Under the pieces are notes generated by a model. The model worked only from the letters and a program-made list of their open reading frames with translations, searched no databases and was not told the DNA's origin. Position numbers and translations under genes: made by a program. Shown piece by piece: positions 1 through 64,000 of a stretch of 64,000 nucleotides of DNA. The stretch lies in the NCBI GenBank assembly GCA_050950285.1, contig JBMNHG010000008.1:1-64000 (forward strand), written 5' to 3'. This DNA comes from Kiritimatiellia bacterium. GTDB taxonomy: Bacteria; Verrucomicrobiota; Kiritimatiellia; RFP12; JBMNHG01. The first letter of the stretch is position 1; each line of letters begins with the position of its first letter.

Positions 1-1826
1 TGCTCCATCTCGGAGGGCGCGGCGCGGCAGGGGCGGTTGGAGAAGTCGTACCGGACGCCGACCGACGTCCCGCCGCCCGTCCATTCGACGGCCTGGCAGC
101 GCGCGCCGTTGATTTCCGCCGCCGCCCCGGCGCCGTCCACGAGGACGCCCGGCGCCCAGGCCAGCAGGTACAGCGGCTGTGGGCAGGTCGAATTCGTCGA
201 GGTGGCGCGGAGCGCGAGGGTCAGTTGCAGCGCGTTCGTCGACACGGGGAGCCAGAGGCTGTCGTCGGGCGGCGAGGCGGTCGCGGTGCCGCTTCCGCCT
301 TCGGAGTCGGCCCACTCGAGCGCCATGCCGTCGAGCGACCAGCCTGCGGGCGCATTCGAGGAGGCGGAGAGGAAGTACTGCTGCCAGCCGCCTTTGCGGT
401 CGATCGTGAAGGTGCGCTCGTACACCCGGTTCGTGCCGCCGGCGGGGAGGTCGCACCGGAAGGCGTCGAAGAGCTTGAGGGAGGCGAGGTTCCAGGCGAG
501 GTTCGTCGGAGCGGAAGCCTCCGCGAAGGGGTCCATGCCCGCGGCGATCTTCGTCGAGAGCGGGAAGCCGGTGTCGTAGGGATCGTAGGCGAGGCTGTCC
601 ACCGCGTTGGTGCCGCCGAACTTCGCCGTTTCGTAGGCGTCGGGGATGCCGTCGCCGTCGAGGTCGTCGGGCGGCGTCGGGGACAGCGGGTCGGGGTCGG
701 AGCCGTCGACGAGCCCGTCGCCGTCGGTGTCGCGGAGCAGCGGACTCGTTCCGGCGGCGGTTTCGGCGCCGTCCAAAACGCCGTCGAGGTCGGTGTCGGG
801 CAGGCGGGGGTCGGTGCCGTGGACCATCACCTCGTCGCAGGTGGAGAGTCCGTCGCCGTCGTGGTCGGCGATGTCCGGGTCGAGCATGCCGAAGGCGCGC
901 CAGTGGAGTTCGAGGCCGTGGACGAGGACGCCCGTGCCGCCGAAGGCGAAGGTCTCGCCGCCGCCGCCGTGCTGGGCGCCGACGACCCAGTTGGTGGCCG
1001 GCGGCGCGTTGGTGGCGGACAGCCGGGACAGGTCGTAGCGGTAGACGAAGTCGCCGGAGGGGAAGAGTTCGGCCTGGAAGGTGACGGGGAGGCCGGCGTC
1101 GCGGCCGGCGAAGACGTCCTGCCAGGCGAGCAGCAGGCTGTTGGAGGCGGTCGGGGCGTGCCAGAAGCGTCCGGCCGGCGGGACGATGCCGAGGGAGGTC
1201 TGCAGGGGGGCGAGGAAGTCGAGGCCCGAGCCGTCGGGCATCCGGCGGGCGCGGGGCGAGCCCTTGGGCCAACCGAAGGAGAGCGTTCCGCTGCTGGAGA
1301 CGTGCAGGCCCCCCGACGCGGTTGGTGCCGAGGGTGAAGGACCAGTTGGTGGCGGGGAGCCAGAAGGTGTCCTCGGCCACCCCGTAGCGGGCCCAGGGGG
1401 CGTGGACGACGGCGTTCGACGGGACGGAGGCCAGGGGCGGGAGACGGGTTGGTGGCGACGCGCGCGAGCGCGACGCCGGCCCGGTACTGGCCGGCGGTCA
1501 GGCGGGGGCCGGGGGAGGGGCCGCGCGCGGGCCGCGCCGGGAGGCCGCCGGAGACCATGCCCGCCGGGGGAGGGCCGTGAAGACGGGGCGTTGCCGCCGG
1601 GCGGCACCTTCGGGACGCCGTGCAGGGTGGCGACCACCAGGAGGGCGGAGAGCACCGCCCTGACGGAGGGCGCAAGCGAGCGGAACCGGTCGCCGAGAGC
1701 GCGGAAGAGGCGGCGCAGGCCGGGCGACGTCCCGGCCCAGGCGCCGAGGCAGAAGAGCAGCGGCACGCCGGCCAGCAGGCAGGCGCCCGCGAACATCCAA
1801 TGGCGTATCGACTGCAGGAGTCCCAT
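1..1826 (-). CDS. Large secreted/membrane-anchored protein with DxDxDG (thrombospondin type-3-like Ca-binding) repeats; runs off window edge; internal compensating frameshifts
   Basis: Read manually from ATG 1826: MGLLQSIRHWMFAGACLLAGVPLLFCLG (hydrophobic N-terminus). Downstream repeats DHDGDGLST, DTDLDGVLDG, DTDGDGLVDG, DLDGDGIPD. Absent from the ORF track because there is no stop inside the window. Confidence 0.7.
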   Translation of the reverse strand, partial: MGLLQSIRHWMFAGACLLAGVPLLFCLGAWAGTSPGLRRLFRALGDRFRSLAPSVRAVLSALLVVATLHGVPKVPPGGNAPSSRPSPGGHGLRRPPGAARARPLPRPPPDRRPVPGRRRARARRHQPVSRPWPPSRRTPSSTPPGPATGWPRTPSGSPPPTGPSPSAPTASGGLHVSSSGTLSFGWPKGSPRARRMPDGSGLDFLAPLQTSLGIVPPAGRFWHAPTASNSLLLAWQDVFAGRDAGLPVTFQAELFPSGDFVYRYDLSRLSATNAPPATNWVVGAQHGGGGETFAFGGTGVLVHGLELHWRAFGMLDPDIADHDGDGLSTCDEVMVHGTDPRLPDTDLDGVLDGAETAAGTSPLLRDTDGDGLVDGSDPDPLSPTPPDDLDGDGIPDAYETAKFGGTNAVDSLAYDPYDTGFPLSTKIAAGMDPFAEASAPTNLAWNLASLKLFDAFRCDLPAGGTNRVYERTFTIDRKGGWQQYFLSASSNAPAGWSLDGMALEWADSEGGSGTATASPPDDSLWLPVSTNALQLTLALRATSTNSTCPQPLYLLAWAPGVLVDGAGAAAEINGARCQAVEWTGGGTSVGVRYDFSNRPCRAAPSEME

Positions 1827-2063
1827 GGCGCTACCTCGGAAGGATCACGGCGCCGCGACAAGACAGGCGGCGACGGCCCGGAGAAAAACGGCGCGCCGCC
1901 GGAACCGCGGCCCAAGGGAGGACATGCAACTTGTATCCATGGTGGGGAGCGTAGCACGGGGCAACGGCGGCGGCAACCCTTATTCATGGGGGACGATCCC
2001 ATTGTTTCAGCCCGAACCGGGCGGCAGCAGTTCCGGCCGGTTGCGCCTGCGGGGAACTTGCGG

Positions 2064-2092
2064 TTGATTTCGGAGGGGTTAGGGTGTATCAT
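2064..2092 (+). promoter_or_regulatory. sigma70-type promoter of fucI
   Basis: TTGATT-N17-TATCAT, 49 nt upstream of ATG 2142. Confidence 0.55.
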
Positions 2093-2141
2093 ACCAGTTG
2101 TTATCAGTTTTTACTACCCAAAGAACCCGAAGGAACCCCCC

Positions 2142-4031
2142 ATGAAAGCTGAAGCTCGCCCCGATTTCGCGAAGCTCGCGTCCACCTCGCGATCCTTCCA
2201 AGATGCCGACCAACGGTTGATCGGCGCCCTCCCCGCCATCGCCATCACGCCTGTCGCCGACGGCCGTCCCTACGCCCACGACAGCAACGTGGAGAAGACC
2301 TGGCGCATGGCCGAGAAGGTCTACGACATCATCAAGGCCCACGTCTGCTATCCCGACGGCACGCCCGTGCGCGTGGTGGTCGCCCCCGAGATCGTCTACG
2401 GGCCGCGTTCCGGCGCCCGCGCCCAGGCCTACTATTCCACGCAGGCCGTCTGCGCGAACATCTGGGTCGCCCGCTCCTGGTGCTACTCCGACGAACTCAT
2501 GAGCGCCTGCCAGGGCCTCGGCTCCTCCGAATGGCAGCAGTGCGCCTATGGGCTCAACCAGACCGACCGTCCCGGCGCCGTGTGGCTGAAGAGCTTCACC
2601 GCCGCGATGGACGAGAAGAACCGCCCGGTCTTCTGCATCTACAATCCCGACCTCGAAGACGAAGACGGCCCGCTGTGCGACTACGTCGCCACGCGCATCC
2701 TGCGCTTCGCCCGCTGCGCCACCGCCGTCGGCTACATGCGCGGCAAGAACTTCCTGGGCGTGGGCGGCGTCTCCATGGGCATCGTCGGCTCCGACCTCCG
2801 CCGCAACATCATGCTCCAGACCTTCGGCATGGGCTCCGCCTCGTTCGACATGTCCGGCCTCAATACCCGCATCAACGAGAAGTTCTACGACAAGGCCGAG
2901 CTCGACCGCGCCTGCGAATGGTTCACGAAGACCTTCAAGATCGCCTACGGACACAAGGGGAACGACGCCCTCGGCCTCTCCCGCCCGCGTTCCAAGGACG
3001 ACCTCGTCCGCCGGTGCCTGCTCCAGACGATCCTCGTGCGCGACCTCATGCAGGGCAACGCCAAGCTCGCCAGGCGCTGCCCCTCCTGGCTCAAGGGGAA
3101 GGGCTACCAGCACGTCGAATGGGCCCAGGGCTACAACGCCCTCGGCGCCGGCACCCAAGGCCAGCGCCAGTGGACCGACGGCCACCCCAACTTCGACGTC
3201 ACCGAGTCCCTCCTCAACTCGATGGTCGACTGGAACGGCTTCCGGACGCCCTACATCGTGGCCACCGAGAACGACGGCAAGAACGGCATCGGCATGATCG
3301 TCGGCCACCTGCTCTCCGGCGGCATGAGCCAGATGTTCGCGGACATCCGCACCAACTGGACCCCCGCCTCCATCAAGAAGGCCACCGGGACCGACGTCTC
3401 GAAGATCTGCCCTCGCGGCATCATCGACAAGCGCAACTCCGGCGCCGCCGCCCTCGAATACGCCGTGGACCTCTACAAGATCTGCGGCTGCCCGAAGACC
3501 ACCCCCATCCAGGACGTCGTCGCCAAGCTCCGCGCGAACGAAAAGCTCCAGGCCAAACTCGCCAAGGAAATCGGCGCGGCCGTGACCTACATGGGCGCCG
3601 ACCTCTGCTACTTCCCGGGCGACGGTCTCTCCAGCCACTTCCGCAGCCCGGGCGGCCTGCCCCTGACCTCGTACCGCTACAACGTGGTGGACGAAAAGGT
3701 CACCTGCTCCGTGGTCGAGGGCGATTCGGTGGACCTGCCGAAGGATGTCGGCGACAAGATCGGCGCGCGCACCGATCCGACCTGGCCCGAGACTCACTGG
3801 ATGCCGCGCGGCATGACCTCGTTCGAGTACATGAGCCGCATCGGCCCCAACCACGACGGCTCGTCGCTCGGCCTCATCGGCGCGGACTTCATCACCTTCA
3901 ACGCGATGCTCCGCATCCCCGTGGACATGCACAACGTCGCGAAGGAGGACATTTTCCGTCCGACGATGTGGGATCGCTTCGGCGGCGACGACTTCCGCGT
4001 CTGCCAGAAGCTCGGCCCCGTGTACCGCTGA
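2142..4031 (+). CDS. fucI: L-fucose (D-arabinose) isomerase
   Basis: Motifs QGQRQWTD, LNSMVDWNG, ATEND, FADIRT, DPTWPETHW and PNH match FucI, including the metal-ligand Glu/Asp/His. ATG 2142 follows AAGGA. Confidence 0.88.
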   Translation: MKAEARPDFAKLASTSRSFQDADQRLIGALPAIAITPVADGRPYAHDSNVEKTWRMAEKVYDIIKAHVCYPDGTPVRVVVAPEIVYGPRSGARAQAYYSTQAVCANIWVARSWCYSDELMSACQGLGSSEWQQCAYGLNQTDRPGAVWLKSFTAAMDEKNRPVFCIYNPDLEDEDGPLCDYVATRILRFARCATAVGYMRGKNFLGVGGVSMGIVGSDLRRNIMLQTFGMGSASFDMSGLNTRINEKFYDKAELDRACEWFTKTFKIAYGHKGNDALGLSRPRSKDDLVRRCLLQTILVRDLMQGNAKLARRCPSWLKGKGYQHVEWAQGYNALGAGTQGQRQWTDGHPNFDVTESLLNSMVDWNGFRTPYIVATENDGKNGIGMIVGHLLSGGMSQMFADIRTNWTPASIKKATGTDVSKICPRGIIDKRNSGAAALEYAVDLYKICGCPKTTPIQDVVAKLRANEKLQAKLAKEIGAAVTYMGADLCYFPGDGLSSHFRSPGGLPLTSYRYNVVDEKVTCSVVEGDSVDLPKDVGDKIGARTDPTWPETHWMPRGMTSFEYMSRIGPNHDGSSLGLIGADFITFNAMLRIPVDMHNVAKEDIFRPTMWDRFGGDDFRVCQKLGPVYR

Positions 4032-4046
4032 TCCCGGCGAGCCGCT

Positions 4047-4094
4047 AAAAAAACGGCGTGCCGCGATTTTTGCGGCGCGCCGTTTTTTTTTTTT
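4047..4094. terminator. Bidirectional intrinsic terminator between convergent fucI and mutL
   Basis: A7-CGGCGTGCCGCG-loop-GCGGCGCGCCG-T-run. Confidence 0.8.
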
Positions 4095-5900
4095 ATTCCC
4101 GTCCGAACTTCCGGAGGAGCTCGCGGGTGGAGGGTGAAGATCATCGTGGGGCGACCGCGCGGGCAGGTGTAGGGCATGCGCGTGCGGGCGAGGGCGGCGA
4201 TGAGGCTGTCGAGTTCGGCGGGGGCGAGTTCGGCGCGGCCGCGCAGCGCGGCGCGGGCCGCGGCGCGGGCCGCGGACTCCCGGTGCCGGTGTTCCTTGCC
4301 GCGCCGGGCGCCGGAGGCCTCGAGGTCGCCGGCGATGTCCGCCAGCAATTCGCGGCAGGCGTTTCCGGGGACGTCCGGGGGGAGTCCTTCGACGATGAAC
4401 GAATCGCGGCCGAACTCGTCCAGCTCGAATCCGAGCGACCGGAGGTCGTCCAGCGAATCGGCGATGCGGCGGGCGTCTTCGGGCGGCAGGCGCACGGTCA
4501 CCGGGATCAGCAGGCGTTGCGACGGGGTGGATTTGCCCTTCGCGGCGTGGAGGAGGCGTTCGTAGAGCACGCGTTCGTGTGCGGCGCGGGGGTCGAGGGT
4601 CACGAACCCTCCGTCCGTTTCCAGCAGCACGAACGGTCCGGCGATCTGCCCGAGGATGCGGAACCATTTCCAGGGGGAGGATGGGGTGCCTGCGACGACG
4701 TGCGCGTCCGCCGGGACGGCGATGGTTTCGGGGGGTGGCGCCGTCCGGGCGGGGCGGGGCGAAGTTTCCGGTCGCCGGCGGGGGCGGTTTCGGCTCCGCC
4801 GGAGGGAAGGGGAGGTTGCGCGGGAGGGGGGTGGACGGGGCGGCGGGCGGCGGCGGGGGGGGGGTGGGGCCGGCGGCGGCGGCGGATTCCGGCGCGTGGG
4901 GGCGGGCCGTCGTGCCGAGGGCCTCGGCGATGGCGGCGGTCACGGCGTCGCGCACGTCGCCGGGGCGGCGGAAGCGGACCTCGCGCTTGGTGGGGTGGAC
5001 GTTCACGTCCACGGCGGCGGGGTCGAGTTCGAGGAAGAGGAGGACCACGGGGCGGCGGCCGGCCGGCGAGGGCGGATAGGACTCGCGGAGGGCGTGCGCG
5101 AGGACGGGGGAGGAGATGGCGCGCCCGTTCACGAAGAAGTACTGCTCGCCGTTTCCGGAGCGGGCGGTGGAGGGGATTCCGACGAAGCCTTCGATGCGCA
5201 CGCCCAGGCGCACGGCGGAGGGGACGGGGCGGCAGGCGTCGATCCACTCCTGCCCGAAGAGGTCCCGCACGCGCTCCTCGCGGGAGGAGGCGGGGGGGAG
5301 GTTGTGGATCTCGCGGCCGTCCGCGCGCAGCACCATGCCCACGTCGGGCCGGGCGAGGGCGGCGAGGAGGAAGGCGGTGCGGAGGTTCGCCTGTTCGGTC
5401 TGGTAGGTACGGAGGAACTTGCGTCGGGCGGGCACGTTGAAGAAGAGGTCGCGCACGGCGATGGTGGTTCCGGGCGGGGCGCCGATGTCGCGCACGTCCT
5501 GGAGCGTTCCCCCGACCACCAGGAGTTCCGTGCCGGCGGGGTCGCCGCGGCGGCACGTGCGCAGGGAGAAGCGCGATACCGACGCGATGGACGGGAGGGC
5601 CTCTCCGCGGAAGCCGTAGGTGGCGATGCGTCCGATGTCGTCCACGTCGCGGATTTTGCTGGTGGCCTGGCGTTCGATGCACATGAGGGCATCGTCGCGG
5701 CCCATGCCGCTTCCGTCGTCCTCCAGCTCGACGAGCTTGCGCCCTCCGGCGGAGACGGTGAGCACGAGGCGCGTGGCTCCGGCGTCGAGCGCGTTTTCCA
5801 TCAGCTCCTTCGCCACCGACGCGGGGCGTTCCACCACCTCGCCCGCCGCGATCTTGTTCGCGACGTGCGTGGGAAGGAGGCGGATCGGTCCGGAGGTCAT
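4093..5900 (-). pseudogene. mutL: DNA mismatch repair protein MutL with two +1 frameshifts (real or assembly error)
   Basis: N-terminal KIAAGEVVERPASVAKELMENALDAGA, GFRGEALPSI, VDVNVHPTKREVRF. C-terminal DPRAAHERVLYE and CPRGRP lie in another frame. Extra C at ~4730-4735 and ~4132-4134; the corrected end is RELLRKFGRE-TAA at 4093. Confidence 0.9.
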
Positions 5901-5940
5901 GCGATGTCGGCGGCGCCGGGGCCCAGGCGGGCGGGAGGGG

Positions 5941-7845
5941 CTATCCCTTCACGGCGCCTTCGGTGAGGCCTCGGACGAAGAGTTTCATGGTGAAGACGAA
6001 GAGGATGATGGTCGGGATGGAGGCGAGGGCGTAGCCGGCCATGAGCGGCCCCCACTGCTTGATGTAGTCGCCCGCCATGCGGAGCAGCTGCACCATCACC
6101 GGCAGGCGGATGCGGTCGCGCATCACGAGCAGGGGGAGGACGAAGTCGTTCCACGAGGCGATGAACTGCTGCACGCCCACGGTGCCGAGGATCGGTCCGG
6201 AGAGGGGGAGCACCACGTTCTTCAGCTGCTGGAAGTGGCTTGCGCCGTCGATTTCGGCCGCTTCGTAGAGGTCGAGGGGGATGTCCCCCACGAAGGTCCG
6301 GAACATGAAGATCGCGGTGATCTGCCCGGATGCGGCGCCCACCAGGATGAGCGCCCAGAGCGAGTTCAGCATGCGCAGGTTGGTGAGCAGGCGGAAGAGC
6401 GGCACCATGTTGGCGATCATGGGCATCATCATCATGATGATCACGGCGTTCCACAAGAAGCCGGAGAGCGGCATCCGCTGTCGCGCGAAGAAATAGGCCG
6501 CCGCGATGGCGATGGAGAGCGTGAGCGCGGTGGTTCCGATGCCGAGGAAGAGGCTGTTCGCCACGGAGGGCGCAACCATCTTCCAGGCGTAGGCCCAGTT
6601 CTCCGGATGCAGCGGGAGGGTGGGCGTGGCGGGGGCGGAGTAGAACTGCGCGTTGTCCTTGAAGCTCACCACGATCATCAGGTAGAGCGGGAGGAAGGCG
6701 GCGACGAGCACCAGCCAGATGAAGCCGTGCTTGCCGGCGCGCAGTCCGTACTCCTTGATTTTGTCCAGGGTGCGTCCGAGCGGGCTCATGTGCCAATCGT
6801 GCTTTTTGCGCGCCTTCGCCTCGAAGGCGGCCATGACGGCGGGGTCGCAAGGCGCGGGGCGTTCTTCGGTCTTTTCCGCGGCCTTTGGCGTTCGTTCCCC
6901 CACGAGGAGCCAGGTGAGGATCTTCTGCAGGATCACCACGAGGATCGTGAGGACGATGCCGATGGCGCAGGCGTAGCCCATCTGCTGCTCGATGAAGGCC
7001 TTCCTCAGCATGAAGAGCGCGGGCACGTTCGCGCTGCCGCCGGGGCCGCCGTACATGCCGGCCAGCGCGAGCACCATGCCGGCGTCCTTCAGGGTGTCGA
7101 TCACCACGAAGACCAGCAGGAGGTAGACGGAGCCCATGATGAGCGGGAGCTCGATCTTGGTGAAGCGCGTCCACCAGTTCACGCCGTCGATCTCCGCCGC
7201 CTCGTAGACGTCGCGGCTGATGCTCTGCAGCTTCGCGAGGTGGGTGAGCACGGCGAAGGAGCCGACCCAGGGGAAGCCCCAGATCACGCAGGCGGTGAGG
7301 ATCAGGCGGGGGTCGCCCAGCCACGCCGGCGTGGTGCCGGGCACGAAGACGCCGCCCCAGCCGAACCAGGTGTCGAGGCGGCAGAGCAGGTTGAAGATGC
7401 CGGACGCCATCAGGAACTTGTTCAGGAAGCCGGTGGTGGCCTCGAAGAAGAACGAGCGCCAGATCAGCACGACCACCAGCCCCGGGATCACCATCGGGAT
7501 CACGAAGAGCGTACGGTAGAAGAATTGCATCTTCACGCTTCGGCAGCGGTGGATGCATACCGCCACCGCGAGGGCGGGGATCATTTTCACCACGTTCCAG
7601 AAGCCCATGATCACGGCGACTCGGAACGACCTCCAGAAATCGGCCGTGGTGAGGATGTCCTTGTAGTTCTTGAACCCCACGAACTCGGAGATTTCCGCGC
7701 CGTTCCACCGGTAGAAGCTGTGGAAGATGCCGCTGGCCGACGGGTAGTACACGAACAACCCGAGGAGGACCAGCGTGGGGATCACGAAGAGATAGATCTG
7801 CCAGTGGTGGCGCACGGCGCGCCAGCGGATGATTCTTTGGGCCAT
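5941..7845 (-). CDS. Carbohydrate ABC transporter permease, fused MalF+MalG-type (two TM domains)
   Basis: Two EAA loops (VYEAAEIDG, LYEAAEIDG) in one ORF; ends GLTEGAVKG; ATG 7845 follows GGAG. Confidence 0.9.
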   Translation of the reverse strand: MAQRIIRWRAVRHHWQIYLFVIPTLVLLGLFVYYPSASGIFHSFYRWNGAEISEFVGFKNYKDILTTADFWRSFRVAVIMGFWNVVKMIPALAVAVCIHRCRSVKMQFFYRTLFVIPMVIPGLVVVLIWRSFFFEATTGFLNKFLMASGIFNLLCRLDTWFGWGGVFVPGTTPAWLGDPRLILTACVIWGFPWVGSFAVLTHLAKLQSISRDVYEAAEIDGVNWWTRFTKIELPLIMGSVYLLLVFVVIDTLKDAGMVLALAGMYGGPGGSANVPALFMLRKAFIEQQMGYACAIGIVLTILVVILQKILTWLLVGERTPKAAEKTEERPAPCDPAVMAAFEAKARKKHDWHMSPLGRTLDKIKEYGLRAGKHGFIWLVLVAAFLPLYLMIVVSFKDNAQFYSAPATPTLPLHPENWAYAWKMVAPSVANSLFLGIGTTALTLSIAIAAAYFFARQRMPLSGFLWNAVIIMMMMPMIANMVPLFRLLTNLRMLNSLWALILVGAASGQITAIFMFRTFVGDIPLDLYEAAEIDGASHFQQLKNVVLPLSGPILGTVGVQQFIASWNDFVLPLLVMRDRIRLPVMVQLLRMAGDYIKQWGPLMAGYALASIPTIILFVFTMKLFVRGLTEGAVKG

Positions 7846-7846
7846 G

Positions 7847-9691
7847 TCAGTTCTCCCCTCCCAACAAGTCGGCGGCTGAGGCGTAGCGGGAGCGGATGCG
7901 CTCCCGCGCGAGTTCGGAGAAGTCGTAGGGGGCCTTGCTTTTGCCCGTGCGCAGCATGCGGCCGAGCGCGCTCTCGCCCAGCGGGCGCGAGACCAGCGTG
8001 TTGGAGGAATAGGTGCGGTAGGCGTCCCAGGCGTTCGCGGCCCGGGTCTCGGGATCCAGCTCGGCGGCGGGATCTCCGATCCCTTCCCTCGCGTCCTCCA
8101 CATCGCCTGCGTCCACGTCCGCGGCGTCCGGGGCGGCATTCTTGCGCGAAGCGAGCAGCGCCTCGGCGAGATAGCGGGCGGCCATCTGTTCGTCGCCCGG
8201 CTGGGAGCGGCGGCTGTTGCGGCGGATCTCCTCGAGTTCCTCCTCGCCGCGCGCGAGGTAGTAGGGGCCGAACTGGCCCAGCAAATCCTCCTTGGCGATC
8301 TGGCCCACCTTGAAGAGGTCGTAGAGCTGGGTCCACTTCACGAGCGTGTCGCCGCCCAGGTTGAGCGGCATGGAGCCATAGATGCCCTGCAGGTTCGGGA
8401 CGAACTCCTTGAGAAGCCCCTGGGGGTCGGTGTCCTTCACGCTGGAGAGCCAGCCGATGTGGTCGTTGAGCATCGCGTTGTAGGTCTTCGAGCTCAAGAA
8501 GTGCAGGAAGTCGAGCGCGACCTCGGGATGGCGGCACGTGCGGGTGATGCCGAAGGGGAAGCCGGTGGAGGGCATCTGGTAGACGGGGCCCTCGAAGAAC
8601 TCGCCGTATTCGGGGTCGTCGCGCGAGGGGCAGGGGAAGTCGCTCACGGCGAGTTGCACGGGGTTGCCATCCTTGTCCTTGAGGTCGCGAGCCTGCTCGA
8701 CGAGGCCGCCGACGTCCCAGGTGCCGGTGGAGATGAAGACGGCGCGCCCCTGCACGAAGAGGAAGACCGCCTCGTCGCGGCCGAGGCCGGTGAACCCCAC
8801 CTGGAAGTGCTGGACGATTTCGTCGATCAGGTCGAACTTCGCGTGCAAGGGCGGGAAGTCGAAGTCGAGGGCGCCGGTCTTCATGGCCACGAACATCTCG
8901 TCGGCGCCGACGACGCCGTCGCGGTTGAAGTCCGCATGGCGCACCGCCCCGAAGGTGACGGGGTCGCAGAGGTACTGGTCCCACATGCCCCAGTGGTAGT
9001 TCGAGCTGGCGATGGGCGTGTAGGGGCGTCCGTCCTTGTCCTTGTGCCGCTTGATCTCCTCGCAGGCGGCGAGGAAGGCCCGCAGGTCCCTGGGGCACTC
9101 GTCGAGTCCCGTGAGTTCCTTCAGCAGCGACTTGTTGTAGAAGAGGCTCTGTCCGAACTGGGAGATCGGGACGGTCATCTGCGCGTTCATTTCGCCGTAG
9201 TAGCCGGAACGCATGCCGTCGCGGAAGGTGGACGACCACGGCACGCCTTCCAGCTCGGTCCCTTTGTTGTAGGGGTTGGGCTGGTTGGCGTACTGGTTGA
9301 GCGGGAAGAAGTATCGCTTGAGGTAGCCGATCAGGATCGCGTACTGCACCATGCCCACTTCGAGGATGTCCGGCGCGGTGCCGCCCATGAGCTGGGTGGT
9401 GAGCCAGGTGGCGTAGGTGCTTTCGGGGATGGCGTCCTGGACGATGTAGACTCCAGGGTGGAGCTTGCGGTACTCGGCGATCAGCTTGTCGATGCCGTCG
9501 CGCACGCCGCCTTCGAGCTGCCAGTGGCCGATGCGGAGCACCACCTCGGCGTCGGGCGGGGCCTCCTCGAGGCGCGCCCTCGCGATGACCACGATGGAGA
9601 AGACGAAGGCGAGGAGGATGACGAGCGCGGGGATGCGGGTGGCCCACGGGGACTCGCGGTCGGGGTCGGCGTATTTCTTATTCCTGGCCAT
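7847..9691 (-). CDS. Carbohydrate ABC transporter extracellular solute-binding protein
   Basis: N-terminal TM anchor, LRIGHWQLE, LMGGTAPDI, LFYNKSLL, AVFLFVQGRA, ALDFLHFLSS. Confidence 0.85.
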   Translation of the reverse strand: MARNKKYADPDRESPWATRIPALVILLAFVFSIVVIARARLEEAPPDAEVVLRIGHWQLEGGVRDGIDKLIAEYRKLHPGVYIVQDAIPESTYATWLTTQLMGGTAPDILEVGMVQYAILIGYLKRYFFPLNQYANQPNPYNKGTELEGVPWSSTFRDGMRSGYYGEMNAQMTVPISQFGQSLFYNKSLLKELTGLDECPRDLRAFLAACEEIKRHKDKDGRPYTPIASSNYHWGMWDQYLCDPVTFGAVRHADFNRDGVVGADEMFVAMKTGALDFDFPPLHAKFDLIDEIVQHFQVGFTGLGRDEAVFLFVQGRAVFISTGTWDVGGLVEQARDLKDKDGNPVQLAVSDFPCPSRDDPEYGEFFEGPVYQMPSTGFPFGITRTCRHPEVALDFLHFLSSKTYNAMLNDHIGWLSSVKDTDPQGLLKEFVPNLQGIYGSMPLNLGGDTLVKWTQLYDLFKVGQIAKEDLLGQFGPYYLARGEEELEEIRRNSRRSQPGDEQMAARYLAEALLASRKNAAPDAADVDAGDVEDAREGIGDPAAELDPETRAANAWDAYRTYSSNTLVSRPLGESALGRMLRTGKSKAPYDFSELARERIRSRYASAADLLGGEN

Positions 9692-10588
9692 GGCCGTCCT
9701 CCTCGGAAGAGACGGGGGTCTGCTCCTCCGTTTCGATTCCCAGCACCGCTTCCAGCCGCTCCAGCTCCTGCAGGGCGAGGAAGGTGCGCTGGTGGTTGGG
9801 ATATCGGTCGATGAAGGCGCGGTAGTGGGCGACGGCGGCCTCGAGGTCGCCCACGTCGAACTCGGCGATCAGCGCCAGTTTCCAGTGGATGAGGGTGGGG
9901 TCGGCCTCCGGGTCGGCGGGGTTGACGTAGCGGGCCTCCCAGCCCTTCCGCGAATGGTCGTAGAGGGCGTCGAGGTCGTCGAGGAGGTCGTCGCAGTGGA
10001 CGAGCAGCCCGTAGGCGGTCTGCCTCCAGTCGGAGTCGGGGTGCGTGGCGAGGAAGTCCTCGAGTTCGGCGCGGACGGTGCGGGCGATCTCCGGGGTGTC
10101 CTCTTCGAGCTTGATGGCCTCGACGCAGAGGAAGGCCTCCTCGCCGGCGGGGTGGTCGGGATAGCGTTCGACGACGCCCTGATAGGCGGCGAGGCGGTCG
10201 GCGGCGGGCGGATACTCGCCCCTGTCCACTTCCGAGGCAATCCGGGCGCACCACAGGTCGGCCCACGCGGCGAGCTCGCTTCGGGGGTCGATCTCGATGG
10301 CCTTCCGGTAGGCCTCGCGGGCCTTGGCGGGGTTGTTGTCGGGGCGGGTTCGCACGTGCCAGATCAGGCCTTGGGCGAACTTCGCCTCCTGGAGGGTGGC
10401 GTCGTCCCCGGCGAGTTCCTCGGCCCGCAGGAATCCGGCGAGGGCGAGCGAGTATTCGCTGGCTTCGAAATACTCCCATCCCTCCGCGATCGCGGCATCG
10501 GCGGTGTTGGCGGAGCTTTTCGCGCCGGAACAGCCTCCGCAGGCGATGGCGAGCGCCGCAAGGGCGGCGGCAGCGAGATGTTTCACGT

Positions 10589-10592
<4 letters not shown>
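9678..10592 (-). CDS. TPR-repeat lipoprotein (BamD/YfiO-like fold)
   Basis: Lipobox LAIA-C; helical repeats AREAYRKAIEIDP, YQGVVERYPDHP, YRAFIDRYPNH; overlaps both neighbours. Confidence 0.7.
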
Positions 10593-11680
<1,088 letters not shown>

Positions 11681-11773
11681 GGCACGGTATCCTTATCCAA
11701 GATAGTCCCGCAGCGCCTCCCCGCCATCGTCGCGGCGTGGGATTTCCGCGGAAACGCATTCACATGAGATGTT

Positions 11774-11814
11774 TGTATAGCAGGAATCAGTCCATGCCAC
11801 AAGCAACAAGCAAC
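11774..11814 (-). promoter_or_regulatory. Putative promoter of the sugar ABC operon with adjacent short direct repeat
   Basis: Minus strand TTGTGG-N17-TATACA with TG extension; ACAAGCA x2 overlaps the -35; AT-rich island. Confidence 0.35.
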
Positions 11815-11994
11815 CTGTAAGATCGGAAAATCGGGCTGTGTCGTTGGACGGCATTCCGTATCCTGCGGGGCGTATTGAAGGATCGCGGCGGGCGTTTGGC
11901 TCCGTTCCGCGCGCGGTTCCATCGCGCCTCCCGCCGGAACGGGAGGGCGCGCCGGCGGGAAATTTCCCGGATCCTAAAAGCCCGTGGCGGACCA

Positions 11995-16309
<4,315 letters not shown>

Positions 16310-16431
16310 GGGGCATTCCTTGGGGATGGATGGGGAAGGGATGGGGCGGATACAAACCGAAAGGGGGAGGATAACACAAAGCGCCGCGTCGCGGAAGGGA
16401 GGCCGGGCCGCCCTGCCGGTTCGGGGCACGG

Positions 16432-17415
16432 TCACGGCGATGCGGGTTTGCAATGGCGGAAATAGGCGATGGTCCGCCTCAAGCCGTCTTCCAGCGGAAC
16501 GGTCGGCGACCAGTCCAGCAGTTCGCGGGCCAGCGTGATGTCGGGCTTGCGGCGATGGGGATCGTCCCGGGGCAGGGGTTCGAAAACCAACTGGCTCCGG
16601 CAGCCGGGGATGGCCGCGACGACCTGCTCGGCCAGCTGGCGGATCGTGTACTCCTCGGGATTGCCCGTGTTGATGACCGGCACCAGGAGATCGTGTTTCC
16701 GGCAAAAGTCGTCCAGCACGGGCCGTTCGAGCCGCATCAGCCCCCGCATGGCCGCGACCAGGTCGTCCACATACTGGAAGCACCGCGTCTGGCTGCCGTC
16801 GCCGTAGATGGTGATCGGCCGGTCGTGGAGCGCCTGCATGATGAAGTTGCTGATGACCCGGCCGTCCTGCGGGTGCATGTTGGGTCCGTAGGTGTTGAAG
16901 ATGCGCACCAGGCGGACGTCGACGCCGTATTCGCGGCGGTAGTCGACGGCCAGCGTCTCGGCCGCTCGCTTGCCCTCGTCGTAGCAGCTGCGGATGCCGA
17001 TGGCGTTGACGTTGCCCCAGTAGGACTCGCGCTGCGGGTGCTCGAGCGGGTCGCCGTAGATCTCGGAGGTCGAGGTGTGGAGGAGGTGGGCCTTGGTTTT
17101 CAAGGCCAGTTCCAGCATGTTCATCATCCCGATGAACGAGGTCTTGATGGTCTCGACGGGGTTCCGCTGGTAGTGGATGGGCGAGGCGGGGCAGGCGAGG
17201 TTGTAGATTTCGTCGAACTGCCCCCAGAACGGCTGCGTGACGTCATGCAGGATGAACGTGAAGCGGGGGTTTTCGAGCAGGTCGTAGATGTTCGCCTTGG
17301 TTCCGGTGAAGAGATTGTCCAGGACCGTGACCTCGTGCCCCTCGGCGAGGAGTTGGCGGGCCAGATGGGAACCGATGAATCCCGCGCCGCCCGTGATCAG
17401 TGTCTTGCGTGTCAT
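16432..17415 (-). CDS. UDP-glucuronate decarboxylase (UDP-xylose synthase family)
   Basis: [59 protein letters not shown]. Confidence 0.92.
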
Positions 17416-18542
17416 GCCGTGGTGTCCTCCCTTTTGCCTTGGACCGTCATCGGACCCGGCCGGATCCGGGCTTCGCGGTTCCCCCCGTCCGGCGGCCTGC
17501 CCGAACCGATCTCGCGGCCTGCGCGGACCATGGCCAGGTAGTTCTCCACCGGCACGTAGGCGGGGATGGAATTCCCGGAGCCCAGCGCGTATCCTTTCGC
17601 GGTGGCGCGGAAGCGGGCGCCGTCCTCGCGGACCTTGCGATAGACGTCGTCCTCGGACAGCGTGCAGAGCACGTCCAGGTCAAAGCCGCCGAGAAGGGCG
17701 ATGCGGTCGCCGTAGTCGCGGATCCAGCGATCGAAGGGCGCGATGGGATCCTCGTTCGAGTGCTTCGCGTCGATGCCGAGGGCGATCACGTCCTCCATGA
17801 TCTCGAAAACACAGCCGCAGGAGTGCCAGAGGAAGGGGAGCCCGGCGGCCCGGATGGCGCCGATCACGCGGCGGTACTGAGGCAGGATGTGCCCGCGCAC
17901 CGTCGAGGGGTTGGTGAGCAGCGACGATCGGAAGCCCAGGTCGTCGCCAAAGCGGCATGCCGCGAAAAAGCGCCCGTATCGCTTCACGAAGTCGGCCCAT
18001 ACGCCTTCCATGAGATCCCCGATGGCGGCGTAGAGGTCGGCGTAGAGCTCCGGATCGTCCACCTGGAGGAAGGGGAGGCATTCGAGGCCCACCAGGGATT
18101 CGGCCAGCTCGAAGACGCCGTTGCCGACGCCGCCGACCAGCTTCATGCCGGGCGGAAGGGTGCGGACCGCCGCGTCGAAAAGCGGCCCCGCCTGCGCCCA
18201 GAAGCGCTCCGGCCATTCGCGCCAGCCGTACCCGTCGAAGTCCGCGCGCGTCTGGATGTCGCCCTTCCCGCCGCAAAGGGCCGAGCGCCCGCCGGGCATC
18301 GTGGCGCCCAGGCAGACCTCGAAGGAGACGACGTCATAGCCCATGTCGCGGTAGAAGCCGTGATAGTGGCGGAAGAATTCGTCGCGATCCGCCGCGTCGC
18401 CCTGCGCCAGCGCGCCGAACGACCGGCCTGTGGCCTTCTCCATGAACTCGACGTTGACGAGGTGCTCGTAGAGCGGCATGCGCGCCGGGCGCTCGTTCCG
18501 CATCACGGCGTCGAAGTGGCGATGGTCTGGCTGGAAATCCAT
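17412..18542 (-). CDS. Uroporphyrinogen decarboxylase-like family protein
   Basis: [47 protein letters not shown]. Confidence 0.8.
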
Positions 18543-18566
18543 GGGTGGCGGGTCCTCCCGGCGGAA

Positions 18567-19262
18567 TCAGGCGGAACGCATCTCGGTCGCGATGGCCTCG
18601 GCGGCCGCGCGCGGATCGGCGGCCGCGACCACGGGACGGCCGACCACGAGGTGGGTGGCGCCGGCCCGGACGGCGTCGCGGGGCGTGGCCACGCGCTTCT
18701 GGTCGCCCCAGGCGCCGTCCGAAGGGCGGATGCCGGGGGTCGCCAGCAGGGCGGCGGGACCGAGGGCCGACCGCAACGCGGCGGCCTCGCGGGGGGAGCA
18801 GACGAGCCCGTCGGCGCCGGCGCCGCAGGCCAGGCGCCCCAGGGCTTCGACCTGTTCGGCCGGCCCGCGCGCGATGCCGAGCGAGGAGAGGTCGGCGGCG
18901 TCGAGGCTCGTCAGCACCGTCACCGCCAGCAGCTTCGGGGCGGCGGGGCCGGCGGCGTCCGCGGCCTCGCGGGCGGCTTCGACCATCGCACGGCACCCGG
19001 AGGCGTGCAGGGTGAGCAAATCGACGCCCATGCGGGAGCAGGAGGCGACGGCGCGGGCGACCGTGCGGGGGATGTCGTGGAGCTTGAGGTCCAGGAAGAC
19101 CCGCTTGCCCAGGCGCTTCACCTCGTCCACCACCGCCGGCCCCCCGGAACAGAAAAGCTCCAGCCCGATCTTGTAGAAATCCACGGCGGGGCCGATCGTG
19201 CGGATTACGCGGACGGCCTCTTCCCTGCCGGGGACGTCGAGGGCCACAATCAACTCTGCCAT
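18567..19262 (-). CDS. pyrF: Orotidine-5'-phosphate decarboxylase
   Basis: IVALD, FLDLKLHDIPRTV, VTVLTS, TPGIRP, DQKRV, VVGRP. Confidence 0.95.
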   Translation of the reverse strand: MAELIVALDVPGREEAVRVIRTIGPAVDFYKIGLELFCSGGPAVVDEVKRLGKRVFLDLKLHDIPRTVARAVASCSRMGVDLLTLHASGCRAMVEAAREAADAAGPAAPKLLAVTVLTSLDAADLSSLGIARGPAEQVEALGRLACGAGADGLVCSPREAAALRSALGPAALLATPGIRPSDGAWGDQKRVATPRDAVRAGATHLVVGRPVVAAADPRAAAEAIATEMRSA

Positions 19263-19325
19263 GCGGAATGTCCTTATGATCGAAGGGTGGGTGGAAAGGG
19301 GCGAAGAAATCCGGAGGGCGGCGGC

Positions 19326-20150
19326 CTAGAGGACCTTGGAGAGGAAATCGCGCAGGCGGGGGTTTCCGGAATGGTCGAAGAACTGCCGCGTGGGAAGGTC
19401 CACGGCGATGACGCCGCCATCGATGAAGAACATGCGGTCGGCGATTTCACGGGCGAAGCCGAGCTCGTGGGTGACGGTCACCATCGTCATGTGCTCGGAG
19501 GCGAGGTCTTTCATCACGGCGAGCACTTCGCCCACCATCTCCGGGTCGAGCGCGGAGGTGGGCTCGTCGAACAGCATCACGCTGGGCTGCATGGCCAGCG
19601 ATCGCACGATGGCGATGCGCTGCTTCTGCCCGCCGGAAATCTGCGAGGGATAGGCCGAAACCTTTTCCGCGAGCCCCACGCGCTCGAGGAGCTCCATCGC
19701 CCGCGCCGTCGCAGCCTCCTCCGTCTCGCCGCGCACCAGCCTGGGGGCAAGGGTGATGTTCTCCAGCACCGTCAGATGCGGGAAGAGGTTGAAGTGCTGG
19801 AACACCATGCCCATGTCCGACCGATAGCGGTTGCGGTTCGTCTCGCGGGCGCGATGCGACAGGCGCAGCGACGTCCCGTCGCGCTGGAGCGCGCCGCCGG
19901 AGACAATCTCTTCGCCGCCGAACCAGATGCGGCCGGCGGTGGGCTTCTCCAGCAGGTTGAGACAACGGAGGAAGGTGGACTTCCCGCCGCCGGAAGGCCC
20001 GATCACGACAACCACCTCGCCCTTCCGGATCGTGGTGGTCACGCCGCGCAGGACCTGCAGTTTGCCGAAGCTCTTGTGGAGATCCTCGACCTCGAGGATC
20101 GGGTCGCCACTCGCCACGCTGCGGGCGGTTGTCGGAAGGATGGTTTCCAT
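19326..20150 (-). CDS. Polar amino acid ABC transporter ATP-binding protein (GlnQ-like)
   Basis: [44 protein letters not shown]. Confidence 0.93.
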
Positions 20151-20153
20151 GGA

Positions 20154-20951
20154 CTAGTGCGCGTTCGAACTCTGGAGGCGCCGCTCGAGCTTTTCCAGCA
20201 ACTTGGTGAAGAACATGACGATGACAAGGTACACCAGCGCGACCATCAAGAACGGCATGAATGCGTCATACGTCTGCGAACGGATGATTTCGCCGCCCTT
20301 GGAGAGGTCGCGCAAGGCGATGAACGACGCGATGGACGTGTCCTTCAACAGCACGATGAACTCGTTGCCGAGCGCGGGGAGGACGTTGCGGAAGGCCTGG
20401 GGCAGGACGATGTGGCGCAACCCCTGGAGGTACGACATGCCGAGCGACCGCCCGGCCTCCATCTGCCCTTCGTCGATGGAGCAAATCCCGGCGCGCATGA
20501 TCTCCGCGACATATGCGCCGGAATTCACGCCGAAGGCGATGATGGCCACAAGGGTGCCGTTGTTCGACGAGGCGAAGATCACGTAATAGGCGATCAGCAG
20601 CTGGACCGTCATCGGCGTGCCGCGGATCACCGTGAGGTAGACCTTGCAAATCGCGTTGAGGAAGGACAGCCGGCCATGCTTGTCGTAGGTGGTGCGCACC
20701 ACCGCGACAAGAAAGCCGAGAAACGCCCCGAGCAGGACGGCACACAACGCCACCTCGAGCGTGATGCGAAGGCCGTCCAGCAGGTAGCGCCAACGCGCAT
20801 ACCCCGTGCCGGGCGCGGACTCCTTGAGGAAGTTCAGGTAGAACTTGTCGGCGAACGTCGTGCAAAACCCGAGGAACGCCGTCCAAATCCGCTGGGGAAG
20901 GGAAAGCAGGAAATCCATGTGGAACCGTGCGGGAAGGACGTCCCGCACCAT
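20154..20951 (-). CDS. Polar amino acid ABC transporter permease (alternative start 20918)
   Basis: VIRGTP, NSGAYVAEIMRAG, GQMEAGRSLGM, LGNEFIVLLKDTS. Confidence 0.9.
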   Translation of the reverse strand: MVRDVLPARFHMDFLLSLPQRIWTAFLGFCTTFADKFYLNFLKESAPGTGYARWRYLLDGLRITLEVALCAVLLGAFLGFLVAVVRTTYDKHGRLSFLNAICKVYLTVIRGTPMTVQLLIAYYVIFASSNNGTLVAIIAFGVNSGAYVAEIMRAGICSIDEGQMEAGRSLGMSYLQGLRHIVLPQAFRNVLPALGNEFIVLLKDTSIASFIALRDLSKGGEIIRSQTYDAFMPFLMVALVYLVIVMFFTKLLEKLERRLQSSNAH

Positions 20952-21008
20952 TCCCGGTTCCGGGCGCGCGCGGGACGCCTGTCGTCCAAATGGGCCGGGC
21001 CCGGGCGG

Positions 21009-21764
21009 CTATTCCGCCGCCTCTTCCGCACCGCGAATCTTGGCGTAATTCTCGTCGTGCCTGGCCTTTGAAGCCTCGATCGCGCCCTCGGCCAACAGCT
21101 CTTCGATCACCTCGTTGATCGTGGCCAGCAGTTCGGGCTGCCCCTTCTTGATCGCGATGGCGAACTCTTCCTTCGTGAGGAAGTCGGAGGTGATGGCAAT
21201 GGAGGCGTCGCCCTTCACGCAGTTCTTGGCGGGATCGATGTCGGCGATGACAAAGTCGACCTTGCCGGCCTTGAGGGCCGCGACGGCGATCGGGGGGTTG
21301 TCGAAGCGCTGGGGCTCGCGCTTCAGCGTCTCGACGCAGTAGATGTCCGAGGTGGTGCCGCCCTGGACGCCGATGACCTTGTCCTCCGTGCCTTCGATGG
21401 AATCCACGGGCTCATCCGTCCTCGAGATGATCACGATGCCGGAGGTGACATACGGGATGGAGAAGTCGACCGACTGCTTGCGGTCTTCGGTGATCGTGAT
21501 GCCGGCGGCGGCAAGATCCGCCTTGCCCGCGATGACGGAGGGGATCACCGCGTCGAACTTGGCGTCCCGGATCACGAGCTCCTTGCCGAGCTTCGCGGCG
21601 ATGGCGCGGCAGATGTCCACGTCGACGCCCTCGATCTGCTTCCCGTCAAAGTATTCGTACGGGGCGAAGCCGGACTCCGTGATCATCGTGATGGTATGAT
21701 CGTTCTTGGCGCAGCCGCAGAGAAGGGCGGTGGCGGCGGCCATGGCAAACAGACATTTCTTCAT
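21009..21764 (-). CDS. Polar amino acid ABC transporter substrate-binding lipoprotein
   Basis: Lipobox LCG-C, FAPYEY, GVDVDI, ITITEDRKQSVDFS, GVQGGTT. Confidence 0.9.
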   Translation of the reverse strand: MKKCLFAMAAATALLCGCAKNDHTITMITESGFAPYEYFDGKQIEGVDVDICRAIAAKLGKELVIRDAKFDAVIPSVIAGKADLAAAGITITEDRKQSVDFSIPYVTSGIVIISRTDEPVDSIEGTEDKVIGVQGGTTSDIYCVETLKREPQRFDNPPIAVAALKAGKVDFVIADIDPAKNCVKGDASIAITSDFLTKEEFAIAIKKGQPELLATINEVIEELLAEGAIEASKARHDENYAKIRGAEEAAE

Positions 21765-21873
21765 GAATAGGGATTCCTTGGTGTTTCGCGCGGAAATCGC
21801 ACGTTGGCGAAACTATACACTTACCCGGGAAACGACGGAAGCCCGAAATTCCCGCGCCTCGCGCATCCCGTGC

Positions 21874-21902
21874 TTGACGAGGCGGATGTTGCCATCTATC
21901 CT
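21874..21902 (+). promoter_or_regulatory. sigma70-type promoter
   Basis: TTGACG-N17-TATCCT upstream of AGGAG RBS and ATG 21962. Confidence 0.6.
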
Positions 21903-21961
21903 GTCATCATCATTGTATTCCCCAAGGCCCGTGCCCTATCGGCATGCATAAGGAGTTGCCC

Positions 21962-24900
21962 ATGAATCTGAAGAAACGGATTATCGCCGCCATGGCCCTT
22001 CTGGCCCTCGCGGGCGCCGCGGGAGCGCAGGTTCTCCCCGTCACGGCGGATCTCGCCTATTGGGTCGATGCCTCGCAAATCGGGGGCGTGTCCCACGGCG
22101 ACGCGATTACGGTCTGGCCCGACGCCTCCGGCAACAATCGCCCGATGGCGCTCCAGTCCGGCACTGCGGCCCCGACCTTTGCGACCAACGTCATCAATGG
22201 TCTTCCCGTTGTGCGCTTCGTGCACAATTCGCGCCTTGATTCCCCGTACCACGTGCCCAATCCCTACACGGTGGCCGTGGTGGCGCGCATGGCGGGCACG
22301 TGCAACCAGCGTCTCGTCTCGTCGGCCAACGTCAACTGGCTGCTCGGCTATCATGGCGGCGGATGGGACAGCTTCTTTGCCGACGGCTGGATCCGCGGCA
22401 ACCAGCACCCGCTCGACACCGGCTTCCACATCTTCATGGGGTCGGGCGACGGCTCGAACGCCAGCACGTACGTCCGCGACGGCGTCCTCGAGGTTTCGGG
22501 CCACGCCGGGCGTTCGTCGGTGGGGCGTCTCACGCTCGGCGGATGGGGCGGCGGCGAATACTCCGACGGCGACGTGGCCGAAGCCATCGTCTTCACGCGC
22601 GTCCTGACCAAGAACGAGCGCGAGCTCCTCGGCGTCTACCTCCAGAAGAAGTACGCCATTCCGGGCGGATTCCACGAGTTCACGGTGTCCAATCCCATGA
22701 CCGGCAGCGAACGCTATTTCTCGTCCACGAACGCGACGGTCGGACTCTTCCCCAACCGTCCCGACGGCGTAGCGTACCAGGTGACGCTCTCCGAAGATGC
22801 CGGCCATCTCGTCGCCGCGAACTGGATCGCCTACGCCCCGGCGAACCCGCCGGCAACCCTCGCCTTCCCCGAGCCCGCCGAAGAAGGCGACACCACCCTC
22901 TGCCTGTGGCTGCGCGACAGCAACAATGCCGTGGAGAGCTTCCCCGCGACCATCACCTACTCGACCGAAGCGCCGACCGTCGTGGCCGCCGACTTCGAAA
23001 CCGAATGCATGGGCCAAGGCGGAACCCGGATGATCTTCGTCTCCGACATCGACCGGGGATCGACGCCCAACGCCGGATCGATGTATTCCAGCGCGATTTC
23101 GTGCGCCGGCGACCTCACGCCCGACGAGGACTATCTCACGCTCGCGCAGAACGCAACGCCCTATGTCGTGACGCTGGTCGTCGTCAACGAAGCGGGGGTC
23201 TCCGCCTCGACGAACGTGAACGTGACCGTCGGGCAGGGGATCGAGGCCTTCCACCTCACCTTCGAAACCCCCGCGGCCGATGGCGACCTCGTGCCCATTT
23301 CCACGATGCCCTTCAGCCCGAACGGCGGGATGAACGCCCCCACCTACGTCTACCGCAACGACGGCGGCGGCCGTGCCGCGAGCGTGGTGGCGCCCTCGCG
23401 CGGCTTCCCCACGCAGTATGCGCGCATGTTCGGCCACAACGGCGACTACTCGGTGATGCAGCTCCTCCCCGACGCCGCGACGCCCTTCATCGGAACCGAC
23501 GCCAATCCCGGCGACGGGCGCCTCTGGGTCTTCTCGCTGGATCTCGCCACGGAAGACGCCCCGACCCGCTCGCCGATCGAGGCGGTCCTCGACTTCACCT
23601 ATCCCTCCCTCTTCCTGATGACCCCCGGCGACAACCAGCCCCTCTTCCAGATCACCTTCGCCGAGCTCGGCTACATGATCGTCCATGCCGACGGCGCCGC
23701 GACGATCGTCCCGGACGCCGCCGCCAAAACGCCCTACCGCATCGTCGTCGAGATGGACGTGGATACCGGAGCCTTCCGCGTGCGCGCCGGCGTCTCGGCC
23801 GACGGCGAGCCGCCCTACGTCCCGGGCGTCTTCCGCCTCCAGCAGGACGTCTCCGCGAAGGGCATCGGCGGCTTCTACTTCCATACGCGCATGGCCGCCA
23901 CATGGACGTGGTTCCAGACGCAGTTCTGCTACGACAACGTGCGCCTCGCGGGCGACTTCGTGGCCAACACCGTCGACGGATTCCGCGTGGCCGACGCCGC
24001 CACGGGCGACCCCGCGACCGCCACGGGCGCGAACCTCTCCATCGCCGGCACCGTGTTCGGCCCCGGCTACACGCACTACATCCTCGAGGCGGGAACGGCC
24101 CCGGCCGCTCCCGCGGACGCCGCCGACGCCCGCTGGGTGTCCGGCGAATTCCCGCGCACCCTCGCCCTCGCCTCGCCCGTCGACGGCACGGTCTACGACG
24201 TGACGCTCTGGCTGCTCGACGACGCCGGCAACATCCAGGAGTTCTCGCAGCCCATCGCCTACGCCGCCAGCGCCGCCACCGTATCCAACGAGGCGGTCTC
24301 GTTCGGCGAAGACGGCCGGCCCGTCCTCTCCTGGGACACCGCCACCCCCACCGGCGGACGCGTCGCATTCGGCGCCACCGCCGACGCCGCCGACGGCATC
24401 ACCGGCTACCTCGCCACCACCGGCACCTCGCATTCGGTCCTCCTCGACGCCCTCCTCCCCGGCGGTACCCGCTACTACCGGATCGAGGCCAACGGCCGCG
24501 ACGCCGCGACCGGCTCGTTCGACTACCGGAGCGACGTCCCCCTCCTCTCCGACCTGGCGATCTCCACGAACCGCCTCGGCCACGTCTCCGCGACCTGGAC
24601 CACCGACGCCCCCGCCATCGGCTGGATCGAAGTCTCCGCCGGCGGCCGCACCGCGCGTTCCGCGCCCGGCGCGCTCGGCACCGCCCACAGCGCGGACGTC
24701 GGCGGATTCGCCGCCAACAAGCGCGCCGTCGTGACCATCCACGCCGACGCCGCAACCGCCACCGCCGTCACCCGCACGCGCGACATCGGCGCCTTCACGC
24801 TGACCTTCGACGAAGACCCCTACATCACCGCCTTCTACAACCCGAACGACGGGTTCGGCCTCGTGAGGACCGCGGCCTACGACGCAACGGGCGGGATGAC

Positions 24901-25570
24901 CAAGCCCACCTTCGCCTATCGCCTGTCGCCCTGGGGGCGCGACGACACCGTCGTGTCCGGCCCGAACACGCGCTTCCCCACCCCCCACCTCCGCATCCGC
25001 GCCCACAACCAGGAGGGCGGCCGGGCAAGCCTGCTCCCGCCCGACGACAAGTCGGTGGCCGGGCCCATCGCGAACACCGACCGCAACTACGCGGGCGAGC
25101 CGTGGGTCTTCTCCTTCGACGCCGCCGTGGCCAACAACCTCATGGGAACGGAAAGCCGGAACGTCTACGTGGCCCTCTACACCAACTACGGCACGAACGA
25201 CACCCTCGAACCGATCCTCGTCGTGCGCCACTACAACGCCTCCTTCCTGGTCGAATACCTCGATGGAGACGGCGTCCAGCAGGATCTCGCGCTCGTCCCG
25301 GGCCTCGCGCTCGGAGACGGCGGGATGACCCCGCGCTACCACTTCGACTTCACCCTCGACATGGAGGCCGACACCTTCACGGCGGATGTCGACGGCGTGC
25401 GCGTCGGCGGAGTCATGGGCTTCCTCTGCGGGCCGTCCGACAAGGGCATCGGCGGCATCGTGATGTCGGGCCGAAGCCCCGGCGTGAGCCGCGAGGACAA
25501 GCTCCTGCTCGACGACATCAGCCTGATCGGCGGCTACGTCCCCGCCGGAACCGCGCTGATGCTCCGGTAG
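21962..25570 (+). CDS. Large secreted multidomain protein (LamG/ConA-like N-terminus, FN3-like modules, duplicated beta-sandwich domain)
   Basis: Signal peptide MNLKKRIIAAMALLALAGAAGA; LAYWVDAS...WPDASGN...NGLPVVRF...GDVAEAIVF; FN3-like HSVLLDALLPGGTRYYRI; ends GTALMLR. Confidence 0.75.
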   Translation: MNLKKRIIAAMALLALAGAAGAQVLPVTADLAYWVDASQIGGVSHGDAITVWPDASGNNRPMALQSGTAAPTFATNVINGLPVVRFVHNSRLDSPYHVPNPYTVAVVARMAGTCNQRLVSSANVNWLLGYHGGGWDSFFADGWIRGNQHPLDTGFHIFMGSGDGSNASTYVRDGVLEVSGHAGRSSVGRLTLGGWGGGEYSDGDVAEAIVFTRVLTKNERELLGVYLQKKYAIPGGFHEFTVSNPMTGSERYFSSTNATVGLFPNRPDGVAYQVTLSEDAGHLVAANWIAYAPANPPATLAFPEPAEEGDTTLCLWLRDSNNAVESFPATITYSTEAPTVVAADFETECMGQGGTRMIFVSDIDRGSTPNAGSMYSSAISCAGDLTPDEDYLTLAQNATPYVVTLVVVNEAGVSASTNVNVTVGQGIEAFHLTFETPAADGDLVPISTMPFSPNGGMNAPTYVYRNDGGGRAASVVAPSRGFPTQYARMFGHNGDYSVMQLLPDAATPFIGTDANPGDGRLWVFSLDLATEDAPTRSPIEAVLDFTYPSLFLMTPGDNQPLFQITFAELGYMIVHADGAATIVPDAAAKTPYRIVVEMDVDTGAFRVRAGVSADGEPPYVPGVFRLQQDVSAKGIGGFYFHTRMAATWTWFQTQFCYDNVRLAGDFVANTVDGFRVADAATGDPATATGANLSIAGTVFGPGYTHYILEAGTAPAAPADAADARWVSGEFPRTLALASPVDGTVYDVTLWLLDDAGNIQEFSQPIAYAASAATVSNEAVSFGEDGRPVLSWDTATPTGGRVAFGATADAADGITGYLATTGTSHSVLLDALLPGGTRYYRIEANGRDAATGSFDYRSDVPLLSDLAISTNRLGHVSATWTTDAPAIGWIEVSAGGRTARSAPGALGTAHSADVGGFAANKRAVVTIHADAATATAVTRTRDIGAFTLTFDEDPYITAFYNPNDGFGLVRTAAYDATGGMTKPTFAYRLSPWGRDDTVVSGPNTRFPTPHLRIRAHNQEGGRASLLPPDDKSVAGPIANTDRNYAGEPWVFSFDAAVANNLMGTESRNVYVALYTNYGTNDTLEPILVVRHYNASFLVEYLDGDGVQQDLALVPGLALGDGGMTPRYHFDFTLDMEADTFTADVDGVRVGGVMGFLCGPSDKGIGGIVMSGRSPGVSREDKLLLDDISLIGGYVPAGTALMLR

Positions 25571-25630
25571 CCCGACGGGACCCGCCCCGCATTTCGCGGC
25601 GCGCCGCTTTTTCCCGCGCCGCCCCCCCTC

Positions 25631-25677
25631 AAAAAAAAAGGCGTCCCCGCCCTGTCTGGAGCGACGGGGCGGGGACG
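25631..25677 (-). terminator. Intrinsic terminator for minus-strand PPIase
   Basis: A9 then CGTCCCCGCCCTGTC-6nt-GACGGGGCGGGGACG hairpin. Confidence 0.7.
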
Positions 25678-25721
25678 ACGGGGGAATCCGCGAGCCGGGG
25701 GGGCGGCGGACTCGGGCTGCC

Positions 25722-26885
25722 CTATTCCACGTCGGGGACAGCCTCTCCCTCTTCCTCCTGTCCATCCCGGAAGATTCCGGCGACGCTCTCGTGGTACTCG
25801 ACCGCGGCGGAGGCGCGAAGGGTGTCGACCAGCGTGCGGAAGGCCTCTCCGCGAAGTTCGCCGGCGATGTCGTCCTTCGCCTCTTCGAAGGGGATCGTGC
25901 CGCCTTCGGAGCGCTCGGTCACCTGCAGGACGTGGAAGCCGAACTGGGTCTCGACGACTTCGCCGATCGCGTCGACTTCCTGGGAGAAGGCGGCTTCGTC
26001 GAACTCCGGAACCATCTGGCCGCGGCCGAAGCTGCCCAGGTCGCCGCCCCGCTGCCCGCTGGGGCAATCGGAGTTCTCCTTGGCGAGCCCGGCGAAGTCG
26101 GCACCATCGAGAAGCTGCTGGCGGATCGCCTCGATCTTGGCCTTCTTCTCCGCCTTCTGCTCGTCGGTGTCCTCCTCGGACGTCGCGACGAGGATGTGGC
26201 GCGCCGAAACGTTCGGGGCCTCGGCGAACTCCTCCGCGTTCGCGGCGTAGAACTCGGCCATCGCCTCCTCGGTCGGCTCCGGGACGAGCTTGTTCACCTT
26301 GGCCATCATGCCCATGTTCTGGCGGAACTCCTCCATCGGCACATTCTGCTGCGCCAGGACCTGCTCGAGGGTCATGCCTTCGGGGAGGGGATTGCGCTCC
26401 ATCACCTTGGCGATTTCGGCGTCGATCTCCTCTTCGGAGACCTCGATGCCCTGCCTGGCGATCTCCTGCTCGACGAGGGTCTTGACCACGAAGTTGCCGA
26501 CCACCTGCGGACGCATCCGGGCGAGGATCGGGCGAACCTGCGCGAGATCGGCCTGGCCGCCGAACATCTTGAGCAGCTCCGCGTCGGCTTCGGCCACGGT
26601 GAGCCGGGCGTCGCCGATCTTCGCCAGCACGGTCTCGGGGGGAAGATCCGGCTCCGCCTCTTCCGCGACTTCCACGAGCGCGTCGAGGTCGTCCAGGAGC
26701 TCTTCCCCGCACTCGCCGTCGAGCGAGCAGAGGCCGTCGCCGGAACCTTCTTCCGCGACTTCCGCGACCTCTTCGGCCGCATCCTTTGCGGAAACCTCCG
26801 CACCCTTGTCGCCGCAACCGGCCGACAGCACGGCAATGCCGCCCAGGACGGCCGCGACGGCGAACATCGTGTTCCTGCAATTCAT
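25722..26885 (-). CDS. Peptidylprolyl isomerase lipoprotein (parvulin, PrsA/SurA-like)
   Basis: Lipobox [50 protein letters not shown]. Confidence 0.9.
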
Positions 26886-27160
26886 AGAACCAGAACTCCG
26901 GGCGCGCGCCGTGAAGCCGGCCCGCGCGATATGTGACAACGTCCCCCCGAGGCGGCCGCCAGAAACGGGAGACCTGTAAACCTGCAAGGGAATATCGGGA
27001 AGCATAGCGTAACCCCTTCGTCGCTGGGAAGGAAAATCATCGGGGCGCCCGAAACCGCTTTTGCCTTGCCGGACCGGGGAAAGCGTCCCTATACTTGGGA
27101 ACCGTTTTGCACGAGCCTCCCGGGACAACGCATGCCGCCCCCGGGAGGACGGAGAACTCC

Positions 27161-28354
27161 ATGAAGAGAATGACCGGCACCATCAGCCGCGGCGTCCGCG
27201 CCCCCGTCTTCCGGGCGGGAGACGACGTCGCGAAGATCGTCGTGGATTCCGTGCTTGCCTGTTCGCAAGCCGAGAACGCCCCCATCCGCGACCGCGACAT
27301 CGTAGCCGTGACCGAGGCCGTCGTGGCCCGCGCCCAGTCCAACTACGCCGGCATCGGCCAGATCGCCAAGGAGGTGGCCGCGAAGTTCCCTTCCGGCGAA
27401 ATCGCCCTCGTCTTCCCCATCCTCAGCCGGAACCGCTTCGCCACCTGCCTGCGCGGCATCGCCGCCGGCCTGCGGAAAATCCACCTCGTGCTTGCATTCC
27501 CGAGCGACGAAGTCGGCAACCACCTCTTCGACCCCGCCAAGCTCATCGACACCGACATCGACCCCTGGCGCGACACCCTCGACGAGGCAACCTACCGCGC
27601 CGCCTTCGGCTACGACCTGCACCCCTTCACCGGCATCGACTACGTGGCGTACTACCTCGACCTCATCCGCGACGGCGGGTGCGAGGCCGACGTCCATTTC
27701 ACCAACCGCGTCGAGCGGGCCCTGGATTTCGCCCCCGACGTGCTCGTGTGCGACATCCACACCCGCGCCAAGAGCAAACGGGCCCTGCAAAAGGCCGGCG
27801 CCCGCACCGTCTTCGGCCTCGAAGACCTGCTGACCGCCCCCGTCGACGGCAGCGGCTACAACGCCGAATACGGCCTCCTCGGCTCGAACAAGGCCACCGA
27901 GGACACCGTGAAACTCTTCCCGCGCGACCCGCAGCCCATCGTCGACGCCATCCAGGCCGGCCTCCTCGCCGCCACCGGGCGCCACGTCGAAGTGATGGTC
28001 TACGGCGACGGCGCCTTCAAGGACCCCGTCGGCAAAATCTGGGAGCTGGCCGATCCGGTCGTCTCCCCCGCCTTCACCGCCGGGCTGAACGGCACGACGA
28101 ACGAGCTGAAGCTGAAGTACCTGGCCGACAACCAGTTCGCCAACCTCTCCGGCGAAGCCCTCGCCAAGGCCATCCGCGAACGCATCCAGGAGAAGGGCGC
28201 AGACCTCAAAGGCTCGATGGAGTCGCAGGGCACTACCCCGCGCCGCCTCACCGACCTGATCGGATCGCTCTGCGACCTCACCTCCGGCAGCGGCGACAAA
28301 GGCACCCCCATCGTCTGGATCCAGGGCTACTTCGACACCTACGCGGCCGAATAG
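27161..28354 (+). CDS. Coenzyme F420-0:L-glutamate ligase (CofE)-like family protein
   Basis: [80 protein letters not shown]. Confidence 0.75.
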
Positions 28355-28373
28355 CCAGGCAGGAAAAGAGCCC

Positions 28374-29462
28374 ATGCACATCGCGAAACGATTTGCCCCG
28401 GACGCCGCCGCAGTCGAGCCCCTGCCCGGCGGAAACATCAACGAGACCTTCTGCGTGACCCGCGCCGACGGCTCCCGCTTCGTGCTGCAAAAGCTCTCCA
28501 GGACGGTCTTCCCCGACCCCGCCGCCATCCTGGCCAACCTGCGGACGATCAACCGCCACATCCACGCCAAGCTCGCCGGCGGGCGCGACGCCCACGGCCC
28601 CTGGCGGCAACCCCGGTCGATCCCCACCGTCGACGGCGCCGACTTCTTCGAAGACTCCGGCGGCTTCTGCTGGCGCGCGCTCACCTTCGTCGAAGGCGCG
28701 ACCGCCTGGCCCTCCCTGCGCGACCTCTCCCATGCCCGGCAGATCGGCTTCGCCCTCGGGCGCTTCCAGTCCCTCCTGAGCGACCTCGCCCCGGACGCCC
28801 TGCTCGACACCCTCCCCGGCTTCCATGTGACCCCCGGCTACCTCGCCGCCTTCGACCGCGCCAGCGCCTCCGCCGAGGCGCGCGCGCGCCGCGCCGGCTG
28901 TGCCGAGTGCGACGCCATGATGCGCTTCATCGACGCCGAACGCCCCCGCGCCTCCGTCCTCGAAGACGCCCTCGCCCGCGGCGACCTGCGCCTTCGCCCC
29001 ACCCACGGCGACCCCAAGGCCTCGAACGTGATGATCGACGACGCCTCCCGCCGCGCCGTCGCGATGATCGACCTCGACACCACCAAGCCCGGACTCATCC
29101 ACTACGACTTCGGCGACTGCATCCGCTCGCTCTGCAACCCCGCCGGCGAAGAACCCGACGACCCCTCCGCCGCGCACGTCGACCTCGACGCCCTGCGCGA
29201 GGCCGCCGCCGGCTACATCGGACGCGCCCGCGACTTCCTCACCGCCGCCGACTACGCGCTTCTCTTCGACTCGATCCGCCTGATCGCCTTCGAACTCTCC
29301 CTGCGCTTCTTCACCGACTACCTGGACGGCGACCGCTACTTCCGCGTCTTCTTCCCCGGACAGAACCTGCGGCGCGCCACGGTCCAGCGCATCCTTTGCG
29401 AGGACATCGTCCGCAAGGAGGGCGCGATCCGCGGCTTCCTCGACGACTTGGCCGCACGGTGA
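28374..29462 (+). CDS. APH/choline kinase-fold phosphotransferase (N-acetylhexosamine 1-kinase-like)
   Basis: GNINET, LPGFH, THGDPKASNV, IDLDTTKPG, DFGD, RFFTDYLDGD. Confidence 0.8.
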   Translation: MHIAKRFAPDAAAVEPLPGGNINETFCVTRADGSRFVLQKLSRTVFPDPAAILANLRTINRHIHAKLAGGRDAHGPWRQPRSIPTVDGADFFEDSGGFCWRALTFVEGATAWPSLRDLSHARQIGFALGRFQSLLSDLAPDALLDTLPGFHVTPGYLAAFDRASASAEARARRAGCAECDAMMRFIDAERPRASVLEDALARGDLRLRPTHGDPKASNVMIDDASRRAVAMIDLDTTKPGLIHYDFGDCIRSLCNPAGEEPDDPSAAHVDLDALREAAAGYIGRARDFLTAADYALLFDSIRLIAFELSLRFFTDYLDGDRYFRVFFPGQNLRRATVQRILCEDIVRKEGAIRGFLDDLAAR

Positions 29463-29556
29463 CGCCGCCCCTCGCCGCCCTCGCGGCCCGCCGGTTCCTC
29501 CTTGCCCCCGGCGTCCCTGTGGACTACATTCCTGGACAGTCCGCTTCCAGCAAAGG

Positions 29557-31914
29557 ATGGTCCCCATGCAGATTCGTTCTTCCGGCTTCCTCCGTCCGGC
29601 GGCACGGGGTCTTGCGCTTCTCGCGCTTCCCGCGTCCGCCGCCCTCACCCTTCACACCCCCTTCCTTGTCCCGGGCGAAACGGCGAAGGCCGAATACGTC
29701 TGGGAGGGCGGGGCCGCCACCCTCCGCGTGTTCGCCGCCGTCGAGACCGACGTGCCGCTGAAACGGGGGGCGGACCCCGCTTCCGAAACGAAGGTGCTGG
29801 AAAAGAAGCTCGATGGGGCGGCGACGAACGCGGTCGCCTTCGCCGTGGGGCCGATGGTTGCCGGGCGCGTCCGCTTCCGCGCGGAGGTTTCGGACGCCGG
29901 CGGCATGCCGCTTCTCCGCGAAACCACGCCCTGGGCCGAGGTGTCGATCCGCCGACGCATCGACCTCTCCGGCGAATGGCGCGTCGCGAAGGTGGAGCCC
30001 TTCCCCGTGCAACGCGACGGCGGCGCGCCGGACTACGCCCCGGACGCCTTCCCCGCCGCGATGGCCCTTCCCGGCACGATCGCCGGCGGGGCCTGGCCCC
30101 GCGGGTTCCGCGGATGGATCACCCTCGCGCGGACGGTCGAGTTGCCCGGCGGCGGCGCGCCGCTCTTCGTTTCGGCGGAAGGCGTCGCGGACAGCGTCGC
30201 GTTGCGCGTGAACGGCGAAGAGGCGGCCGAAATGCTCCCGGAGGAGGATCTCGACAGCTCGCTCAGCCACTGGTCCTACTTCCACGGGGAGCGCCTCTAC
30301 CCCGGCATAAAGGGCCGCGAGGACGCGCGCCGGCTCGCGCGCCTGCTCTGGGATCGCGACGTGCTGCGCGACGGCCTGAAGGCGATCGTCCCGCCCGTCC
30401 CCGGCGGAAAGACCGAACTCGAGCTCGTCCTCCGCGCCACCAGCGGAAGCACGCGGCACCAGCCTCCGTACGGCATCCACGGCGACGTCACCGTCTCGCC
30501 GCTTCCCCCCGTGTATGTCGAAGGGATCGACTTCGACACCTCGAAGCCGGGCGACCTGCGCCGCTTCGCCTTCTCCGTGCGCCTCGCCAACACCACCGGG
30601 AAGCCCTTCAAGGGCCGCCTCCGCGCGGTGTACGGCCAGTACGCCGGCGCCACGCCCTACACCGGCGCCTGCCCCGCGACGGACGAAACCGTGCGGGACC
30701 TGGCCGTCCCCGCCGGCGGATGCACCGTGGTGGTGGAGCGCGACGAAGTCCCGCGCTTCGCCACCTGCCGCGCCACCTTCGTGCTGCAGGAGGGGCGGAC
30801 GCCCGTCGATGCCGCAAGCGCGGACTACCACGCCGTGACCGTCGAAATCCGCGACCGCCGCGACATGTACGTGAACAACGAGCGCTTCTTCGCGAAAGGC
30901 CGCGGCTCCTCCTCCGCATCGCCGAACCAGGTCTGGCAGTTCCTCGCCAACGGAACGAACATGCGCCGCGGCATGGACGTCTCCTCCTGGCCGCGCTTCC
31001 CCGGCCTGGCCAGCCGCGCCGCGTTCATGGACGCCCAGCTGCCGGCCGGCATCCTCTTCGACTCCGGCCCCGTGCTCGCCTCCTGCGAAAAGTGCACCTT
31101 CTGGAACCCCGACGACACCCGCAACGTCGAACGCGCCGTGCGCTACCAGATCCGCACCCTCGCCGCCTGCCCCGGCCTCATCCAGTGGGAGGCCACCAAC
31201 GAACTCTTCGGCGAGCCCGAAGAGGCGCGCGCGCTCATCTGCGACCTCTTCCGCGAACTCGACCCCTACCACCGCCCCGTCGTCATGACCAAGGGGGGAG
31301 GCGAATGGGAGGCGCTCGCGCGGGACGGCACCGTGTCCGGACCGGACATCGTGGGCGTACAGTACCTCGGCACCCGCGAGGCCATCGACGCCCTCACCGC
31401 CACCATCACCGAAAAGCCCATCCAGTCCACCGAAATCAACTGGAACGACCCCGTGCTCCACCGCGACGGCCTCTGGCGCTACGGGCTCGACCGCGGCGTT
31501 TGCGGCATGCTGCTCTTCGACTACAGCGGCAACTCCACCGACCAGGCCGTCACCGCCATTCCGCCCGCGAACCTGCTCCCGGACGAATGGAACGTCGTGG
31601 CCCGCGCCCATCGCGAGATGTACCTCGACCTCGAATGCACCGCGCGCCGCCTGCCCGACGGCCGCATCGCCGCGCGCTTCGCGAACCGCATGCCCTACGC
31701 CCTGCGCGACCTCTCGCTCGCCGTGCGCGACGGCGGCCGCACCCGGCTGCCCGAACTCGCCCCGGGAGACGCCTGCGAATTCGCCGTCCCCGCCTCCGCC
31801 GCCACGGCCGTCGGCGGGGAGCCCAACCCGTGGATCGTCGCCACGGCCTCCTACACCACCCACGGCGGCCTCAAGAACGAATGCGCGATGGCCGCCGAAG
31901 TCCCGCGGCCATGA
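29557..31914 (+). CDS. Secreted GH2-like glycoside hydrolase
   Basis: Signal peptide; IDLSGEW sugar-binding domain, GIHGDV, YVNNERFFAKG, QWEATNE (acid/base), DPYHRPV, KPIQSTE (nucleophile); upstream TTGCCC-N17-TACATT at 29502-29530. Confidence 0.65.
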   Translation: MVPMQIRSSGFLRPAARGLALLALPASAALTLHTPFLVPGETAKAEYVWEGGAATLRVFAAVETDVPLKRGADPASETKVLEKKLDGAATNAVAFAVGPMVAGRVRFRAEVSDAGGMPLLRETTPWAEVSIRRRIDLSGEWRVAKVEPFPVQRDGGAPDYAPDAFPAAMALPGTIAGGAWPRGFRGWITLARTVELPGGGAPLFVSAEGVADSVALRVNGEEAAEMLPEEDLDSSLSHWSYFHGERLYPGIKGREDARRLARLLWDRDVLRDGLKAIVPPVPGGKTELELVLRATSGSTRHQPPYGIHGDVTVSPLPPVYVEGIDFDTSKPGDLRRFAFSVRLANTTGKPFKGRLRAVYGQYAGATPYTGACPATDETVRDLAVPAGGCTVVVERDEVPRFATCRATFVLQEGRTPVDAASADYHAVTVEIRDRRDMYVNNERFFAKGRGSSSASPNQVWQFLANGTNMRRGMDVSSWPRFPGLASRAAFMDAQLPAGILFDSGPVLASCEKCTFWNPDDTRNVERAVRYQIRTLAACPGLIQWEATNELFGEPEEARALICDLFRELDPYHRPVVMTKGGGEWEALARDGTVSGPDIVGVQYLGTREAIDALTATITEKPIQSTEINWNDPVLHRDGLWRYGLDRGVCGMLLFDYSGNSTDQAVTAIPPANLLPDEWNVVARAHREMYLDLECTARRLPDGRIAARFANRMPYALRDLSLAVRDGGRTRLPELAPGDACEFAVPASAATAVGGEPNPWIVATASYTTHGGLKNECAMAAEVPRP

Positions 31915-31936
31915 CCCCCTTCCAGGAAAGCCCGCC

Positions 31937-34378
31937 ATGAAGCCCCTCGCCCCCGCCCTTCTTTTCGCCGCCGCCACCGCGGCCGCCGCGCCGGCCCTCC
32001 GCGTCGAAAACCGCGAATTCAACGGACGCCCCCGCGACATCGTCATCCTCGAGAACGACCGCGTGCGCGTGGAGGTCGTTCCCTCCGACTCCGGCCGGAT
32101 TTCGGTCTTCCAGGACAAGACGAAGGCCGAATCCGCCTTCGAGTGGTTCGACGACTGCCCCTACCACTACGAATGCCGCTGGGAGGGCTATCCCTTCGAG
32201 TACACCACCGACACCTCCGTGCCGGGCGAGGTCTCCGTGACCGTCACCGGCGGCGGCAAGATCGCGGTGGGAAGCCTGAGGCGCCTCGCCGCCACCTCCG
32301 TCGCCGCGCCCGTCGAGCTGGCCCTCGAGCGCACGATGACCCTCCGCGGCGACACGTCGCGCCTCGATGTCGAGGTGGAGATCACGAACGTCGGCGACGG
32401 CGTCGCCCCGCGCTTCCGCTACATGCTCCACGGCGTCTGGGGCCGCGTCGCCCCCCGCCCCTTCGCCTTCATCCTCCCGCTGCCCGGCGGGACCGAGTTC
32501 TTCGACGCGGAGCGCGCCGCCGCCCTCTTCCGCGAAGCGATCGAAAACCAGGGCGCCAACAACCTCGCCCACCCCTTCAGCCGCTTCGTGCCGGACGTGG
32601 TGGCCGACAAGCCGCGCTTCGACCCCGGCTCGTGGGTGGCCCTCCTCACCGCCGCCGGCCCGAACTACGCGCAATTCGACAAGGCGAAGACCGACTTCTT
32701 CCAGTACTGGTACGGCGGCGACGGCGCATGGCACTGGACCTGCGAGCCCCACTCGAAGCCCGTGGATCTCGCCCCCGGCGACTCCACCGGCTACTCCTTC
32801 GCCTTCGCCTGCGACGCGGCGGACATCGTCTTCGACGCCCCGACCCTCGCCTACGGCTCCGTCGAAGGCCCCTCCGAGGCTTCGCCGGGCGACACCGTCC
32901 GCTTCTCCGCCACCTGCACCACCGCGCGCGATGCCGAGGAGACCGCCTCCGTCACCTTCTTCCTCGATGCGCAGGACGGCCGGCCCTGGCTCGACGCGAG
33001 CGCCACCGCGACGGTCCGCGACTTCGCCTTCGGCACCCTCGACGCGGAGATCGCGCTGCCCGCCGACACCGCGAACGGACCGTATCCGTGGCGCGCCGTC
33101 GCCGACGGCGGCCGCGAACTCGCGAAGGGCGCATGCGAAGTGATGTCGCGCGGGGAAATGGCCCGGCGCAAGGCCGACCGCGCCGTGGAGGCCGTCCGCA
33201 AGCCCCTCCAGGACCGCATCGACGAGATGGACCGCGAAGCCCGGAAGGCCCGCCGCGACTACGGGCGCTGGCGCGATGGCGCGGACCTCCTCGCGGCCCT
33301 GCGCGACCCCGGCGCCTGGGGCCCGGAGGCCGGGGACGTCGCCCTCCTCCGCGGCGCCACGACCGTGGCCGGGAACTGGAAGCCCGCGGAGGCGCTGCGC
33401 GTGAAGGCCTTCGCCCCCGCGCCCGCCTGCGCCCTCGCCGCGGCGGACCTCGCCGCCCTCGTCGAAGCGCGCCTCGCCACCCTCGGAGACGCCCGCGCCT
33501 CCGTGCGCGACGTGTCCGTGGACGCCGATGGGCGGTGCGTCGCCGCCGCCCTCGCCGACCCCGCGGCGAAGACCGCCCGCGTCGTCCGCTGGGATGCCGG
33601 CGGCAACGCCCGCGACATCGGCCGCTTCGCCGGACGCCCGGGCGAAGGCGACGACGCCTTCGGCTCCAACCTGCGCGCCGTCCGCTTCGACGCACGGGGG
33701 CGCCTCTGGATCGCCACCGCCGCCTGGGGGATGACCTCGCGGTTCGTGGCCGGTCCCGACGGACAGCCCTCCGAGCAGGCCGGCGAAGGATGGAAGGGCG
33801 CCGTGAAGGTCTACGGGCCCGATGGCGCGCTCGCCGCCGCGACGCCGCTGCTCGACGCGCCCCTGGATCTCGTCCCCGCGCTGGCCGACGGCCGCGCCGT
33901 CGTCCTCGTGCCCTACCGCAACGTCTCCGCCTACCACGGCGCGATGGTGCGCGAAGGCGTGGCGATTCTCGACGCGGACACCGCCGCCCGCCTGGGCGAA
34001 GTGAAGACCCCCGCCGGCTCCGTCGCGGTCGAGCCTTCCACGGGCGGCCTGTGGGCGTCGGACGTCGCCGGGCACATCTCCTGCCACGCCGTGCGCGGGC
34101 GCGGACTCGCCCAGCTGAACGACGGCACCGCCGCCGCCGTGGCGGACGCCGTGCTCCCCGAGGCCTCGCCCGTGCCCGCACGCCTGCGGACGGCGGCCGA
34201 CGGGGGAGTCGTCGCCGTGCGCCCGATGCGGCGCGCCGTCGAACGCCTGCGCTTCGCCGATGGCGCCGCAAGCGCCGGGGCCATCGCCTTCGAGGACGCC
34301 CTGGGCACCCCCGTGACCGTCCTCCCCGCGCACGACGGGCTCGTCCTCGTCGGCACGCGGGGCGTCGCCGTGAAATAG
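31937..34378 (+). CDS. Secreted protein with galactose-mutarotase-like N-terminal domain and C-terminal beta-propeller-like region
   Basis: Signal peptide; VILENDRVRVEVVP..GRI, LERTMTL, VEITN; later AVRFDARGRLWIA, SVAVEPSTGGLWASD blades. Confidence 0.55.
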   Translation: MKPLAPALLFAAATAAAAPALRVENREFNGRPRDIVILENDRVRVEVVPSDSGRISVFQDKTKAESAFEWFDDCPYHYECRWEGYPFEYTTDTSVPGEVSVTVTGGGKIAVGSLRRLAATSVAAPVELALERTMTLRGDTSRLDVEVEITNVGDGVAPRFRYMLHGVWGRVAPRPFAFILPLPGGTEFFDAERAAALFREAIENQGANNLAHPFSRFVPDVVADKPRFDPGSWVALLTAAGPNYAQFDKAKTDFFQYWYGGDGAWHWTCEPHSKPVDLAPGDSTGYSFAFACDAADIVFDAPTLAYGSVEGPSEASPGDTVRFSATCTTARDAEETASVTFFLDAQDGRPWLDASATATVRDFAFGTLDAEIALPADTANGPYPWRAVADGGRELAKGACEVMSRGEMARRKADRAVEAVRKPLQDRIDEMDREARKARRDYGRWRDGADLLAALRDPGAWGPEAGDVALLRGATTVAGNWKPAEALRVKAFAPAPACALAAADLAALVEARLATLGDARASVRDVSVDADGRCVAAALADPAAKTARVVRWDAGGNARDIGRFAGRPGEGDDAFGSNLRAVRFDARGRLWIATAAWGMTSRFVAGPDGQPSEQAGEGWKGAVKVYGPDGALAAATPLLDAPLDLVPALADGRAVVLVPYRNVSAYHGAMVREGVAILDADTAARLGEVKTPAGSVAVEPSTGGLWASDVAGHISCHAVRGRGLAQLNDGTAAAVADAVLPEASPVPARLRTAADGGVVAVRPMRRAVERLRFADGAASAGAIAFEDALGTPVTVLPAHDGLVLVGTRGVAVK

Positions 34379-34427
34379 CGCCGGAGGTCCGGCCCGGCGG
34401 CATCGCGCGCCCGCCCGTCCGGGCGGG

Positions 34428-35804
34428 TCAGGTTTCGATGTGCGTCCGCGGCGTGTGGCCGATGGCGTAGACGTTGAAGCCGAGGTCGAAGAGCGCCTGG
34501 TGGTCGAGGCAGTTGCGGCCGTCGAAGAGGAAGGCGGGGCGGCGCATGGAGGCGAACACCCTGGCGTAGTCGAGGCCGCGGTACTCCTCCCACTCGGTGA
34601 GGACGGCCACGGCGTCGGCCCCCTCGCAGGCGCGGTAGGGATCGGGCTCGTAGGCCACGGCGTCGCCGAGGTCGGCGAGATCGCGGCGGGCGTTGGGCAG
34701 GGCCTTGGGGTCGGACACCACCACGCGGGCGCGCTCCTCGGCCAGTTCGCGGGCGATGCGGTTGGCGGGCGCCTCGCGGGTGTCGCCGGTGTTGGCCTTG
34801 AAGGCGAAGCCCAGGAGGGCGATGCGCTTCCCGGCCACGGTGTTGAACATGGCCTTCACCATGTTGCCCACGAAGCGATCCTGCTGGTAGTCGTTGATCC
34901 GCACGACCTGCCGCCAGTAGTCGGCGGCCTCGTGGAGCCCGTAGGTTTCGCAGAGGTAGACGAGGTTGAGGATGTCCTTCTTGAAGCACGAACCGCCGAA
35001 GCCGACGCCGGCGTGGAGGAAGCGCGGCCCGATGCGGGAGTCCATGCCGATGGCGCGGGACACCTCTCCGATGTCCGCCTCGGTGACCTCGCACAGCTCG
35101 GAGAGCGCGTTGATGGAGCTGACGCGCTGGGCGAGGAAGGCGTTGGCGGCGAGCTTGGAGAGCTCGCTGGACCAGACGTTCGTGGTGAGGATGCGCTCGC
35201 GGGGCACCCACGCGGCGTACAGGTCCACCAGCTCGGCCACGGCGGCGCGGCCTTCGGGCGTCTCGGCCCCGCCGATGAGCACGCGGTCCGGCTCGGCGAG
35301 ATCCTTCATGGCCGTGCCTTCGGCGAGGAATTCGGGGTTCGAGAGCACCTCGAAGCGCACGCCGGCGCCGCCGGAGCGAAGGATGCGGCCCATGGCGGCG
35401 GCGGTGCGCACGGGGAGGGTGGACTTCTCCACCACGATCTTGTCCGAGGTCGAATTCGCGAGGATCTGCCGCGCGGTCTTCTCCCAATACTGGAGATCCG
35501 CCGCATATCCCGCGCCGTGCCCGAAGGTCTTGGTGGGCGTGTTCACGCTCACGAAGATGATGTCCGCCTCGCGGATCCCCCGGTCGACATCCGTCGAGAA
35601 GAAGAGGTTCCTGCCGCGGCACGCCGCCACCACCTCGTGGAGCCCGGGCTCGTAGATGGGGAGCTCGTCGGAATTCCACGCGGCGATGCGGTCGGGATTG
35701 ATGTCCACCACCGTCACGCGGCGGTCGGGGCACTTCGCGGCGATCATGGCCATCGTGGGACCGCCCACGTAGCCGGCGCCGATGCAGAGGATGTTCTTTT
35801 TCAT
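34428..35804 (-). CDS. ugd: UDP-glucose 6-dehydrogenase
   Basis: [67 protein letters not shown]. Confidence 0.95.
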
Positions 35805-35836
35805 GGGGAGCGCTCGCGCCGCGGACCGCCGGCGGG

Positions 35837-36925
35837 CTACTTGTCCTTGCCCTTTTCGGGCTTGGCCTTTTCGGATTCGGCCGCTTCGGGCTCCGCCTCG
35901 GGCACGGGGCGGCCCCGGATGTTGGCGGCGGCGGGGAGGACCTCCTTGATCTTCTCGATGACCGCCTGGCAGACGGCGGGATTCGAGCGGAGGAACTCGG
36001 TGGCGGCGAGCTGTCCCTGGCCAATCAAGTCCGGGCCGAAGGAGAGCCAGGACCCGCGCTTGGTGACGACGTTGCTGCTGATGGCGGCGTCCAGCACGGA
36101 GCCCTCCCAGGAGATGCCGCGGTCGTACAGGATGTCGAACTCGGCCTCGGTGAAGGGCGGCGCGACCTTGTTCTTCACGACCTTGACGCGGGTGCGGGAG
36201 CCCACCACCGTGCCGCTGGCGTCTTTGATGGTGCCGATCTTCTGCACGTTGAGGCGCACGGAGGAGTAGAACTTGAGCGCGCGGCCGCCCGGAGTGGTCT
36301 CGGGGTTGCCGAACAGGATGCCGATCTTCTCGCGGATCTGGTTCGTGAAGATGCAAAGCGTCTTCGTGGTGGAAAGCGCGCCGGTGAGCTTGCGCATGGC
36401 CTGCGACATCAGGCGCGCCTGCAGGCCCACGTGCGCGTCGCCCATGCTGCCGTCGAGCTCGGCCTGGGGCGCCAGGGCCGCCACCGAGTCCACCACCACC
36501 ACATCGAGCGCGCCGCTCTTCACGAGCGATTCCGCGATGGTCAACGCCTCCTCGCCGGAGGAGGGCTGGGAGACGAGCAGGTTGTCGAGCTGCACGCCGA
36601 TGCGCCGGGCGTAGTTCGGGTCCATCCCGTGCTCGGCGTCGATGAACGCGGCGACGCCGCCCGCGCGCTGGGCGGCGGCAATCACGTGCAGGCAAAGCGT
36701 GGTCTTGCCCGAGGCTTCCTGCCCGTAGACCTCGACGATGCGCCCGCGAGGCAGCCCGCCCACGCCAAGCGCAAGGTCAAGGGAGAAGGACTCGGTGCTG
36801 ATGACGTCGATGCTCTTGTCCGCCTCGGATTCGCCAAGGCGCATGATGGAATTTTCGCCAAATTCCTTGCGGATCTGCGAGAGAACGGCGTCGAGTTGGT
36901 TTACGGGGGCTTTCTTTTCGGCCAT
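35837..36925 (-). CDS. recA: Recombinase RecA
   Basis: [67 protein letters not shown]. Confidence 0.97.
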
Positions 36926-37156
36926 GGCGGCATCTCCGGGTCGGGTGGAAAGGGGGTGCGGACGCACAGCCCGCCAGATGCGGCCAACCGTACCACAAAC
37001 CCTCCCCGCGTGGGAAGTGGAAACGCCGCCGGCCCCGTATCCGGCGGGCGACAGGGGTACGGGGCGCCCGAGGGGCCGGGACGGGCAGGCGCTCCCGGGC
37101 CCCCCCTGCGCCCTTCCCGCTTGTCCGCCGCCTCCCCTTGGTTTACCATTTCCCCC

Positions 37157-38239
37157 ATGGCCTTCGAATCGAAACGAATTCGCGTGTTCCTGGCGCTGGC
37201 CGCCGTGGCGGCCCTGTGCGGATGCGGGGCGGACGCCGACCCTGGCACTCCCCCTCCCGGACCCGTCGCCGGGGCCTCCGCGACGCCGGCGGCCTCCCCC
37301 GCGCACGATCCGGCGCAGGCCGTGGCGGTCGTGAACGGGAAGACGCTTTCCTGGGGCGAGATGGACAAGCGCGCCCAAAGCCTCTTCGACGACGAACACG
37401 CCTCCCACCGCCTCTACGTCCCCCCGGAGCGCAGGGACGAGGCCCTTCTCCCCTTCCGCCGACAGGCCGTGAACGTCTTCGTGAACAAGGTGGTGATGCT
37501 CGACGAGGCCGATCGCCGCGGCATCCACGCCACCGAGGAGCAACGGGCGGAAAGCCTGGAAAAACTGGGCGAATTCCTCGAGGCGCGGGGGATGACGCTC
37601 GACCAGTTCTTCCATCGCAAGCCCTTCACCGAAGAGGAGATCCGCCGGGAGTTCGAGGACGGCATGCGCATCGATCTGCTGAAAGAGCAGGAGGTGCTCT
37701 CGAAGATCACGGTCACGCCCGCGGAGATGGACGCGCTCGCCGGGGAGATCGTCGCCTTTCGCTCGGAGCGTCGCCGCGAGGCCGAGGCGTTGCGCCAGCG
37801 CCTGCTCGATGGCGAGGATTTCGCGGAACTGGCGCGCACCGCCTCCGAGTGCCCCAGCCGTCGCACCGGCGGCGATTTGGGCGACTTCCGGCGCGGCGGC
37901 CCCCTGGCGCGGAAGATGACGCAGGCCTTCGAGGACGCGGCATTTGCGCAGGCCGTCGGCGAAATCGGCCCCGTGATCGAGACCCCCCTTGGCTACCACA
38001 TCCTCCGCGTGACCTCCCGCACGCCCGCCCGGGAAGCCACCGATTCGCTCCCCGCCATCCCCGAGACCGTGCGGGCCGCCCACATCCTGCTCCGCACCCC
38101 CCCCGTCCCCGACGGACCGGCCTTGCAGGCCGAAATCGTGCGGCGGAAGTTCGCGGAGGGCGTAGGGGCCTTCTACTCCAACCTGCTTTCCCGCGCCACC
38201 ATCCAGATCCTGATCCCCCTCGACGGAGACCTCCCGTGA
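37157..38239 (+). CDS. Peptidylprolyl isomerase lipoprotein (parvulin)
   Basis: Lipobox [51 protein letters not shown]17-TACCAT ends 7 nt before ATG. Confidence 0.85.
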
Positions 38240-39609
38240 CCGACCCCACCGCCTGCGACGCCTATTTCGCGGCATGCCGCGATTCCATCCTTTCCGACTG
38301 GTTCGAACTGCTGCGCATCCCCACCGTCGGCTCCGACATCCGCCACCTTGGCGACTGCGCCCGCTGCACGGCGTGGCTCCGCCGCTGGCTCCGTCCGCTC
38401 GGCTTCGACGTGGAGGTGGAAACCGCCGGCGGCATGCCGCTGCTGCTCGCCGTGCGCGAGGGCGCCCCTTCCGCCCCGACCGTCCTGTTCTACGGCCACT
38501 ACGACGTCCAGCCCGCCGATCCGCTCGAAGCCTGGGAATCGCCCCCCTTCGAGCCCGTGCTGCGCGACGACGGCCGCGTGTACGCCCGTGGCGCGCAGGA
38601 CAACAAGGGCCAGTTCTTCGGCTTCCTGCAGGGCCTGCGCTTCCTCGTCGAGTCCGGCCGCCGCCTCCCCGCGGTCAAGCTCGTGCTCGAAGGCGAGGAA
38701 GAGAGCGGTTCGGCGAGCCTCGTGAAGCTCCTCCCCGAACTCCGCCGCCGCCTCGGCGCGCAGGTGCTGATGGCCTGCGACACCGGGGTCGCACCCGACG
38801 GGCGCCCCGCCATCGTGGCCGGACTCCGCGGCGTAATCCATCTCACCGCGACGGTCTCCGGCGCCCCGCGCGACCTCCATTCCGGCACCCACGGAGGCGT
38901 CGCCCCCAACCCCGCGCAGGCCCTCGCCCGGATGCTCGCCTCGATGCATGGCGACGACGGGCGCATCCTCGTGGACGGCTTCGCCCCCGCGCGGCCCCCC
39001 ACCGCCGAAGAACGCGCGCTCGCCGCCGCCTCCGCCATCTCCGACGACGCCTACGAAGCCGCCACGGGCGTCGCCCCCTCCGGCGGCGAGGCCGCCGCCC
39101 ATCCCGCCTGGGAGCGCGCCGGCTTCCGCCCCACCATCGAAGTGAACGGCATCCACGGCGGCTACGGCGGCCCCGCGTCGAAGACCATCATCCCCTCCCG
39201 CGCCTTCGCGAAACTTTCGGCGCGCCTCGTGCCCGGACAATCCCCGCACGAATGCGTCGAGGCCATTTCACGCCACCTGGAGGCGCGCTGCCCCGCCGGG
39301 CTCCGCCTCGAAATCGGCGAGGTACAGCCCCCGGGCGGCGCCCTCCGGCTCCCCGTGGCGTCGCCCCTCTGCCGCATCGCCGCGGACGTGCTCGCGGAAC
39401 TCGACCCGCGCGGCCCCGTCTTCCAGTGGTGCGGCGCCTCCATCCCCGTGATCGCCGGACTGGCCGAGGCCAGCGGCGCCGCGCCCCTGCTGGTGGGCTT
39501 CGGCACCGAGGCCGACCGCGTCCACGCGCCGAACGAATCCTACTCCCTCGACCAGTTCCGGCAGACCATGCGCTACGCCGCCGGCATGCTCGCCGCCTTG
39601 GCCGGATAG
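38236..39609 (+). CDS. M20 family dipeptidase
   Basis: GTG overlapping the previous [44 protein letters not shown]. Confidence 0.9.
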
Positions 39610-39727
39610 GGACAACCCGGGCCGGGGCACGCCCCGGACTCCAAGGCGGCGCGCCGCGAAACGGCGGGGCTCCCGTGCTTTCCGCTTTGTCGGGCGCGGG
39701 GGGGAATGCTATCTTGTCCGTCCTCCC

Positions 39728-41659
39728 ATGGAACGGTTCCGCGACATTCTCATCCTGCTGCTCAAGGGCGTCCTGGGGTTGCTCCTGGTCGCCCTCGTGG
39801 CGCTGGGCATCCTGCTGGAAGCCTGCTCCCGCCGCCTCCCCGACTTCCTCGAGAAACGGCTGGAGGACGCGCTTTGCTCCGACATCCTTTGCGCGCGCTT
39901 CGATTCCGCCTCCTTCTCGCTCCGCGACGGCCTCACCCTCCGGCAGCTGCGCATCTACGCGCGGGGGATGATCGGCCCGCCCCTCCTCGCGGTGGGCGAG
40001 GCGCGCGCGACCGTCGCGCTCCGCATCGGAGCCTCGGCCGGCGACTGCCTCGACGCCATCCACCTGCGCGGGCTGGATTTCTCGACGATGCCCGACCTCG
40101 AAACCCTGGGACCGCTCCTGTCGGGAAGACGGGGCAAAGACGGGAAGAGCGCCCTCGACGCCTTCACGCGCCCCGTGGACGTGACGGTGGAGGACCTCGA
40201 CCTGCTCGGCATCCCGGTCCAGGAACTCACGGCCCGCGTCTCCGCCCACGACCACGCGCTCGCCTTCGAATCGCTGTCGCTCCGGTGGCCGGGGTCCACC
40301 GGCGGCGTCGAACACGCCTCGGGGATGGCCCGCGTCGGCCTGTCCGACGGTTCGTACCGCCTCGTCCTCGACGGCCGCGCAACGCCCGCCTCGCTCTATC
40401 CCCTCTTCCATGCGCTCGGTTTCAACGGCGTTGTCCGCGTTTGTTCGTGGTTCTCCGATTTCCACAGGCCGCCGGTCGCCCGCTTCGATCTCGTCCGGTC
40501 GGGGAAAGGCACCCCGGTCGCGCTCCGCCTGTTCCTCCGCGGCGCGAACTTCCGCTATCGGGACATCCCCATCGAAAACGCCGAAGCGCTGGTCACCCTG
40601 GCCGAAGACGGCCGCAAGGGCCACGTCGCCGTCTCGAACCTCCGCGTGAAGCACGCCACGGGCAGCGTCACGGGCGACCTTGGGATGGACTTCGACACGG
40701 ACATCCTGCACCTCGACCTGGACTCGTCCGTCGAGGAATCGGCGGTGGTCCGCGGTTCCGGCGTCAACACGAACTTGGCGGGGAAAATCCTGGGGGCGGT
40801 CGCCTGCGAAACGCCGCCGTCGATGGTCGTCTCGGGACAGGTCGCCTTCGCCGGGAACAAGCCGCCGGAAATCCTGCTGCGCGGCCGCGTCCGGTCGGGC
40901 CCCTTCACGGTGGTGGACATCCCCTTCGCGGCGGGCGAGGGCGATTTCCTGCTCACGGAACGCTCCCTCGACCTGCCGGGCGTCCGGGTCTCCGCGTTCG
41001 GCGGAACCGTCACGGGGGACGTCTCCCTCGCCAAATCCCCCGGCCCGACGACGAACGGCGAATGGCGCGTGAACCTCCGCGGCGTCTCCAAAGGCACGAG
41101 CTTCGGCGGATTCTGCCAGGACGTGTTCGACATGACCAACCACTACGGCGGGATTCTCTCGGCCGCCTTCGACCTCTCGATCCCCCTGGCGACGAACACC
41201 TTCCCGACCGGGACCGGCTCCGTGGTGGTCCGGGACGGCATGATCGTGCGCATCCCGCTTTTCACGGGGTTCACGGACTATCTGGCGGACAATATCCCGG
41301 GCGTGGAGACGCTGGTGACCCAGTCGGACATGAAACTGGACTTCGTCTGTACGAACGGGCAGTTCCGCACGGACAACCTCCTCGTGGAGGGCGGATTCTT
41401 CAGCCTGCGCGCCGCGGGCGCCTACACCCATCGGGACAGGAAGGTCGACTTCCTCGCCCGGGCCCGCCTCTTCCGCGAGAAAACCCTCGTGGGGAAGGTC
41501 GTCCGCGTCGTGGCCTTCCCCTTCAGCAAATTGCTCGAATTCCGCGCCCACGGCACCCTCGGCGCCCCCAAATGGGAATACATCGGCCTGATCGACCGCA
41601 TCTGGGATCTCCTGGGCCCGGCCGGGGAGCTCTTGCCGGAGGACGCCGGGGGGAACTGA
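39728..41659 (+). CDS. AsmA-like membrane-anchored protein
   Basis: N-terminal TM, long beta-rich body, AFGGTVTG, TGTGSVVVRDG..RIPLF, EFRAHGTLGAPKW. Confidence 0.65.
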   Translation: MERFRDILILLLKGVLGLLLVALVALGILLEACSRRLPDFLEKRLEDALCSDILCARFDSASFSLRDGLTLRQLRIYARGMIGPPLLAVGEARATVALRIGASAGDCLDAIHLRGLDFSTMPDLETLGPLLSGRRGKDGKSALDAFTRPVDVTVEDLDLLGIPVQELTARVSAHDHALAFESLSLRWPGSTGGVEHASGMARVGLSDGSYRLVLDGRATPASLYPLFHALGFNGVVRVCSWFSDFHRPPVARFDLVRSGKGTPVALRLFLRGANFRYRDIPIENAEALVTLAEDGRKGHVAVSNLRVKHATGSVTGDLGMDFDTDILHLDLDSSVEESAVVRGSGVNTNLAGKILGAVACETPPSMVVSGQVAFAGNKPPEILLRGRVRSGPFTVVDIPFAAGEGDFLLTERSLDLPGVRVSAFGGTVTGDVSLAKSPGPTTNGEWRVNLRGVSKGTSFGGFCQDVFDMTNHYGGILSAAFDLSIPLATNTFPTGTGSVVVRDGMIVRIPLFTGFTDYLADNIPGVETLVTQSDMKLDFVCTNGQFRTDNLLVEGGFFSLRAAGAYTHRDRKVDFLARARLFREKTLVGKVVRVVAFPFSKLLEFRAHGTLGAPKWEYIGLIDRIWDLLGPAGELLPEDAGGN

Positions 41660-41661
41660 CC

Positions 41662-43011
41662 ATGCGCTTTTGGATCCACACCTACGGCTGCCAGATGAAC
41701 GTGCGCGACTCCGAAGCCGCTGCGGCGCTCCTGCTTGCGGCGGGCCACGAGCAGGCCGCCTCCGAGGCGGAGGCCGATTTGGTCATCGTGAATTCCTGCA
41801 GCATCCGCGCGAAGGCGGAGGACAAGGCCATCGGCAAGATCGGCCTCCTGTGCGCCGGAAAGCGCGAGCGCCCTTCGCTTCTGGTGGGGCTGGCGGGATG
41901 CATGGCCCAGCGGCTTGGCGAAGAGGTCTTCGCCCGCGTGCCGCTCCTGGACTTCTCCCTCGGCACGCGCCTCCCCGATCTCCTCCCCGGCCTGGTCGAG
42001 CGCGCCGCCCGCGGCGAGACGCGCCTGCTCGCCCTTGGGGGGCCCGCGGACCACGGCATGCCGCGCGGCCACCTTCCCGGCGCCCCTTCCGCCTACGTCT
42101 CGATCCTTCTCGGATGCGACCGCCGGTGCGCCTACTGCATCGTCCCGGACGTGCGCGGGCCCGAATACAGCCGCCCCGCCGCCGACGTGCTGGCCGAGGT
42201 GCGCGCGCTGGTGGACTCCGGCGCGCGCGAAATCACCCTCCTGGGCCAAAGCGTGATGAACTACGGCCGCCAGCCCCGCCAAGAGCCGGTGTGGCCCGCC
42301 GACGCCCCGGCCGGCGCACGGGGCTTCACCGAACCCTTCCCGCGCCTGCTCGAGGCCGCGAGCGCGGTCCCGGGCCTGCGCCGCCTCCGCTTCACCTCCG
42401 GCCATCCGTCGGGCTGCACCGCCGAACTGGCCCGCGCCATGGCCGAACTCCCCGCCGTCTGCCCCCACCTGCACCTCCCCGTGCAGTCCGGATCCGACCG
42501 CATCCTCCGCGCCATGCGCCGAGGATACACCCGCGCAGGCTACGTGGAGGCCGTCGCCCGGCTGCGCGCCGCCGTGCCGGATTTCGCGGTCACCACCGAC
42601 GTCATCGTGGGCTTCCCCGGCGAAACCGAGGAGGATTTCGACGAGACGCGCACCCTCCTGCGCGAAATCCAGTGCGAAAACGCCTTTGTCTTCAAATTCT
42701 CCCCGCGACCCGGAACCCCGGCCGCCGAAATGGGCGACGACGTCCCCGACGAGGAGAAGGCGCGCCGCAACCGGATTCTCCTGGCCGACCTCGACAAGCA
42801 GGGGCAGGCCCGCAACGACGCCTGGATCGGCCGTTGCGTGGAGGTGCTCGCCGAAGGCCCGTCCCCCCGCAACGCCGCCGTCTGGTCGGGCCGAAGCCCG
42901 CAGCACAAGATCGTCCTCTTCCCCCCGCCCGACGGCGCGCGCCCCGGCGACCTCCTCCGGGTGGCGATCGACCGCGCCGCGCCGCAGACGCTGTATGGTT
43001 CCGTCGTCTGA
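41662..43011 (+). CDS. miaB: tRNA-2-methylthio-N6-dimethylallyladenosine synthase
   Basis: TYGCQMNVRDSE, NSCSIR, GCMAQR, GCDRRCAYCIVP, HLPVQSGSD, DVIVGFPGET, TRAM domain. Confidence 0.93.
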   Translation: MRFWIHTYGCQMNVRDSEAAAALLLAAGHEQAASEAEADLVIVNSCSIRAKAEDKAIGKIGLLCAGKRERPSLLVGLAGCMAQRLGEEVFARVPLLDFSLGTRLPDLLPGLVERAARGETRLLALGGPADHGMPRGHLPGAPSAYVSILLGCDRRCAYCIVPDVRGPEYSRPAADVLAEVRALVDSGAREITLLGQSVMNYGRQPRQEPVWPADAPAGARGFTEPFPRLLEAASAVPGLRRLRFTSGHPSGCTAELARAMAELPAVCPHLHLPVQSGSDRILRAMRRGYTRAGYVEAVARLRAAVPDFAVTTDVIVGFPGETEEDFDETRTLLREIQCENAFVFKFSPRPGTPAAEMGDDVPDEEKARRNRILLADLDKQGQARNDAWIGRCVEVLAEGPSPRNAAVWSGRSPQHKIVLFPPPDGARPGDLLRVAIDRAAPQTLYGSVV

Positions 43012-43051
43012 CCCTTTGCAAGGGGCGGGCTTCTCTGCTACGCTTCCTCCC

Positions 43052-44611
43052 ATGAAGATCCATTCCATCACGCTGGTCACGGATGCCTGGCGCCAGACCT
43101 TCCAGGGAGCGGCGGGCCGCCGCGACGACGTCGCCGCCGAACTGCGGGCGGACGGCTCGGTCGCGCTCTCCGCCGGAGCCACGCCGGTGCGCTTCCTGCG
43201 GTTGCGCTTCGACCACCCCTTCTTCGCGGACACCCTGTTCCTGGGCGACGCCTGGGAGCGCTCCTACGGGGACCTCCAGTGGCGCGGCATGGATCCCTCC
43301 CGCTACCTGCCCTGGTATTTCTTCGCCCGCGCCCGCGGCATCACCGAAGGCATCGGAGTGAAGGTGAACCCCGGCGCCCTGGCCGTTTGGACCGCCGACC
43401 CCGACGGCGCCACGCTCTGGCTCGACGTGCGCAGCGGCTCCGACGGCGTCGTCCTCGACGGCCGCACCCTCGAGGCCGCGACGGTCGTCCACGCCTCGTA
43501 TCCGGGCGTGCCGCCCTTCGATGCGGCGTGCCGCTTCTGCTCGACGCTCAGCCCCGCGCCCCTGCTCCCCCCCTTCCCCGTGTACGGAAGCAACAACTGG
43601 TACTACGCCTACGGGAAGAGCTCCCGCACGCAGATTCTTGCCGACTGCCGCACCGTCGCCGGCTACACCGAAGGCCTGGAAAACCGCCCGTTCATGGTGG
43701 TGGACGACGGCTGGCAGATCGCCGCCGGCGACGGCCCGGACCGTACACCCTGGCGCGAAGGGTGCGCCGCCTTCCCGGACATCCCGTCGCTGCCCGCCGA
43801 AATGGCCTCCCACGGCGTCCGTCCGGGCATCTGGTGCCGCCCGCTCTGGAACCCCGACCCCTCCCTCCCCGACGAATGGCGCATCGGCGGTCGCGGCGGC
43901 GAGTCCCTCGATCCGTCCCGCCCCGACGTGCTGGACATCGTGGCCCGCGACATCCGCCGCATCTCGGACTGGGGATTCCGGCTGATCAAGCACGATTTCA
44001 CCACCTTCGACATCTTCGGACGCTGGGGCTTCGAGATGTCCGACGTGCCCGCCCCGCGCGACCTCGTCCACCTCGCCGACCGCTCGCGCACCTCCGCGGA
44101 GACCATCGCCTCCCTCTACCGGACCATCCGCGACGCCGCCGGTCCCGGAACGCTCGTCCTGGGATGCAACACCATCGGCCACCTCGGGGCCGGGCTCATG
44201 CATCTCGCGCGCATCGGGGACGACACCTCCGGACGCATCTGGGAACGCACCCGCCGCATGGGCGTGAACGCGCTCGCCTTCCGCCTCTGCCAGCACAACC
44301 GCTTCTTCGCGGCGGATCCCGACTGCGTAGGCATCCGCGGCGATATCCCGATGGAGCTGAACCTGCAATGGGCCGAACTCGTCGCGAAGAGCTCGACCGT
44401 CTTCTTCGCCTCCGTCAAACCCGGAATCTGCACCCCCGCAGAAGACGACGCCATCCGCGGCCTCTTCGCCCTCGCCTCCACCCAGGAGATTGCGGCGGAA
44501 CCGCTGGACTGGCTCACCACCACCACCCCCGAACAGTGGAGTTTCGACGGCGTGCGCCGCCGCTTCCACTGGCAGGGCCCCGACGGCGAAACGCCCGATT
44601 TCGCCGAATAA
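43052..44611 (+). CDS. Alpha-galactosidase-like glycoside hydrolase (GH36/clan D)
   Basis: GSNNWYYAYG, VVDDGWQ, LDPSRP, IKHDF (nucleophile), RIGDD (acid/base); TTGCAA-N17-TACGCT promoter at 43016-43044. Confidence 0.8.
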   Translation: MKIHSITLVTDAWRQTFQGAAGRRDDVAAELRADGSVALSAGATPVRFLRLRFDHPFFADTLFLGDAWERSYGDLQWRGMDPSRYLPWYFFARARGITEGIGVKVNPGALAVWTADPDGATLWLDVRSGSDGVVLDGRTLEAATVVHASYPGVPPFDAACRFCSTLSPAPLLPPFPVYGSNNWYYAYGKSSRTQILADCRTVAGYTEGLENRPFMVVDDGWQIAAGDGPDRTPWREGCAAFPDIPSLPAEMASHGVRPGIWCRPLWNPDPSLPDEWRIGGRGGESLDPSRPDVLDIVARDIRRISDWGFRLIKHDFTTFDIFGRWGFEMSDVPAPRDLVHLADRSRTSAETIASLYRTIRDAAGPGTLVLGCNTIGHLGAGLMHLARIGDDTSGRIWERTRRMGVNALAFRLCQHNRFFAADPDCVGIRGDIPMELNLQWAELVAKSSTVFFASVKPGICTPAEDDAIRGLFALASTQEIAAEPLDWLTTTTPEQWSFDGVRRRFHWQGPDGETPDFAE

Positions 44612-44633
44612 CCTTCTCCCGACAGGTCTCTCC

Positions 44634-46688
44634 ATGGACTTCGACTTCGACGCCTATCGCAAGCTCGTGATGGACGAGCAGGACGGCTTCCGCTGGTGGG
44701 CCGTCGCCACCCGGCCCGTGACCGAATACCTCGCCTTGCGCGAGCTGCCCGAAAGTGCCCCCCTGGCCATCCGCGCGGCTACGGCCATGCGGGCGCGCCT
44801 GGCCGAATTCCGCTTCCAGTTGATCCCCGGCGAGCCGCTCGTCGGACGCCCCGTCCCGGCCAAACCCCAGCCCGACGCCCTCCGACAGGAGGCCGAAGCC
44901 TACATCGCCGCCCATCCCTTCTTCAACGCGCCCGGCCAAAACGGGCACGCCGAGCCCTTCTACGACGAACTCTTCCGCGAAGGCGTCGATGGCATCCGCG
45001 CCCGCGTCGCCGCGCTCGCGGCCGACGCGCAAGACCCCGCCAAGGCCGCCACCTACGAAAGTTTCGACATCGCGCTCGACGCCCTCTCCACGTTGATCGG
45101 ACACGCCGCCGAAGACGCCGCCGAAGCCGGGCGCGACGACATCGCCGCCTCCTGCCGCCGCATCGCCCACGCCCCCCCCGCCTCCTTCCGCGACGCCATC
45201 CAGCTCACCTTCCTCCTGATGTTCGCCATCCAGTACGGCGATCGCGCCCTGCTGGTGGGCCCCGGACGCCTGGACGTGAACCTCGGCCCCTTCTACGAGG
45301 CCGACGCAGCCGCCGGGCGGATCTCCCGGGACGAAGCGCGCTCCCTCGTCGCCGGACTCTACCTGCTCATCAACGCCACCTGCGACTCCGGACTCGCCTA
45401 CGGCCTGATGGTCGGAGGCGAAACCGTGAACGACCTTTCGTACCTCGCCCTCGAAGCCCTGCGCCTCTCGCGCCTCCCCTACCCGAGCGTGGGCGTCCGC
45501 GTGAACGAGTCCGTCCCCGAATCCCTCCTGCGGCTCGCCGTCGACATCCAGTGCGAGGGCATCCCCAACCCCGCGTTCTTCAACGACCGCGTCATCCGCG
45601 CCGGACTCGAAAGCTACGGCGTGCCGCCTTCGGAAAGCGCCGCCTACATCAACTCCTCCTGCGTGGAAATCACCCCGTCCGGCGCCTCGAACGTCTACGT
45701 GGCGAGCCCCTACTACAACCTCTCCGGATGCCTCCTCGAGGCCATGCGCGAATCCCCGGCCAGCTTCGACGCCCTTTTCGAAGCCTTCGAACGCATCCTC
45801 GCCGGAAAGGTCGCCGCCGGCGTGGCCGAGGTGGACGGCTGGCGCCGCACCCGGTACGAGCAGGCCCGCCGCCCGCTGCAAAGCGTCTTCACCCGCGACT
45901 GCATCGAACGCGGCCTCGACATCGAATGCGGCGGCGCCCGCTACAACTGGGCCGAATGCTCGTTCGTGGGCCTGGCCAACCTCGTCGATTCGCTCCTCGT
46001 CGTGCGGCACGTGGTCTACGAAACCCGCGAATACACCCTCCCCGCGCTGCTCGCCCTGCTGGAGTCCGATTTCGAAGGACAGGAACCCGTGCGCCAGCGA
46101 TTCCTCCGGCGCTTCCCGAAGTACGGCCAAGATCAGGCCGAGGCCGATTCGCTCGTGGCGCGCGTGATCGGGGTCATCGACCGCGAATGCGCGCGCCATA
46201 CGCTCTTCCCGGACGATTCGCCCTACGTGCCCGGCACCTTCTGCTGGATCATGCACCAGCGGCTCGGCGCCGAAACCGGCGCCACGCCCGACGGACGCGC
46301 CGCAGGCTTCCCCTTCGCCGACGGCGCCGGCCCCGCCCAGGGACGCGAGACGCGCGGCCCCACCGCCGCCGTGAAGTCGGTCTGTTCGTGGAACCACCAG
46401 CGCCTCGTCGGCGGCTCCGCCTTCAACATGAAATTCGCCCGCTCCGCACTCCAGACCGAGGAAGCCCGCGACAAGCTGCTGTCGCTCGTGAAAACCTTCA
46501 TCGACGGAGGCGGCTTCCAAACGCAAATCAATGTCGTGGATTCCGACGTCCTGCTCGCCGCCAAGGCCCACCCCGAGGACTACGCGGACGTCACCGTCCG
46601 CATCGGAGGCTACACCGATTATTTCGTGAAACTCGACCCGAAGATGCAGGATGAAGTCATCCTGAGAACCCACTATGAAACCCTCTGA
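44634..46688 (+). CDS. Glycyl radical enzyme (PFL-like family, substrate unknown)
   Basis: SFRDAIQ, PGRLD, Cys loop NSSCVE, PKYG, GATPDGR, QTQINVVD, Gly loop VRIGGY. Confidence 0.9.
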   Translation: MDFDFDAYRKLVMDEQDGFRWWAVATRPVTEYLALRELPESAPLAIRAATAMRARLAEFRFQLIPGEPLVGRPVPAKPQPDALRQEAEAYIAAHPFFNAPGQNGHAEPFYDELFREGVDGIRARVAALAADAQDPAKAATYESFDIALDALSTLIGHAAEDAAEAGRDDIAASCRRIAHAPPASFRDAIQLTFLLMFAIQYGDRALLVGPGRLDVNLGPFYEADAAAGRISRDEARSLVAGLYLLINATCDSGLAYGLMVGGETVNDLSYLALEALRLSRLPYPSVGVRVNESVPESLLRLAVDIQCEGIPNPAFFNDRVIRAGLESYGVPPSESAAYINSSCVEITPSGASNVYVASPYYNLSGCLLEAMRESPASFDALFEAFERILAGKVAAGVAEVDGWRRTRYEQARRPLQSVFTRDCIERGLDIECGGARYNWAECSFVGLANLVDSLLVVRHVVYETREYTLPALLALLESDFEGQEPVRQRFLRRFPKYGQDQAEADSLVARVIGVIDRECARHTLFPDDSPYVPGTFCWIMHQRLGAETGATPDGRAAGFPFADGAGPAQGRETRGPTAAVKSVCSWNHQRLVGGSAFNMKFARSALQTEEARDKLLSLVKTFIDGGGFQTQINVVDSDVLLAAKAHPEDYADVTVRIGGYTDYFVKLDPKMQDEVILRTHYETL

Positions 46689-47619
46689 AATCGAACCCGA
46701 CATCCTTCGCAATACCCGGGGGCTCGTGTTCGACGTCCAGAAATTCTCGCTGCACGACGGCCCCGGCATCCGCACCACCGTCTTCCTGAAAGGATGCCCC
46801 CTGCGCTGCATCTGGTGCCACAACCCCGAATCCCAGCGCGCCGTCCCGGAACTCCTCTTCTCCCCCGACAAATGCATCGGATGCGGATGGTGCTTCCAGC
46901 AGTGCCCAAACGGATGCCACAGGGCCTCGCCAACCTCCCCGCACGAGTTCCACCGCGACGCATGCGTCCACTGCGGGATATGCGCCGAGCAATGCTACGC
47001 GGGCGCCATCGAAATGGCCGGCAAGAGCATGGCCGCCGCCGAGGTCATCGAAGACGTGCTGAAGGACAAGTGCTTCTACGACAACTCCAACGGCGGCATG
47101 ACCCTCTCCGGCGGCGAACCCCTCGCCCAGCCCGCTTTCTCGCTCGCCCTCGCACGCCTCGCACGCGCCGAAGGGGTCTCCGTCTGCCTCGAAACCTGCG
47201 GCCACGCCCCGTGGAACACCCTCGAAGCCCTCCTGCCCGACCTCGACTGGCTCCTGTACGATATCAAAGCCACCGATCCCGCGAAACACCGCGAGTTCAC
47301 GGGCGTCGACAACCAGCTCCTCCTCGAAAACCTCCGCCGGGCCTCCGCCGCAGGCGCGAAAATCGCCCTGCGCTGCCCCCTCGTCCCCGACGTGAACGAC
47401 GACCCCGCCCACCTCGACGCCATCGCCGGCCTTGCCAACGAACTCGACGGCGTCCAACGCATCGACATCGAACCCTACCACCCGCTAGGCGTTGGAAAAT
47501 GCGCCCGCCTCGACCGAATCCCGGACCTGGATCGCAAGGATTTCACGCCCGCGGAACTCGTCTCTTCCTGGACTCAAACCGTCCAATCCCGCACCGAAAA
47601 ACCCGTTCGGGTCTCGTAA
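46675..47619 (+). CDS. Glycyl-radical enzyme activating protein (radical SAM with ferredoxin insert)
   Basis: HDGPGIRTTVFLKGCPLRCIWCHNPES, CIGCGWC..C, CVHCGIC..C, GGMTLSGGEP. Confidence 0.93.
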   Translation: MKPSEIEPDILRNTRGLVFDVQKFSLHDGPGIRTTVFLKGCPLRCIWCHNPESQRAVPELLFSPDKCIGCGWCFQQCPNGCHRASPTSPHEFHRDACVHCGICAEQCYAGAIEMAGKSMAAAEVIEDVLKDKCFYDNSNGGMTLSGGEPLAQPAFSLALARLARAEGVSVCLETCGHAPWNTLEALLPDLDWLLYDIKATDPAKHREFTGVDNQLLLENLRRASAAGAKIALRCPLVPDVNDDPAHLDAIAGLANELDGVQRIDIEPYHPLGVGKCARLDRIPDLDRKDFTPAELVSSWTQTVQSRTEKPVRVS

Positions 47620-47888
47620 TCGGCTCCCTCCCCCTTTCAATATCCTGTTCAAAAGCCCTTTGAAAAAAACGGGAAAACCATTCCATAAACATTCGTATCT
47701 CCCTTGATACAAAGAAGAAAGCATATACCCAAAGCCTGTTGATAACCTGTTGATGGATTGGCGATTCTTTTCGCTTGTACAGGACTGGTTTCCATGCCAT
47801 TTTCATGATGTGGGCACCCTTTTGGCTTGATGCCTCCCCTGCCCCATTCCCCCTTTTTCAAACCTTACACTGTCGAATTGCCATACCT
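47620..47888. promoter_or_regulatory. AT-rich dnaA upstream region with DnaA-box-like 9-mers (oriC left part / dnaA autoregulation)
   Basis: TGTTCAAAA 47646, TGTTGATAA 47737, TGTTGATGG 47748; sharp GC drop. Confidence 0.6.
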
Positions 47889-49271
47889 ATGGACCTCCCT
47901 TTTCTTTGGACGCAAGCCTGCGAGCACTTGAAATCCGTGCTCAATGAAGATATCTATACCAACTGGATCGCCATCATCCATCCTTTGTCGCTCGAGAAGG
48001 ACAATCTGGTCTTGCAGGTGGACAACAACATCCAGCAACTCTGGCTGGAAACCAACTACAAGTCCCTCGTCCTCCAGGCCCTCCAGATCGGCGGGGCGCC
48101 CGAATCCCTCGACATCCAGTTCCAGGCCAAGAACGCCGACGAGCCGAGGGTCGAGGAGCCTCCCGCTCCCAAACCCGCGCCCCCCACGCAGCGCAAGGGC
48201 CGAAAGGTCAAGGTGAGCGCGCTCCAGGAAGTCCAGGCGCTGCTCACCCCGAACTACACCTTCGAGGAGTTCGTCGTCGGCCCCTCCAACAGCTTCGCCC
48301 ACGCCGCAGCCCTGGCGGTGGCCCAATCCCCGGGACACGCCTACAACCCCCTTTTCATCTACGGGCAGACCGGACTGGGCAAAACCCACCTCATGCAGGC
48401 CATCGGCCACCAGGCCCTCCAGAACCCGAACATGAAGGTTCTGTACGTCTCGTCCGAAGCCCTGCTCAACGAATACCTCAACTCCCTCCAGAACAAAAGC
48501 ACCTTCGAATTCCGAAGCCGATACCGGAACGTCGACGTGCTGCTGGTGGACGACATCCACTTCCTCGCCGGGAAATCCGCCCTCCAGGAGGAGTTCTTCA
48601 ACACCTTCAACGCGCTGTACCTCGCCCACAAGCAGATCATCATGACCTCCGACCGGCCGCCCAGCGAAATCGACGGCCTGGAACAGCGCCTGGTCTCCCG
48701 GTTCGTCTCCGGCATGGTGACCGAACTGGAGGTCCCCACCTTCGAAACACGCCTCACCATCCTCCGGTACAAACAGTCCCACCAGGAGACGCAACTTCCC
48801 TCGGAGGTCCTCACCTTCATCGCGGAAAACATCTCCTCCAACGTCCGCGCCCTGGAAGGTGCCCTCACCCGCGCCTCCTCCTTCGCGAAACTCCACCGCC
48901 AACCCATCACCCTCGACGCCTTGCGCCACATCCTGCGCGACCTGCTGGAAGAGGAACGCCAGGAAGACCTTCGCTTCGAGGACATCCAAAAGGCCGTGGC
49001 GGAATACTACGGCGTGCGCCTCTCCGACATGACAAGCAAACAGCGCCAGCGGTCCGTCGCGCTCCCCCGCCAGGTGGCCATGTACCTCTGCCGCCTGCTC
49101 ACACGAGCCTCCCTCCCCCAGATCGCCGAGGCCTTCGAAAAGACCCACGCAACCGTCCTCCACGCCTGCAAGGTCATCCACAACCACGTCGAAATCGACG
49201 CCACCCTCCGGCAGGCCGTCCATTTCATCACCCGCAAACTGGGGAGGGACCCCGCTTCCCTCCAGCGATAA
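47889..49271 (+). CDS. dnaA: Chromosomal replication initiator DnaA
   Basis: YTFEEFVVGPSN, YNPLFIYGQTGLGKTHL, LLVDDIHFL, QEEFFNTFN, SNVRALEGAL, PRQVAMYL. Confidence 0.97.
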   Translation: MDLPFLWTQACEHLKSVLNEDIYTNWIAIIHPLSLEKDNLVLQVDNNIQQLWLETNYKSLVLQALQIGGAPESLDIQFQAKNADEPRVEEPPAPKPAPPTQRKGRKVKVSALQEVQALLTPNYTFEEFVVGPSNSFAHAAALAVAQSPGHAYNPLFIYGQTGLGKTHLMQAIGHQALQNPNMKVLYVSSEALLNEYLNSLQNKSTFEFRSRYRNVDVLLVDDIHFLAGKSALQEEFFNTFNALYLAHKQIIMTSDRPPSEIDGLEQRLVSRFVSGMVTELEVPTFETRLTILRYKQSHQETQLPSEVLTFIAENISSNVRALEGALTRASSFAKLHRQPITLDALRHILRDLLEEERQEDLRFEDIQKAVAEYYGVRLSDMTSKQRQRSVALPRQVAMYLCRLLTRASLPQIAEAFEKTHATVLHACKVIHNHVEIDATLRQAVHFITRKLGRDPASLQR

Positions 49272-49530
49272 TCCTACATTAGACGAATGTTCAAAACCTG
49301 ACGAAAACCTCACAAAAACCTGTGCATTCCCCCTCCCTTTTCAACACCCTCCCGGAAACCTTTCCGCCCCCTTGTTCAAAACCCGCCTCTTGCCACAGGT
49401 TGTCAACAGCCCGATCAACAAACCTAACTCCCGATGAAAACAAACCCTTGCAACCAAACCCCAAAGTTATCAAAACCCATACGGATAATATTGGATGAAT
49501 AGAGAGAAACAATACAACAAGACTTTTCAA
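49272..49530. other. Probable replication origin (oriC) in dnaA-dnaN intergenic region
   Basis: Cluster of degenerate DnaA boxes (49288, 49338, 49373, 49389, 49400, 49412, 49467) followed by an AT-rich stretch at 49480-49530. Confidence 0.7.
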
Positions 49531-49531
49531 T

Positions 49532-49560
49532 TTGCCCTGGTCATCCCCCCATGGTATCCT
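49532..49560 (+). promoter_or_regulatory. dnaN promoter
   Basis: TTGCCC-N17-TATCCT with TGn extension. Confidence 0.5.
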
Positions 49561-49600
49561 GGCCTTCCCACTACACGACTTTCCAAATGGAGACATTCCG

Positions 49601-50701
49601 ATGTCGATGAAACTGACCCTCCAACGGTCTAAACTGGTAGACGGACTTCAAATCGTCCAGAACGTGGTTGCAGCTCGCAGCACCATCCAGATTCTTTCCA
49701 ACGGCCTCATGAAGGCTGCGGATGGGCGTCTCCAGATCACGGCGACGGATCTGGAAATCACCGTGAGCTGCTCCATGGATGCCAAGGTGGAGGAGGAAGG
49801 ATCGACGACCCTCCCCGTGAAGCTCCTGCTGAGCATCGTTCGCGACCTCCAGTCCCCCGAAATCGAAATCGTGGTGGACAAGGAGGATGTGGCCTACATC
49901 GAGTCGGGCGCCTCTTCGTTCAAGATCAACGGCCTTTCCGAGGCGGACTTCCCGCCGTTGCCGGAATCCAACGGAAAAGGACGCTACACCATCGATCAGA
50001 AAACCTTCAAGGAGATGCTGAGGAAGACCTCCTATGCCGCTTCGCTGGACGAGACCCGGCGAGTCCTGAATGGCGTCCTGCTCTCCTTCAAGGAAGGAAA
50101 GCTGACCATGGTCGCCACCGACGGTCGCCGCCTCGCCCTGGTGGAGCAGGAAATCGATTTCCCCGCCGACGCCGAGGTCGAGATGGTGCTCCCCAGCAAA
50201 GCGGTGAACGAACTTCTCCACATCCTCGCGGACGAAGGGGAACTCGTCATCGTGAACCAGGGGAACCAGGTGATGTTCGAGTTCGGAGAGGTCGTGATGT
50301 ACAGCCGCCTGATCGATGGCGTCTATCCGAACTACCGCCTCGTCATCCCCTCCGGAAGCGAAGAACACGTCTCGATCGAACGCGAACCGCTCCTGTTTGC
50401 CATCCGGAGCGTGTCGCGGATGACCACCGACAAGTCCAATTCCACGCGCTTCACCTTTGCGGACAACCAGGTCAATATCCAGACCGTCAACCAGGATCGC
50501 GGTTCCGCCCGGGTGGTCGTTCCCATCAAGTACAGCGGAAACCAGCTCGACATCACCTTCAACCCCGAATATGTGATGGATCCGCTTCGAAATCTGGAAA
50601 CCGACGAAGTCACGATCGATTTGACCGACAGCCACAGCCCGGCGGTGTTCCGCTGCAACCAGCCCTTCCTCTACGTGCTGATGCCTCTCCGCACGAACTA
50701 G
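49601..50701 (+). CDS. dnaN: DNA polymerase III subunit beta (sliding clamp)
   Basis: ATDLEI, DFPPLP, RRVLNGV, VATDGRRLA, SRLIDGVYPNY, FNPEY, YVLMPLR; GGAG RBS. Confidence 0.97.
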   Translation: MSMKLTLQRSKLVDGLQIVQNVVAARSTIQILSNGLMKAADGRLQITATDLEITVSCSMDAKVEEEGSTTLPVKLLLSIVRDLQSPEIEIVVDKEDVAYIESGASSFKINGLSEADFPPLPESNGKGRYTIDQKTFKEMLRKTSYAASLDETRRVLNGVLLSFKEGKLTMVATDGRRLALVEQEIDFPADAEVEMVLPSKAVNELLHILADEGELVIVNQGNQVMFEFGEVVMYSRLIDGVYPNYRLVIPSGSEEHVSIEREPLLFAIRSVSRMTTDKSNSTRFTFADNQVNIQTVNQDRGSARVVVPIKYSGNQLDITFNPEYVMDPLRNLETDEVTIDLTDSHSPAVFRCNQPFLYVLMPLRTN

Positions 50702-50732
50702 TGCCCAGGGCGGCAGTTCGCGAAAACGAAAG

Positions 50733-50765
50733 GGGGTATCTTGGGCCAATCAAGATACCCCTTTT
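50733..50765 (+). terminator. Intrinsic terminator after dnaN
   Basis: GGGGTATCTTG-7nt-CAAGATACCCC-TTTT. Confidence 0.75.
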
Positions 50766-51070
50766 CCCTTCCAAGCGGCCCGGATCCAATGGCGGCCCTT
50801 CGCGCGTAGTCCACGTATTCGGTTGGTGGCAGGGGTGGAGGCGCACGAGGGACGAGCGTCCGTTCGTCCGCCCGGGGTGGCGGCGGGGCGGGAGCGTGGG
50901 CGTCCCCGCCCGCGCATCCGGATCGAACGAGGCGTTTACAGGGTGGCCAACAACCCGCCGACGTCGTCCGCACCTTGGAGGGTGCCGCTTACGTCCAGGC
51001 CCGAAAATCAGTAGACATGTTATCTTTTCACTTAAACCCTCCTTGCAGGACAAGTGAAAGTCCGGTTAGG

Positions 51071-53087
51071 CCGAAGTTCCAGCGGCTCTTTCATGCCCGA
51101 AACGGCCATATTTTCTTGATTTAGCGGCATTCCGGCACCCCTAAGGCAGCAAAATCCGTTCCATTTGCGCCCATGTAATTGTTAATAACTTTTTTGACGA
51201 AACACCATTTTTACGCTTGCATGAGACTGAAAGGTCTGCTAAATTGAGCCCATGTACATTGACATCGTGCCGAACCGCAAATCCCCGCCCGCAATCCTGC
51301 TGCGCGAGAGCTGCCGCGAGGGCGGGCGCACCGTCAAGCGCACGCTTGCCAACCTGTCGATGCTGCCGCCCGAGGCGGTGGCGGCGCTGCGCGCGGCGCT
51401 CAAGGGCGAGCATCTTGTGGAGGCCGACAGCCTTTTCGAGGTCGAGTCATCCCTGCCATGCGGCCACGTCAGAGCCGTCCGCACGGCAATGAGCCGGCTC
51501 GGCATGCGGGATCTGGTGTCGTCCAAGCCCTGCCCGGAGCGCGACATCGTGCTGGCGATGATAGCCCAGCGCATAATAGAGCCGGGCTCGAAGCTGGAGA
51601 CGGTCTCCCTGTTCGGGGACTCCACGCTCGCGCAGGAGTTCGGCGTGCAGGACGTGGACGAGAACGACCTTTATGCGGCGATGGACTGGCTCGCGGCCCG
51701 CCAGCCCTTCATCGAGCGCAAGCTGGCCGGGCGGCACCTTGCCGAGGGGGCGACAGTCCTGTACGACGTGTCGAGCAGCTCCTACTACGGCAAGCAATGC
51801 CCCCTGGCAAAGCGCGGCTACAACCGCGACGGCCTCAAGCTGCCCGGCATCGTCTACGGGCTTATGACCGATACCGACGGCAGGCCGGTCGCGGTGCGGG
51901 TGTATCCCGGCGACACCGCCGACCCGGTGACGGTGCCGGACCAGATCGACCGGCTGCGCGGGGGCTTCGGCATAGCGCGGTTCGTCTTCGTGGGTGACCG
52001 CGGCATGCTGACGAACACGCAGATCGACCGCCTGCGGCAGCAGGAGGGCTGCGGCTGGATATCCTGCCTGCGAAGCTCGGACATCCGCAGGCTGCTGGAG
52101 ACACGCGATCCCTCCGGTGCGCCGCTGTTCACGCAGGGCAACCTGGCCGAGATCATCCATCCCGACTTCCCCGGCGAGCGGCTGGTGGCCTGCTACAACC
52201 CGGTGCTGGCGATGGACCGCGCCCGCATGCGCGGCGAGCTGCTGGAGTCCACCGAGAAGGATCTCGCCAAGCTGCGCGACCATGTGGGGCGCCGGAGGAG
52301 GAAGCCCCTGACGGCAGCCGAGATCGGCGTCAGGGCGGGACGCGTGATCAACCGCTACAAGGTCGCCAAGCACTTCAGGCTGGACATCGCCGACAACCAC
52401 TTCGGCTGGGAGCGCGACACGGAATCCATCGCCCGCGAGGCCGCCCTGGACGGCATCTACGTCGTGCGCACCAGCGAGACGCCCGAGTCGCTTTCCGCAG
52501 AGGACGCGGTGCGCGCCTACAAGAGCCTGGGCGACGTCGAGCAGGCCTTCAGGACCTTCAAGGGCGTCGATCTGCTCGTCCGCCCGATCTACCACCGCCT
52601 GGAGGACCGCGTGCGCGCGCACGTGCTGCTGTGCATGCTCGCCTATTACGTGGAATGGCACATGCGCCAGGCCCTGGCCCCGCTGCTCTACGCCGACGAG
52701 GAACTGGAAGCCGCCCGCGCCAGCCGCGATCCCGTCGCCAAGGCGCAGCCCTCGGAAAACCTCAAGCGCAAGCGCGCCCGGAAACGCACCACTGACGGAC
52801 TGCGGCTCCGGCGCTGGGACGGGCTGCTTGGCGCGCTATCGACACAGGTGCGCAACACATGCTGTTTCGGAGAAGGCAGAACCGCCGTGCGCTTTACCCG
52901 CGACACGATGCCCAACGCCTTCCAGGCCAAAGCCTTCCGACTGCTCGAGGCGGACCACGCCTGCTGGCGGAACAACAAGGGCGTTTCCATGTAAGCGGAA
53001 CGGGAAAATGGCGCCAGAAAGCGCGTAGAATGCTTGCCTGCAAGGGTTTGCGAATGAGCAGGCTGTTGGAAATCGCTGGAACTTCGG
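51071..53087 (+). mobile_element. IS1634-family insertion sequence, complete (2017 bp)
   Basis: 14-bp terminal IRs CCGAAGTTCCAGCG (51071-51084) / CGCTGGAACTTCGG (53074-53087); 6-bp target duplication GTTAGG at 51065-51070 and 53088-53093. Confidence 0.92.
51252..52994 (+). CDS. IS1634-family DDE transposase
   Basis: LLRESCREGGR..KRTLANLS, LYDVSSSSYYG, FVGDRGM, DGIYVVRTS, VEQAFRTFK, RPIYHRLEDRVRAHV. Confidence 0.93.
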   Translation: MYIDIVPNRKSPPAILLRESCREGGRTVKRTLANLSMLPPEAVAALRAALKGEHLVEADSLFEVESSLPCGHVRAVRTAMSRLGMRDLVSSKPCPERDIVLAMIAQRIIEPGSKLETVSLFGDSTLAQEFGVQDVDENDLYAAMDWLAARQPFIERKLAGRHLAEGATVLYDVSSSSYYGKQCPLAKRGYNRDGLKLPGIVYGLMTDTDGRPVAVRVYPGDTADPVTVPDQIDRLRGGFGIARFVFVGDRGMLTNTQIDRLRQQEGCGWISCLRSSDIRRLLETRDPSGAPLFTQGNLAEIIHPDFPGERLVACYNPVLAMDRARMRGELLESTEKDLAKLRDHVGRRRRKPLTAAEIGVRAGRVINRYKVAKHFRLDIADNHFGWERDTESIAREAALDGIYVVRTSETPESLSAEDAVRAYKSLGDVEQAFRTFKGVDLLVRPIYHRLEDRVRAHVLLCMLAYYVEWHMRQALAPLLYADEELEAARASRDPVAKAQPSENLKRKRARKRTTDGLRLRRWDGLLGALSTQVRNTCCFGEGRTAVRFTRDTMPNAFQAKAFRLLEADHACWRNNKGVSM

Positions 53088-53114
53088 GTTAGGGCGCGAA
53101 GGGCGCGATTACTG

Positions 53115-53143
53115 TTGACGGCGCGCGGATTTTCCACTAATCT
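53115..53143 (+). promoter_or_regulatory. sigma70-type promoter of AAA ATPase
   Basis: TTGACG-N17-TAATCT. Confidence 0.6.
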
Positions 53144-53175
53144 AAGACCGTATTTTGAATTGGTGGGAAATCGGC

Positions 53176-54399
53176 ATGTATGTACGGCGGCATCTGGAAG
53201 AGGCGTTCAAGGAAGCCGGACGGTTTTTTCCGGCTCTTCTGGTGACGGGAGCGCGTCAGGTCGGCAAAACGACTTTTCTGCGCAAGATCGCCGAGGCCGA
53301 ACGCAGGTTTGTCTCGTTGGACGCGCCGGATATGCGTCAATTGGCGAGATCCGATCCGCGTCTTTTCTTGAGCCAGTACCCGCCGCCTGTCATCATCGAC
53401 GAGATCCAGTATGCGCCGGAACTGCTGCCCTACATCAAGGTGGCCATTGACGAGGCCCGGTTCGATAACAAGAAAAAAGCCGGTGGGTTGTTCTGGCTGA
53501 CGGGATCTCAACAGTTCCAGATGATGAAGGGGATTACCGAGTCGCTGGCGGGAAGGATCGGGATTTTCGAGCTTCACGGGCTTTCGAACCGCGAGCTTTC
53601 TAACACGGTGAACCGGCCTTTCCGCCCTGACACTTTCCAGGCTGACAACCCGGGGGAAACCTCGACTGCTGCCTTTTTCGAGCGTGTCTGGATGGGGGCG
53701 TTTCCTGAACTCGCCACGTCTTCCGCTGCCCGCTGGAGTGACTTTTACGGTTCCTACGTGCAGACGTACCTTGCCCGCGACGTGCGCGATCTTACGCAGG
53801 TGGCGGATTTGAACAGGTTCTATGCGTTCATCAAGGCCGTGGCCGCCCGCACCGGACAGATGCTGAATTACGCGAGTTTGGCGCGCGACGCCGATATCAG
53901 CCAGCCGACGGCGAAACAGTACGTAAGCGTTCTCGAGGCATCCGGGCTCGTGTTCCGGCTTTACCCCTATTTGCGGAATCATAGCAGACAGATGATTCGC
54001 ACGCCGAAAATCTATATGTTCGACAGCGGCCTTGCGGCGTACCTGACCGAATGGACGACCCCGGCCGTGATGGCATCGGGGGCGATGGCCGGGCAGTTTT
54101 TCGAGACATGGTGCGTGAGCGAGATTTTGAAGAGCTATGCCAACGCCGGGCTGCAGCCGCATGTCTATTACTACCGCGACAAGGACCAGCGCGAGATCGA
54201 CCTGATCATTGAACAGGACGGAACGCTTTACCCGGTTGAAATCAAGAAAGGCGCCACTTTCAGGCCGGATGACACGAAATCCTTTGGCGCACTCAAGCAG
54301 TTCGACAAACCGGTGGGGATGGGGGCGCTGGTCAGCCTTCATCCCGAACTGTTTCAGATCAGGCAGGACTGCATGGCCATCCCCGCCGTGCAATTGTAG
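53176..54399 (+). CDS. AAA+ ATPase with DUF4143 C-terminal domain
   Basis: TGARQVGKTT, IIDEIQYAP, LTGSQ, ESLAGRI, TYLARDV, PKIYMFDSGL, YYYRD..REIDLI, PVEIK. Confidence 0.9.
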   Translation: MYVRRHLEEAFKEAGRFFPALLVTGARQVGKTTFLRKIAEAERRFVSLDAPDMRQLARSDPRLFLSQYPPPVIIDEIQYAPELLPYIKVAIDEARFDNKKKAGGLFWLTGSQQFQMMKGITESLAGRIGIFELHGLSNRELSNTVNRPFRPDTFQADNPGETSTAAFFERVWMGAFPELATSSAARWSDFYGSYVQTYLARDVRDLTQVADLNRFYAFIKAVAARTGQMLNYASLARDADISQPTAKQYVSVLEASGLVFRLYPYLRNHSRQMIRTPKIYMFDSGLAAYLTEWTTPAVMASGAMAGQFFETWCVSEILKSYANAGLQPHVYYYRDKDQREIDLIIEQDGTLYPVEIKKGATFRPDDTKSFGALKQFDKPVGMGALVSLHPELFQIRQDCMAIPAVQL

Positions 54400-54497
54400 C
54401 GCGAGGATGCAGGCGCGGGGGTTTCTCGCGCAGAGGCACAGGGGGCACAGGGCGTGCAGAGGGGGAGCGCATGGGGGGGGGATGGGGAGGAGGAGGG

Positions 54498-56475
54498 ACG
54501 ATTATTGCGACCACTCAGTGGCTCGCAATTAAGAGTGTAAAAGCCCTGCGCTGCCCTTGCGCCGCGAAATAGTCCCGAAGGGGCGGCCTCGTGCGCCGGT
54601 GCCAGGACAAGCGAATCGCCATATCGCTGGATAGCGCGCCTGATTGCGCTGTGCCATAGCCCCGAAGGGGCGGCCTCACCATAGCCCAGGGCAAGCGCAG
54701 CGCAGCCCTGGGTTTAGGAGCGCATAGGATCGTGGCCTGAAGGGCCACCTCAAAAATGGGCGGACGCGGCTTAAGGTGCCCCTTCAGGGCACGTGGATGT
54801 GGGCTGACATAGCCCCGAAGGGGCGGCCTCACCATAGCCCAGGGCAAGCGCAGCGCAGCCCTGGGTTCAAGAGCGCATAAAATCGTGGCCTGAAGGGCCA
54901 CTTCAAAAATGGCCTGACGCGGCTTGAGGTGCCCCTTCAGGGCACGTGGATGTGGGCTGACAAAGCCCCGAAGGGGCGGCCTCACCATAGCCCAGGGCAA
55001 GCGCAGCGCAGCCCTGGGTTCAGGAGCGCATAAAATCGTGGCCTTAAGGGCCACTTCAAAAATGGGCCGGACGCAGCTTGAAGTGCCCCTTCAGGGCACA
55101 TTTTTGCTGGCTGCGCTACCCAGGGCTGCGCTGCGCTTGCCCTGGGCTATGGTGCATCCGGCCCGTTGGGCCGGCGGCGCGGGGCTGATGCCCCCGCCCC
55201 GTACCATGATGAGCCGGCCCGTTGGGCCGGAGGGGCGGGGCTGACGGCCCCGCGCACAGGGGGCGCATGGGGTGTTTTTGGAATGAACGATTATTGCGAC
55301 CACTCAGTGGCTCGCAATTGAGAGGGTAAAAGCGCTGCGCTGCCCTTTCGCTGCGAAATAGCCCCGAAGGGGCGGCCTCGTGCGCCGGTGCCAGGACAAG
55401 CGAATCGCCATATCGCTGGATAGCGCGCCTGATTGCGCTGTGCCATAGCCCCGAAGGGGCGGCATCACCCTAGCCCAGGGCAAGCATAGCGCAGCCCTGG
55501 GTTCAGTAGCGCATAAAATCGTGGCCTGAAGGGCCACCTCAAACATTGGCCGGACGCAGCTTGAGGTGCCCCTTCAGGGCACGTTGATATGGGCTGACAT
55601 AGCCCCGAAGGGCGGCCTCACCATAGCCCAGGGCAAGCATAGCGCAGCCCTGGGTCCAGATGCGCATTTAATCGTGGCCTGAAGGGCCACTTCAAAAATG
55701 GCCTGACGCGGTTTGAGGTGCCCCTTCAGGGCACGTGGATGTGGGCAACGCTCCCCGGGGCTGCGCTTCGCTTGCCCTGGGCTATGGTGCATCCGGCCCT
55801 TTGGGCCGGAGGGGCGGGGCTGATGCCCCCGCCCCGTACCATGATGAGCCGGCCCTTTGGGCTGGAGGCGCGGGGCTGACGGCCCCGCGCACAGGGGGCG
55901 CATGGGGTGTTTTTTGGAATGAACGATTATTGCGACCACTCAGTGGCTCGCAATTGAGAGGGTAAAAGCGCTGCGCTGCCCTTTCGCTGCGAAATAGCCC
56001 CGAAGGGGCGGCCTCGTGCGCCGGTGCCAGGACAAGCGAATCGCCATATCGCTGGATAGCGCGCCTGATTGCGCTGTGCCATAGCCCCGAAGGGGCGGCC
56101 TCACCATAGCCCAGGGCAAGCGTAGCGCAGCCCTGGGTTTAGGAGCGCATATAATCGTGGCCTGAAGGGCCACCTCAAAAATGGCCGGACGCAGCTTGAG
56201 GTGCCCCTTCAGGGCACGTTGATATGGGCTGACATAGCCCCGAAGGGCGGCCTCACCATAGCCCAGGGCAAGCATAGCGCAGCCCTGGGTCCAGATGCGC
56301 ATTTAATCGTGGCCTGAAGGGCCACTTCAAAAATGGCCTGACGCGGTTTGAGGTGCCCCTTCAGGGCACGTGGATGTGGGCAACGCTCCCCGGGGCTGCG
56401 CTTCGCTTGCCCTGGGCTATGGTGCATCCGGCCCTTTGGGCCGGCCGGCGCGGGGCTGACGCCCCCGCCCCGTAC
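54498..56475. repeat. Hierarchical palindromic repeat array, left block: three higher-order units containing seven ~153-bp hairpin units
   Basis: Unit = GCCCCGAAGGGGC / AGCCCAGGGCAAGC..GCAGCCCTGGG / GTGGCCTGAAGGGCCAC / GTGCCCCTTCAGGGCAC at 54656, 54809, 54962, 55445, 55599, 56081, 56234; higher-order starts at 54498, 55287, 55923. Confidence 0.95.
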
Positions 56476-56669
56476 TGCCCTTTCGCGGCGAGGCACCATT
56501 TTTGTAAAATCACCTTTTTGGGGTTGTCGGATGGCCCTCGATATGGTAATTCTGGCCGTTCGTTTGGCCCGGTTGGGCTTTGGAATTGGAGCCTGCGGCG
56601 GCGATCAGACGGTTTCTCGGACGGATTCCCTCTTGTCGCCCGCAGCTCTGTTTCGTACTATACTGATTC

Positions 56670-56723
56670 ATGCCAAAACTCTTCGAATACTTTGTGCTAA
56701 TCATTGTACGGAGACTTCCATGA
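56670..56723 (+). pseudogene. Internally deleted DUF4160 (putative toxin) remnant
   Basis: 17-codon ORF MPKLFEYFVLIIVRRLP* with ATGA overlap into DUF2442; MPKLxEYFxLI resembles DUF4160 N-termini; TTGTCG-N17-TACTAT promoter just upstream. Confidence 0.6.
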
Positions 56724-57052
56724 GCCTGTCGCCTGGGATTCCCGTGGACATTGTGAGAGCCGAGTACCTCGGCGAGCATCGGTTGCGCCTGACTTTCAGC
56801 GATGGGCATGTCACGACGGTGGATTTCGGCTCGTTTTTGCGTGCCGCATTACACCCCGATGTTGCGAAATATTGTGATGAGAGCCTGTTTCGCGCCTATA
56901 CCTTGGCCTATGGCAATCTGGTCTGGGGTGACCATGAGTTGTGTTTTCCCATCGCGGATCTCTATGCGGGGAAGATCGATCATCGGGACGACGCGGATGG
57001 CGTCCAGGCGGTCGCGGAAACGCATGCGGCCTATGTTGAGGAAGAGAAGTGA
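56720..57052 (+). CDS. DUF2442 domain protein (putative antitoxin)
   Basis: RAEYLGEHRLRLTFSDG..VDF..FL, GNLVWGDHELCFPIADLY; GGAG RBS. Confidence 0.8.
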   Translation: MSLSPGIPVDIVRAEYLGEHRLRLTFSDGHVTTVDFGSFLRAALHPDVAKYCDESLFRAYTLAYGNLVWGDHELCFPIADLYAGKIDHRDDADGVQAVAETHAAYVEEEK

Positions 57053-57285
57053 TTTTGGACGCGGGTTTGAAGTGCCCCTTCAGGGCACGTTGTTGTTGGC
57101 TGACGCTCCCCGGGGCTGCGCTGCGCTTGCCCCGGGCTATGGTGCATCCGGCCCTTTGGGCCGGTGTTCCGCGAGCCGATGCTCTGGGTCGCGAGCGCAT
57201 GGGAGCACGGGTTTTCCAACCCGTGCCACGGACAGGAATGTCCGTGCCCCTGTTCCTTGGACGCATCGCCGGGCGTGCGTTACCC

Positions 57286-57910
57286 AAGCCCCGAAGGGGC
57301 GGCATCACCCTAGCCCAGGGCAAGCGCAGCGCAGCCCTGGGTCCAGATGCGAATTTAATCGTGGCCTGAAGGGCCACCTCAAAAAAATCCAAACCCCAAC
57401 CCAAACCACCACCAACCTCGACCGCCGGATGAACTGACCATGCCGCAATCCTTTTTCGAACTCTACGCGCACGTGGTATTTTCCACGAAAAACCGGGAAC
57501 GCTGGCTGGACGCGGCGATCCGCGACCGCGTGCATGCCTATCTGGCGACCGTGATGCGGAACGAGGGGTGTCCGTACGTGCATGTCGGCGGCGTGGAGGA
57601 TCATGTGCATCTGCTGGCGGGGCTGGGCAAGCAGGTCGTTCTGGTGGATCTGGTGGGCAGGGTGAAGCAGGAGAGTTCCAAGTTCGTGAAGACGCTCGGC
57701 GAGCGCTACGCGGGGTTCTACTGGCAGGCCGGCTACGGCGCGTTCTCGGTCGGGCCGACCCAGCGGGAGGACGTGGTGCGATATCTGGATCGGCAGGCGG
57801 AACATCATAAGCGGCGTTCCTTTCAGGAGGAGCTGCGGGCATTTTTGGACAAGTACGGGGTTTCGTATGACGAGCGCTACATGTGGGATTGAGGTGCCCC
57901 TTCAGGGCAC
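57286..57910 (+). mobile_element. Autonomous Y1-HUH (IS200-like/RAYT-like) element: array unit with transposase inserted between inverted hairpins
   Basis: Left hairpins A-B-C at 57286-57382, tnpA, right hairpin D at 57889-57910 overlapping the stop codon. Confidence 0.75.
57440..57892 (+). CDS. tnpA: IS200/IS605-family Y1 HUH transposase (TnpA / REP-associated-like)
   Basis: HVVFSTKNR, HUH motif DHVHLL, WQAGYGAFSV, catalytic YxxxQ (YLDRQ). Confidence 0.93.
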   Translation: MPQSFFELYAHVVFSTKNRERWLDAAIRDRVHAYLATVMRNEGCPYVHVGGVEDHVHLLAGLGKQVVLVDLVGRVKQESSKFVKTLGERYAGFYWQAGYGAFSVGPTQREDVVRYLDRQAEHHKRRSFQEELRAFLDKYGVSYDERYMWD

Positions 57911-58797
57911 GTTTTTGCGGGCTGACATAGCCCCGAAGGGGCGGCATCACCCTGGCCCAGGGCAAGCGCAGCGCAGCCCTGGGTCAGGGGCGAATGTGAT
58001 CGTGGCCTGAAGGGCCACTTCAAACATTGGCGGACGCGGCTTGAGGTGCCTCTTCAGGGCACATCGACGCTGGGTGCAATAGCCCCGAAGGGGCGGCCTC
58101 ACCCTAGCCCAGGGCAAGCGCAGCGCAGCCCTGGGTCAGGGGCGAATGTGATCGTGGCCTGAAGGGCCACTTCAAACATTGGCGGACGCGGCTTGAGGAG
58201 CCCCTTCAGGGCACATTTTTGCTGGCTGGCGCCACCCGGGGCTACGCTGCGCTTGCCCCGGGCTATGGTGCATCCGGCCCGTTGGGCCGACGGCGCGGGG
58301 CTGGTGCTCCCGCCCCGTACCATGATGAGCCGGCCCATTGGGCCGGCGGCGCGGGGCTGGTGCCCCCGCCCCGTACCATGATGAGCCGGCCCGTTGGGTC
58401 GGCGGCGCGGGGCTGGTGCCCCCGCCCCGTACCATGATGAGCCGGCCCGTTGGGCCGGCGGCGCGAGGCTGGCGCCCCCGCTCACGGGGGGGGCACAGGG
58501 TGTTTTTGGGGATGGACGATTATTGCGACCACTCAGTGGTTCGCAATGTAGAGGGTAAAAGCCCTGCGCTGCCCCTTCGCTGTGCCATAGCCCCGAAGGG
58601 GCGCCCTCACCATAGCCCAGGGCAAGCATAGCGCAGCCCTGGGTTTGGTAGCGCATAGGATCGTGGCCTGAAGGGCCACTTCAAACATTGGCGGCCGCGG
58701 CTTGAGGTGCCCCTTCAGGGCACATCGACGCTGGGTGCAATAGCCCCGAAGGGGCGGCATCACCCTAGCCCAGGGCAAGCGCAGCGCAGCCCTGGGT
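57889..58797. repeat. Hierarchical palindromic repeat array, right block, including a 56-bp tandem
   Basis: ~153-bp units at 57927, 58079, 58587, partial at 58740; 56-bp units at 58274, 58330, 58386, 58442; higher-order start motif at 58516. Confidence 0.95.
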
Positions 58798-58818
58798 TGC
58801 GGGAGGCCCGAGTCCGCT

Positions 58819-58875
58819 CCAAAAATCGCGTTTCCCAAAAATCGCGTTGAGAATGGCGGGAGAAAAGGGTATTCT
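58819..58875 (+). promoter_or_regulatory. grpE-dnaJ promoter with 14-bp direct repeat
   Basis: CCAAAAATCGCGTT x2 (58819, 58835) overlapping TTGAGA-N17-TATTCT. Confidence 0.55.
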
Positions 58876-58933
58876 TATGGGTTCTATCGCGGAATCTCTA
58901 CGCGATCCACCTGCTCTTTTGAATCCAAACGAC

Positions 58934-59620
58934 ATGAAGCATTCCAACCGACCCCCAAAATCTCCCGCCTCCAAGGTCGCGATATCGACCCCTTCGGCGA
59001 AGACCGTCCGACATAAGCCGGCTGCCGCCGCCGAGACCGGCGCCGCCGAGACCGCCGCCGAGACCGGCGCGACGCCCCCCGTTGGAGAAGAATCCGTTCC
59101 CGTGGAGGCCGATGAGCGCGTGAAACAGCTTGAGGACGATTTGGCCCGCCTCAAAGACGCCCACCTGCGCCTGATGGCCGATTTCGAAAACCATCGCCGC
59201 CGCAACGCCCGCGAACGCGAAGAACTCGTGAAGCGCGCCACCGAAAACCTGATGGAGTCGCTCCTCCCCACCCTCGACGCCATCGACCTCGCCATGAAGC
59301 AGAAGCCCGAAGGGAACGACCCCTTTGCCCAAGGGATCGTCATGGTCTTCGACCTTCTCCGCAAGGGTCTCGAAGCTGGCGGCCTCAAGGCCATCGAGGA
59401 CGCGACCGGCCAGCCCTTCGACCCGCAGTTCCACGACGCCGTCGCCACCTCCCCCTCGCCCGATGTCCCCGAAAACGCCGTGATTGAACAGACCCGCCGG
59501 GGCTACCTGCTGAACGGCTGGCTCCTGCGCGCCGCGCAGGTGGTGGTCTCCAGCGGCGCAACCGAAGAGGATGCCCCCGACGCGGATGCGGACGACGCTC
59601 CGGATGCGTCCGAGGGCTAA
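58934..59620 (+). CDS. grpE: Nucleotide exchange factor GrpE
   Basis: LRLMADFENHRRR, LLPTLD, GQPFDPQFHDAV, RGYLLNG.LLRAAQVVV; start uncertain. Confidence 0.93.
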   Translation: MKHSNRPPKSPASKVAISTPSAKTVRHKPAAAAETGAAETAAETGATPPVGEESVPVEADERVKQLEDDLARLKDAHLRLMADFENHRRRNAREREELVKRATENLMESLLPTLDAIDLAMKQKPEGNDPFAQGIVMVFDLLRKGLEAGGLKAIEDATGQPFDPQFHDAVATSPSPDVPENAVIEQTRRGYLLNGWLLRAAQVVVSSGATEEDAPDADADDAPDASEG

Positions 59621-59632
59621 GGGGAAAACGCC

Positions 59633-60793
59633 ATGGCTGCAAAACGCGACTATTACGAGGTGCTGGGCGTGTCCCGTACCGCCACGGCCGACGAAATCAA
59701 GAAGGCCTATCGCTCGCTGGCGATGAAGTATCATCCGGACCGCAATCAGGGGGATGAAGACGCCGCCGAAAAATTCAAGGAGGCCTCCGAGGCCTACGAA
59801 GTGCTCAGCGACGCCGAAAAGCGCTCCCGCTACGACCAGTTCGGCCACGAGGGCATGAAGTCCACCTTCGGCCCCGGCGGATTCGACTTCAACCGCGACT
59901 TCACCCAGGGCGCCGACTTCCAGGACATCTTCGGCAGCCTCTTCGGCAGCCTCTTCGGCGGGGGGCACCAGGCGCCGCGGAACGGCCCGCGCCGCGGGAA
60001 CGACCTCCGCTACGACCTCGAAATCGACCTCGAGGAGGCGCTTTTCGGCTCGCGCCGGGATCTCGTCCTGCCCGTCACGGACAACTGCTCCGACTGCAAC
60101 GGCTCCGGCGCCGCCCCCGGCAGCAAGCGCGAATCCTGCCCCCGATGCCACGGCCGCGGATCCATCATCTCCGGCGGCGGCTTCTTCCAGATCAGCCAGC
60201 CCTGCCCCACCTGCAGCGGCGAAGGCACGGTGGTCGGCCAGCCCTGTTCCAAATGCCGCGGCTCCGGCCGCGTGAAGACGCGACGGACCATCGACCTCCG
60301 CATCCCCGCGGGCGTGGACACCGGAACGCGCCTGCGCCTCTCCGGGAAGGGCGAAGGCGGACTGCGGGGCGGCCCCAGCGGCGACCTCCACGTGGTGATC
60401 CACGTACGCGAGCACGAACTCTTTTCCCGCGAGGACAACGACCTCGCCTGCATCGTCTCCGTTCCGCCCCACGTGGCGGCCCTCGGCGGCGAGGTCGAGG
60501 CGCCCACCCCCGACGGCGTCGCCAAGCTCAAGATCGCGGCCGGCACCACGAACGGCAAGATCCTCCGCATCCGCGGGAAAGGCGTCCCCAGCCTCCACGG
60601 ACGCGGTTCCGGCGACCTCCACGTGCGCGTGGAAATCGAAGTGCCCGTCAGACTCGACCAACGCCAGCGCAAGCTGCTGCAAGAGTTCGGCGAGACCTGC
60701 AAGCCGGACAATTTCCCCGAATCCCAGCGTCGCAAGAGGCTCTCCGAGAAGTTCCTCGCGCGCCGCGAACGCCTCTGGAAGGCCTCCGAGTAG
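59633..60793 (+). CDS. dnaJ: Molecular chaperone DnaJ
   Basis: [14 protein letters not shown] region, four CxxCxGxG motifs. Confidence 0.97.
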
Positions 60794-60848
60794 ACTCGGC
60801 GTACCGGAGGCCGCGGGCGCACAGCCCATTCCCCCGGGGTCCCATCCC

Positions 60849-61640
60849 ATGCACCGCTGCCCCGTCGACACCGCTCGCATCGTCGCACCCGGTCCCCTCC
60901 TCCTGGACCGGCAGGAGGCGCGCCACCTCCGGACGGTGTTGCGAATCCGGGAGGGCGAGGAGGTGGAACTCTTCGATGGGCAAGGACTTACGCGTCGCAT
61001 GCGCGTGGGGAGCCTCTCCCGTGACGGCATCGTCTTCGAGCCGATCGACCCCGCACCCGTCGCCCATCCCCGCCCCGCCTGCGCCCTGACCCTCGCCGCC
61101 TGCGTCTGCAAGGGCCATCGCATGGACTGGATCATCGAAAAAGCCGTTGAACTTGGCGCCTCGCGCATCCTTCCCGTGCTCTCCGGGCGCACCGTCGCCC
61201 GTCCCAATCCTGCGGATTTCGATGCCCGGAACGGCCGCTGGGCCCGCATCGCGCGGGAAAGCGCGCGCCAATGCGCTTCCGCCTGGACGCCGGAAATCCT
61301 TCCCCCCACGCCCTTGATGGACGCCGTTGCCGAACTGCGGAAAAACGGCGCGCCGCTTTTCGCCGCCCTCCTGCGTCCCGGCACGCGCCCCGTGCGCGAG
61401 GCGCTGGACGCGATGCGGAGCGAAGCGGGGACTCCCGCCGCTCCCCCCATGGCGGGATGGATATCCGGCCCCGAAGGCGACTTCACCCCGGCGGAGGAGG
61501 ACGCCCTCATCGCCGCCGGCGCAACGCCCGTGAGCCTCGGCCCCCTCATCCTGCGCGCGGAGACCGCCGCCATCTACGGGCTGTGCGTCTTGGGCGCGGA
61601 GTGGCTTCGCGCCGCGGGACCCCCGGAAGGCGCGGCATGA
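60849..61640 (+). CDS. rsmE: 16S rRNA m3U1498 methyltransferase
   Basis: HLRTVLR, IIEKAVELG, ESARQC, GPEGDF, SLGPLILRAETA. Confidence 0.92.
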   Translation: MHRCPVDTARIVAPGPLLLDRQEARHLRTVLRIREGEEVELFDGQGLTRRMRVGSLSRDGIVFEPIDPAPVAHPRPACALTLAACVCKGHRMDWIIEKAVELGASRILPVLSGRTVARPNPADFDARNGRWARIARESARQCASAWTPEILPPTPLMDAVAELRKNGAPLFAALLRPGTRPVREALDAMRSEAGTPAAPPMAGWISGPEGDFTPAEEDALIAAGATPVSLGPLILRAETAAIYGLCVLGAEWLRAAGPPEGAA

Positions 61641-62590
61641 AGCGCTTCCTCCCGGTCCTTGGCGTCGCCGTCGGCTCGCTCGCGATTTCGGCGCTGTGCG
61701 TCTTCATCGGGCCGCACTTCACGCTTCCCGGGGCGGGCGGCCTCCCCGCAAACCTGCTGGCCATGCGCCTGTGCCGCGTGGCGACCGCCTTCGCCGTCGG
61801 GGCGGCCCTCGCCTCTTCCGGCGTCGTGTTCCAGGCCGTGCTGCGGAATCCGCTCGCCGACCCCTACGTGCTGGGCGTAAGTGCCGGCGCGGCCCTCGGC
61901 GCGGCCGCCACCATCGTCTCGGGCATCGCGGCGGCGAGCCCGTTCGCCCTTCCCGCCGGCGCCTTCCTCGCGGCGGTGGTGTCGCTGGCCCTCGTGGTCG
62001 CCCTCTCCTCCGGACGGCGCGCCGTTTCCTCCGAAGCCGGACTCATCCTGTGCGGCGTCATCGTGAGCGCCATGGCCACAAGCCTGCTCATGGTGCTGCA
62101 GACCTTCTCCTCGGAAAAGGGGCTTCTCTCCATCACCTGGTGGATGCTCGGCAGCCTCCAGTCCACGCCGCCGCGCCTTCTCGCGATCGGCACGACCGCT
62201 TCGTTCGCGGGATTCCTTGCGGCCTGGTGGATGGCGCGCGACCTCGACGTGCTCACCCTCGGCGGCGAGATGGCCCACCACCTGGGCGTGAAGGCGCGCC
62301 GCACCGCCCTTCTCGCGCTCGCCGCAGGAACGCTTTCCGCCGCCGCCGCCGTGGCGATGGCGGGGCTCATCGGCTTCGTCGGACTGATCGTCCCCCACGC
62401 CGTGCGGCGCATCCTGGGAGCGGGACACCGCCGCCTGCTCCCCGCCTGTCTCTTCGCGGGCGGCGCCTTCCTCGTGCTGTGCGACACCTTCGCCCGCGCC
62501 GCCTTCTCGCCACGCGAACTCCCCGTGGGCGTCGTGACCGCCCTCCTCGGCGGCCCCTTCTTCCTCGTCCTTCTCCGCCGTCGCCGCTAG
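61637..62590 (+). CDS. FecCD/BtuC-family iron/cobalamin ABC transporter permease
   Basis: FQAVLRNPLADPYVLGVSAGA, WMLGSL, GLIGFVGLIVPH, ELPVGVVTALLGGPFF. Confidence 0.92.
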   Translation: MKRFLPVLGVAVGSLAISALCVFIGPHFTLPGAGGLPANLLAMRLCRVATAFAVGAALASSGVVFQAVLRNPLADPYVLGVSAGAALGAAATIVSGIAAASPFALPAGAFLAAVVSLALVVALSSGRRAVSSEAGLILCGVIVSAMATSLLMVLQTFSSEKGLLSITWWMLGSLQSTPPRLLAIGTTASFAGFLAAWWMARDLDVLTLGGEMAHHLGVKARRTALLALAAGTLSAAAAVAMAGLIGFVGLIVPHAVRRILGAGHRRLLPACLFAGGAFLVLCDTFARAAFSPRELPVGVVTALLGGPFFLVLLRRRR

Positions 62591-62709
62591 CCCTCCGCCT
62601 CCTTGGACCAGACGGCGTGCCGCGACGTTCGCGGCGCGCCGTTTTCCCCTTCCCTTTTCCGGAAGCCTCCCGCTGGCGGAGGACAGATGGTTGTGATACG
62701 GTACTTCCA

Positions 62710-64000
62710 ATGAACCCACGCTCGATCCCCCATGATCCGTCGCCGACGAGAGCGCTCGTGCTGGTGGGCGCGGACGACGATGCGGGGCTCCTCGCCGTCC
62801 TCGGGCGGCTCGCGGAGTTTCTCGACGCGGCCCCTGCCGCGCCGCTGGGGGACATCGCCTACACGATGGGAATCGCCGCGCGAAACGCACGGCTCGCCGC
62901 CGCCGTCGTGGCGGAATCCGTCGCCGACCTCCGCACCAAACTCGCCACCCTGCACCGGCAGCTGACCGATCCCGGTCCCACGCGCATCGCCCGGCGCGGG
63001 CTTCATCTCCCACGCGCCGCCGCGGGTGAAGGGGGCAGGATCGCCTTCGTCTTCCCCGGCGAAGGCTCGCAATATCCCCGCATGCTCCGCAACATCTGCC
63101 TTTCCATGCCCGAATGCCTGCGCGCCTTCGACGAGGTGGAGGCCGCCAGCCTGGACGCAGGGGGAATCGCGCCCAGCCGATGGATCTTCCCGCTCACGCC
63201 GAACATCGTGGCCAAAGCCACCCGCGACGCCGGCGAACGCGTCAGCGTGGCCGAAGGCGTCCTCGCCGTACTGGCGGCGGACACCGCCTACGCGCGCCTC
63301 CTCCAAAGCCTCGACATCCGCCCCGACGGGGCGATCGGCGCCGGCGTGGGCGAGATTGCCGCCCTCGAATGCGCCGGGGTCTTCTCCTTCGCGGACGACC
63401 CCCGCGCCCGCCTGCGCGCACTCGGCAAAAGCTACCTCGTGATGCGCGACGCCGCCGACGCCTTCGATCCCTCCGCCACCGTCCAGTTCTCCATCAGCGG
63501 CATCCCGCACGAGACCTTCCTCGACGTGCTCTCCCGCTTCCCGGGAGAGGCCGAACCCACCCGCCGCTTCGGCCCCCGCCAATTCGCGGCCTGCGTGAAG
63601 GCGCCCGCCGCCGAAGCCGCCTCCCGTGCCTTCCGCGACGCCGGCGGGATCGTGCGCCGGCTTCCCTTCAACCGCCCCTTCCACACCCCGTGGTTCGCCT
63701 CCGCCGTCCCCGAACTCGCACAATGCTTCGACGAATGGATCGTGCGCCCGCCGGAAATCCCCGTCTACTCCTGCGCCACCGGACTTCCGCTCCCCGACGA
63801 CCTCGACGCCCTGCGCAAGACCGCCCTCGACCAGTGGATACGCCCCGTCGACTTCGCCTCCTCCATCGAGCGGATGTACGCCGACGGCTTCCGCATCTTC
63901 ATCGAGGTCGGTGCGCGGGGCATCCTTTCCTCGGGCATCGACGCCCAGCTGGAGGACCGTCCCCATCTCGCCGTGCCCATGAACCGCGTCCACAGAGGCG
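62710..64000 (+). CDS. PKS/PUFA-synthase-type acyltransferase-domain protein (partial, runs off window)
   Basis: Read manually from ATG 62710: LGDIAYTM KS-AT linker, IAFVFPGEGSQYP, RPFHTPWF, PVYSCATG, RPVDF, FIEVGARG. Confidence 0.8.
   Translation, partial: MNPRSIPHDPSPTRALVLVGADDDAGLLAVLGRLAEFLDAAPAAPLGDIAYTMGIAARNARLAAAVVAESVADLRTKLATLHRQLTDPGPTRIARRGLHLPRAAAGEGGRIAFVFPGEGSQYPRMLRNICLSMPECLRAFDEVEAASLDAGGIAPSRWIFPLTPNIVAKATRDAGERVSVAEGVLAVLAADTAYARLLQSLDIRPDGAIGAGVGEIAALECAGVFSFADDPRARLRALGKSYLVMRDAADAFDPSATVQFSISGIPHETFLDVLSRFPGEAEPTRRFGPRQFAACVKAPAAEAASRAFRDAGGIVRRLPFNRPFHTPWFASAVPELAQCFDEWIVRPPEIPVYSCATGLPLPDDLDALRKTALDQWIRPVDFASSIERMYADGFRIFIEVGARGILSSGIDAQLEDRPHLAVPMNRVHRG

Follow-up and report, generated by a model that had tools for sequence, protein, structure and literature searches.

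Organization of the repeat stack around tnpA

We analyzed positions 54498-58797 of the window (the whole 64,000-nt stretch of DNA under study) and found a 4.3-kb stack of hairpin repeats around a single gene, tnpA, for a 150-aa Y1/HUH enzyme (Table 1). In this interval a ~95-nt module made of three hairpins (A, B and C) occurs 12 times in forward and 5 times in reverse orientation, and there are seven lone reverse C hairpins (C', termed D in the original prediction). Leaving out the tnpA unit itself, 15 further gene-less modules and six further lone hairpins surround the gene. A hairpin array with a nested transposase gene had been predicted here, and this observation was confirmed, as was the order of the unit: hairpin A (GCCCC-GAA-GGGGC), hairpin B (CCCAGGGC..GCCCTGGG), hairpin C (GTGGCCTGAAGGGCCACYTCAA), a spacer of 17-18 nt and then D. 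Between 54732 and 58723 we counted 11 copies of C and 12 of D. Ten C-D pairs had the short spacer, as claimed (C at 54732, 54885, 55038, 55521, 55674, 56157, 56309, 58002, 58154 and 58663), and one pair (C at 57361, D at 57889) had a 506-bp spacer (57383-57888) carrying the ORF at 57440-57892. The gene lies exactly between C and D of this one unit with gene-less units around it, and its TGA (57890-57892) falls inside D, again as described. Some D copies are followed by a T-run.

Two details of the predicted layout had to be corrected. Five units had been said to continue into an inverted module; five full reverse modules are indeed present, but a short-spacer C precedes just four of them, while the fifth (57064) comes after a DUF2442 ORF and lacks a C partner. 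In its natural form the unit consists of A-B-C and, opposite to it, an inverted C'-B'-A', and D is a shortened right end. The reverse complement of D had been said to differ from C only by a G-C/C-G swap in the stem. The swap was found at stem positions 4 and 14, but the Y position differs as well. Hairpins A and C of a module resemble each other and share a strand; in two solo copies they are nearly identical.

Table 1. Features of the repeat stack, in window coordinates. R1, covariance model of the module (see below); C', reverse C hairpin; TRF, Tandem Repeats Finder.
Feature	Position	Strand	Evidence or remark
E module copy 1, 75-nt repeat with its own hairpin, opens each super-unit	54498..54572	+	sequence
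Further E module copies	starts ~55267, 55923, 58516		4 exact copies in genome, all at this locus
A-B-C module 1	54659..54756	+	R1 65.7 bits; A+B = RF01687 minus strand, 37.1 bits
Lone C' hairpin (D), 17 nt past C	54771..54792	-	
A-B-C module 2	54812..54909	+	R1 66.6 bits
Lone C' hairpin	54924..54945	-	
A-B-C module 3	54965..55062	+	R1 61.5 bits
Full reverse module C'-B'-A'; long palindrome with module 3	55075..55172	-	R1 60.6 bits; ssDNA fold z = -12
A-B-C module 4	55448..55545	+	R1 65.2 bits
Lone C' hairpin	55561..55582	-	
A-B-C module 5, 1-nt deletion in A	55602..55698	+	R1 53.6 bits; 100% identity to module 7
Full reverse module	55710..55807	-	R1 57.0 bits
A-B-C module 6	56084..56181	+	R1 66.6 bits
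Lone C' hairpin	56196..56217	-	
A-B-C module 7	56237..56333	+	R1 53.6 bits
Full reverse module	56345..56442	-	R1 57.0 bits
DUF2442 ORF, 110 aa, within array	56720..57052	+	Pfam PF10387, 31.4 bits
Orphan full reverse module, 12 nt past DUF2442 stop, no C partner	57064..57162	-	R1 64.9 bits
A-B-C module 8, left flank of tnpA	57288..57385	+	R1 64.9 bits
tnpA, 150-aa Y1/HUH enzyme, TnpA-Y1 subclass 1.2	57440..57892	+	Pfam, motifs, fold
C' hairpin, right flank of tnpA, overlaps stop codon	57889..57910	-	
A-B-C module 9	57930..58026	+	R1 57.2 bits
Lone C' hairpin	58041..58062	-	
A-B-C module 10	58082..58178	+	R1 62.2 bits
Full reverse module	58190..58288	-	R1 56.3 bits
56-bp tandem repeat, 3.7 copies: A' hairpin and second G+C-rich hairpin	58274..58481	.	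TRF
A-B-C module 11	58590..58687	+	R1 63.2 bits
Lone C' hairpin	58702..58723	-	
Module 12, truncated after B; then unique DNA and grpE	58743..58797	+	R1 37.3, RF01687 36.6 bits

Tandem Repeats Finder reported a period of 153 at 54655-55099 (2.9 copies, 94% matches) and a period of 152 at 56080-56381 and 57889-58228. A 547-bp block (55289-55834) was 97.8% identical to its neighbour (55925-56470), so that tandem duplication of segments likely accounts for at least part of the growth of the array. When folded as ssDNA, the 153-nt unit gave z = -4.1 relative to shuffles and the full doublet z = -12. The E module was absent from the 114 other loci searched.

The tnpA product is a Y1/HUH enzyme

As predicted, the gene product is a Y1/HUH enzyme: Pfam Y1_Tnp (PF01797) matched residues 5-119 with 75.6 bits against a gathering cut-off of 23, and the fold agrees. 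Alignment of 43 sequences showed H55, H57, W95, Q96, Y115, Q119, H122 and H123 to be invariant or nearly so; they make up the motifs H55-V-H57, W95-Q96 and Y115-x3-Q119-x2-H122-H123, and helix 106-117 of the AF2 model (pLDDT 92) contains the catalytic Y115. The best PDB folds found with Foldseek were ISDra2 TnpA (E-value of 7e-9) and IS608 TnpA (4e-8), and the comparison with E. coli RAYT gave 1.2e-5. The protein passed the NCBIfam IS200 model (NF033573) marginally, with 58.5 bits against a cut-off of 55, and its score of 17.6 bits with the RAYT model (NF047646) was below the cut-off of 80. The motifs match the signatures of Quentin 2018 (PMC6006769), by which we assign the gene to the IS200-related TnpA-Y1 subclass 1.2. 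It shares with this subclass DH[IV]H, WQ, Y---Q--HH, a length of ~148 aa, a conserved C-terminal tail and a low copy number. This genome has one full copy of tnpA; two other Y1-like matches are incomplete and fall within long open frames.

The module accompanies the gene family in many phyla

We used a covariance model (R1) seeded with the modules of 14 relatives and with no window sequence, which gave 267 matches; in the window it matched 20 times, always within 54659-58825, so the array is no chance pattern. At least one module was present at 79 of 80 related loci in many phyla, so that the module is not peculiar to this genome but flanks the gene family. At 55 of the 80 loci a forward module lies within 200 nt upstream and a reverse module within 200 nt downstream of the gene (median gaps 26 and 13.5 nt). 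Hosts of both gene and module include Acidobacteriota, Verrucomicrobiota, Planctomycetota, Chlamydiota and others, and same-orientation tandem arrays adjoin the gene at four more loci (L013, L043, L044 and L047).

The hairpins had been thought to be under selection for pairing, and the C/D swap in the window together with covariation across 63 sources, which preserves all three stems, supports this. In these sources 97.1% of 2772 stem cells were paired, as compared to 73.8% after shuffling and no more than 53% when the partners were slid. Double changes occurred in 18 of 19 pairs of the R1 modules, and G.T accounted for 41 of the 2772 stem cells (1.5%).

The passages of Quentin 2018 (PMC6006769) that deal with subclass 1.2 list it without REPs or terminal structures and give it a low copy number, 36% identity between copies and the verdict that it 'does not share IS properties'. 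The modules found beside nearly all the genes differ from that description in the first respect; they extend it and do not exclude membership.

Comparison with REPtrons

Among known arrangements, tandem clusters of alternating REPs, termed BIME-2, come closest to the 153-bp array. RAYT (TnpA-REP) genes reportedly occur with inverted REPs in units called REPtrons. The part of Quentin 2018 (PMC6006769) on these units places inverted REPs (REPINs, BIMEs) on the flanks of such genes in E. coli and Pseudomonas. Like a REPtron, our locus has a low-copy Y1 gene between inverted hairpin repeats, and the same repeats recur without the gene as inverted doublets and clusters, as is the case for genes of RAYT type. 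The two related hairpin forms, C and D, are comparable to Y and Z2 of E. coli. On balance, we favour the reading that the locus is REPtron-like: a single-copy Y1 (HUH) gene of subclass 1.2 flanked on both sides, in inverted orientation, by a conserved DNA module of three hairpins, whose enzyme is predicted to bind the hairpins as ssDNA and likely cuts and rejoins DNA beside them, in a stack that likely grew at least in part via tandem segmental duplication.

If the locus is REPtron-like, the enzyme would recognise C and C' and perhaps also A, a hairpin that resembles C and shares its strand. Cutting and joining would take place at the abrupt boundary ...YTCAA / spacer or tnpA / TTGAGG..., since this is the sole place where gene-bearing and gene-less units differ, and such cutting and rejoining beside hairpins would parallel the action of REP-associated transposases on REPs. 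The tandem array could have been built by nicks at these borders or by plain unequal recombination between units. With two hairpin forms (a GGCC stem in C and a GCCC stem in D), the hairpins on the left and on the right could fold independently and be distinguished.

Several observations count against a REPtron-like locus or set it apart from known REPtrons. The protein belongs to class 1 (Y---Q--HH; Y-L-D-R-Q) and not to class 2 with Y---NP, the other modules have closer relatives than the one adjoining tnpA (83-91% identity), and the copies in this genome are mostly local with few dispersed, unlike those of RAYTs. The repeat is a ~95-nt composite of three hairpins, whereas that of a REPtron is one REP. 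The GT[AG]G foot of RAYT systems is not conserved; C in the window begins with GTGG but C in the relatives does not. In contrast to RAYTs, the gene is not vertically kept, being present in 5 of 40 same-order genomes, many of which are incomplete MAGs. The system is distinct from GTAG-REP RAYT loci and from canonical IS200, as had been proposed.

An IS200/IS605-type element is unlikely

The original prediction took the locus for a true IS200/IS605-type IS, in which A-B-C and C'-B'-A' are the ends, the whole unit is mobile and MITE-like derivatives, mobilized in trans, make up the gene-less units. We consider this unlikely, even though the protein scores just above the IS200 cut-off, has the same fold and HUH/Y chemistry as IS608 and ISDra2 TnpA, its nearest solved structures, and is closer to these than to RAYT in both fold and sequence. 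Small hairpins also adjoin the gene in those elements, the placement of the like hairpins A and C on one strand within a module is a further resemblance, and gene-bearing and gene-less units here have exact borders in common. The gene occurs in 5 of 40 same-order genomes, where the best identity was 51% as against 55% in other phyla, and this patchy distribution without closer kin in the order fits horizontal transfer. However, the ends of IS200/IS605 elements are read on one strand, while the flanks here are inverted and hence on opposite strands; each side has three hairpins, and the units form tandem arrays. Several near-identical tnpA copies, as in IS200/IS605, were not found in this genome, and no tnpB was seen at the locus. 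Five other genomes had 1-8 TnpA-like copies of only 28-52% identity to the query protein, and the low copy number and divergent copies of subclass 1.2 noted above argue in the same direction.

For these reasons the description of tnpA as part of an autonomous element is doubtful. The accompanying claim of local amplification is not supported: the 547-bp duplication points to segmental duplication, and other genomes carry dispersed copies. That the C-D slot may take cargo is faintly suggested by C-C' spacers of 13-75 nt in another genome, but no cargo besides tnpA was seen. The earlier interpretation is partly supported: the Y1 gene, its position, selection on pairing and the distinctness of the system stand, but autonomy is doubtful and local amplification unsupported.

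Gene-less modules and an older repeat family

We searched the genome for modules with Infernal and found 17 of 30 matches at this locus and 13 elsewhere, in agreement with nhmmer. The five other genomes had at least 143, 72, 69, 12 and 5 modules for 8, 8, 5, 4 and 1 TnpA-like genes, respectively. Modules were present in all five same-order genomes with the gene and absent from 31 of the 35 without it; the gene was also absent from a same-genus genome. Two findings count against a simple account. Two same-order MAGs had 75 and at least 106 modules with no TnpA detected by protein query or profile, and since these MAGs reach 93% completeness, in 320 and 470 contigs, the gene may merely be unassembled. 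In a Chlamydiales MAG (G004) the dispersed doublets are contained in longer inverted-repeat elements flanked by ~10-bp direct repeats, and such TSD-like flanks are the mark of a DDE-type MITE and not of Y1 transposition.

These findings could mean that the modules belong to a palindromic repeat family of greater age, which host recombination or other transposases have spread, and that the Y1 gene merely targets them or landed in the centre of one with no role in their copying. The terminal inverted and direct repeats in G004, the modules without the gene in G030, G039, G021 and G045, and two solo modules of this genome that lie inside a longer shared repeat are consistent with this, as is the segmental duplication within the array, the clearest step of growth, for which a transposase is not needed. 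We regard such an origin as improbable, because the same tight symmetric layout, with gaps of tens of nt, recurs at 55 of 80 loci across phyla and because modules occur in 5/5 same-order genomes with the gene as compared to 4/35 without. Even if the gene had landed in the middle of a palindrome of its own kind, this would itself imply hairpin recognition by the enzyme.

Acido-Lenti-1 is likely a DNA repeat

Hairpins A and B read on the other strand correspond to Rfam RF01687, the Acido-Lenti-1 RNA described in Weinberg 2010 (PMC2864571). All 24 RF01687 matches in 20 loci coincided with A+B of an R1 module. In the window 4 of 13 matches scored 37.1-37.3 (gathering score 37) and the other nine 22.9-36.8, and the related locus L007 had 46.6 bits on both sides. 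The module and Acido-Lenti-1 have hairpins B and A and a conserved GGCUA linker in common, but the Rfam entry is on the opposite strand, is labelled sRNA, lacks hairpin C and is silent on the Y1 gene. Since it forms part of hairpin repeats stacked around the gene of an ssDNA transposase, the Acido-Lenti-1 'RNA' is likely a DNA repeat and the predicted substrate of the Y1 enzyme.

That the modules instead act as RNA, either as the Acido-Lenti-1 sRNA or as leader or terminator structures controlling tnpA, seems very improbable. The Rfam label, the strong covariation, the T-run after some D copies and an excess of G.T over A.C (41 vs 10) on the modelled strand would suit an RNA, but G.T is rare among the stem cells, its excess is on the strand opposite to that of Rfam, and the Rfam motif leaves out the third conserved hairpin. 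The copies also occur in both orientations, as inverted pairs and tandem arrays. A metatranscriptome run had contigs over parts of the locus, but contigs from an RNA library cannot demonstrate transcription.

Finally, it is scarcely credible that misassembly of a single element produced the array: although the sequence comes from a MAG and short-read contigs are broken throughout the repeats, the units differ (83-100% identity) and have distinct junctions, the contig bearing the array is 834 kb long, C-tnpA-D-A-B (57314-57984) and the DUF2442 junction (56461-57089) are spanned by contigs from three runs of three studies (one run may derive from the source sample), and similar arrays are present in four other assemblies.

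Architecture of the hairpin array

We found that the 4.3 kb separating a DUF4143 gene from grpE in the genome of the window (4.05 Mb in 12 contigs, 66% G+C) consisted almost entirely of hairpin repeats. The unit could be read in the sequence exactly as it had been first described, with hairpin A (GCCCC-GAA-GGGGC), hairpin B (CCCAGGGC..GCCCTGGG), hairpin C (GTGGCCTGAAGGGCCACYTCAA), a spacer of 17-18 nt and hairpin D, a lone reverse copy of C. Tandem Repeats Finder returned array periods of 153 and 152 nt with 89-94% matches, together with a 56-bp array, and we counted 11 copies of C and 12 of D in the locus. As had been proposed, D in reverse complement departs from C through the swap of a stem G-C pair, so that each hairpin retains its own pairing. 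As single-stranded DNA, the C-spacer-D segment folded into a single long hairpin with internal mismatches. The short spacer was present in ten C-D pairs, the number originally reported, while the eleventh pair held a 506-bp spacer with a 150-aa ORF, tnpA, whose stop codon lay inside D. Five units had also been described as continuing into a reverse module (C', B' and an A-like hairpin, the primes denoting reverse copies). The count of five full reverse modules was correct, but only four of them closed a short-spacer unit. These four formed the long palindromes, which had a ssDNA fold z of -12, and the fifth was an orphan. In NCBIfam the DUF2442 ORF beside the orphan weakly matched the antitoxin DhiA (23.9 bits, cut-off 200); its position resembles that of tnpA, but without a left module.

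Coordinates of features at the array locus (window positions)
Feature	Position	Remark
DUF4143 AAA ATPase gene	53155-54399	left boundary of array
E module (75 nt, with its own 26-nt hairpin)	54498-54572; copies from ~55267, 55923 and 58516	heads super-units
DUF2442 ORF (110 aa)	56720-57052	within array, 12 nt before orphan reverse module
Orphan full reverse module	57064-57162	3' of DUF2442 ORF, no partner
tnpA	57440-57892	between C and D of one unit
grpE	58877-	right boundary of array

The eleven full A-B-C modules were pairwise 83-100% identical, neighbors being most alike. Two blocks of the array (55289-55834 and 55925-56470) shared 97.8% identity over 547 bp, indicating that at least one growth step was a segmental tandem duplication. 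Each duplicated block opened with the E repeat, of which the genome had four copies, all in this locus; the E module was not found in 114 other loci. In a same-genus genome (G006; 92% complete, 170 contigs) neither the module nor TnpA was found, although both may have been missed in this incomplete assembly. Its grpE-dnaJ region was present at 74% identity, and the gene upstream of grpE was a different one, whose orthologue in the genome of the window lay 550 kb away. This places the array at a break in synteny, and G006 offered no readable empty site. A DDE_Tnp_1 transposase gene (580 aa) and the DUF4143 gene lie directly upstream of the array (51252-54399).

Classification of TnpA

We classified TnpA from its HMM scores, its motifs and its structural matches. 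Pfam identified it as a Y1/HUH enzyme (Y1_Tnp, 75.6 bits), and among the NCBIfam models it scored barely above the cut-off for IS200 (58.5 against 55) and far below that for RAYT (17.6 against 80). The closest solved structures by sequence were the Deinococcus ISDra2 TnpA entries (E about 1e-5), and the E. coli RAYT structure was not matched by the TnpA sequence search at E <= 10. An AlphaFold model built on a 43-row alignment (30 of 120 listed homologues and 13 of 80 loci, chosen for spread) had a pLDDT of 92 and matched the TnpA proteins of ISDra2 and IS608 at E about 1e-8 and RAYT 4er8 at 1.2e-5. Across the 43 rows, H55, H57, W95, Q96, Y115, Q119, H122 and H123 were invariant or nearly so. 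Table 1 and the subclass passages of Quentin et al. 2018 (PMC6006769) characterize TnpA-Y1 subclass 1.2 by the motifs DH[IV]H, WQ and Y---Q--HH, by proteins of ~148 aa whose tail is conserved and by low copy number, and describe the subclass as 'REP: no' and as one that 'does not share IS properties'. Judged by sequence, the residues of TnpA match these signatures. Source databases label the family 'IS200/IS605 family transposase' or, via COG, 'REP element-mobilizing transposase RayT'.

The genome contained one full tnpA copy. Two partial Y1_Tnp-like matches (contig C2, 875448-875681, 41.5 bits; contig C8, 340721-340951, 22.3 bits) are each embedded in a long open frame (440 and 647 aa) and may be fused or decayed Y1 domains.

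The three-hairpin module is conserved beside the gene family

We collected 80 loci encoding TnpA relatives at 43-55% identity, from Thermoanaerobaculia, Verrucomicrobiota, Planctomycetota, Bacteroidota, Chlamydiota, Armatimonadota and other hosts. Judged by eye, most loci were laid out alike: a hairpin resembling A, one resembling B and preceded by a conserved AG, one resembling C, then the gene, and beyond it C', B' and A'. When window and relatives were pooled in a MAFFT alignment, hairpin A of the window copies fell one column out of register; we therefore seeded the covariance model of the A-B-C module (R1; 90 positions, 19 pairs) with 14 modules from relatives and no window sequence. R1 found 267 matches at E <= 0.01 in the window and the 80 loci, and all 20 window matches fell within 54659-58825. 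The original prediction would have failed had TnpA orthologues generally lacked the hairpins; 79 of the 80 loci carried at least one module. In 55 loci the gene was flanked on both sides, by a forward module whose end lay no more than 200 nt upstream and by a reverse module whose start lay no more than 200 nt downstream; a properly oriented flank was present on the left side only in 10, on the right side only in 9 and on neither side in 6. The median gap between gene and module was 26 nt upstream and 13.5 nt downstream.

Pairing was assessed on the best 150 of the 267 matches, from 63 sources. In this alignment, which was fitted to R1 and so favors pairing, 97.1% of 2772 stem cells were paired; shuffling lowered this share to 73.8% and sliding the partners to 53% or less, and 18 of the 19 pairs had changes on both sides. 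Both G.T cells (41) and A.C cells (10) were rare. The scarcity of G.T suits DNA hairpins, and the excess of G.T over A.C hints weakly at folding of the A-to-C strand. Outside the stems, conservation was seen at the AG preceding B (97-99%), at the central A of loop A, at TGAA within loop C and at an A located four bases past C. The R1 module alignment had no further conserved flanking motif, and cleavage sites could not be derived by analogy with IS608.

Same-orientation tandem arrays next to the gene were present in four of the 80 loci, with periods of 160, 125, ~180 and 132 nt and 4-6 units; the linkers of the two arrays that we read (L013 and L043) were unlike those of the window. Given this recurrence, array building beside the gene looks like a family trait.

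Copies in this and other genomes

Infernal and nhmmer each detected 30 modules in the genome of the window, of which 17 belonged to the locus. Among the 13 outside it were five solo copies and, on contigs C10 and C11, a 328-bp tandem pair. The solo copies stopped sharply at ...TCAA, like the array units. Within each of two solo modules on contig C8 (831733-831820 and 572757-572843), hairpin A was nearly identical to hairpin C; the two copies also remained alike for at least 70 nt more past C, and so are part of a larger repeat.

Five other genomes had at least 143 (among the best 150 of 2751 candidates scored), 72, 69, 12 and 5 modules, with 8, 8, 5, 4 and 1 TnpA-like genes, respectively. Many copies in an Acidobacteriota chromosome were gene-less inverted doublets whose C-C' spacers varied in sequence and in length (13-75 nt; nine aligned), and the GGCC/GCCC pair of C forms recurred there. 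Among 40 genomes of the same order, five had a tnpA-type gene (best identity 51%); all five contained modules, and 31 of the 35 genomes without the gene had none. Two MAGs in which the gene was not detected contained 75 (G030) and at least 106 (G039) modules; in these fragmented assemblies (each 93% complete, 320 and 470 contigs) neither the protein query nor the profile found TnpA. The TnpA profile search of G030, G039, G021 and G045, all incomplete MAGs, gave no match. A Chlamydiales MAG (G004; L106-L115) contained near-identical dispersed doublets within longer inverted-repeat elements of ~330-400 bp, flanked by ~10-bp direct repeats that differed per copy (4 and 6 copies aligned, chosen for equal scores). 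Such repeats are the mark of a DDE-type MITE, suggesting that modules can also travel by other means. In one of these element families, each copy was apparently in or beside another small G+C-rich hairpin.

Part of the module matches an Rfam RNA family

Hairpins A and B on the minus strand matched RF01687 (Acido-Lenti-1). The window had 13 matches; four of them scored 37.1-37.3 bits, just over the gathering score of 37, and the other nine 22.9-36.8. In a subset of 20 loci, matches occurred in 11, and all 24 of them corresponded to the A+B part of the R1 module on the opposite strand. Table 1 of Weinberg et al. 2010 (PMC2864571) assigns Acido-Lenti-1 to Acidobacteria and Lentisphaerae as a probable RNA without a cis-regulatory role, and in the supplements searched the motif name occurs in tables, alignments and drawings only. 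A search of titles and the first lines of abstracts found no published tie between the motif and a Y1 gene. With the module read as a DNA repeat, an Rfam family without known function since 2010 would be accounted for as a piece of that repeat.

A proposed REPtron-like system for subclass 1.2

The original prediction had set this locus apart from both IS200 and RAYT loci, and that distinction held. Copy number and end geometry set the system apart from IS200. RAYT fails on sequence, although the subclass 1.2 system is predicted to work like RAYT/REP. A REPtron-like system of subclass 1.2 explains the locus best; it would comprise a low-copy Y1 gene, a cognate three-hairpin module as its inverted flanks, and gene-less doublets, solo copies and clusters. 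End recognition by IS608 and ISDra2 and the BIME-2 clusters of E. coli are the general background to this comparison. Since gene-bearing and gene-less units differ solely between the YTCAA and TTGAGG borders, cutting and joining are predicted to occur after YTCAA and before TTGAGG.

A more far-reaching reading, which we regard as rather unlikely, casts the Y1 enzymes of subclass 1.2 as nick-and-rejoin machines with site specificity on ssDNA, which array their own module in tandem by the gene. The junction directly behind the inner hairpin (the end of YTCAA in this locus) would be a defined slot for new DNA, taking tnpA, unrelated spacers of 13-75 nt or nested hairpin pairs. If true, an abundant 'orphan sRNA' family would be the footprint of a self-organizing DNA repeat system that is neither IS200 nor RAYT/REPIN.

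The module gives a candidate cognate DNA substrate to a widespread, little-studied HUH group (at least 1772 protein clusters at E <= 1e-10), and the sole published survey of subclass 1.2 found the group without associated repeats (PMC6006769). The locus is also a compact natural test set, with one gene-bearing and ten gene-less units that have identical borders, two hairpin forms one swapped base pair apart, and right ends both truncated and full, making binding, cleavage and left/right discrimination directly testable with few oligos.

Assembly and metagenome contigs

Bioreactor and digester communities contain this organism, and 20 runs of 16 studies had parts of the stretch. Mis-assembly had been raised as an alternative source of the array. 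Contigs from three runs of three studies, one run being a possible source sample, bridged the junctions at 57314-57984 (C-tnpA-D-A-B) and 56461-57089, which argues against it for these two segments. However, the Logan short-read contigs break in repeats and leave the array fragmented, so that the unit count is the assembly's own. The summed contig depth of A-B was ~18x that of the flanks in two runs, a depth that does not equal copy number. Some contigs ran from D into the E module with 16 other letters in between (side 20-21 nt); these joints may come from other strains or organisms. An RNA run (X20) covered a small share of the stretch, and contigs of RNA libraries are no proof of transcription. 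The E module reached a summed depth of ~45-55x the flanks in metagenome contigs and was also covered by the contigs of one RNA library, so that other organisms or elements in these communities probably carry it too.

Two more hairpins at ~57190-57250 (window 57126-57282) recur with the A-B-C module in the 328-bp tandem repeat on contigs C10 (49.4-50.0 kb) and C11 (0.6-1.3 kb), and had the top summed depth of the stretch in three runs (~70-95x the flanks). Contig C9 of the same assembly (5854 bases) had a G+C content of 34% against ~66% for the remainder of the genome and may be foreign or mis-binned.
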